Made by a program: the position numbers and the translations under genes
Notes under the pieces: generated by a model
Seen by the model: only the letters and a program-made list of their open reading frames with translations
Told to the model about the DNA's origin: nothing
Database searches by the model: none
NCBI GenBank assembly: GCA_964544985.1
Contig: CAZJEE010000001.1
Location: forward strand, 14,314-56,577
From: an uncultured Candidatus Saccharibacteria bacterium
Lineage (GTDB): Bacteria > Patescibacteriota > Minisyncoccia > Minisyncoccales > PWPS01
Reading direction: 5' to 3'
Length of the DNA: 42,264 nucleotides
In this document: positions 1 through 42,264 of the stretch, in pieces
Layout: the number at the start of each line of letters is the position of its first letter
How positions within the stretch are numbered: the stretch's first letter is position 1

Positions 1-29
1 CAAAACAAAAACCCGAGAAATGCCTCAGG
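1..29 (-). terminator. Putative intrinsic terminator downstream of tRNA-Lys
   Basis: The minus strand reads CCUGAG-GCAUUU-CUCGGG. This is a 6-bp stem including one G.U (plus 24-29 / 12-17). It is followed by UUUUUGUUUUG (plus 1-11). Confidence 0.45.
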
Positions 30-68
30 AAAATTGGCTCCGGGAATAAGACTTGAACCAAAAAAATG

Positions 69-142
69 TGCCCCCGGTAGGATTCGAACCTACGACAATC
101 GGCTTAAAAGGCCGCTGCTCTGCCAGGCTGAGCTACAGGGGC
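69..142 (-). tRNA. tRNA-Lys (anticodon UUU)
   Basis: The reverse complement is GCCCCTGTAGCTCAGCCTGGCAGAGCAGCGGCCTTTTAAGCCGATTGTCGTAGGTTCGAATCCTACCGGGGGCA. It folds as a cloverleaf with anticodon loop CU-UUU-AA and T-loop TTCGAAT. CCA is not encoded. Confidence 0.9.
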
Positions 143-168
143 AAATAATGTCTGTATTTTACTTATTT

Positions 169-1101
169 TCAGGATAATGTCAAAAACTTAATTCTCTTTT
201 CTGTCAACTTTTCAAAGAATTTTCGATCTTTTAAACTCTCTGCCTTGGACCACATCATTAAAGACCATACAGCATCATTTATTCTAATTACTCGCTCGCT
301 TAATCTTATTCTTTCAAGAATTGTTTCTTTTTTTTCTCTCCCATAATCAATATAGCAATCAACCAAATAATTAAATTGTTTATTATTAAACTTGCCATGT
401 ACTTTTATGTAAGCCAAATCATTTTCTGTTGAAATTTGCATGTGCTCAAAATCATAAAAGAAAAGAATGTTACTTTTTCCGAGGATTACTTCGGATTGAA
501 CATCACCCCAAGAAATTCCGTGTTTTCTATTAATTTTTGAACTTTTTATTATTTTTTCAATTCTTAAAAGTTCTTTTTCGACTATAGCTAATAATTTTCT
601 ATTTACTCTTTCTTTCCTAATTTCATGAAATCTAACAAAGCCATATACATCAAGTAGTTTCTTTAAGTTAAATTTTTTGGGAAGTTTAAGTTTATTATTT
701 TCACAAAAATTTTTGAATTCCTGGATATTTAAAGCTGAAAGAATACATATTTGTTTTGCAAATAATTTAATCTGTTCTTCATTAAAATTTTTCTGTGATA
801 TTTTTTCTCCTTCAATAAATTCCTCTAATAAGAAATTATTTTTATCAGAATAATATAAAGCTTGTGGAACAAATTCTATTTTCTTAAAATTTAAAAAACT
901 TAAGAAAGTAAATTCATTTTTCAAAGAATCTTTGAATTGTTTTTCTGTACTTTTCTTAGCACGTAGAATAAAATTTTTACCATTCTCCTTAATTAGATAA
1001 TTATAGTTTCCAAATCCTTCTTTGAAAAACGATATCTCCGGATTTTTGAAGATCTTTTCTTCTCGAATAATTTTCTCTATATCAGCAAAAGAATGTTTCA
1101 T
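169..1101 (-). CDS. Phosphotransferase-family kinase (APH / choline-kinase-like fold) with a divergent catalytic loop
   Basis: 310-aa ORF. It has a DFE metal-binding motif (FFYDFEH) preceded by a Brenner-like loop, GISWGDVQSEVIL, in place of HxDxxxxN. It ends with TGA and lies 12 nt downstream of dnaJ. Confidence 0.55.
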   Translation of the reverse strand: MKHSFADIEKIIREEKIFKNPEISFFKEGFGNYNYLIKENGKNFILRAKKSTEKQFKDSLKNEFTFLSFLNFKKIEFVPQALYYSDKNNFLLEEFIEGEKISQKNFNEEQIKLFAKQICILSALNIQEFKNFCENNKLKLPKKFNLKKLLDVYGFVRFHEIRKERVNRKLLAIVEKELLRIEKIIKSSKINRKHGISWGDVQSEVILGKSNILFFYDFEHMQISTENDLAYIKVHGKFNNKQFNYLVDCYIDYGREKKETILERIRLSERVIRINDAVWSLMMWSKAESLKDRKFFEKLTEKRIKFLTLS

Positions 1102-1113
1102 TTAATTAAATGT

Positions 1114-2157
1114 TTATAACCCCTCTTTTTTTAATTCTTCAAAGAGTTCTTTTTGTTTTTTAGATAACTTTTGAGGAACCACAACATCTATAATTACATA
1201 AAGATCTCCTTGTCCATAACCAGAAATTCGAGGAACTCCCTTTGAAGAGATACGAAAAACTTTGCCGGAGTTTGTTCCGGTAGGAATTTTCAATATTATT
1301 TTTTTCCCAGTTAAAAAATTAATTTCAATTTTGTCTCCTAGCGTTGCTTGTGAAAGATTAATCTTTGTTTTGTGATACAGGTCATCTCCCTTCCTTTCAA
1401 AAGATGTTTTGTTTTCAACAAAAATCTCCACAAGAAGATCGCCAGGAGGTGTCCCCTTCTTTCCTGAATTTCCTTCTCCCTGGATACGAAGAGTTTGTCC
1501 GGTATGTATCCCAGCTGGAATTGTAAATTTAATTTCTTTTTTTTCTTTCACTCTTCCTTCTCCATGACAATTATTACAATTTTTTTCCGGAATCTCTCCT
1601 TCTCCTCCACAATATGGACAAGTTGAAACCTGAGAAAAAGGACCAATTGCCGTTCTTATCTTTCCACTTCCATTACAAGTTGCACACTTTTTTGTTTTTA
1701 CGTTAGAAGGGTATCCCCTTCCCCCACATGCCGAACAATTCGCCAACCTTTCAAGACTAATTACTTTTTCCTCATTTTCAAAGATTTTTTCAAGCTTAGT
1801 GGTAATCTTGATTGCAATATCTTCTCCTTTTTTAGTTCTTCTTCTAGCGCCTCTCGAAAATCCAAAAAAATCACTAAATATATCATTCATGTCGAAATCA
1901 GCATGTGAGAATCCTCCAAATCCAGAACCCGAAGAAGATCCGCTTCCAGCATTCGGACCAGACTTGCCAAACATGTCATACTGCTCTCTCTTTTTATCAT
2001 TAGAGAGTACGTGATATGCTTCACTTATCTTCTTAAAAGTTTTTTCATCTCCACCTTTATCGGGGTGATGTTTGTGAGCAAGTTTGCGGTAAGCTTTTTT
2101 TATTTCATCTTTTGTTGCTTTTTTCGAAGCACCAAGAATTGTATAGTAATCTTCCAT
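1114..2157 (-). CDS. dnaJ: Molecular chaperone DnaJ
   Basis: J-domain with HPD (HKHHPDKG), a G/F-rich linker and four CxxCxGxG zinc-finger repeats (CSACGGRG, CATCNGSG, CPYCGGEG, CNNCHGEG). It follows dnaK. Confidence 0.95.
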   Translation of the reverse strand: MEDYYTILGASKKATKDEIKKAYRKLAHKHHPDKGGDEKTFKKISEAYHVLSNDKKREQYDMFGKSGPNAGSGSSSGSGFGGFSHADFDMNDIFSDFFGFSRGARRRTKKGEDIAIKITTKLEKIFENEEKVISLERLANCSACGGRGYPSNVKTKKCATCNGSGKIRTAIGPFSQVSTCPYCGGEGEIPEKNCNNCHGEGRVKEKKEIKFTIPAGIHTGQTLRIQGEGNSGKKGTPPGDLLVEIFVENKTSFERKGDDLYHKTKINLSQATLGDKIEINFLTGKKIILKIPTGTNSGKVFRISSKGVPRISGYGQGDLYVIIDVVVPQKLSKKQKELFEELKKEGL

Positions 2158-2171
2158 GTGGTTATCAATTT

Positions 2172-4067
2172 TTAATTCTCGCTTTTTTCTTCATACTCTC
2201 CTTCTTGTGCTTCATTGTCATCTTTCTTTGACTCTTCTTCCTGTGGAGCACTTTCTTTTTGTGCTTTTTTATGTATTTCTCTTCCTACTTCCTGAGCAAC
2301 TGAGTTTAATAAATCGAACTTCTCTTTAATCTTTGTGACATTCTCTTCTTTTTGAACTTCCCTTAGCTCTTTGAGCGCGTTTTCTAATTTTTCTTTCATC
2401 TCAGAATCTATTTTATCACTAGAATCTTTCAATATTTTTTCGGTACTATAGATAATCTGATCTGATTGATTTCTAATATCAATTAACTGTTCTTTTTCTT
2501 TGTCTGCTTGAGCATATTCTTCTGCTTCTTTTTTCATTCGTTCTACCTCCTCATCAGATATTCCACATGTACCTTCGATACGAATTGATTGCGTTTTTTC
2601 TGTGCTTTTGTCTTTTGCAGAAACACCAAGTATTCCGTTGCTATCAATATCAAAAGAAACTTCAATTTGAGGAACTCCACGCGGAGCTGGAGGAATACCA
2701 TCTAGAATAAACTGTCCTAAAGACTTATTATCTTGAGCCATTGTTCTTTCACCTTGCAAAACGTGAATTTGGACAGAATTTTGATTGTCAGTCGCAGTAG
2801 AAAAAGTTTCTGTTTTCTGTGTTGGCACAGTAGTATTTTTGTCAATCAAAACAGTGTTTTTCCCACCTAGAGTTTCTATCCCCAGAGAAAGAGGAATAAC
2901 ATCTAAAAGAAGAATATCTTTCACGTCTCCTCCTAAAATTCCTCCTTGAATTGCAGCTCCGATTGCTACCACCTCATCAGGATTAATTTCTTTATTCGGT
3001 TCTTTTTTAAAAAGATCTTTTACTCTTTCTTGAATCTTTGGCATTCTGGTTTGTCCGCCGACTAAAACAACCTCTTCGATATCTTCAACTTTAATTCCAG
3101 AGTCTGCAACCACCTTTTTCGAAAGTTCGATAGATCGTTCAATAAGGTCTTCAACCAATGATTCTAGCTTCGCTCTGCTTAGTACATAGTTTAGATGTTT
3201 TGGACCAGATTCGTCTGAAGTTATAAATGGAATGTTAATGTCGGTCTGCATCGTCGTAGAAAGCTCTTTTTTGGCCTTTTCAGCCTCTTCTTTCAGTCTT
3301 TGGAGTGCCAATGGGTCTTTTGACAAATCAAGCCCATAATCGCCCTTAAAGCTTTTAATTACCCATTTTACAATACGGTTATCAAAATCTTCTCCACCTA
3401 AGTAGCTATCACCTCCAGTTCCTTTAACTTCGATAGTATCATCACCAACATCAAGAATTGATATGTCAAAAGTACCTCCCCCAAAATCATAAACAACTAT
3501 CTGGTGATCTTTCTTCTTGCTTAAACCATAAGCTAACGCTGCCGCGGTTGGTTCGTTAATTACTCGACGAACATTAAAACCTGCGATTTCTCCAGCAACT
3601 TTTGTTTCTTTTCTTTGCGCATCATCGAAATATGCTGGACATGTAATTATCGCATCGGTTATTGTTTCTCCGATTTTCTCTTCAGCGTCTTTTTTCAACT
3701 TCTGAAGAATCATTGCCGAAATCTCAGCTGGCTTGTACCACTTATCTCCAAGTTTAATCTCAACTCCTTCTCCTTTTTCTTCTTTTCTGATTTGATAAGA
3801 AAGATTTCCTTTTTCGTTTTGTACTTCTTTATCGTTAAATCTTCTACCAATAAGTCTTTTAACTGCAAAAACAGTATTTTCTGGATTGGTAACCTGTTGT
3901 CTTCTTGCAATAATTCCAACTAAACGCTCTCCTTTTTTGCTAATCGCAACAACGGACGGAGTTGTTCTTCCCCCTTCTTTGTTTTCAATAATTTTTGGTT
4001 CACCTCCCTCCACAAATGCCATTGCGGAAAAAGTGGTTCCTAAATCTATTCCTAAAATTTTTCCCAT
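2172..4067 (-). CDS. dnaK: Molecular chaperone DnaK (Hsp70)
   Basis: 631-aa ORF with Hsp70 signatures [17 protein letters not shown] and [10 protein letters not shown], and an acidic C-terminal tail. Confidence 0.97.
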
Positions 4068-4105
4068 AGTTTTCTAAATTAATAATCTAATAATACAACC
4101 TTTTT

Positions 4106-4573
4106 TTATTTAATTACTTTTACTTTTGCCGGCCTAACAACTTCATCGTTATATAAATATCCTTTTTCGTATTCTTCAATGATCTTCCCAGATCCCATCA
4201 ATTCATCTTCACTTACCTCGATAGCATCATGATAAAAAGGGTCAAACTCCTTCCCTAGGGTTTCCATTTCTTTTATCCCCTCCTCTTCTAAGAAATCAAC
4301 TAATTGTTTTTTTATTTTTAAAAACCCTTCAATAATTTCACCATTCTTTCCTCTTTTTTCTACTTCTTCTTCAGCTCGATCAAGATTATCTAGAATCAAA
4401 ATAATTTTTTTGAAAAGAGTTTCTTTTTCGCGAAAAACCATCCTTTCTACTTTTTTTAATTCATCTTTTTTATAATTTAAAAGATCTGCCTTCGCTCTTT
4501 TCCATCCATCAAGATATTCTTCGTTTTCTTTTTTTAAAATCTCAACTTCGTTGTTTTTCTTTTTTTTCTTCAT
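4106..4573 (-). CDS. grpE: Nucleotide exchange factor GrpE (short form, 155 aa)
   Basis: Coiled-coil N-terminus and a GrpE-type C-terminus (FDPFYHDAI ... VVRPAKVKV). It sits between hrcA and dnaK. Confidence 0.85.
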   Translation of the reverse strand: MKKKKKNNEVEILKKENEEYLDGWKRAKADLLNYKKDELKKVERMVFREKETLFKKIILILDNLDRAEEEVEKRGKNGEIIEGFLKIKKQLVDFLEEEGIKEMETLGKEFDPFYHDAIEVSEDELMGSGKIIEEYEKGYLYNDEVVRPAKVKVIK

Positions 4574-4575
4574 TT

Positions 4576-5295
4576 TTATTCTTCTAACATTTTTATAATA
4601 GATCCCATAAGCTGTATATTTTTATCGTAAGCCATTCTTTTTGGCCCCATAATCGCAACCATGCCTTTTTTCTTTAATATTTTGCAAGAAGCAACAAGAA
4701 TGCTAAAATCATGTTTCTTTGAAAATGGCGCCTCGTTTCCGATATAAATACGAACACATTCTGGTCTGTTGTTTGAAAAAAACAAATCAATATTTTCTTC
4801 AAAATCATTGATCATCCCCATAAAATCTCTCACTCTCTGTGCATCATCAAATTCTGGATCTCTTAACGCTTCTCTCCACCCCTCTTTTAATAAAATGTTC
4901 TCTCTGGGGAAATAAGAGAGAGTAAGATTAGAAGAAGTATGTGCTAAAAACCTTGTAAACTCTCTCATAAATCTAACTTTTCCTTCAACCTCTTGTTGCA
5001 TTTTCCTAACATCTCTAATAACTTTATTTTCGAGTCTTTTAATTTCTTTTTCGTTTAAAAGATCAACAAAAAAACGATAACCCTTGTCGGTTGGAACTCT
5101 TCCAGAAGAAGTGTGTGGTTGATATAGATATCCTCTTTCAATTAATGTATAAAGCTCTCCTCGAATTGTTGCGGGAGAAACCCCCATTTCATACTCTTCT
5201 TCAATATACTTTGAACTAATAGGAAGAGCACTCTCGATATATTCGCGAATAACAATTTCCAGAATATTTTTTTGTCTCTCTGTTAATTCTTCCAT
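4576..5295 (-). CDS. hrcA: Heat-inducible transcription repressor HrcA (short, 239 aa)
   Basis: N-terminal winged-helix (LTERQKNILEIVIREYIESALPISSKYI ... GYLYQPHTSSGRVPTDKGYRFFVD) and an HrcA-type C-terminus (GPKRMAYDKNI). A CIRCE operator lies immediately upstream. Confidence 0.85.
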   Translation of the reverse strand: MEELTERQKNILEIVIREYIESALPISSKYIEEEYEMGVSPATIRGELYTLIERGYLYQPHTSSGRVPTDKGYRFFVDLLNEKEIKRLENKVIRDVRKMQQEVEGKVRFMREFTRFLAHTSSNLTLSYFPRENILLKEGWREALRDPEFDDAQRVRDFMGMINDFEENIDLFFSNNRPECVRIYIGNEAPFSKKHDFSILVASCKILKKKGMVAIMGPKRMAYDKNIQLMGSIIKMLEE

Positions 5296-5308
5296 ACATT
5301 TTCAATCA

Positions 5309-5337
5309 ATAATAAAAAATTAGCAATCATTTGTCAA
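5309..5337 (-). promoter_or_regulatory. Putative sigma-70-type promoter of the hrcA-grpE-dnaK-dnaJ operon
   Basis: Minus strand TTGACA (5332-5337, inside the CIRCE spacer), a 17-nt spacer, then TATTAT (5309-5314). The -10 box ends 13 nt before the ATG at 5295. Confidence 0.55.
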
Positions 5338-5346
5338 GAGTGCTAA
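5320..5346 (-). promoter_or_regulatory. CIRCE operator (HrcA binding site)
   Basis: The minus strand reads TTAGCACTC-TTGACAAAT-GATTGCTAA. This matches the consensus TTAGCACTC-N9-GAGTGCTAA with one mismatch. It lies 25 nt upstream of the hrcA ATG. Confidence 0.85.
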
Positions 5347-5356
5347 TAGATAACTT

Positions 5357-6145
5357 TTACTTGTAGTATATTCTATCTCCAAATCTCAGGTCGATATAAT
5401 CAAGATTTTTTATTTTATCATCGCCAAGTTTTTCTAGAATAAGTTTTAGATTCTTCAGTTCATTTTCGTTGTTTTCTATAGAAAATAAAACACTCCAACC
5501 CTCTTTCGTAATCAACTCTATAGTATCTTCTTTTCCAAGATTAATATGATTTAAGCTTGTATTTATTTTTCTAAACTCGTTTATTAAAAAGAAAATTTTA
5601 TTTATGTAATCTTCGCTAACCACCACCTCTCCCAAAAAATATTCTTTTTCTTTGATAATTAAAATTAATCCTTTTTTAATATCATTAATTTTTTGAAAAG
5701 CGATACCTTCTTTATCTATATAATAACAATGCTTTGTATTATAATCCCTACACCAAATAGCTACAGGGACTCTTTCAATTAAGCTAATTTTTATTTCTCC
5801 TGGGAAAACTTTTTCCGCCGAAATATTCTTGATTACCGATACCTCAGAGAGAACATCATTTCTAATTTTTGTTTCTGAGAAAAGAAAAATGCTTTTTGAG
5901 GTTAAAAATAAAAATTTCCTTTCGGCTTTTTTATTAATATAATCAGTCAACTTTTCTTCATCAATATTTTCATATTTGCCAATCGAAACAGATTTTATTT
6001 GAAAGAAGGGATAAAATAAAAATAAATAAATTCCGGAAAAGAAAAGAAAAAGAAGGAAAAGTCCTCCATAAATTATATTGTTTTCAAAAAAAGATTTCTT
6101 TCTTCTAGCGCAATGTTTTTTCCTTAAACTTTTTTTCTTTTGCAT
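5357..6145 (-). CDS. ftsQ: Cell division protein FtsQ/DivIB-like (POTRA domain)
   Basis: 262 aa with a basic N-terminus and a single TM helix, then a POTRA-like segment (FQIKSVSIGKYENIDEEKLTDYI). It lies directly downstream of murF, as in dcw clusters. Confidence 0.65.
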   Translation of the reverse strand: MQKKKSLRKKHCARRKKSFFENNIIYGGLFLLFLFFSGIYLFLFYPFFQIKSVSIGKYENIDEEKLTDYINKKAERKFLFLTSKSIFLFSETKIRNDVLSEVSVIKNISAEKVFPGEIKISLIERVPVAIWCRDYNTKHCYYIDKEGIAFQKINDIKKGLILIIKEKEYFLGEVVVSEDYINKIFFLINEFRKINTSLNHINLGKEDTIELITKEGWSVLFSIENNENELKNLKLILEKLGDDKIKNLDYIDLRFGDRIYYK

Positions 6146-6148
6146 ATT

Positions 6149-7405
6149 TTATTTTCTTTTCCAAAAAGTAGATTGTCTTACAAGCAAATCTTCTGCTCTT
6201 TCTGGATCACGCATAATCGAAAAAACAATTTTTTCAGTTCTAACTCCCTGTGATCCCTTTACTAAAATGACATCTCCTTTACAAATAATCTCCTCTATTT
6301 TTTTAATTGCACTTTCTGTATTTTTAAAAGCAAAAACGTTTTCTCTCTTTAAATTATCTTGAATAGCCGCTTTCTTTACCTCCTCGCTCCATGTACCTAT
6401 CGTGATAATATAATCTGCAACTTCTTTTGCAAATTTTCCTATTTTTTTGTGTTCCTCAACAGAAAACTTACCAAGCTCTAGCATATCTCCAAGAACCGCA
6501 ATCTTTCTTTTCCCCTCAATCTCTCTAAGTGTTCTTAGAGCAGACATCGTAGAAGAAGGAGAAGCGTTATAGCTACCATCTAAAATCATTGTTTCTTTAA
6601 TGCCTTTTATTACCATAAGCCTACCTTTTACTGGACGAATTTTTTCAATCATTTCAGAAATTTTTTCGAGATTAATTCCCAACGCAACTCCAACAGCAAA
6701 TATTGATGCTGCTATATATGCGAATGAATCGCCGATACAACATGACAAAAAAAGCGGAAATTCTTGTTTTTTATATTCTAAAATTAAGGACGAACCATTA
6801 AATGATTTTGTTTCAAACTTTTTAATTAAAACATCCGCGCCATCTTTAAAGCCAAATGTAATTTTTTCTTTCGCTTTCATCTTGGAAACATGTGGATCGT
6901 CATAGTTTAAAATGGCTACTCCTTCGCTCTTAAGCGCTTTCACTATTTTTTCTTTTTCTTGTGCTACTTCTCCGGGACTTTTATAGAATTCAATATGAAC
7001 CGGGACATCCCCTATCGCTGTTACAACAACTATGTCGGGCCAAATAAATTTTGCAAAATAACCCATATCTCCGGGTTTGTCGGCTGCAAGCTCAACTACA
7101 ATAATTTTAGGATAATTTTTATTTTTTTTAAAAAGTAACCACACTCCTTTGAGAATAATCAGGATCCATTCTTTCAAATTTTCTCCGCTTTTATTCACCT
7201 TAAAAAAAACAAGTGGAGCTCCAAATTCAGTATTTAGATTTCCCACGCTTTTTTCCATACTAAAAAGATTTGAAAAAGAAGTATAAATTCCATCTTTTGT
7301 TGATGTTTTTCCTACACTTCCCGTAACCGCAATAATCAGAGGCTGATATTTTTTGATAATCAAAATAGTAATAATTTTCAGTATTGGCTTAAGTAGTACT
7401 TTCAT
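6149..7405 (-). CDS. murF: UDP-MurNAc-tripeptide--D-Ala-D-Ala ligase MurF-like, lacking the usual N-terminal domain
   Basis: Mur-ligase P-loop VTGSVGKTSTKD already at residue about 27. MurF-typical VLGDMLELG is near the C-terminus. Length is 418 aa. Confidence 0.75.
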   Translation of the reverse strand: MKVLLKPILKIITILIIKKYQPLIIAVTGSVGKTSTKDGIYTSFSNLFSMEKSVGNLNTEFGAPLVFFKVNKSGENLKEWILIILKGVWLLFKKNKNYPKIIVVELAADKPGDMGYFAKFIWPDIVVVTAIGDVPVHIEFYKSPGEVAQEKEKIVKALKSEGVAILNYDDPHVSKMKAKEKITFGFKDGADVLIKKFETKSFNGSSLILEYKKQEFPLFLSCCIGDSFAYIAASIFAVGVALGINLEKISEMIEKIRPVKGRLMVIKGIKETMILDGSYNASPSSTMSALRTLREIEGKRKIAVLGDMLELGKFSVEEHKKIGKFAKEVADYIITIGTWSEEVKKAAIQDNLKRENVFAFKNTESAIKKIEEIICKGDVILVKGSQGVRTEKIVFSIMRDPERAEDLLVRQSTFWKRK

Positions 7406-8334
7406 TTTATTCTTCTTTTAATCTGTGTAGCTAATTTATAAATTAAATAAGAAATTTTTCTGATTGGAAAATCTTTTCCAAGAGGATAGATTGCTTCTTC
7501 TCCTCCAAACCCTTTTTTGTAATCAGTAACTCCTGGAAAACGTTTTTCATCAAACCCCCAAAAATCATAATTAATACACCCTTTCTCTTTTGCACGTTCA
7601 ATTGACTCAAAACGAAGGAGAGCGGGAGCCTTAAGATGTCTCATTTTATAATCAGAAGCAGAATGTAAAAAGGTTACTGTTTTGTTAAAGTAAATTAAAA
7701 TTATCGCACAAATTACTTTATCGTTATATAAAGCATAAACTAATTCTACTCCTTTTACATTTAAAAGTTTTTCAAAATATTCTTTTGGATAGCTTGAAAA
7801 TCTTTGTCTTTTTTTAGTTTCTACTAAAAGACCATAAAATGAATCAACAGATTCTCCTTTCTTGACTACAACTTCTTTTCTTTTGGCATAACGCACATTA
7901 TAACGTGTTGTGCTGTGAAACTCTTTCATTATCTCTTCGGTCGGTTTGTTAATCTTTGAAATTAGTGTTTTTTGTGGTTGTATGCGAGAAAATTGAATTT
8001 TTCCTTTTTTAATATCATAAAGTGGTTCTACTCGCAAAAAAATATTTTTACTTTCTTTTCCATACTTTAAAATTGTCTCAAGAAGCTTTTCGCGAACTTC
8101 CTGAAGCTCAGAAACCGGACCGAATGGAATATATAAATAATTTCCAAAAAAAGACTTCTCTTCAAAAAACTGACAAACTCCGATAATTTTGCCATCCTTT
8201 CTCGCTTCAATTCTTTTTACTTTCTGATATCTTTCTTTAAAATCTCCCCAAAAAGTTGACTGTAAAAAAACACATCTTTGTGTTGCTAAAAAATCTTCCC
8301 ACTCTTCTTTCGAATTATTCTCTTTTATTTCCAT
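7402..8334 (-). CDS. FemXAB-family peptidoglycan aminoacyl-transferase-like protein
   Basis: 310 aa with overall FemAB/GNAT-like pattern (FLQSTFWGDFK ..., NYLYIPFGP, HSTTRYNVRYAKRK, FLHSASDY, GVTDYKKGFGG). It has a 4-nt overlap with murF. Confidence 0.65.
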   Translation of the reverse strand: MEIKENNSKEEWEDFLATQRCVFLQSTFWGDFKERYQKVKRIEARKDGKIIGVCQFFEEKSFFGNYLYIPFGPVSELQEVREKLLETILKYGKESKNIFLRVEPLYDIKKGKIQFSRIQPQKTLISKINKPTEEIMKEFHSTTRYNVRYAKRKEVVVKKGESVDSFYGLLVETKKRQRFSSYPKEYFEKLLNVKGVELVYALYNDKVICAIILIYFNKTVTFLHSASDYKMRHLKAPALLRFESIERAKEKGCINYDFWGFDEKRFPGVTDYKKGFGGEEAIYPLGKDFPIRKISYLIYKLATQIKRRIK

Positions 8335-8910
8335 TTAAAGCCCTAGATCATTACTTATTTTTTGCATTGCCAAAAGGCCAATTTTGATAAATTCTTCGAG
8401 AGTAAGATTTATTTCTTTACAGGCACTAATCACTTCCCTTTCCGCTCCTCGAGCAAAAGATTTTTCTTTATACCTTTTTAGCACAGAATTTACTGAAAGA
8501 TCTTTAATTTTTTTTGATGGTGATATTAAAACACCTGCAACTATAAGGCCGGTTAGCGGATCCGCACAATATATTGCCTTCTCGAGTAATGTTACTCTTT
8601 CTTTACCCGTCTCCTTGTTGTGCGCCACAGCTGCATTAATAATTTCAAAAGGGAATCCTTCTTTCTCTAAGATTAGCGCTCCTTTTTTCCCATGAAATTC
8701 CGGGTTTTTACGATAATCAACAACTTCCATATCAATGTCATGAACCAGACCCGCGATACTCCACAACTCTTCGTCTTCATCAAATCTTTTGGATAACTCC
8801 CCCATTACCGCCTCAACCGCCAGCATGTGTTTAATGCTGTTTTCATTCTTGACATATTTTTTTACCAAAAGAAGTGCCTTTTCTCTTTTCATGGAATTAC
8901 TCTTTATCAC
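8335..8910 (-). CDS. HD-domain metal-dependent phosphohydrolase
   Basis: 191 aa with H...HD motifs (IKHMLAVEAV ... AGLVHDID) typical of HD/HDIG small hydrolases. Confidence 0.7.
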   Translation of the reverse strand: MIKSNSMKREKALLLVKKYVKNENSIKHMLAVEAVMGELSKRFDEDEELWSIAGLVHDIDMEVVDYRKNPEFHGKKGALILEKEGFPFEIINAAVAHNKETGKERVTLLEKAIYCADPLTGLIVAGVLISPSKKIKDLSVNSVLKRYKEKSFARGAEREVISACKEINLTLEEFIKIGLLAMQKISNDLGL

Positions 8911-10372
8911 GAGGTTTCATTGTTGGAAAAAGGATAACCTCTCTTAAAGAGTGAGAGTCTGTAAAAAGACTAGTTATTCTATCAATCCCCATGCCGAAAC
9001 CTGCAGTAGGAGGCATTCCATACTCCAAGGCATTAATAAAGTCAGTATCCATTCTTTGTGCTTCTTCCATTCCTTCTTCAAAATACTTTTCCTGTTCTTC
9101 AAATATACTTCTTTGTAAGAGTGGATCATTTAGTTCCGAATATGCATTAATAACTTCCCATCCCCCAGCTACAACGAGCTGGAAAGAAGCAAGTTTTGAA
9201 GGATCATCATCAAGTGGTTTTGCGAGAGGCTTAGAATCCGCGGGATGATGGATCACAAACGTTGGTTCCCAAATTTTTGGACGACAATGTTTCTTGTATA
9301 TTTCATCAACAATTTTTGGTTTACTTAAGCTTTTATCAACATTAACGCCCAACTTTAAAGCCTCTTTATAAAGAGCGTCTCGACTTAGATCGTTTATATC
9401 AAGATTTGTATGTTTTTTGACAAGTTCATCGTACTCAACTCTTGGCCAAGGAGATTTAAAGTTAATTTCTTTCCCTTCATAAACAATTACTTCTTGCCCA
9501 AAAACATCACTTAAGAGTGAGGAAAACATTCTTTCAGTTAACTTCATCAACTCCTTGTAATCACTATACGCCCAATAAAATTCAAGCATTGTGAAATCTG
9601 GGTTGTGCATTCTCCCAACCCCTTCGTTACGAAAAACTCTTCCAATTTCATAGACCTTTTCAAATCCTCCGACAATAAGTTTTTTCAAATCAAGCTCCAG
9701 AGAAATTCTCAGGTATGTTTCAAGATCAAAAGCATTGATTTTTGTTTTGAATGGCTTTGCTTCTGCTCCACCATAGATTGTTTGTAAGACTGATGTTTCT
9801 ACCTCAACAAATCCTTCATTATCTAGAAAACTTCTAATTGCTTTAATTATTTTTGCTTTAATTTCAAACTTCTTTCGAACATCTTTGTTAAAAATAAGAT
9901 CTAAGTATCGTTTTCTAAATCTCTCGTCTTCGTCTTTTAATCCATGCCACTTTTCAGGGAGAGGAAGGATGCTCTTAGCAAGCATTTTATAATCCGCAAC
10001 TTTCAATGTTTTTTCTCCTTTTTTAGTGGTAAAAAATATTCCGCGAATTTCAATAAAATCTCCGATATCTATAATTTGTAGAAATAAATCATAAGCGTCT
10101 CTGCCGATTTGTTCTTCAGAAATTAATCCTTGAATTTCTCCCGTACCATCTTCGATAGTAAAAAATGTTAACTTGCCATGCTCGCGAAAAGATCTAACAC
10201 GTCCTGCGAGAATCAACTCTTCCTCTTTTTTAGAAAGAGAATCAAAAATTTTAACTGCATCTAGGATAGGATGAGTTCTACTAGTTTTTCCGGGGTAGGA
10301 AAGAACTCCCATGTTCTTCAATGTTTCAATTTTTTTAATTCTGTTTTGACGAATTTCTTCTTTTCTATTCAT
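8897..10372 (-). CDS. lysS: Lysine--tRNA ligase, class II
   Basis: 491 aa with an N-terminal OB anticodon-binding domain and class II motifs (FRNEG, GGWEVINAYSELNDP, GMGIDRI). Confidence 0.95.
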   Translation of the reverse strand: MNRKEEIRQNRIKKIETLKNMGVLSYPGKTSRTHPILDAVKIFDSLSKKEEELILAGRVRSFREHGKLTFFTIEDGTGEIQGLISEEQIGRDAYDLFLQIIDIGDFIEIRGIFFTTKKGEKTLKVADYKMLAKSILPLPEKWHGLKDEDERFRKRYLDLIFNKDVRKKFEIKAKIIKAIRSFLDNEGFVEVETSVLQTIYGGAEAKPFKTKINAFDLETYLRISLELDLKKLIVGGFEKVYEIGRVFRNEGVGRMHNPDFTMLEFYWAYSDYKELMKLTERMFSSLLSDVFGQEVIVYEGKEINFKSPWPRVEYDELVKKHTNLDINDLSRDALYKEALKLGVNVDKSLSKPKIVDEIYKKHCRPKIWEPTFVIHHPADSKPLAKPLDDDPSKLASFQLVVAGGWEVINAYSELNDPLLQRSIFEEQEKYFEEGMEEAQRMDTDFINALEYGMPPTAGFGMGIDRITSLFTDSHSLREVILFPTMKPRDKE

Positions 10373-10374
10373 TT

Positions 10375-10830
10375 TTAAAAAATTTTTAATATTTTAAACT
10401 TCTTTTCTCCAGATGGAGTCCGTACAATACAAAGATCTCCCTTCTTTTTACCTAAAAAAGATTTTCCCATTGGAGAGTCACACGAAATTTTACCAAAAAA
10501 AGGATCTGAATCTGTGCCACCGACAATTTCAATTATGCTTTTTTTCCCACCATTCTCAACTTTAATCTTCATTCCTATCTGAACAACGTCTTTAACATCG
10601 CTTGATTCAAAAATCGTTGCTTCTTTAATAGTTTCTCTTAGTTTAGAAATTTTAATTTCTAAGATATTCTGTTCATTTTTCGCATCATCGTAAGCCGAAT
10701 TTTCACTTAAATCTCCAAAAGAAGCAGCAAATTTTAATTGATTAGCAACTTCTTTTCTTTTTTCTTTTTCGAGATATGAAAGCTCTTTTTTTAATTTTTC
10801 AATCCCCTCTTTTGTAAAATATTTTTTCAT
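10375..10830 (-). CDS. greA: Transcription elongation factor GreA
   Basis: The ORF track begins at a GTG at 10860. I prefer the ATG at 10830 (MKKYFTKEGIEKLKKELSYLE...), which matches the usual GreA N-terminus. The protein has a coiled-coil followed by a C-terminal FKBP-like domain. Confidence 0.85.
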   Translation of the reverse strand: MKKYFTKEGIEKLKKELSYLEKEKRKEVANQLKFAASFGDLSENSAYDDAKNEQNILEIKISKLRETIKEATIFESSDVKDVVQIGMKIKVENGGKKSIIEIVGGTDSDPFFGKISCDSPMGKSFLGKKKGDLCIVRTPSGEKKFKILKIF

Positions 10831-10852
10831 GTTTTTAGGTAAAATAATGCTA

Positions 10853-12775
10853 CTATTCACTTTTTTTCGACAAAAAATACTCTATTAGTATATCACGAGC
10901 AAGATGTGTTGCAACAGGTGTAACTCCTCTGACTTCTTCAATAATAACAGTAATTGCAATTTCTGGATTATCGTAGGGAGCAAAAGCAGAAACCCAGTTG
11001 TGGTAAATTCCTGTTTTTGATGTTTGGGCGGTTCCCGTCTTGGCACCAGAATCAACTGGTAGTGTTTGTAAAGAACGGGCGGTACCAATAATTGTTGTCT
11101 GTTTCATTCCTTCCTTCACAACATTTAAGTTCTCCGACGATATAAATCCTTCTCTTATGACCTTGGGGCTTCTTTTTTCTGTAACATTTCCTTCGTCGTC
11201 AATAATTTCTTTAATGATATGGGGGGTAAGAACTTTTCCTCCATTTATTAATGTTGCAAATGATACAGCAACTTGTAAGGGGGTTGTTGAAAGATATCCT
11301 TGTCCAATTGATAAATTATACGTATCACCAATACGCCATAGATCGTTCAATGAGCTTCTTTTCCACTCAGGGAAAGGAATAAATCCTGTTTTTTCTCCAA
11401 AAAGATCGACTCCTGTTTTTTCACCCCATCCGAAAAGAGAAAGATAGTGTCTTATTTTTTCTACTCCTAATCCTTTTTGGTCTTCATACCCTCCGCCAAT
11501 TGCATAAAAATAGACATTACTAGAAACAGCGATCGCCTCCCTCATATCCCTCCAACCATGGGCTTGAAAATCACGAAAGATTGTAGGTTCCGAAGGGTTC
11601 CACGGATTCGGAATTGATATATATCCAGGGCTATGTATTCTTTTTTCTGGAGTTATAATTCCCTCTTCAAGTGCTGCTGCTGCGAGAAGCGGCTTAATAA
11701 CAGATCCTGTTGGATAACCCGCGGAAATAACCCGATTAATAAAGAGTCCATCTTCATTTTGGAAAAGGTCCGTAAAAATATCCTGACTGGTATTCTTTTG
11801 AAACAAATTGTTATCATAAGTAGGAATGCTTGCTAGTGATAAAATTTCCCCTGTATTTGGATTTAAGATAACAACAGAAGCCTTTCTTGATCCGATTTCT
11901 TCAAGTTTTGCTTTGGTCTTTTCAACAACAATTTTTTGTAATTCTGCGTCAATCGTTAAAACAATATTTTCACCACCATGCGCCAAATCAACAACTTCTT
12001 CAGAAATAATATTACCCGCTGCGTCACGTTCTGTTTTAATTTTTTCTCCAACTCGAGTTAAGTAATTTTCACAGTATTTTTCAATCCCCATTTTCCCAAC
12101 ATAATCATGAATTGTGTACTTCTCTGGATTTTCACGTAAAGTTCCTCTGTCTATTTTACCAATGTAACCGATGATATGCGAAAATATTTCTCCATCTTTA
12201 TAATCTCTACCGGTTGTGCTCGCAATATTAAACCCGGTTAAGTTATCAATTCTTGCCTCCAATTGAACAAGTTCTTCGTGAGTCAAATCTTTCTTAATGG
12301 TAATAATTGATGAGGTATTTTTATTAATTGCAGAAATAATCTCTTCGTCCGTTTTTCCAATTATTTGAGCAACGTTTCTAAAAACATCCTCTTTCACAGC
12401 TGATATTTTTCTTTTATTAAAATAGAGGTTGTATTGAGGGGCATTATAAACTAGTTGATTGTAATTTCGATCGTAAATAATACCTCGTGATGTTTGTATC
12501 GTGGAAATTGAAAGAATATTTTTTGTTGCTAAATTAGAAAAATGATCTCCCTCAACAAATTGAATTTGAAAACTTTTCCCAAGTAAAATCAAAAAAAGGA
12601 AAAAAACAACGAAAGAGAAAGTTTTTAGGGCAATGTTTGGAAGAGAAACCTCCAATCTCCTTTTCGATGTTCCAAACTCTTCTTCCTTCTTTTGAGCTAA
12701 ATTATCAAGAAATATTTCATGTGGCTCAATTTCTTTTAATCTTGTCTTTCTACGTGAAGACGGGAATCCTAACAT
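10853..12775 (-). CDS. mrdA: Penicillin-binding protein 2 (elongasome transpeptidase)
   Basis: 640 aa with an N-terminal TM anchor and transpeptidase motifs SxxK (GSVIKP), SxN (SSNVYF) and KTG (AKTGTA). It lies downstream of mreCD. Confidence 0.9.
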   Translation of the reverse strand: MLGFPSSRRKTRLKEIEPHEIFLDNLAQKKEEEFGTSKRRLEVSLPNIALKTFSFVVFFLFLILLGKSFQIQFVEGDHFSNLATKNILSISTIQTSRGIIYDRNYNQLVYNAPQYNLYFNKRKISAVKEDVFRNVAQIIGKTDEEIISAINKNTSSIITIKKDLTHEELVQLEARIDNLTGFNIASTTGRDYKDGEIFSHIIGYIGKIDRGTLRENPEKYTIHDYVGKMGIEKYCENYLTRVGEKIKTERDAAGNIISEEVVDLAHGGENIVLTIDAELQKIVVEKTKAKLEEIGSRKASVVILNPNTGEILSLASIPTYDNNLFQKNTSQDIFTDLFQNEDGLFINRVISAGYPTGSVIKPLLAAAALEEGIITPEKRIHSPGYISIPNPWNPSEPTIFRDFQAHGWRDMREAIAVSSNVYFYAIGGGYEDQKGLGVEKIRHYLSLFGWGEKTGVDLFGEKTGFIPFPEWKRSSLNDLWRIGDTYNLSIGQGYLSTTPLQVAVSFATLINGGKVLTPHIIKEIIDDEGNVTEKRSPKVIREGFISSENLNVVKEGMKQTTIIGTARSLQTLPVDSGAKTGTAQTSKTGIYHNWVSAFAPYDNPEIAITVIIEEVRGVTPVATHLARDILIEYFLSKKSE

Positions 12776-13061
12776 ATTTTTTTAAAGTTACTTTCACAAA
12801 ATAAGCTAAAAAGAAAAATAATAAAGTATAAACTCCAACCGGCATTGCTGAACTTAAAATATCAGAAACAAATCCCAAAAAAACAGCTAAAAAAAATCCT
12901 CCTATTTTTTCATTTTCTTCTATCATATTATAAAGCAAGAGAAAAAATAAAAGAAAAAATAAAGGAGAGATTAAAAGTGGAGAATAAAAGAAAAAACCAC
13001 TAAAGAGACTCACTAAAAAAAGTGAAAAAAAGAAAATTAATAAAAAATTTAGCACTTTCAT
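12750..13061 (-). CDS. mreD: Rod shape-determining protein MreD-like (short, 103 aa)
   Basis: Polytopic hydrophobic ORF with the MreD-like segment GFVSDILSSAMPVGVYTLLF. It lies between mreC and PBP2 and overlaps both. Confidence 0.55.
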   Translation of the reverse strand: MKVLNFLLIFFFSLFLVSLFSGFFFYSPLLISPLFFLLFFLLLYNMIEENEKIGGFFLAVFLGFVSDILSSAMPVGVYTLLFFFLAYFVKVTLKKYVRIPVFT

Positions 13062-13846
13062 TAATAAACCACAAATAAATGAGTAAGATAACGATAGTCA
13101 ATTCCCTGCCAAACTTTAGCTCGCTTGAACACTTCTATATCTGTTTCTTCTATTTCAAAAATTCTTCCAACATAAAATTCTTTCTTTATTCCTTTGTTAT
13201 CTGGTACGGCGACAACAAAATCCCCAAAATATAAAGATTTGTTTTTAGGAAGAAGATCAATTTGAAGTTCTTTCTCTCCACTCCCTTTTAAAACTCCAAT
13301 TGGAAAATCTTCGTTTTGAATTTTTACTTCAAGAGCAGTATTTGAGCTTGTAATTAGTCTGATACTTGCAAAACCATTTGCGTATTTCTTTTCAACTATG
13401 CCAATCAAGATTCCTTCAGGAGTAATAACCGGCAATCCGACATCCACGTCCTTGTCGTGCCTTATAATAATTTCGTGATTTAAAATATCCCTTCCAATAA
13501 CTTGTGAAAAAATAAGATTTTCTTTTTCAATTAAATTAATCTCCAAAATATCTCGCAACGCCTTGTTCTCTTCTTTGAGGGAAAGCATCGAAGAAAGTTT
13601 CGAATTAAGATCAATATTTTCTTTCTTCAGCTTTTCTATTTCGCTACTAATTTTTTCTGCATCTTTAAGAGCTTCAGAAAATTTAAAAAAATTATTTCCT
13701 TTTTCTAAGAAAAAGCTTTGTATCGGAGAAATCAATAACAAAGAACGTCCTCTTATAGTATCAGAAATCGATGTAAAAATGTTTAGTAAAACAAAAAAAC
13801 ATAAAAGAACAACAATCCAGATAAAAAAATTTCTCTTCTTACGCAT
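13061..13846 (-). CDS. mreC: Rod shape-determining protein MreC
   Basis: 261 aa with an N-terminal TM helix, a coiled-coil (ISSEIEKLKKENIDLNSKL...LKEENKALRD) and a beta-rich C-terminal domain (GLPVITPEGILIGIV). Confidence 0.85.
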   Translation of the reverse strand: MRKKRNFFIWIVVLLCFFVLLNIFTSISDTIRGRSLLLISPIQSFFLEKGNNFFKFSEALKDAEKISSEIEKLKKENIDLNSKLSSMLSLKEENKALRDILEINLIEKENLIFSQVIGRDILNHEIIIRHDKDVDVGLPVITPEGILIGIVEKKYANGFASIRLITSSNTALEVKIQNEDFPIGVLKGSGEKELQIDLLPKNKSLYFGDFVVAVPDNKGIKKEFYVGRIFEIEETDIEVFKRAKVWQGIDYRYLTHLFVVY

Positions 13847-13913
13847 TATTTTGTTATATCAAACCTTTTATGTTTTGTCTACTATTTCGCTAAAATAAAA
13901 AATCGGAGACAAA

Positions 13914-14025
13914 TTACGGGGGCTACCTACTTTCGCGGTAAACCACTATCATCGGCCTTAGGATATTTCACTTCTGTGTTCGGAATGGGAACAGGTGGAG
14001 CAATCCCAGTATAACCCCCATAATT
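13914..14025 (-). rRNA. rrf: 5S rRNA
   Basis: The reverse complement contains CCACCUGUUCCCAUUCCGAACACAGAAGUGAAA and GAUGAUAGUGG...CGCGAAAGUAGGUAGCCCCCGUAAUU. The 5' AAUUAUGGGGG pairs with the 3' CCCCCGUAAUU as helix I. It lies 32 nt downstream of 23S. Confidence 0.9.
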
Positions 14026-14057
14026 TATCTCCAATTTTTAAAATAATAATCATTAAC

Positions 14058-16982
<2,925 letters not shown>

Positions 16983-16999
16983 TTGATGATTACTATTTA

Positions 17000-17036
17000 T
17001 TTTTCTTACTTTTTATGGCTCACCAAGTAAGAAAAA
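17000..17036 (-). other. 12-bp leader hairpin about 18 nt upstream of the mature 23S 5' end
   Basis: Plus TTTTTCTTACTT (17000-17011) is complementary to AAGTAAGAAAAA (17025-17036), with a 13-nt loop. Confidence 0.4.
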
Positions 17037-17117
17037 TTATTCAGTTGTTTAGTGTTCGTTGCGATTTTCAACAACCGCATGCTACAAATAATTTCTGAAG
17101 CATATTGTCGTTAAACT

Positions 17118-17136
17118 CTCTTAGAAAAAAAGAACC
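17118..17136 (-). promoter_or_regulatory. boxA-like element in the 23S leader
   Basis: The minus strand reads GGTTCTTTTTTTCTAAGAG. It shares GTTCTTTT with the 16S leader element and resembles the Gram-positive rrn boxA TGTTCTTTGAAAA. Confidence 0.3.
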
Positions 17137-17225
17137 GCTCACGGCGAGCAGATAGAATCTACTTTCATCCGTTTTGCCTTTTATCTGTATTTATTATTAG
17201 TCATTAATTCACTTAAACTACGTGC

Positions 17226-17253
17226 ATTTTAGCAAAAGAAAAAAAGATGTCAA
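17226..17253 (-). promoter_or_regulatory. Putative promoter of the 23S-5S unit
   Basis: Minus strand TTGACA (17248-17253), a 16-nt spacer, then TAAAAT (17226-17231). It lies about 240 nt upstream of the 23S 5' end and directly after the terminator of the preceding gene. Confidence 0.6.
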
Positions 17254-17265
17254 GTATGAAACACA

Positions 17266-17288
17266 AAAGAGGAGAAAAGCTCCTCTTT
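17266..17288 (-). terminator. Intrinsic terminator of the membrane-protein gene
   Basis: The minus strand reads AAAGAGGAG-CUUUU-CUCCUCUUU followed by UGUGUUU. It starts 24 nt after the stop codon at 17312. Confidence 0.7.
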
Positions 17289-17311
17289 TGTTTTCTATGG
17301 TGAAGATAAAT

Positions 17312-17983
17312 TTACTTAATCTTCTTCTTCATTTTTTCAATGAATTTCGCTGCGGCATCTTTTCCTCCAAGACCAAAAGAAAGTCCACCAGCAAGAACGA
17401 AAAAGTAAATTAGTCCTTGAAATGCAGTAAGCAAAAGTTCACGAGCAATACCAAGTTGTATCAGAATTGCAAAAGATGCAAATACCCAAATAGCAACTTT
17501 AACCATTGCTCCCGCAGTTAACGAATAAGGAAAGTCTGATCTCTCGGTAGTAGCAATTACAAGCTTTGCCAAAAAATCACCAATCATAACCGCAACAACG
17601 AAAATTAAAGTTGCTACAATTACGTTTGGAAGATATGCAACAACATCAGTCATAAAGTGTGCAAACTGACTAAGCCCCAAAATTCCTACTGTCATCCAAA
17701 TAACAATAATAAAAATCACCCATTTCATAACATTTCCTAAAAATTCAGAAGGGTTGATTTTTATCTCGGCTTTTTGAATCGCTTTTTCCCACTTTTCGCC
17801 TTCAAAAAATTCATTGAATTTCAGACGATAAAGAAGTCCGGAAATAATTTTTCCAGAAGCAATTGCAATAAACCAACCAACGATAAAAACAAAAAGAGCT
17901 GCAACTAAACCAGGAAGGAAAAGCATAAAGTTCTCCCAAAAGGTTTCAAACACTCTCCCCATAACATCATACCAATTTGTCAT
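17312..17983 (-). CDS. Membrane protein with 'conserved TM helix' repeats (resembles the MscS-family N-terminal region)
   Basis: 223 aa with about 5-6 TM helices and repeated segments of the type LPGLVAALFVFIVGWFIAIASGKII / LPNVIVATLIFVVAVMIGDFLAKLV. It has its own promoter and terminator. Confidence 0.55.
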   Translation of the reverse strand: MTNWYDVMGRVFETFWENFMLFLPGLVAALFVFIVGWFIAIASGKIISGLLYRLKFNEFFEGEKWEKAIQKAEIKINPSEFLGNVMKWVIFIIVIWMTVGILGLSQFAHFMTDVVAYLPNVIVATLIFVVAVMIGDFLAKLVIATTERSDFPYSLTAGAMVKVAIWVFASFAILIQLGIARELLLTAFQGLIYFFVLAGGLSFGLGGKDAAAKFIEKMKKKIK

Positions 17984-18048
17984 GGTTTTTATAAATTAAA
18001 TAATAATTAATAATATTTGTGTCCGACCTTTAGTATTATCTTGTTTTT

Positions 18049-18076
18049 ATTGTAATAGATTTGAAATATATGTAAA
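18049..18076 (-). promoter_or_regulatory. Putative promoter of the 17312-17983 gene
   Basis: Minus strand TTTACA (18071-18076), a 16-nt spacer, then TACAAT (18049-18054). Confidence 0.45.
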
Positions 18077-18108
18077 GAGCAAAGCTCGGTAAATACTTTT
18101 TTTAGGTT

Positions 18109-18135
18109 ATAAAAAAGAGCATCTTTACGATGCTC
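18109..18135 (-). terminator. Intrinsic terminator of the orphan 18.1-18.4 kb unit
   Basis: The minus strand reads GAGCAUC-GUAAA-GAUGCUC (18135-18117) followed by UUUUUU (18116-18111). Confidence 0.7.
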
Positions 18136-18158
18136 TTTCAACCCATATTTTTCTCCCA

Positions 18159-18329
18159 CTATTTTTTTAAAAAGTGGGAAAAAGTTTTTAACAATCCATT
18201 CCCTATCACAAAAAATAGTGAAAGAAAAAAGATTGCAACTGGTATCGCCAGTGTTACCTGCGCATACAGGTATGGCGACACCTTCCATGCCTGATGTAGC
18301 TCCATCAGGACTCCAAAAAAATCAACCAT
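18159..18329 (-). CDS. Possible small membrane protein (56 aa), below the ORF-track cutoff
   Basis: Hand translation gives MVDFFGVLMELHQAWKVSPYLYAQVTLAIPVAIFFLSLFFVIGNGLLKTFSHFLKK, from ATG at 18329 to TAG at 18159. It has one predicted TM helix. AAAGGAG lies 10 nt upstream (18340-18346). Its G/C-ending codons (CTG x3, GCG x2, CAG x2, TCG) look atypical next to neighbouring genes. Confidence 0.3.
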   Translation of the reverse strand: MVDFFGVLMELHQAWKVSPYLYAQVTLAIPVAIFFLSLFFVIGNGLLKTFSHFLKK

Positions 18330-18379
18330 TTCTCCCCGACTCCTTTCATTCTTTTTTCTATATAAAGAACTATGACTAT

Positions 18380-18408
18380 ATTATAACTTATTTATTTTTC
18401 TTTGTCAA
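18380..18408 (-). promoter_or_regulatory. Perfect consensus sigma-70 promoter (TTGACA-N17-TATAAT)
   Basis: Minus strand TTGACA (18403-18408), the 17-nt spacer AAGAAAAATAAATAAGT, then TATAAT (18380-18385). Confidence 0.7.
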
Positions 18409-18450
18409 TGGATAGAAAAACAGGAAATTAAATGTTAAGATACATGCATT

Positions 18451-19263
18451 ATGAAAAAAAATATTGGTGTTTTCGATTCTGGCTTTGGTGGAATAAGTAC
18501 ACTCCGCGGAATCGTTAAAGAGCTTCCAGAATATAATTATATTTATCTGGGAGACAGTGCACGTACTCCCTACGGAACCCGTTCTCAAGAAACTATCCTT
18601 CGGTTCTCACAAGAAGCGGTTAATTTTCTAATCAAGAAAAATTGTGATTTGATAATTTTTGCTTGTAACACTGCTTCAAGCAAAGCATTGCGCAAAATTC
18701 AAAGAAACTACATCAATAAACTACATCCAGAAAAAAGAGTTCTCGGAGTTCTAATGCCCGCAGTCGAAGAAGCTGCAGAAAAAACCAAAAACAAGAGAGT
18801 CGGAGTTATTGCTACCGAGGGAAGTGTCAAATCTATGTCTTTTAAAAAAGAACTTAAATTAATTGATAAAGAGATAAAAGTTTTTCAACAGGCCACTCCC
18901 CTTCTTGTCCCTCTTGTAGAATATGGAGAACATAGATCAAAAATAACAGATCTTATTTTAAAAAAATATTTGAAAAATTTACTTAAGAAAAATATCGATA
19001 CTTTAATTCTTGGTTGTACGCATTATGGAATATTAGAGAAAAAAATAAGGAAAATAATCGGACCAAAAATTATAATTATTTCTGATAAAAAAGTAGTTCC
19101 CAAAAAATTGAAAAGTTATCTTTTGCGACATACTGAAATAGAATCTAATTTAAAAAAGAATGGTGTTGTAAAGTTCTATACAACCGACTCAACGGAAAAA
19201 TTTACTCTTCTTGGCAGTAAGTTCTTTGGAGAAAAAATAAAGGTTAAAAAAACCTCATTATAA
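18451..19263 (+). CDS. murI: Glutamate racemase
   Basis: 270 aa with FDSGFGG near the N-terminus and the two catalytic-Cys contexts FACNTAS and LGCTHY. Confidence 0.9.
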   Translation: MKKNIGVFDSGFGGISTLRGIVKELPEYNYIYLGDSARTPYGTRSQETILRFSQEAVNFLIKKNCDLIIFACNTASSKALRKIQRNYINKLHPEKRVLGVLMPAVEEAAEKTKNKRVGVIATEGSVKSMSFKKELKLIDKEIKVFQQATPLLVPLVEYGEHRSKITDLILKKYLKNLLKKNIDTLILGCTHYGILEKKIRKIIGPKIIIISDKKVVPKKLKSYLLRHTEIESNLKKNGVVKFYTTDSTEKFTLLGSKFFGEKIKVKKTSL

Positions 19264-19274
19264 GAAATGAGGTT
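19251..19274. terminator. Bidirectional terminator hairpin between murI (+) and tRNA-Ala (-)
   Basis: AACCTCATT-ATAAGA-AATGAGGTT. On the minus strand it is followed by UUUUUUAACC, so it is strong there. On the plus strand it overlaps the murI stop codon and is followed by UUAGAC, so it is weaker. Confidence 0.65.
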
Positions 19275-19283
19275 TTAGACGAG

Positions 19284-19357
19284 TGGACCCTACCGGATTC
19301 GAACCGGTGACCTCCGCTTTGCAAAAGCGGCGCTCTAGCCAACTGAGCCAAGGGCCC
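19284..19357 (-). tRNA. tRNA-Ala (anticodon UGC)
   Basis: The reverse complement is GGGCCCTTGGCTCAGTTGGCTAGAGCGCCGCTTTTGCAAAGCGGAGGTCACCGGTTCGAATCCGGTAGGGTCCA. It has the G3:U70 identity pair and anticodon loop UU-UGC-AA. Confidence 0.92.
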
Positions 19358-19371
19358 ATAATTTAAAACTA

Positions 19372-19448
19372 TGGTGGGCGTGCCAGGACTCGAACCTGGG
19401 ACCTCGTCATTATCAGTGACGCGCTCTAACCAGCTGAGCTACACGCCC
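19372..19448 (-). tRNA. tRNA-Ile (anticodon GAU), CCA encoded
   Basis: The reverse complement is GGGCGTGTAGCTCAGCTGGTTAGAGCGCGTCACTGATAATGACGAGGTCCCAGGTTCGAGTCCTGGCACGCCCACCA. Confidence 0.92.
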
Positions 19449-19500
19449 TTTTTGCAATTAACTAGGAAAAATATAACAGATTTCATTATTTTTTCAACCC

Positions 19501-19532
19501 TAACAAAAAAGCGGATTAATAAATATCCGCTT
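19501..19532 (-). terminator. Terminator-like hairpin between 16S and tRNA-Ile
   Basis: The minus strand reads AAGCGGAU-AUUUAUUA-AUCCGCUU (8 bp), followed by UUUUGUUA. Confidence 0.4.
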
Positions 19533-19549
19533 GTTTGTTTATCCTATTA

Positions 19550-19576
19550 GAATCAGTCTCTTAAAGTTGCTCTGAA
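19550..19576 (-). repeat. 3' arm of the 16S precursor processing stem
   Basis: It is complementary to 21184-21210, giving 27 bp with G.U pairs. This geometry is typical of an RNase III stem enclosing 16S. Confidence 0.6.
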
Positions 19577-19661
19577 AAGACCCAAATTTGTCAGCACCTG
19601 GGTCATGGGTGCTTTGAAGTTAAAACCCGAATTCCAGACTTTAACTTCAGTCGACACTCAA

Positions 19662-21155
<1,494 letters not shown>

Positions 21156-21183
21156 AAAGAGAATTCAAATATTCCTTAAAATA

Positions 21184-21210
21184 TTCAGAGCAACTTTAAG
21201 AAACTGACTC
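21184..21210 (-). repeat. 5' arm of the 16S precursor processing stem
   Basis: The minus strand reads GAGUCAGUUUCUUAAAGUUGCUCUGAA, which pairs with UUCAGAGCAACUUUAAGAGACUGAUUC (19550-19576). Confidence 0.6.
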
Positions 21211-21225
21211 GTCTCAAAGGATAAA

Positions 21226-21238
21226 TTTTCAAAAGAAC
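21226..21238 (-). promoter_or_regulatory. boxA-like antitermination element in the 16S leader
   Basis: The minus strand reads GTTCTTTTGAAAA, close to the Gram-positive rrn leader boxA TGTTCTTTGAAAA. Confidence 0.4.
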
Positions 21239-21246
21239 TGTCGCTA

Positions 21247-21274
21247 ATTGTACATAATTCACAAAGCTTGTCAA
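21247..21274 (-). promoter_or_regulatory. Putative promoter of the 16S-tRNA-Ile-tRNA-Ala unit
   Basis: Minus strand TTGACA (21269-21274), a 16-nt spacer, then TACAAT (21247-21252). It lies between tRNA-Thr and the 16S leader. Confidence 0.6.
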
Positions 21275-21289
21275 CTCCATGAAATACAT

Positions 21290-21363
21290 GAGCCGGAGAG
21301 AGGATTCGAACCCCCAACCTATTGTTTACAAAACAATTGCTCTGCCATTGAGCTACTCCGGCT
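21290..21363 (-). tRNA. tRNA-Thr (anticodon UGU)
   Basis: The reverse complement is AGCCGGAGTAGCTCAATGGCAGAGCAATTGTTTTGTAAACAATAGGTTGGGGGTTCGAATCCTCTCTCCGGCTC. It has anticodon stem ATTGT/ACAAT and loop UU-UGU-AA. Confidence 0.85.
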
Positions 21364-21658
21364 TATTCTCTTCTTTATTTTTTCTTTTTCTTTTTAAAAT
21401 AAAGAGCCATTTTGTAGTGATCTGTTCAACCTTAATCAGGAACCTTCTTACCGAAGAAAGTATCCTCTGTAATATTTCTTCAAATCTTTCTTTTACTTCT
21501 TTTTTAACGCCTTCTTCGATTTTTTCTTTTGCAACAATAATAAAATCATTTGTGGGGTCTTCAATAGCAGAAATACTCGCAACAAGGGGTGCCTTCCACG
21601 TTAAAAAAAGAAAAAGAGATAAAAGACCAATAAGAAAAATAATAAGCAATACAATCAT
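21353..21658 (-). CDS. Hypothetical small membrane-anchored protein with a Lys-rich tail
   Basis: 101 aa with an N-terminal TM helix (MIVLLIIFLIGLLSLFLFLTW). It starts 1 nt after the tsf stop codon, and its last codons overlap the 5' end of tRNA-Thr by 11 nt. I recognise no family. Confidence 0.4.
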   Translation of the reverse strand: MIVLLIIFLIGLLSLFLFLTWKAPLVASISAIEDPTNDFIIVAKEKIEEGVKKEVKERFEEILQRILSSVRRFLIKVEQITTKWLFILKRKRKNKEENKPE

Positions 21659-22243
21659 TTATATTTCAAAACGCTCGAAGCGATTAATAATGATTTTTTC
21701 GCCAATCTTTGCAACTTTATCATTTATTAAATCTTCAATTGTTTGTTTGTCATCCTTTACCCAAGGTTGCATCAAAAGAACTATTTCTTTTTTAAATTTT
21801 TTAATTCTTCCTTCAACAATCTTATCAACAATATTTTGAGGTTTATTAGATCCTTCGCACTGTTTTAAAGCAATTTCTTTTTCTTCTTTAATCTCCGCTT
21901 CTGTAATATCTTCGTCTTTGATATACTTTGGTCTTGTGGCAGCAATCTGGAGACAAATTTCATGTGCTAATACTTTAAAATCATCCGCCTTTGCAACAAA
22001 GTCTGATTCACAACGAATATCAAGTAAAACTCCTACTTTATTATTGGAATGAATATAGCTTGTAACAAGTCCTTCACCTGTAGCCTTGCCCGCTCTTTTT
22101 CCTGCAAGTTCTACTCCCCTCTCTCTTAAAACCTTTTTCGCTTTTTCAATGTCATCGCCAGTTTTTTCTAAAGCTTTTTTACATTCCATCATCGAAACTC
22201 CTGTCTCTTCCCTTAATTGTTTTATTTGCTCAATATTTGGCAT
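21659..22243 (-). CDS. tsf: Translation elongation factor Ts (short form)
   Basis: 194 aa with an N-terminal UBA-like motif (IKQLREETGVSMMECKKALEKTGDDIEKA). It lies downstream of rpsB. Confidence 0.92.
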   Translation of the reverse strand: MPNIEQIKQLREETGVSMMECKKALEKTGDDIEKAKKVLRERGVELAGKRAGKATGEGLVTSYIHSNNKVGVLLDIRCESDFVAKADDFKVLAHEICLQIAATRPKYIKDEDITEAEIKEEKEIALKQCEGSNKPQNIVDKIVEGRIKKFKKEIVLLMQPWVKDDKQTIEDLINDKVAKIGEKIIINRFERFEI

Positions 22244-22269
22244 GTTGTAAAAATGTCTTAACTAATTTT

Positions 22270-22959
22270 TTATTTAAGCACTGTTTTTATCTTATTTAAA
22301 ATATAACTAACAGAGCTTATTGAGTCATCGTTAGCCGGAACAAAACAATCTGTAATTGATGGATCAGCATTTGTGTCAGCAATCGCAACAACTTTAACTC
22401 CACACATTCTTGCCTCTTTAATTGCCAGTTTATCTTTAATCATATCAACTACAAAAATAGCATCCGGTATTCTTTCAAGTTTTAAAACACCTCCAAACTT
22501 CTTCTCTAATCCTTCCATCTCTTTAGATATTTTTACACGTTCTTGCTTTGTATACTTTCTTTCAAGTTCTCCAGATTCACGTTGTTTAGATATCATATTA
22601 TAATAATCAATTCTTTTCTTCATTGTCGGAAAGTTAGTCATCATTCCTCCTAAGAAACGATTAATGATATAGGGCATATCACATTCTTCTGCAACTTCCT
22701 TTACAATTTTGCGAAACTCAGGCTTTGTTGAAACCAGCATAATCATCTTTTCTTCTTTCTTTAGCTCAGAAAGATATTTTAAGCATTCTTCCAATTTCTC
22801 TTCGGTAATTTGAAGATTAATAAGGTGAATTGACCCTTTAACCCCCTCAATATAGGCATCCATTTTCGGATGACGCTTTGAAACTGCTTGACCAAAATGA
22901 AGACCAGCTTCTGCCATCTCCTCAGCGATTGTTTTCTTTTTAGTGTCTTTTTCTTGCAT
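22270..22959 (-). CDS. rpsB: 30S ribosomal protein S2
   Basis: 229 aa with LAEAGLHFGQ near the N-terminus and ADTNADP. It keeps the classic rpsB-tsf pairing. Confidence 0.93.
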   Translation of the reverse strand: MQEKDTKKKTIAEEMAEAGLHFGQAVSKRHPKMDAYIEGVKGSIHLINLQITEEKLEECLKYLSELKKEEKMIMLVSTKPEFRKIVKEVAEECDMPYIINRFLGGMMTNFPTMKKRIDYYNMISKQRESGELERKYTKQERVKISKEMEGLEKKFGGVLKLERIPDAIFVVDMIKDKLAIKEARMCGVKVVAIADTNADPSITDCFVPANDDSISSVSYILNKIKTVLK

Positions 22960-22992
22960 TTTACTAATTAGTAATGTTATTACGCGTGGTAG

Positions 22993-23021
22993 AATATATC
23001 ATTATTTTTAAATAATATCAA
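22993..23021 (-). promoter_or_regulatory. Putative rpsB-tsf promoter
   Basis: Minus strand TTGATA (23016-23021), a 17-nt spacer, then TATATT (22993-22998). Confidence 0.4.
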
Positions 23022-23027
23022 GGTATC

Positions 23028-23056
23028 TTGCTTTTTACTATTTTTTTTGCTATTAT
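23028..23056 (+). promoter_or_regulatory. Putative rpmE promoter
   Basis: TTGCTT (23028-23033), a 17-nt spacer, then TATTAT (23051-23056). It is divergent from the rpsB promoter. Confidence 0.4.
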
Positions 23057-23078
23057 TGATCTCGCTAAAAGAAAATAT

Positions 23079-23288
23079 ATGAAAAAAGAAATACATCCAC
23101 CATATCATAAAAATTCAGAAACAAGCTGTGCTTGCGGTGCTTCCTTTAAAATTGGATCAACAAAAGAAAAGATAAAAGTTGAGGTTTGTTCGTCTTGTCA
23201 TCCTTTTTATACAGGAAAAAAGAAAATCCTTGACACTATGGGAAGGGTTGAAAAATTCAACAAGAGATTAGCACAAAAGAAAAAATAA
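23079..23288 (+). CDS. rpmE: 50S ribosomal protein L31 (Zn-ribbon type)
   Basis: I chose the start at [10 protein letters not shown] because the track start at 23028 is the -35 box. Cys ligand contexts are SCACG and [11 protein letters not shown]. Confidence 0.88.
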
Positions 23289-23305
23289 CTATAAAAACAC
23301 AACAT

Positions 23306-23332
23306 CTCCCCTTCCCTGGGGAGTTTTGTTTT
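23306..23332 (+). terminator. Intrinsic terminator after rpmE
   Basis: CTCCCC-TTCCCT-GGGGAG followed by TTTTGTTTT. It ends 6 nt before the prfA ATG. Confidence 0.6.
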
Positions 23333-23337
23333 ATAAC

Positions 23338-24411
23338 ATGATTTTAGACAAACTACAAAAAGAATACGACAATTTAATGGAAAAACTTTCGCACCCAGAA
23401 AAAATTACAGAATGGGAACTTTTGGGTGAAGAAAAAAAATCTCTTGAAGAAATTATTAATGAAAAAAATATACTAGAGCAACTTAAAAAACAAATTCAGG
23501 AAAATAAAGAGATAATTACAACAAGTAATGATGATGACCTTATCGCAATTGCCACGGAAGAACAAGGATCATTAATTTCTAAAAAAGAAGATGTTGTTAA
23601 AAAATTAAAAAGACTTATCGGGAAAAGGGAAGGATTTGAAGATGATGAAGTTCAAAAAGGTACTGCGATTATTGAAATCAGAGCCGGTGCGGGAGGAGAT
23701 GAAGCATCACTTTTTGTATATAATTTATTGGAAATGTACAAGCGTTATGCACAAACAAAAAATATCGATGTACATATTCTTGATGAAAACAGAACAGAAC
23801 AAGGTGGCTATAAAATAGTTACTTTTAAAATGAAAAAAAATGATCCTTATTCTTTAATGCGTTATGAAGCTGGGGTCCATCGCGTACAAAGAGTTCCAGA
23901 GACAGAAAAAGGAGGAAGAGTTCATACGTCAACTGTTTCGGTTGCAGTTTTGCCGGAGCCAAAAAAAGGAAAAGTGGTTATTAATCCGCAGGATCTGCGT
24001 GTCGAAACATGCAAATCTTCAGGACCGGGTGGTCAATATGTTAATAAACGAGAAACTGCTGTAAGAATTGTTCACGAACCATCTGGAATTGTAGTAACCT
24101 CTCAAAACGAAAGAAGTCTCCAACAAAATAAAGAAACAGCTTTATCAGTTCTTGAAGCTAAACTTCATGAAAGAGAGCGAGAAGAAAGAAGAAAGAAAGA
24201 AGAAGAGAAAAGAAAATCACAGATTGGAACTGCGATGCGTGCAGAAAAAATAAGAACTTATAATTTTTTACAAAACAGAGTAACTGATCATCGTGTCGAA
24301 AAAAGTTGGTACAAATTAGAAGAGACATTGAATGGTGATCTCGATGAAATAATAGAAACTCTTCGCGATACCGAAGAGTCCGAAAAATATAAAGATATTA
24401 TTATTGATTAA
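23338..24411 (+). CDS. prfA: Peptide chain release factor 1
   Basis: It has the GGQ motif (SGPGGQYVNK), an RF1-type PxT tripeptide (VPETEKG) and IRTYNF...RVTDHR. I prefer the ATG at 23338 over the TTG at 23326. Confidence 0.9.
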   Translation: MILDKLQKEYDNLMEKLSHPEKITEWELLGEEKKSLEEIINEKNILEQLKKQIQENKEIITTSNDDDLIAIATEEQGSLISKKEDVVKKLKRLIGKREGFEDDEVQKGTAIIEIRAGAGGDEASLFVYNLLEMYKRYAQTKNIDVHILDENRTEQGGYKIVTFKMKKNDPYSLMRYEAGVHRVQRVPETEKGGRVHTSTVSVAVLPEPKKGKVVINPQDLRVETCKSSGPGGQYVNKRETAVRIVHEPSGIVVTSQNERSLQQNKETALSVLEAKLHEREREERRKKEEEKRKSQIGTAMRAEKIRTYNFLQNRVTDHRVEKSWYKLEETLNGDLDEIIETLRDTEESEKYKDIIID

Positions 24412-25755
24412 CTAATTTCCAAGCATCACTTGAATATCTCTTTCAAACTGATCTGCCCTAACAATTACCTGATCCGCATACCAGAAAAAACTTGAATTAG
24501 TGGTTCCACCTGAAAAATAAATCATTGCTGATCTCCACTCTCCTTCTTTCGTTTTTGATCTTGCACCAGAATCAGTTAAAAGAACTCCTGAGGCTAAAAA
24601 TGAATCTCTAATACTCCATGGATTCGCAGGTCTTCCCAAAAGACTTCTCATCCTGTCTTTATACATCATCCATGTTGAAGGAATAAATTGCGCTGGACCC
24701 ATTGCTCCTCCATATCCATAGCTAAGCGGACAAGAAATGGGAGTTTTCAGGGGATCTCTTCCTAGTTCCCCTATAATTACAAGAAACGGAGGTATATCTC
24801 TTGTGGGATGTATGCCGTTAGAGTATTTTTGTCCAGTTCTGATATGAACCGATGATCCAGAATTAGTATCAGCAAGATAACACTGTCCAACATTTCTACC
24901 TAAAGCAGATTCTTGTTGCAATATCGATAAAAGAAAAGCGGGTCTAATTCCAGTTAAACTTTCTACCCATTTCGCAATGTCATAAGCCTCCTTAAACGTT
25001 GGTGCTTGGACATCCTCTGGAAGCCCAGCAAGTTCAAATATTCTTCTTTTTATTTCCTCTGCTTTTTGTTCTAATTCTTTTTTTTCTGCAACCTGTTTCT
25101 GGTATTCTGCTTCTGTTAACCCATAAAGTTTCTGTCTTTCTTTTCTTGCTGCCTCTTCCTGCACTTTTTGTGCTTCTTGAATTTTCGCAACTTTCTCTGT
25201 CTCTGATCGATCATTCTCTAACTCCACCTTATACCCCTGCAAAGATCTTCTTAGGTTTTTTACTTCATCTAAAATACTTTTTGTTTCTCCAGAAAGTTTT
25301 TCTAATGAATTTAGACTACTAAAAACGGCCGAAAGATTGTTTTCAGCGAGTAAAATTTCTAAAACTGAAATTCTTCCTTCCATATTTAATGTTCTTAGCA
25401 TCTCCGCAAGCTCCTCTTGGGACTTCCCTATTTTTTCTGTTGTTTTAATAATTGACCATTGCGTATCAGTAATTTTAAGTCCAAGACCTTGTATCACAAC
25501 TCTATTACGATTAATTTGCGCAGATAAGGAATTAATCTCTCCTTGTAATTTGTTAATTTGATATTGCAACGTTTGTTTTTCTGCTTCTGTCGCTGTAATT
25601 CCTCTATTCGCATCAGAAATTTCTAATTCTAGCCTTTTTAGTTCAGTCTCAAGTAAAGCTTTTTCTTTTTCTTTGTCCGTTTGTGCAGAAACAAAAAGAC
25701 TGCTTGTCATAACAAGCATTAAAACTAAAAACAGTATAGTGATTTTTTTTATCAT
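24412..25755 (-). CDS. Secreted coiled-coil protein with a C-terminal lytic transglycosylase (SLT_2/MltB-like) domain
   Basis: 447 aa. It has a signal peptide (MIKKITILFLVLMLVMTSSLFVSAQT), about 230 aa of heptad-rich coiled coil, then LLSILQQESALG (catalytic Glu context) and GAMGPAQFIPSTW. Confidence 0.7.
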   Translation of the reverse strand: MIKKITILFLVLMLVMTSSLFVSAQTDKEKEKALLETELKRLELEISDANRGITATEAEKQTLQYQINKLQGEINSLSAQINRNRVVIQGLGLKITDTQWSIIKTTEKIGKSQEELAEMLRTLNMEGRISVLEILLAENNLSAVFSSLNSLEKLSGETKSILDEVKNLRRSLQGYKVELENDRSETEKVAKIQEAQKVQEEAARKERQKLYGLTEAEYQKQVAEKKELEQKAEEIKRRIFELAGLPEDVQAPTFKEAYDIAKWVESLTGIRPAFLLSILQQESALGRNVGQCYLADTNSGSSVHIRTGQKYSNGIHPTRDIPPFLVIIGELGRDPLKTPISCPLSYGYGGAMGPAQFIPSTWMMYKDRMRSLLGRPANPWSIRDSFLASGVLLTDSGARSKTKEGEWRSAMIYFSGGTTNSSFFWYADQVIVRADQFERDIQVMLGN

Positions 25756-26390
25756 TCTTGTTTTTCTTTTTCTTCTTTTTGACCAATAACTTCTACTTCT
25801 TTTTCACTTTCAATCGGTTTCTCTAATTCTTCTTCAATATTTTCTGGACGAGAAATCATTGCCACGACTCCATCCTGATCATGCATTATTTCAACATCAT
25901 TTGGTATTTTAAGGTCCTTTATATGAATTACGTCATCAAGTGTTTTTAGTTGCTCAATATCCACCTCTACTTCATGAGGAAGGTTCTGTGGCAATGCTTT
26001 TACATTAACAACGTCCATATTTTTGATTAGAGTTCCGTCAAAATCTTTAACTGCAGGTGCACTACCAATAAATACAAGCGGTATTTCTGCCTCAACCTCT
26101 TCTTTAAGATTTGGTTCGAAAAAATCAGCATGAATAATTTCTCCAGTCAAAGAGTCTTTTTGAATTTCATAAATAAGGACAGATGGTTTTTCTTTCTTAT
26201 CTTCAATTTCAAGGGTAATTAAAGTACTTTCTCCTGCCTCCTTATAAAGACTTACAAACTCCTTTTTATCCACCAAAAGCGATGTGCTTTTTCTTTTTGC
26301 TCCATAAAGAACAACAGGTATCATCCCTTTCTCAACTTTTTCTCCGCTTTCTCTGGTTTTTACTATTATCTTTTTTTTATTAACAGTCAT
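25752..26390 (-). CDS. rplY: 50S ribosomal protein L25, Ctc form
   Basis: 212 aa with an N-terminal L25 domain (GMIPVVLYG ... HADFFE) and a C-terminal Ctc extension with an acidic tail. Confidence 0.85.
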   Translation of the reverse strand: MTVNKKKIIVKTRESGEKVEKGMIPVVLYGAKRKSTSLLVDKKEFVSLYKEAGESTLITLEIEDKKEKPSVLIYEIQKDSLTGEIIHADFFEPNLKEEVEAEIPLVFIGSAPAVKDFDGTLIKNMDVVNVKALPQNLPHEVEVDIEQLKTLDDVIHIKDLKIPNDVEIMHDQDGVVAMISRPENIEEELEKPIESEKEVEVIGQKEEKEKQE

Positions 26391-26393
26391 TTT

Positions 26394-26612
26394 TTAGTTA
26401 TCATTAATATGAATACACTGCACCGGACAACTCTGTGATGCTTCAATGTTGCACTCCACGTCATCAACTTCCTTCTCAAAAACATCTCCATTTTGAACTC
26501 CTTCCTTAAGAACCGCTCTCCCATCATCACCCACCTCCCAAAATCCTGGACAAATCACACTACATGTTCCACATCCAATACACTTATCTCTTTCAAAAAC
26601 TATTTTTTTCAT
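26394..26612 (-). CDS. Small single-cluster [4Fe-4S] ferredoxin
   Basis: 72 aa with CIGCGTCSVICP near the N-terminus and a distal SCP cysteine (SQSCPVQCI). Confidence 0.8.
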   Translation of the reverse strand: MKKIVFERDKCIGCGTCSVICPGFWEVGDDGRAVLKEGVQNGDVFEKEVDDVECNIEASQSCPVQCIHINDN

Positions 26613-27465
26613 AATTAAAAAGATTAATTTTTTCTTTTACTTTTTTGCAGACCGCCTCAACAGCAGACGGAAGTATTTTATACGGGACTATTTCATTAGG
26701 ATTATTATGAAGTGTATTATAAAGCGCACTGCGCCACTCAAAACGAATTTCGGTGTTAATGTTAATTTTTGTAACTCCTTTTTTGATTAATTCTTTAATC
26801 ATCTCATCATCAATCCCCGATCCACCATGTAGAACTACAAATGAAGAAACATTTTTCATGAGTTCCGCCACTCTTTCGGAGTGAATTGTTGGAGAATTTT
26901 TATGAACACCGTGAAAGCTCCCCACATCAAGTGCAATACAATTTACACATGATTCCTTTACAAACTTAACAACTTTTTCTATCGATGTCAAGGTAACTTC
27001 CTCTATTTCCTCATCAGAAATCGTTGATTTTCCAAGTATTTTTGAAATCTCTCCTTCAACTAAAGTTTTTCTTTTTTTAGCATAAAAAACAAGTTCTTTT
27101 GCAATTTTAGTATTTTCTTCTAACGACACATCTGATCCGTCGAAATGAACCATGTCGTAGCCAACATCTATAGCCTTTTTTAAAATATTAAGCTCTTTCC
27201 CATGATCATAATTTAAATAAATCGAAACTTTTTCTTTTTTTTCTATTGCTCTTACCAATGAAACCGCTTCCTCCATCCCAAAATAATTAACTTCTCCAGG
27301 TGAAGTACCACATATTACCGGAACATTAAATTCTTTTGCAGCCATACTAATCCCCTTCAGTTGTTCTAATGTTGAAAAGTTGAACTGCCCAACGGCACTT
27401 TTCTTGTTTCTTGCTTCTTTAAGTACATCAATTAATTTTTTTTTCTTTGCAAACATATTTACCAT
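26593..27465 (-). CDS. fba: Class II fructose/ketose-bisphosphate aldolase
   Basis: 290 aa with class II aldolase signatures (YLNYDHGK, DVGSFHG, VLHGGSGI). Confidence 0.8.
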   Translation of the reverse strand: MVNMFAKKKKLIDVLKEARNKKSAVGQFNFSTLEQLKGISMAAKEFNVPVICGTSPGEVNYFGMEEAVSLVRAIEKKEKVSIYLNYDHGKELNILKKAIDVGYDMVHFDGSDVSLEENTKIAKELVFYAKKRKTLVEGEISKILGKSTISDEEIEEVTLTSIEKVVKFVKESCVNCIALDVGSFHGVHKNSPTIHSERVAELMKNVSSFVVLHGGSGIDDEMIKELIKKGVTKININTEIRFEWRSALYNTLHNNPNEIVPYKILPSAVEAVCKKVKEKINLFNYEKNSF

Positions 27466-28448
27466 TTTAGAAGATCGAAGTCATCTCCTTTAATAAGTGG
27501 ATTCATTTGAAAATCATCGTCACGATTTAAAAGACCATGCTTTGCTCCTGGTTTTTGAAGACATGCAGTAGAATTTGCAATCCCCAGTTGGATACTATTT
27601 TCGACATTACCACTCCTCATAAACTCAGAAAGAAATCCAGATCCAAAAGAATCACCTGCTCCCGTTCTGTCGTTTGCGTCAAGTAAAATAGGTTTGCTTC
27701 TGTAGAAGATACCCTTTGATGATGCAACAACTCCATCAACGCCTTGGGTAACGAGCAACACTTCTTTACAGAACTTTGTTGCTTTTTTAATTACTTCGTC
27801 TTCCTTCTCATAAGAAATTCCTGTCAAAATAGAGGCCTCTTCAACGTTTAAAAGAAGAATGTCAATCTTTTTTAACACATCTTTTATTTTTTCGTTTTTA
27901 AGCTGAGATTTACTAGGGTTTGCCATCACGCGAATATTTTTCAAGGCCGCATGTTCTAAAAGATCATAAAAAAGTGCTTCCGAAGATGATGAAAAAGGAG
28001 CAAGATAAAACCACTTTGAATTTAGATCTTCAAAAGATATGTCTTTTTTGCTATGAAAATCTGAAGCACCTCTATAAACTAAAATCGTTCTATCTATTCC
28101 TTGGACATCAATAATTACCGAATGATTTGTCGGTTTTTCATCCGTTGAAGAAACCAAGTCAGTATTAACTTTATAATGCTCTAAGTCTTTTAGAACCCCT
28201 TCGCCGGCTTCGTCTCTGCCAACTTTTCCGCAATAAGCAACATTGAATCCCTGTTTGGCAAACGTAGCCGCCGTATTTGTTCCCCCACCACCAGTTGTAA
28301 TATAAACTTCATCTGTTTTTATTTTTGATCCTAATGAAAAACAGACGCCTTTCCCTGTTGGGAATTTATCACTTTCCAAAACAACGTTTTCTTTTGATCT
28401 AAGAAAAACGTCTTTCGTTGCTGACCCAAAAGTAATAATATCAAACAT
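27459..28448 (-). CDS. PfkB-family sugar(-phosphate) kinase
   Basis: 329 aa. The PfkB N-terminal signature is TTGGGGTNTAATFAK and the C-terminal signature is DRTGAGDSFGSGF. It has a 7-nt overlap with fba. Confidence 0.75.
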   Translation of the reverse strand: MFDIITFGSATKDVFLRSKENVVLESDKFPTGKGVCFSLGSKIKTDEVYITTGGGGTNTAATFAKQGFNVAYCGKVGRDEAGEGVLKDLEHYKVNTDLVSSTDEKPTNHSVIIDVQGIDRTILVYRGASDFHSKKDISFEDLNSKWFYLAPFSSSSEALFYDLLEHAALKNIRVMANPSKSQLKNEKIKDVLKKIDILLLNVEEASILTGISYEKEDEVIKKATKFCKEVLLVTQGVDGVVASSKGIFYRSKPILLDANDRTGAGDSFGSGFLSEFMRSGNVENSIQLGIANSTACLQKPGAKHGLLNRDDDFQMNPLIKGDDFDLLKW

Positions 28449-28451
28449 AAT

Positions 28452-30806
28452 TTATTTTTTCTCGATCTTATGAATCTTTTTTACAGTTTGTACAAATGAG
28501 TCAGGATTAACAGAGACATAGTCAATTTTGTTTTCAATCAGAAATTCTACAAATCCCGGAATAATTGCTGGCGCTTCTCCACAAATACCAACTTTTTCTT
28601 TTAGCTTGTGCGCTTCCTTTAAAAAAGTTGCGATTGTTTTTCTAATGGCTGGATTGTTTTCATCATATCTTTTAGAAAGAAGAGAGTTATCTCTATCTAC
28701 TCCTAAAATCAGTTGTGCTAAGTCATTGCTCCCAATTGAAAAGCCATCAAAAACTCTGCTAAACTCTTCAACTAAAACAATATTGGATGGAATCTCGGCC
28801 ATCATATATATTTTAGTGCTCTTAATACCCTCTTCTTTTATCTTCTTTTTAATCTCCTTCCCTTCTTCAACACTTCTGCAGAACGGTACCATCAGTGAAA
28901 TATTGTTTAACCCAAACACCTCTATCGCACGCCTGATTGCCATGCACTCCATCTGAAAGGCAGGATAAAATTCTTTGTTAAGATATCTGGATGCTCCGCG
29001 AAAACCAATCATTGGATTGGACTCTTCTTTTTCATAAAGTTCTCCGCCAATGAGATTTCTATACTCGTTGGTTTTAAAGTCGGAAAGCCTTATGATAGCT
29101 TCTCTTGGATAAAATGCTGCCGCAATTTGTGCGATTCCTTCTGCGAGCTCTTTAATAAAATGCTCCTTTTTGTCGCTATGTTCAACCGTGATTTCTTTTA
29201 TTTTATTTTTTAAATCTCCTTTCAAGCTTTCATAGTGATAAAGTGCAAGAGGATGAACACGTACTTTTTCAGCCAAAACAAATTCTACTCTTGCAAGGCC
29301 TACTCCTTTTGACGGAAGATGGGAAGCACGAAACGCCATTTCAGGAGTACCAACATTTAACATCACTTTTGTTTTTATGCTTGGTATTTTATCTAAATCA
29401 TACTCTTTTACAGAATATGCGACATCTCCTTTGTAAACTCTTCCATTTAATCCTTGTGTACAATCAACGGTAACCATCATCTTGTCTTTTAATATTTTTG
29501 TTCCGTTTTCGGTACCGACAATTGTTGGCACCCCAAGCTCTCTTCCAACAATCGAAGCATGTGCGGTTTTTCCACCCTCATCAGTAATAATTGCGGATGC
29601 AAGACGCATAATACTCACCCAGTCCGGGTCAGTCATCTTTGTTACCAAAACATCTCCTTTTTCAAATCTTTCTATTTCACTTACATTTTCAATAACTTTT
29701 ACTCTCCCCTTTCCTACTTTTTCTCCAACAGCAATCCCAGTAACAATAGGCTTTTCTTTCGTTTTTATATCATACTCAAGATATTTATTTCCAGTTTTAG
29801 CAGAGTGGATTGTTTCTGGTCTAGCCTGAACAATGAAAAGCTTTCCGGTTTCTCCGTCTTTCGCCCATTCGATATCTTGTGGTCTTTTGTAGTGTTTTTC
29901 AATAATTACAGCCCATTTTGCTAACGTCAATATCTCTTTATCGTTAATTGAAAACTGTAATGCTTTTTTTCCAGGAACCGCCTTTTCAAGAAGCCCTCCT
30001 CCTTTTTTATAAACAAACTCTTTATTTTTTCTCCCCATGTCTTTCCTAATAATCGCCGGATATCCTTTTTCTAATGTTGGTTTAAATACATAAAACTCAT
30101 CTGGGGTAACGCTTCCTTGAACAATCATTTCTCCAATTCCAAAAATCGAGTTTATTAAAACGACATCTCGAAAACCACTTTCTGTGTCCAACGTAAACAT
30201 AATTCCAGAAGATGCTAAATCGGAACGAACCATTTTCTGAATACCAACAGAAAGAGCAAACTTTAAGTGAGGAACTTTTTTTTCTTCCCGATATGCAATC
30301 ACTCGATCATTAAAAGAAGATGCAATACATTCCTTTGCATACTTTAAAACATTATCTTCCCCAGAGATGTTTAAAAAAGTTTCGAACTGTCCCGCAAAAG
30401 ATGCGTCTGGTGCATCCTCGCACACCGCGGAAGAACGTACCGCCACACTTACATTTTTTGTGGCATATTCTTTACACATTTCTCGATAAGAATTTCTAAT
30501 CGCTTCTTCAACTTTTGGAGGAAAATTTCCCTTCATTACCGCTTGACGAGCCTTTTTGCCGGTTTCTCTAAGACTTTTTGTGCTACTACGATCATATCCT
30601 CTCAAAATATTTTTTAACTCCTCCTCGATTCTATTTTCTTTTAAAAAAGCCCAGTAACTATCAGTTGTCACTGCAAATCCTCCAGGAACCGCCACTCCCT
30701 CTTTGGAAAGAGACTTAATCATTTCTCCTAAAGATGCATTTTTTCCCCCGACATGAGGAAGATCTTTGTGTGTTATTGTTTTATAAGATACGGTATATTT
30801 GGGCAT
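28452..30806 (-). CDS. ppsA: Phosphoenolpyruvate synthase (pyruvate, water dikinase)
   Basis: 784 aa with an N-terminal ATP-grasp domain (HVGGKNASLGEM), a phospho-His swivel domain (GGKTAHASIVGRELGVP) and a C-terminal PEP-utilising TIM-barrel (GSNDLAQ). Confidence 0.88.
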   Translation of the reverse strand: MPKYTVSYKTITHKDLPHVGGKNASLGEMIKSLSKEGVAVPGGFAVTTDSYWAFLKENRIEEELKNILRGYDRSSTKSLRETGKKARQAVMKGNFPPKVEEAIRNSYREMCKEYATKNVSVAVRSSAVCEDAPDASFAGQFETFLNISGEDNVLKYAKECIASSFNDRVIAYREEKKVPHLKFALSVGIQKMVRSDLASSGIMFTLDTESGFRDVVLINSIFGIGEMIVQGSVTPDEFYVFKPTLEKGYPAIIRKDMGRKNKEFVYKKGGGLLEKAVPGKKALQFSINDKEILTLAKWAVIIEKHYKRPQDIEWAKDGETGKLFIVQARPETIHSAKTGNKYLEYDIKTKEKPIVTGIAVGEKVGKGRVKVIENVSEIERFEKGDVLVTKMTDPDWVSIMRLASAIITDEGGKTAHASIVGRELGVPTIVGTENGTKILKDKMMVTVDCTQGLNGRVYKGDVAYSVKEYDLDKIPSIKTKVMLNVGTPEMAFRASHLPSKGVGLARVEFVLAEKVRVHPLALYHYESLKGDLKNKIKEITVEHSDKKEHFIKELAEGIAQIAAAFYPREAIIRLSDFKTNEYRNLIGGELYEKEESNPMIGFRGASRYLNKEFYPAFQMECMAIRRAIEVFGLNNISLMVPFCRSVEEGKEIKKKIKEEGIKSTKIYMMAEIPSNIVLVEEFSRVFDGFSIGSNDLAQLILGVDRDNSLLSKRYDENNPAIRKTIATFLKEAHKLKEKVGICGEAPAIIPGFVEFLIENKIDYVSVNPDSFVQTVKKIHKIEKK

Positions 30807-30818
30807 AATTTTAATATT

Positions 30819-31724
30819 TTAATTTTCATAATACTCTGAAAGCGGTGGGACCATTTCTTGTTTTCTTGAAGAAATATTCTCTAATAGGAAATAATTTTCT
30901 TTTTCTTCTCCATTAAATACTTTTCTAATTATTTCTTTTTCTTCATCTGAAGCAGGATAAAACATCGTATTCCCATTAATTATATCAACTGCTCCGAAGA
31001 AGAGTGCGTCATATTTCCTTTCTTCTTTAATTTTTTTTAAAATAAGTCTAATCTCTTTTTGATTTTCTTCGAAGTACTTAAGAGAAGTACTTTCGGCTAC
31101 GCCAATAACAATCCTTTTTCCTCCAAAATCATATTCTTTCAAGTCTCCAAAAATAATATCTTCTATATTTTTTCCTGAAAAATCAGACTTTGCTTCGAAC
31201 ATTTTCTCTGCGAAAGAGTTTGGTTCTATCTTAGAAATTTTAGACAGTTCATAGTATAAATCTATATCCTCAGTCGTTGTTGTTGGAGAATTAAGATTCA
31301 AAGTATCGGAAATAATCCCCGCAAGTAGTAGCCCAGCTTCTTTTTCTGTTAGGGAAACACCCTTCTCTTTCATCATTTTATAGACCAATGTTGATGTACT
31401 TCCTACCGGCTCTATACGAAAAAATATTGGCTTATCAGTTTTTAGACCAGAAAGCATGTGATGGTCTAATACTCCACAAATCTTTTCTTTTTTTGCAACG
31501 CTTTGCACAATTTCGTTATGATCAACAAGAAAAAATTCAGCATCTTTTTCCTCTGTTATGATTTCCGGGAGATCTTCTTTGAAGTAAGAAAAAATAAATT
31601 TTGTTTCACTATTAACTTCTCCGGCAATTCGAGAAACTGCGTCTTCGCCCAAAAAATTAGCGAATACTTTTGCCGAAATTACTGAATCTGTGTCGGGATT
31701 TTTGTGTCCGATTACAATAATCAT
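30819..31724 (-). CDS. ppaC: Family II (DHH, Mn-dependent) inorganic pyrophosphatase
   Basis: 301 aa with GHKNPDTDSV, FLVDHNE and VLDHH motifs, followed by a DHHA2-like C-terminus. Confidence 0.8.
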   Translation of the reverse strand: MIIVIGHKNPDTDSVISAKVFANFLGEDAVSRIAGEVNSETKFIFSYFKEDLPEIITEEKDAEFFLVDHNEIVQSVAKKEKICGVLDHHMLSGLKTDKPIFFRIEPVGSTSTLVYKMMKEKGVSLTEKEAGLLLAGIISDTLNLNSPTTTTEDIDLYYELSKISKIEPNSFAEKMFEAKSDFSGKNIEDIIFGDLKEYDFGGKRIVIGVAESTSLKYFEENQKEIRLILKKIKEERKYDALFFGAVDIINGNTMFYPASDEEKEIIRKVFNGEEKENYFLLENISSRKQEMVPPLSEYYEN

Positions 31725-33622
31725 ACTTGATTTTTAATTATTTTCTGTAACCCCTCTACACTTTCTGGATTTGCCAGAGTAGAAAGATCTCCAAGATCTT
31801 CATCTGCAAAGATTTTTTTCATAATCCTACGCATTATCTTTCCTGATCTTGTTTTTGGTAAATCTTCAACAAGATAAATATTTTTTACCATCGCAATCGG
31901 CCCTATCTCATCCCATAATGATTTTTTGATCTCTTCAATAATTCCATCTCTTTTACTAGTAACAACAGCAAAAACCACTGGAACCTCTCCTCTTATTTCA
32001 TCATGAATTCCAACGACAGCACATTCTGCGACATCTTTGTTTTTTGCAACAATATTTTCCATCTCTCCTGTTGATAAACGATGTCCAGCTACTTTTATAA
32101 CATCATCAGCTCTCCCGACGATTCTTATTAATCCATCTTTGTCACGATATGCTTTGTCTGAAGTATAATAAACCTCTTCACCATAATCTGTGAAATATGT
32201 ACTCCTATATTTTTCATCGTTGTTATAAACTCCTCGCAACATTCCTGGGGAAAATGGCGGAAGGATTACAAGGTCTCCAACCTCATCTTCTTTCACATCG
32301 CTTCCATCTGTATTATAAATTTCAAAATTAATTCCTGGAAATGTTCTTCCGGAAAATGTTGGTTTAAACGGTCCAACACCCGGCAAAGATGTAATGAGAA
32401 TTCCACCAGTTTCAGTTTGCCACCATGTATCTACAACAGGACATCTTTCTTTCCCAATTTCTCGATAATACCATTCCCACGTATCTTCATCGATAGGCTC
32501 CCCTACCGAACCTAAAAGTCTTAAACTTTTCAATTCTTTATTAACCTTCCCGAGTTGCATTTTGAATAATCTTATTGCTGTCGGAGCAGTATAGAAAATA
32601 GTAACATTATGCTTTTCAATGATTTCTGCAAACCGGTCATGGTTGGGCCAATTCGGAACACCCTCAAAGATAATCGTTGTTGCGCCATTTAAAAGCGGAC
32701 TATAAATAGTATAGGTATGACCCGTAATCCAGCCAATATCTGCAGTGGACCAGAGAACATCTTCTTCTTTAATGTCGAATATCCACTTCCCTGTTGTTTT
32801 TGTCTGAACAGTGTACCCCCCACAAGTATGTAAAACACCTTTTGGTTTCCCGGTAGATCCACTTGTATATAAGATAAAAAGAGGATCTTCACTATCCATT
32901 GTTTCGGCAACACATTCTTCACTTTCTTCTTTAATCACGTCCTCCCACCAGATATCTTTTTCAGTAAAATTAATTTCCTGGCCCCCACGTTTTACTAAAA
33001 TGACTTTTTCGATAGATGTTTCTTTGATTCCTTCGTCAACATTATTTTTTAAAGAAACAATCTCGTGCGCTCTCTTAAATCCATCGGCAGTAATTAATAT
33101 TTTTGCTCCAGTATCTTGAAGTCTTACGCGTAGCGCAGAAGGACTAAACGCAGAAAAAACAACTGTGTGCATCGCCCCAATTCGCGCGCAAGCTAAAAGT
33201 GCAACAACGGCCTCTGGAATCATCGGCATATATATTCCAATCGGGTCTCCTTTTTTTACTCCCATTTTCTTTAACCCATTGGCAAACTTGTTAACCCTTT
33301 TATACAGTTCTTTATAACTTATCTTTAATTCCTCCTCGTCAGGAGAGTTGGGACAAAAAATAATGGCTATTTTTTCGTTCTCTTTGTTTTTATCTAAAAC
33401 GCTTTCAGTAATATTAATTTTCCCGCCTGAGAACCAGCTAAAATATGGAGGTTTATGTAAAAAAGCATCTTTCCATTCTTCTTTCCAAACAACTTCTTTC
33501 GCATTTTTTTCCCAAAAAGAAACTGGATCTTTTTTTGCTTCTTCATAAATATCTTCATTATTGATATGAGCTTTTTCCTTGAATTCTTCTGAGGGATAAT
33601 ATAGTCCGTCTTTTTTAAACAT
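31721..33622 (-). CDS. acs: Acetyl-CoA synthetase (AMP-forming)
   Basis: 633 aa with AMP-binding motif YTSGSTGKPKG, WWQTETGG and LPKTRSGKIMRR. Confidence 0.9.
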   Translation of the reverse strand: MFKKDGLYYPSEEFKEKAHINNEDIYEEAKKDPVSFWEKNAKEVVWKEEWKDAFLHKPPYFSWFSGGKINITESVLDKNKENEKIAIIFCPNSPDEEELKISYKELYKRVNKFANGLKKMGVKKGDPIGIYMPMIPEAVVALLACARIGAMHTVVFSAFSPSALRVRLQDTGAKILITADGFKRAHEIVSLKNNVDEGIKETSIEKVILVKRGGQEINFTEKDIWWEDVIKEESEECVAETMDSEDPLFILYTSGSTGKPKGVLHTCGGYTVQTKTTGKWIFDIKEEDVLWSTADIGWITGHTYTIYSPLLNGATTIIFEGVPNWPNHDRFAEIIEKHNVTIFYTAPTAIRLFKMQLGKVNKELKSLRLLGSVGEPIDEDTWEWYYREIGKERCPVVDTWWQTETGGILITSLPGVGPFKPTFSGRTFPGINFEIYNTDGSDVKEDEVGDLVILPPFSPGMLRGVYNNDEKYRSTYFTDYGEEVYYTSDKAYRDKDGLIRIVGRADDVIKVAGHRLSTGEMENIVAKNKDVAECAVVGIHDEIRGEVPVVFAVVTSKRDGIIEEIKKSLWDEIGPIAMVKNIYLVEDLPKTRSGKIMRRIMKKIFADEDLGDLSTLANPESVEGLQKIIKNQV

Positions 33623-33640
33623 AATAATTTAGATCAAGTC

Positions 33641-34621
33641 TTATAATTTCTTTGAAATGTAATTCGTAAAATCTGCGAGGCGCGCAGAATACCCCCATTC
33701 GTTATCGTACCAAGAAAGTATCTTTATCATATTCTCCTTTACGTCTAACATCTCACTATCGATTACCGAAGAATAAGAATTGCCGATATAATCACTTGAA
33801 ACAAGCGGTAAGTCTTCTATTTTTAAAATATTTTGATAACTTTCTTTTTGCACTTCTTCTCTAAAGACCATCAAAACCTCCTCTCTTGTTGTGTTTTTTT
33901 CAACCAAGCAAACCAGATCAACAATCGAAACCACAGCTGTTGGGACTCTCATCGCCATACCGGATATTCTTCCATCGAGTTCCGGCAAAACTCTAGAAAC
34001 CGCTTTCGCAGCTCCAGTGGTTGTTGGAATAATATTTGATGTAGCCGATCTAGAACGTCGAAAATCTTTATGAGCACCATCTAATAAATTTTGACTAATC
34101 GTATAACTATGGACAGTCGTCATCATTCCCCTTATTATCCCAAATTTTTCATTAACAATTTTTAAAAGCGGGGCAAGACAGTTTGTAGTACAAGAACCCA
34201 TATCAACAACATGATGTATGGCTGAATCATACTTATCCTCGTTAACCCCCAGAACAAAAGAAGATATTTTTTCTGGTTCTTTAGAAGGAGCAGAGATAAT
34301 AACTTTTTTTGCACCAGCAATAAGATGTTTTTCCGCTTTCTCATAATCAGTAAAAAGTCCAGTACATTCAAGAACAACATCAATCTCTAGGTCTTTCCAT
34401 GGTAAATTTTCTGGATTTCTCTCAGCAAACATTTTAAAGTTACTTTTGTGCTCAAATTTACCGTAAATTGAATCATATTTCAAAAGATGATCTATTTTTT
34501 CTGGTTCTAATAAATCATTCACCGCCACAACCTCTAAATCATTACCATAATTAAGAAGGATATTTTTAAAAACAGCTCTACCAATTCTCCCAAAGCCATT
34601 TATTGCAACTTTTTTTGTCAT
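33641..34621 (-). CDS. gap: Glyceraldehyde-3-phosphate dehydrogenase (type I)
   Basis: 326 aa with INGFGRIGR and active-site SCTTNCLAP. Confidence 0.93.
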   Translation of the reverse strand: MTKKVAINGFGRIGRAVFKNILLNYGNDLEVVAVNDLLEPEKIDHLLKYDSIYGKFEHKSNFKMFAERNPENLPWKDLEIDVVLECTGLFTDYEKAEKHLIAGAKKVIISAPSKEPEKISSFVLGVNEDKYDSAIHHVVDMGSCTTNCLAPLLKIVNEKFGIIRGMMTTVHSYTISQNLLDGAHKDFRRSRSATSNIIPTTTGAAKAVSRVLPELDGRISGMAMRVPTAVVSIVDLVCLVEKNTTREEVLMVFREEVQKESYQNILKIEDLPLVSSDYIGNSYSSVIDSEMLDVKENMIKILSWYDNEWGYSARLADFTNYISKKL

Positions 34622-34627
34622 AAAGAT

Positions 34628-34864
34628 TTAAAGATTTAAAATATTATCAATCTTTTCTTTATCAAAGCCAATTATAATTTCTCCGTCAATATCAACAACG
34701 GGAACTCCGAGCTGATTAGTTTTCTCAATCATTTCTTTTTGAGCTTCTTCGTTTTGACTAACATCAAGCTCCTCATATTGAATATTTTTTTCAGCCAAAT
34801 ATCGCTTTAAAATTATACAATATGTGCAGGTTGGTGTTGAATAAATACGTATTTTTTTAGACAT
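34628..34864 (-). CDS. Glutaredoxin-like / NrdH-like small redox protein
   Basis: 78 aa with a thioredoxin fold, a CTYC active site near the N-terminus and a later GVPVV motif. Confidence 0.7.
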   Translation of the reverse strand: MSKKIRIYSTPTCTYCIILKRYLAEKNIQYEELDVSQNEEAQKEMIEKTNQLGVPVVDIDGEIIIGFDKEKIDNILNL

Positions 34865-34933
34865 ATTTTTTTAATTAATTTTTATTCTGATGATTAGTTT
34901 ATTACACATATCTCTTTTCTACAAGAGAATTAG

Positions 34934-36436
34934 TTAAATAAAAAGGCATTCTCCTGTCATTTCTTTTGGTTTTTTAATTCCTAGTACTGATAATGCGGTT
35001 GGTGCAATATCTTGAAGGCCGCCGTTCTTTTTTAATCGTTTCATTTCTTCAGAAAGAACAGTAAGTTTAACTGGATTTATAGTATGACTAGTTGCCCATT
35101 GTGGTCTTTGATCTTCCGCATTTCCATGATCGGCAAAAATAAAAATAGTATATTTTTCCTGGAGACCCGCCTGAACAATTTTATTTGTTTCTTTATCGAC
35201 TACCTCTACAGCCTCAATAATCTTCTCTTTTTTCGCAGTATGACCCACCATATCTGCATTTACAAGGTTCACAACAATAAAATGATATTTATTTTTTTTA
35301 ATTTCTTTTACCGTTTTATTCGCAACAGTTTTTGCTTTCATCTTCGGCATTAAATCATATGTCGGAATTTTCGGCGAAGAAACTAACTCCCTTACTTCTC
35401 CTAAAAAAGGTTTTTCTTCTTGATTGTTGAAAAAAAATGTAACATGAGGATACTTTTCCGTCTCACTCACCCTTAGCTGTTTCATTTTATTCTTACTCAC
35501 CACTTCTCCTAGTATATTTTTTACTCTTCTTTTTTTAAAAGCTACATTTTTTAGTGAACTGTAATAGGTCGTCATAGCAACAAAAAAAACTGAAATTTTT
35601 TCTCTTTTCCACTGATTAAAGTTCTTCTCAACAATTGCCTGAGTGAGTTGTCTCGGTCTATCTGATCTAAAGTTGAAAAAAATTACCGAATCATTATCTG
35701 CAAATCCCGCATATCCCTCTTTTGCCGTTGGTATAATAAATTCATCAGTTTCATTTTTCTGATAACATTTTTTTATTTCCCTTGCGGGATCGTCAAATTT
35801 TTCTTTTGTTTCTCCTTCTGCAATCGCCAAATATGCTTTTTTGGTTCTTTCCCACCTCTTATCACGATCCATCGCATAATAACGTCCAGAGAGAGTTACA
35901 ACTTCCCCAAAGCCAATCTTCTCAATCTTCTTTTTTAAATCTTTTAATTGCTTTTCGCCGTCTTTTACGGGTGCATCTCTACCATCGGTTATTACATGGA
36001 TAAAAACTTTCTTAAATTTATTTTTTTTGCACAAATCAAGAAGAGCGTAAAGATGATCCGAATGAGAATGAACTCCTTTCTTTTGTAAAAGACCAATAAG
36101 ATGAAGATGACTGTTTTTTTTCTTACAATTTTCAATGGCCCCCAAGAATTGTTCATTTTTAAAAAAACTGCGATTTTTTATCGCTTCATTGATAATAAAC
36201 AAGTCTTCTTTCACAATCCTCCCCGCACCAATTGTGATGTGTCCAACCTCAGAATTTCCTTGATAGCCTTTCGGCAATCCAACCGCCTCTCCAGAGGCTT
36301 TTATTACAGTTGTCGGGTAGTTTCTTTCTAAGAAATCAGAGTATGGCGTATTCGCTTCTGCAACCGCATTAAAATCTTTTTCTTTTCTGTAACCCCATCC
36401 GTCTTTGATGATAAAAATGACTTTGTTTTTCTTCAT
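34934..36436 (-). CDS. gpmI: 2,3-bisphosphoglycerate-independent phosphoglycerate mutase
   Basis: 500 aa with GNSEVGHITIGAGR, ITDGRD and ADHGNAE motifs. Confidence 0.9.
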   Translation of the reverse strand: MKKNKVIFIIKDGWGYRKEKDFNAVAEANTPYSDFLERNYPTTVIKASGEAVGLPKGYQGNSEVGHITIGAGRIVKEDLFIINEAIKNRSFFKNEQFLGAIENCKKKNSHLHLIGLLQKKGVHSHSDHLYALLDLCKKNKFKKVFIHVITDGRDAPVKDGEKQLKDLKKKIEKIGFGEVVTLSGRYYAMDRDKRWERTKKAYLAIAEGETKEKFDDPAREIKKCYQKNETDEFIIPTAKEGYAGFADNDSVIFFNFRSDRPRQLTQAIVEKNFNQWKREKISVFFVAMTTYYSSLKNVAFKKRRVKNILGEVVSKNKMKQLRVSETEKYPHVTFFFNNQEEKPFLGEVRELVSSPKIPTYDLMPKMKAKTVANKTVKEIKKNKYHFIVVNLVNADMVGHTAKKEKIIEAVEVVDKETNKIVQAGLQEKYTIFIFADHGNAEDQRPQWATSHTINPVKLTVLSEEMKRLKKNGGLQDIAPTALSVLGIKKPKEMTGECLFI

Positions 36437-36438
36437 TT

Positions 36439-36840
36439 TTAGCTGTTGAACTCAATTAGTTTCTCGGTCAATGATTGTACTTTTATTTGAATAGTTGAGA
36501 GACTTTCATATAATTCTTTGCTACTAATATCTTCTTTATCCAATCCTTCTCTAACATTTTTTAAATTATTTTCAATTTCGACTATCTCTTCTGCCAACAA
36601 TCTTGTTACGTCATCCCCCATCAAAAATATATTCTCCAAAATATTGTAAAAGCCTTCCTCCACTTCTATAAAAAGCAACTTTGCCTCCTCAATGTTTTCC
36701 TGATTTATTGATTCCCCTTCGTTCTCGATAATTAGAGAAGGTTCAATACTTTCTTGCTTGTTTCTTTCATTAAAAATAAAATACATTATTAAGAGAGAAA
36801 CAAATACTCCAATTAAAATAAAAAACTTCTTATTTAACAT
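36439..36840 (-). CDS. Hypothetical membrane-anchored acidic coiled-coil protein
   Basis: 133 aa with an N-terminal TM helix (FFILIGVFVSLLIMYFIF) followed by an E-rich helical region. It overlaps the eno 3' end by 11 nt and abuts gpmI. I recognise no family. Confidence 0.45.
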   Translation of the reverse strand: MLNKKFFILIGVFVSLLIMYFIFNERNKQESIEPSLIIENEGESINQENIEEAKLLFIEVEEGFYNILENIFLMGDDVTRLLAEEIVEIENNLKNVREGLDKEDISSKELYESLSTIQIKVQSLTEKLIEFNS

Positions 36841-38038
36841 TATTTAAATTTTCTTCTATTTTTAACAACCGATTATATTTTGCTACTCTTTCTCCTCTTT
36901 TTGGCGCACCGGCTTTAATATATTTTGCACCTACACCAACTGCAAAATCAGCAATAAAATCATCATTTGTTTCGCCCGACCTATGAGAAACAACTATTTC
37001 CCATCCAAACTCCTTCGCTTTTTTTACTGCACTTAGCGCCTCTGAAACACTTCCTATTTGATTCATCTTAAGAATCATCGCGTTACACGAGTTACTGTTA
37101 AATGCCGTTTCCATTCTTTTTGTATTAGTCGCTAAGAGATCATCTCCAATAATCAAAATATTTTCTAACTTCTTTCTTAACTCTCCCCATCCCCAAAAAT
37201 CATTTTCTTCAAGCGGATCTTCTATCCCTAAAAGATAAAAATCATTGATAATACTTTCGTAATAATTTATCATCTCTTCTTTTTTAAGATTTCTCCCCTG
37301 AAAAGAATATTCACCGTTATTATAAAATTCAGTTGCAGCAACATCAATAACTATCGGAATATCAGAATTAACTTTTTTAAATAACATCAACACATCTCTT
37401 TCTGACTCTATCTTAGGAACAAATCCACCCTCATCGCCAATATTTGTTGAATCCTTACCATACTTCTCTTGAATTTCTTCTTTTAGTTTTTCTGAAAATT
37501 CTACTGCGAAGCGCAAGTTATCTGAAAATTTTTCTTCTTGTGGAACAATCATAAATTCTTGAAATCTAACTCCTCCGTGTCCATGTGCTCCTCCGTTTAC
37601 AATATTAAAGAATGGAATGGGCATTTTTAAATTATTTGAAAAGTCTTTTGCCAAATATTCGTAAAGGCTTTTTCCTTCTTTGGCTGCAGCCGCCCTAAAA
37701 AAACTCATAGAAACGGGGAGGATTGCATTCGCCCCAATGTTTGACTTATCTTCCGTTCCATCAAGTTCAATCATAACTCTATCAAAAAGCAACGGATCTA
37801 TTTCTTTATTTAAAAATAAAGGGGCAATTTTTTGATTAATATTATCTACGGCTTTTAAAACTCCTCTTCCCCTGTATCGAATCCCACCATCCCGTAACTC
37901 CTTTGCCTCGTGTGCTCCAGTTGATGCACCAGAAGGAACAGAAGAAAGAAATTCTCCATAATCTGTTATCAAAGAAACCTCGACAGTCGGATTTCCTCGT
38001 GAATCTAATATTTCTCTGGCTTTTAACTTTTTTATCAT
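36830..38038 (-). CDS. eno: Enolase
   Basis: 402 aa with REILDSRGNPTVEV at the N-terminus, SHRSGETND and a lysine-containing KxNQIG motif (LKMNQIGS). Confidence 0.95.
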   Translation of the reverse strand: MIKKLKAREILDSRGNPTVEVSLITDYGEFLSSVPSGASTGAHEAKELRDGGIRYRGRGVLKAVDNINQKIAPLFLNKEIDPLLFDRVMIELDGTEDKSNIGANAILPVSMSFFRAAAAKEGKSLYEYLAKDFSNNLKMPIPFFNIVNGGAHGHGGVRFQEFMIVPQEEKFSDNLRFAVEFSEKLKEEIQEKYGKDSTNIGDEGGFVPKIESERDVLMLFKKVNSDIPIVIDVAATEFYNNGEYSFQGRNLKKEEMINYYESIINDFYLLGIEDPLEENDFWGWGELRKKLENILIIGDDLLATNTKRMETAFNSNSCNAMILKMNQIGSVSEALSAVKKAKEFGWEIVVSHRSGETNDDFIADFAVGVGAKYIKAGAPKRGERVAKYNRLLKIEENLNNVK

Positions 38039-38039
38039 A

Positions 38040-38822
38040 TTATGTTGTTAACCACCCACCATCAACATTAATTACTGACCCGGTCATATAAGAAGAAGCG
38101 TCGGAAGCAAGAAAAAGCACCACGGTCGAAACTTCTTCAGGTTTACCCAGTCTTTTTAATGGCAATCTACTTATAATTTGTTTTGTTGCCTCTTCATTTT
38201 CCTTAATAATGTCAATCATCGGAGTTTCAATAATCCCTGGTGCAATAAGATTTACTCGTATATTATAAGTTGCTAAATCAACAGCCATTGCTTCTGTCAT
38301 CCCCGCGATACCACCTTTTGAAGAAACATATGGTACAGTATTCGGAAAACCAACTCCATTCTGTCCCATAGCAATTGATCCAATATTAACAATACTTCCC
38401 CCACCTCCTTCTTTCATTACCTCTGCAACTGCCTGTGAACAGAAAAAATATCCCTTAAGATTGATATTTAGAATTCTATCCCAATCTTCTTCTTGAATAT
38501 CAAAAAAGTTTTTGAAATCTACAACGCCCGCATTATTTACCAGAATATCAATTCTTTCATAGATTTCTTTGGTTTTTTTAATCAAGTTATCAACTTCTTC
38601 TTTCTTTGAAATATCACACTCAATTGCACATGCTTCTCCCCCTCTTTCTCTTATCTCATCAACAACTAGTTCGGACTCTGAATTATTAATATCCGAAACA
38701 ATAACTTTCGCCCCCGCATCCGCAAGAGCAAAACAATGTGTTCTTCCCATTCCTCTCCTTGCCCCAGTAACAATTGCTATTCTCCCCTCGAGATTGAAAT
38801 ACTCTTTGAAGTTTTTTATCAT
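38040..38822 (-). CDS. Short-chain dehydrogenase/reductase (FabG / glucose-dehydrogenase-like)
   Basis: 260 aa with TGARRGMG (TGxxxGxG), NNAG and YVSSK (YxxxK). Confidence 0.8.
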   Translation of the reverse strand: MIKNFKEYFNLEGRIAIVTGARRGMGRTHCFALADAGAKVIVSDINNSESELVVDEIRERGGEACAIECDISKKEEVDNLIKKTKEIYERIDILVNNAGVVDFKNFFDIQEEDWDRILNINLKGYFFCSQAVAEVMKEGGGGSIVNIGSIAMGQNGVGFPNTVPYVSSKGGIAGMTEAMAVDLATYNIRVNLIAPGIIETPMIDIIKENEEATKQIISRLPLKRLGKPEEVSTVVLFLASDASSYMTGSVINVDGGWLTT

Positions 38823-39607
38823 ATTTTTAATTGTCTAAAAAAATTTTGTGCTAAAAGATATTCTTCTTTGTTTCTAATTGAAAACCAGTTCCCTTCACAC
38901 TCGTGACCATAAACAGTTTTCCCCGCAGAAATGAGATCATTTATTGCATCAATAATTGACGTTTTTGTTCCTGAGTTTTTTAAATAATCAAATATATCTG
39001 GAGTTAATATATAACGTCCAGCAAGTGCAAGTCGTGATTCTACTTCTCCTTTCTCAGGATTTTTAATAATTTTTTTAATTTTATAAAATCTATTAGCGAT
39101 TTTCTCTGTTTTTACCACATAAGAAGAAGAAACATCTTCTTCGTTAATCTCCTTCAGTGCTAAAACTTGCTTTTGAGACGTTCTATAAACTGCGGAAAGT
39201 TGTTCGATGGAAGACTTTTTACCACAAAAGACATCATTTGAGAAAAGAACTGCAAATGGTTCATCACCAATTTTTTCTTTTGCCTTAAAAATCGCATATC
39301 CACTCCCAGAGTCTTTTTTATGTACAATATTGTGAAATAAAGAATTCTGATACTTTTCTTTAAAATCATTATTCTCCTCACTTAATTTCTCAATATCTTG
39401 AAAATGACCAACAATCCCTTTCTTTTCTGCCGATGAAAGCAAGATAATTTCTTCAATCTTAGAATCAACCAATTCATCAACTAATCTTTGAATAAAAGGA
39501 ACGTCTCCAATCGGCAAAAGTTCTTTAGGTATACATCGAGTAAGCGGAAAAAAATTACAATCGCTTTCAATAGCTGAAATTATTCCTTTTTTTATAACAT
39601 TATTCAT
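38819..39607 (-). CDS. GalU-like sugar-1-phosphate nucleotidyltransferase homologue with a degenerate NTP-binding loop
   Basis: 262 aa. The segment SAIESDCNFFPLTRCIPKELLPIGDVPFIQRLVDEL aligns to the GalU segment [35 protein letters not shown], but the G-L-G-T-R loop is replaced by E-S-D-C-N. Confidence 0.6.
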   Translation of the reverse strand: MNNVIKKGIISAIESDCNFFPLTRCIPKELLPIGDVPFIQRLVDELVDSKIEEIILLSSAEKKGIVGHFQDIEKLSEENNDFKEKYQNSLFHNIVHKKDSGSGYAIFKAKEKIGDEPFAVLFSNDVFCGKKSSIEQLSAVYRTSQKQVLALKEINEEDVSSSYVVKTEKIANRFYKIKKIIKNPEKGEVESRLALAGRYILTPDIFDYLKNSGTKTSIIDAINDLISAGKTVYGHECEGNWFSIRNKEEYLLAQNFFRQLKI

Positions 39608-39617
39608 TTCTTATAAC

Positions 39618-40889
39618 TCAACTTATTCTTCTTAAAAATGAAGGTTTCTCCCACTTATCTTCTTCTTCTAAGATTTCTTTTTCATCTTCGTTCTCTGGAG
39701 CTTTCTTTTTTTCTTGAAAAATATGAAAATCTATTTTGCTCTTTGGTACAACGGTGATTTTTTCAGTTTTTTCTTCTACTTTTTTATTTTCCTTTTTTTT
39801 CTTTTTTGGAGTTTCGGCTTTTTTTATTTCACCGCCCTCAAGTTCTTTTTTCAAAAAATCTGTCTCACATCCTGTCGCAAGAAGCGCAACCCTTACTTTG
39901 TCCTTGTATTTCACTTTTTGCATAATTCCAATAATAATTTTTGCGTCGTCTTCTGTGTGCTTAGAAATACTTTCTGAAATTGAAGAAATATCAGTAAGTC
40001 CAATGTCCTTTCCACCAGTAATATTAAATAAAATACCGGTTGCTTTGTCAATTGAATAAGGATAAAGCGGATTTAAAACAGCTCTTTTTACAACTTCTTC
40101 CGCTCCTTCTTCAAGCGTTCCCTCTGCTGTATTCAAGTAAGTTAATTTTCGTTCTCCTTTCCTATTTTCCAAAACAGTTCTCACATCCGCAAAATCAATA
40201 TTAATAAGGCCCGTTTCATAAATTGTTTCAACGAGTCCTTCAAGACTATCCGCCAAACTTTTATTCATCATCATTAATGCTTCTTTTAGTGGCGTGTTTT
40301 TATCAATTATTTCAAATATTTTCTCATTAGGAAGAACCGTTACAGCATGCATATGTGACGATGATTCTTTAATCGCGTCCTTGGCAATCTTCATTTTTTT
40401 CTCTCCCTCAAAAATAAAGGGAAGAGTAAAAACTCCATAGACCAAACATCCCATTTCTTTTGCAGCTTGTGAAAAAACGGGCATTGCTCCCGATCCTGTT
40501 CCCCCACCAAGTGAAGCAACAAAAATAACGATATCTTGGTCCTTAAAAAGTTTTTTAACTTCCTCTACATCCTGGAGCGCGGCTTCTTTCCCAAGTTTCG
40601 GATCCATTCCAGTTCCTAAACCACCGGTTAGGCTTTTCCCGAAAACGACACCTCTAATCTTCTTTTTCTTTGTTATTTCTTCTAATGCATGAACATCTGT
40701 GTTCAGGGCGGAAAAAGATACTTTTGTTATGCTTGGAGAGATTCCAGAAATAATTGATCCTCCACCACCTCCAACACCAACAACTCTCACTTTAATATCT
40801 CGAAGAGACTCTTCTCCTTTTTTTTTGACCGTAGTTTTTTTTGTTTTTTTATCTTTTTTAGTCATTTTTTTAGTATAACATATTATCAA
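39618..40889 (-). CDS. ftsZ: Cell division GTPase FtsZ
   Basis: It has the tubulin signature GGGTGSG, GVGGGG, NTDVHAL and a long Lys/Glu-rich C-terminal linker. An alternative start, MTKKDKK, is at 40865. Confidence 0.92.
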   Translation of the reverse strand: MIICYTKKMTKKDKKTKKTTVKKKGEESLRDIKVRVVGVGGGGGSIISGISPSITKVSFSALNTDVHALEEITKKKKIRGVVFGKSLTGGLGTGMDPKLGKEAALQDVEEVKKLFKDQDIVIFVASLGGGTGSGAMPVFSQAAKEMGCLVYGVFTLPFIFEGEKKMKIAKDAIKESSSHMHAVTVLPNEKIFEIIDKNTPLKEALMMMNKSLADSLEGLVETIYETGLINIDFADVRTVLENRKGERKLTYLNTAEGTLEEGAEEVVKRAVLNPLYPYSIDKATGILFNITGGKDIGLTDISSISESISKHTEDDAKIIIGIMQKVKYKDKVRVALLATGCETDFLKKELEGGEIKKAETPKKKKKENKKVEEKTEKITVVPKSKIDFHIFQEKKKAPENEDEKEILEEEDKWEKPSFLRRIS

Positions 40890-40899
40890 TAAATCGAAA

Positions 40900-41415
40900 C
40901 TAAATATTTTCCCTCGTCTTTATTAAAAGTACCACAAAATATGTGATTAATCCTCCTACCAAAGCCGTCGCAAGTTGAGGCCAACTCATCATTGTGGTAG
41001 CAACTTTTGCAATTTTACCAGAAAAAAGAACTCCTGATATTAAGAATGAAAAGGTATATAAAAAAAAGAACTTTGAAAATGAAGCAAGAAAAATTCCTTT
41101 CCAATAATTTTCTTTAAATCTATTGAAAACAATAACTAGTATTATATTCCCGATAATGATAAAGGGGATAAGTGGTGCAATATGTAATGGTAAAAAACCT
41201 ACCGCAAGAGCAGTAATGCTTGGAAAAATGGCCAATAGCGTAGCCCCCTTAATTCCTAAAAAAATTGTTGCTAAAAAAAGCGCAGCGTTAACCAGTGGTC
41301 CAGTTACAGCCTGTACACCAAAAAACGGAGAGAAGATAACAATAAAAGAAAGAACTGAAAAAATTACAAGTTCCTTGGTAATTATTTTTTCTATAGCAAT
41401 AGAACTAATTTTCAT
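40900..41415 (-). CDS. Polytopic membrane protein, possibly ECF-transporter S-component-like
   Basis: 171 aa with about 5-6 TM helices. The motifs VTGPLVNAALF and WPQLATALVGG are reminiscent of ECF S components, but this is a weak assignment from memory. It has an 11-nt overlap with the hydrogenase gene. Confidence 0.45.
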   Translation of the reverse strand: MKISSIAIEKIITKELVIFSVLSFIVIFSPFFGVQAVTGPLVNAALFLATIFLGIKGATLLAIFPSITALAVGFLPLHIAPLIPFIIIGNIILVIVFNRFKENYWKGIFLASFSKFFFLYTFSFLISGVLFSGKIAKVATTMMSWPQLATALVGGLITYFVVLLIKTRENI

Positions 41416-42264
41416 TTTTTTTCGCTTGATAAAATTTTGTATAGCAAAGATTCAAAACGTCCTTTTCACTTAAAAATTCTTTATATACTTTTTTCACATA
41501 TGGATTATCACTTGCTTTTTTCGTTTCTTTCTCCCCACTGGCATTACAAAGTCCCTCTCTTCTCTTCTGTCTAATTTTTTCTTCGGTGGGTACACTTTGC
41601 CCGCCTCCACCGATACAACCTCCGTAACATGCCATCGCTTCGACATAATCGTACTTATTTGGTTCCTTTTTAAGTTCTTCTAAAACCTTTTTTGCATTTC
41701 CAAGACCGTGCACTACTGCAAGCTTTAATTTTTTACCATTAAAATCAACTTCAGCCACCTTTAATCCTTTATTTACTTCTTCAAAAACTGCTTTCTTTCC
41801 CGAAATATTATAAAAAGCTGACTGCATTACACCCCCACTTGCTCCGTAGGTAATTCCTGATCCAGATGGCTCTCCAAAAGGATTGTCAAATTCTTTCTCT
41901 TCAATATTTACAAAATCAACTTTATTATTTTTCAGAAGTCTTCCCACCTCTCGCGTAGTCATCACATAATCAACTGGTTTAATGCCGTCAGTCTGAAGTT
42001 CTTTTCTCTCGATCTCATATTTTTTTGCGACACATGGCATGACCGAAACTACCATTATTTTTTCAGGATCTATTTTTTCTTTTTCAGCATAAAATTTCTT
42101 AATAATTCCTCCTAAAATAATATGCGGAGAACGAACAGTTGTAAGGTTAGGAATAAACTCCGGATAATAGAATTCTACAAAACGCACCCATGCAGGACAA
42201 CAAGAGGTGAACATCGGCAGTTCATCTTTTTCAACTCTTTCTAAAAATTCTTTTGATTCCTCAA
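41405..42264 (-). CDS. [FeFe]-hydrogenase catalytic (H-cluster) domain protein, N-terminus beyond the window
   Basis: All three H-cluster motifs are present: FTSCCPAWV, MPCVAKKYE and EAMACYGGCIGGGGQ. It also has a C-terminal small-subunit-like tail (SDNPYVKKVYKEFL). The frame stays open upstream of the track's Met, to 42264 (...EESKEFLERVEKDELP-MFTSCC). Confidence 0.85.
   Translation of the reverse strand, partial: EESKEFLERVEKDELPMFTSCCPAWVRFVEFYYPEFIPNLTTVRSPHIILGGIIKKFYAEKEKIDPEKIMVVSVMPCVAKKYEIERKELQTDGIKPVDYVMTTREVGRLLKNNKVDFVNIEEKEFDNPFGEPSGSGITYGASGGVMQSAFYNISGKKAVFEEVNKGLKVAEVDFNGKKLKLAVVHGLGNAKKVLEELKKEPNKYDYVEAMACYGGCIGGGGQSVPTEEKIRQKRREGLCNASGEKETKKASDNPYVKKVYKEFLSEKDVLNLCYTKFYQAKKNEN

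Follow-up and report, generated by a model that had tools for sequence, protein, structure and literature searches.

The window, by which we mean the whole stretch of 42,264 nucleotides analyzed here, contains on its minus strand a short transcription unit whose 56-codon open reading frame (ORF; 18159–18329) is, as judged from its homologues and the substitutions between them, a real protein-coding gene for a small single-pass membrane protein. At the same time, the mRNA structure of this unit is selected beyond the needs of the protein, and its codons are tuned to hairpins. We lean towards reading the unit as a self-contained, strongly transcribed cassette with a hairpin-rich and probably long-lived mRNA for this small membrane protein.

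The window has a G+C content of ~33% outside its rRNA genes, and its minus strand carries nearly all of its genes. Its rRNA locus is split: The 16S gene (19663–21157) is followed by tRNA-Ile and tRNA-Ala (19283–19448), and between these tRNAs and the 23S gene (14060–16977; 5S at 13914–14022) are found a glutamate-racemase-like gene (murI; 18451–19263, plus strand) and a gene for a protein of 223 aa that is assigned to PF05552, “mechanosensitive channel, conserved TM helix” (17312–17983, minus strand). The small-ORF unit lies in this interval directly upstream of the PF05552 gene, and these coordinates confirm its earlier placement between the two halves of the split locus. The order 16S, tRNAs, small ORF, PF05552 gene, and 23S is also found in the related locus L016/L008, and in L009 the 23S gene comes after the PF05552 gene as it does in the window. 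In lineages whose 16S genes share ~88% identity (88% between L016 and the window), the small-ORF gene occurs as one copy and keeps its syntenic place within the rRNA locus. The PF05552 gene neighbors the small ORF in four of seven lineages, and a different gene is located downstream in L011, L012, and L014.

Transcription of the unit would start near 18373, behind a σ70 promoter (TTGACA-N17-TATAAT; 18380–18408, minus strand) that matches the consensus at 12 of 12 positions, as the initial annotation had it. The exact motif occurs only here in the 42 kb; with one mismatch allowed, the window holds three matches versus 0.59 expected by chance. The same exact consensus promoter is kept 5′ of the homologous ORF in L008/L016, L009, and L010/L013; in all, four lineages have it at a 16S identity of only ~88%. 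Just past the putative start follows a AGTTCTTT segment, which is likewise kept in relatives, and RNA folding together with the alignment predicts a 5′-proximal stem-loop (GUUCUUU...AAAGAAU; 18348–18370, minus strand). The leader of ~44 nt ends in a purine tract resembling a Shine–Dalgarno (SD) sequence, AAAGGAG-UC-GGGGAG (18332–18346, minus strand; AAAGGAG at 18340–18346 and GGGGAG at 18332–18337), which is positioned 2 nt 5′ of the AUG. Promoter, AGTTCTTT segment, and a leader of the form GAAAGGAG-N-GGGAG are common to the window, L003, L009, and L013, and in part to L008. The SD-like tract is kept in relatives despite a 16S without anti-SD: The 3′ end of the window 16S reads ...GUGGAAUAAUUAAC and is devoid of CCUCC, and the 16S of L016 likewise ends without CCUCC. 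Reading the 16S end therefore upholds the earlier observation of an SD-like AAAGGAG leader in a genome that lacks the anti-SD, a loss already described for some of the Parcubacteria (PMC9297842). Within the window, GGAG, GAGG, or AGGA is found upstream of just one of the 34 other long ORFs. An alternative, AU-rich SD pairing with the 16S tail GGAAUAAUUAAC was discarded for want of enrichment: Over 35 ORFs, the longest matches have a mean length of 4.43 nt, compared with 4.11 ± 0.28 nt for shuffles.

At its other end the unit is closed by the intrinsic terminator that had been proposed for 18109–18135 (minus strand) and that RNAfold also draws, namely GAGCAUC-GUAAA-GAUGCUC followed by U6 (hairpin and U6, 18111–18135). 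It is absent from the list of a pattern scanner, probably since its stem extends into the U-run. Equivalent intrinsic terminators close the unit in L008, L009, and L013.

The product of the ORF (MVDFFGVLMELHQAWK...) has the one transmembrane (TM) helix that the initial annotation had assigned to it, formed by residues ~25–43; the N-part has a net charge of −1 and the C-part of +3, and an N-out/C-in orientation is predicted. Seven other members of 50–65 aa were identified in related contigs of the candidate phyla radiation (CPR), one contig of a related metagenome-assembled genome bearing the label Candidatus Saccharibacteria. An exhaustive HMMER search that took the 56-aa product as query yielded three short relatives (P0002, P0004, and P0005), and a profile search then gave P0006 to P0009. 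By an independent route, synteny scans with the PF05552 protein (two loci each from genomes and metagenomes) led to L008, L009, and L010, in which the same small ORF is located directly upstream. A nine-sequence profile searched against 5.8 billion clusters returned the same eight clusters and no further members. The family is thus rare and unnamed, its members coming from a clade of CPR bacteria that carry the label Saccharibacteria; gene callers may also miss ORFs this short, which would add to its apparent rarity.

The family peptides share 14–45% identity with that of the window and follow a common pattern, which consists of an acidic aromatic N-part (...LYEAW.), usually S-P-Y-L-Y, a proline-containing single TM helix, and a basic tail. 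In all eight members the best 19-mer reaches a mean Kyte–Doolittle value of 2.2–2.7, and the charge changes across the TM segment from −1 to −2 in the N-part to +2 to +12 in the C-part; a hydrophobic segment of at least ~19 residues combined with charge asymmetry, as expected of a single-pass membrane protein, is hence present in eight of eight. In the closest trio (L012, L014, and L015) dN/dS amounts to 0.10–0.20, and where lengths differ, in two cases, they do so by whole codons, L014 having codon-sized indels. Relative to the window, the strain variant L003 has changes solely in the leader and in codons one to six, where they cluster, with the AUG in frame. That seven other lineages preserve the peptide, that selection on it is purifying, and that indels keep the frame together indicate that the ORF is a real gene. 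Among the possibilities listed initially, that of a small membrane protein is accordingly the one that homologues, TM and charge pattern, and dN/dS speak for. On identical DNA, gene callers report either the 56-aa ORF, a 93-aa ORF in another frame, or no gene; the competing 93-aa frame was rejected, as it spans both the terminator and the promoter that follows and is without counterpart in L008.

A second ORF, which either overlaps the stop codon of the small ORF or adjoins it, is present in L009, L010/L013, and L011 and encodes a Cys-rich Zn-ribbon peptide of 31–32 aa (...GE.C.CG.VH.GQ.CPRCG); this second ORF is absent from the window, L008, L012, and L014. Searches of the 56-aa product against Pfam, NCBIfam, PADLOC, PHROGs, and the PDB gave no match above cut-off, just sub-threshold TM-helix noise, and tblastn against phages and plasmids gave no match, so that the mobile-element link that we had considered was dropped. 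Nor was any homology found when the peptide was compared with the N-terminus of the PF05552 protein encoded next to it. As a single-pass peptide of 50–65 aa that is adjoined by the gene of a larger membrane protein in four of seven lineages, the family resembles small accessory membrane proteins such as AcrZ, KdpF, MgtS, and CydX; it differs from them in that no homology was found and in that the adjacency to PF05552 is not universal.

The transcript of this gene is exceptionally structured. The minimum free energy (MFE) of the 271-nt RNA is −99.2 kcal/mol, compared with −59.4 ± 4.2 kcal/mol for dinucleotide shuffles (z = −9.6). In a scan of both strands with 170-nt segments, in which MFE was regressed on G+C, the minus-strand segments over 18055–18344 are the four strongest GC-corrected outliers among 2106, lying 3.9 to 4.8 standard deviations under expectation and ahead of the 5S and the rRNAs. 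The stretch 18241–18310 contains 38 G+C in 70 nt, in agreement with the earlier count. The predicted fold consists of five consecutive local hairpins in a row, and the three hairpins already pointed out from the sequence (A, B, and CCCACU-N12-AGUGGG) all recur in it at their original positions. Hairpin A (CCUGAUG-GAGCUA-CAUCAGG; 18290–18309, minus strand) covers codons 7–14 and is confined to the window lineage, the other members having different hairpins in the N-terminal coding part. Hairpin B, a two-tier hairpin of 15 bp (18241–18282, minus strand), spans the junction between N-domain and TM segment. Hairpin C, a predicted imperfect long stem (18191–18236, minus strand), covers the latter half of the TM-coding part, and a stem resembling it (CUUAUCA...UGAUAGG) is predicted for L013. 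Hairpin D, finally, comprises CCCACU-N12-AGUGGG (18155–18178), which RNA folding extends to UUUUUCCCACU/AGUGGGAGAAAAA (18150–18183, minus strand), and includes the UAG stop codon (18159–18161).

To separate this structure from what the protein sequence entails, each coding sequence was synonymously recoded with the codon usage of the window. The coding sequence of the window has an MFE of −61.3 kcal/mol versus −29.7 ± 3.9 kcal/mol for its recodings (z = −8.1), and six other members reach z-values of −3.5 to −6.2; the coding sequence therefore folds far better than its synonymous recodings in seven of eight members, the result for L008 being not significant. Permuting the window gene's own synonymous codons still gives z = −5.7, while the controls, murI and eight other window genes, range from −0.5 to +0.6.

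When RNAalifold is applied to seven sequences, hairpin B is the sole element that it retains. Six members have the core of this hairpin, GUCGCCA(U)/(A)UGGCGA(C/U), which encodes Ser-Pro on one arm and (Met/Leu)-Ala-(Thr/Ile) on the other. The third position of the Ser codon pairs with the second of the Ala codon and vice versa, so that pairing demands TCG and GCG. Both triplets belong to the codons that had been singled out as unlike those of neighboring genes, and all of these are indeed rare in the window, where CTG accounts for 4% of Leu, TCG for 9% of Ser, GCG for 22% of Ala, and CAG for 29% of Gln codons. In the six-sequence alignment, pairing within hairpin B is possible in 83% of cells, compared with 24–55% when the 3′ arm is slid by one to three columns. 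The covariation analysis that had been suggested finds covarying pairs in hairpin B, namely one pair next to the core and two pairs further inside (CG/AU/UA and UA/CG), although with eight known family members its statistics are thin.

A second recoding analysis was restricted to the 48 nt at the junction, from 11 codons before the TM segment to five codons into it. Here, the hairpin is more stable than its recodings in eight of eight members (z = −2.1 to −6.0), with z = −4.7 for hairpin B of the window. In two members it is built from unrelated sequences, UUGGCAAAAU/AUUUUGCCAA in L008 and GUCACG/CGUGGC inside a longer stem in L009. Since all eight members have a hairpin at this site and two of them form it from unrelated sequences, it is structure at the junction position, beyond sequence alone, that is maintained. 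The comparison with relatives that the initial annotation had called for thus found both the junction hairpin and the ORF to be conserved. Its leaning towards a function at the RNA level is right in so far as codon choice is tuned to structure and the hairpin is conserved, but falls short in that the ORF is also a real gene.

What these features have in common is best accommodated by the strongly transcribed small-protein cassette, the reading that needs the fewest assumptions. The unit would be monocistronic, composed of consensus promoter, ~44-nt leader, 56-codon ORF, and intrinsic terminator. The strong promoter would provide an abundant transcript, which the 5′ stem-loop, the hairpins within the ORF, and the terminator would turn into a compact, RNase-resistant, and long-lasting RNA; its open start region would leave this RNA translatable in the host. 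The hairpins may also slow elongation, and their putative role would accordingly lie in mRNA stability or in the control of translation. As rare codons make up these hairpins, the sequence is not optimized for rapid translation.

A well-known unit of this design is lpp of E. coli, the mRNA of which is rich in hairpins. By sequence, the small-ORF unit shares with this design a strong and putatively constitutive promoter, a compact folded mRNA, and a strong terminator, and both are short monocistronic units for a small envelope or membrane protein. The two are not related in sequence, and they differ in their products and codons: Lpp is a lipoprotein of 78 aa encoded by favored codons (codon adaptation index 0.8; PMC5924895), whereas the unit encodes a predicted single-pass TM peptide of 56 aa and has hairpins made of rare codons. 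Moreover, constitutive transcription, a rather stable mRNA, and a very abundant product are reported for lpp (PMC5924895), whereas stability and abundance in the case of the unit are deduced from its sequence. The stable-mRNA cassette does not explain why an SD-like leader is kept in an SD-less lineage. Hairpin B, in turn, preserves its sequence along with its structure, which makes a specific binding partner possible; retention of the leader and the sequence conservation of hairpin B hence leave room for such an RNA-binding partner.

If this room were filled, the junction hairpin and the GGAG-rich leader would be recognition elements of a dedicated post-transcriptional control, and the unit would be an RNA-regulated small-protein module of toxin-like or dual-function type. 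Candidates for the recognizing factor would be a protein that binds RNA, an RNA acting in trans, or the optional Zn-ribbon peptide. We regard such a control device as unlikely, albeit worth keeping in mind; a full-text literature search retrieved no report of such a module for CPR bacteria or Patescibacteria.

The toxin-like form of this idea, which the initial annotation had also put forward, is improbable in our view. It would make the unit a type I module, with a structured mRNA for a peptide that damages the membrane and a small RNA, antisense or acting in trans, that limits its translation. Type I toxins are small hydrophobic peptides, typically of less than 60 aa (PMC11264685, PMC8594479), and with 56 aa, one TM helix, and a charged tail the product is of this size and hydrophobicity. 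Like the mRNAs of hok, fst, tisB, and aapA1, that of the unit is extensively folded, with a dedicated promoter and terminator. In the predicted folds of L009 and L013, the AGTTCTTT segment pairs with the GAAAGGA motif instead, and the resulting 5′ stem covers the first GGAG while leaving GGGAG-AUG free; this resembles the short-range anti-SD stem-loops of toxin mRNAs (PMC8594479). The alternative pairing of GGGGAGAA with UUUUUCCC noted at the outset is possible in the sequence, too. In the window, however, bases of the start region (−20 to +10) are unpaired with a mean probability of 0.54, a mid-range value among 33 window genes (0.34–0.77), so that the start is no less accessible than that of ordinary genes. 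Furthermore, neither a conserved antisense promoter nor a conserved antisense terminator was found in the window, L008, L009, and L013, so that the locus, at least in the window, seems to differ from known type I systems in its open start and in the lack of an antisense RNA gene. For a toxin gene, a promoter of perfect consensus would presumably be hazardous. The gene is, moreover, single-copy, conserved, and syntenic inside the rRNA locus, coupled to the Zn-ribbon peptide gene in three lineages, and devoid of PADLOC, PHROGs, phage, or plasmid matches, and its host has no SD/anti-SD pairing that could be sequestered. A classic type I module is therefore unlikely, although an antitoxin encoded in trans is conceivable.

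Somewhat more doubtful still is a dual-function RNA, in which the transcript would act as a riboregulator or protein-binding RNA via hairpin B or the GGAG-rich leader and would additionally encode the peptide. With SgrS/SgrT, RNAIII/hld, and SR1/SR1P the unit shares the format of a structured, independently transcribed short RNA with a small ORF and selection at two levels, and its very strong promoter, the selection on structure in excess of coding needs, and the sequence conservation of hairpin B, rare codons included, are consistent with this view. So is the GGAG-rich leader, which in lineages without anti-SD must serve another purpose. Yet the structure of the unit resides inside the ORF and not beside it, as in these RNAs, and L008 and L009 have unrelated hairpins in place of hairpin B, the conservation of which can in our reading be explained by the coding and pairing constraints on both of its arms. 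Additionally, the search with Rfam covariance models that had been recommended returned nothing at the gathering threshold within 17000–19300, meaning that the transcript is no known RNA.

The top permissive Rfam match, Phe_leader with 29.6 bits against a gathering score of 55, would fit a leader peptide or attenuator, in which translation of the small ORF controls terminator read-through into the PF05552 gene, and so would the succession of promoter, short ORF, terminator, and same-strand gene. The weak score is, however, explained by the U-rich stem and the terminator, and the arrangement is at odds with such control at several points: The PF05552 gene has its own promoter (TTTACA-N16/17-TA.AAT) after the terminator, conserved in the window, L008, L009, and L013; the stop codon of the small ORF is 23 nt 5′ of the terminator stem; no antiterminator alternative was found on reading the sequence; a second gene and another hairpin intervene in L009, L013, and L011; and the gene downstream is a different one in L011, L012, and L014. 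As the downstream gene varies between lineages and is served by a conserved promoter of its own, an attenuator is very unlikely. The remaining possibility, a purely non-coding structured RNA of the 6S-like or another class with an ORF arising by chance, had been among the initial candidates and could appeal to the extreme structure and to the disagreement of gene callers on identical DNA, but we reject it as hardly tenable because the ORF is real and its peptide, with its TM and charge pattern, is conserved under purifying selection (dN/dS of 0.1–0.2, in-frame indels) while the DNA diverges, and because the fold is a series of five local hairpins instead of one long 6S-type helix and reaches no Rfam family at threshold.

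The cassette adds to the CPR bacteria a small membrane-protein family that is unannotated and inconsistently handled by automatic gene callers; it is new and rare but of a familiar kind, and none of the findings changes a major question. Its interest lies in the clear-cut natural example that the unit gives of one sequence under two constraints. A peptide accompanied by a hairpin at the same position in eight lineages, sometimes from unrelated sequences, offers a test case for separating coding constraint from constraint on RNA structure, and an SD-like leader in genomes without anti-SD is a concrete place to ask what role such motifs have without ribosome pairing.

Three further lines were pursued around hairpin B. 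A search of viral contigs for its palindrome gave 36 matches, all in unrelated and mostly GC-rich contigs and without a similar peptide. By our rough estimate, this is about the number to be expected by chance. A role as a pause that aids membrane targeting was dismissed by reasoning: When the ribosome meets hairpin B, at approximately codon 12, it has not yet added a TM residue. An intragenic terminator formed by hairpin B and the downstream U-run was also set aside, as in most members this U-run begins a non-canonical 10–12 nt past the stem. In L009 alone, the combination of hairpin B and U-run looks terminator-like.

Relatives of this bacterium retain two genes immediately before the 23S rRNA gene: the small ORF (window 18159..18329, minus strand), which has 56 codons and encodes a single-pass membrane protein, and the PF05552 gene ('mechanosensitive channel, conserved TM helix'). 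The remaining genes of the 16S-23S interval vary, with murI present in the window and TspO in L016, a locus of a related CPR lineage. The protein-coding genes between 16S-tRNA-Ile/Ala and 23S have their own promoters and terminators (window 17000-19300; L016:1-5730; L009).

The 16S rRNA ends in ...GUGGAAUAAUUAAC at its 3' terminus and lacks the CCUCC anti-Shine-Dalgarno sequence (window 19663-19700; L016:1560-1600); the 16S rRNA of L016, which is likewise devoid of this element, is 88% identical to that of the window. An upstream Shine-Dalgarno-like motif was found for 1 of the 34 long ORFs in the window, and a test for an AU-rich replacement motif complementary to the new 16S tail revealed no enrichment.

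The region upstream of the small ORF carries several elements in related loci. In L009 (1995-2030) and L013 (350-382), the -10 box of the small-ORF promoter lies at the center of the palindrome AAAAAGAACTGT...ACAGTTCTTTTT, which comprises up to 15 bp. Most probably, this palindrome terminates transcription of the gene upstream and overlaps the small-ORF promoter; a function as an operator is also possible. Two relatives (L014:384-434; L012:1803-1857) carry type III hammerhead-like motifs (CUGAUGAG...CGAAAC) 5' of the small ORF or of the operon to which it belongs, with scores of 28.4 and 32.9 bits, both of which fall short of the gathering score of 48.5; the window contains no such motif. Directly 5' of the small ORF, L011 (1180-1295) and L014 (475-598) harbor a long hairpin of ~110 nt, which shows four compensatory pairs between the two loci and whose 3' arm includes GTATAAT. 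A different hairpin, enclosing four tandem copies of a ~24-nt unit, occupies the same position in L015 (370-520).

On the downstream side, the small ORF is followed by a Cys-rich, Zn-ribbon-like ORF of 31-32 aa in L009 (2212-2307), L010/L013 (612-710) and L011 (1517-1609), where it overlaps or abuts the stop codon of the small ORF; AAAGGAGG is located within the final codons of the gene preceding it. The window, L008, L012 and L014 lack this ORF. The promoter of the PF05552 gene, (C)TCTTTACA-N16/17-TA.AAT, is conserved (window 18020-18076, minus strand; L008:1515-1580; L009:2400-2460; L010:800-870), and the 5' UTR of the gene carries a likewise conserved motif, AAAGGTCG(G/A), positioned ~35-50 nt before the AUG in the same four sequences. 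The PF05552 gene itself (window 17312-17983, minus strand, 223 aa) is over-structured relative to its own synonymous-codon permutations (z = -4.2); the same comparison gave z ~0 for control genes (n=9), and the orthologues in L008 (z = -1.4) and L009 (z = -0.9) are not over-structured.

The strain variant L003 matches the window over ~420 nt at 100% identity. The differences between the two, 8 substitutions and several indels, all fall within ~45 nt around the small-ORF leader and codons 1-6 (window 18300-18350 compared with L003:2500-2550), where they result in the amino-acid changes V2T, D3N and G6E, and are chiefly G/A transitions.
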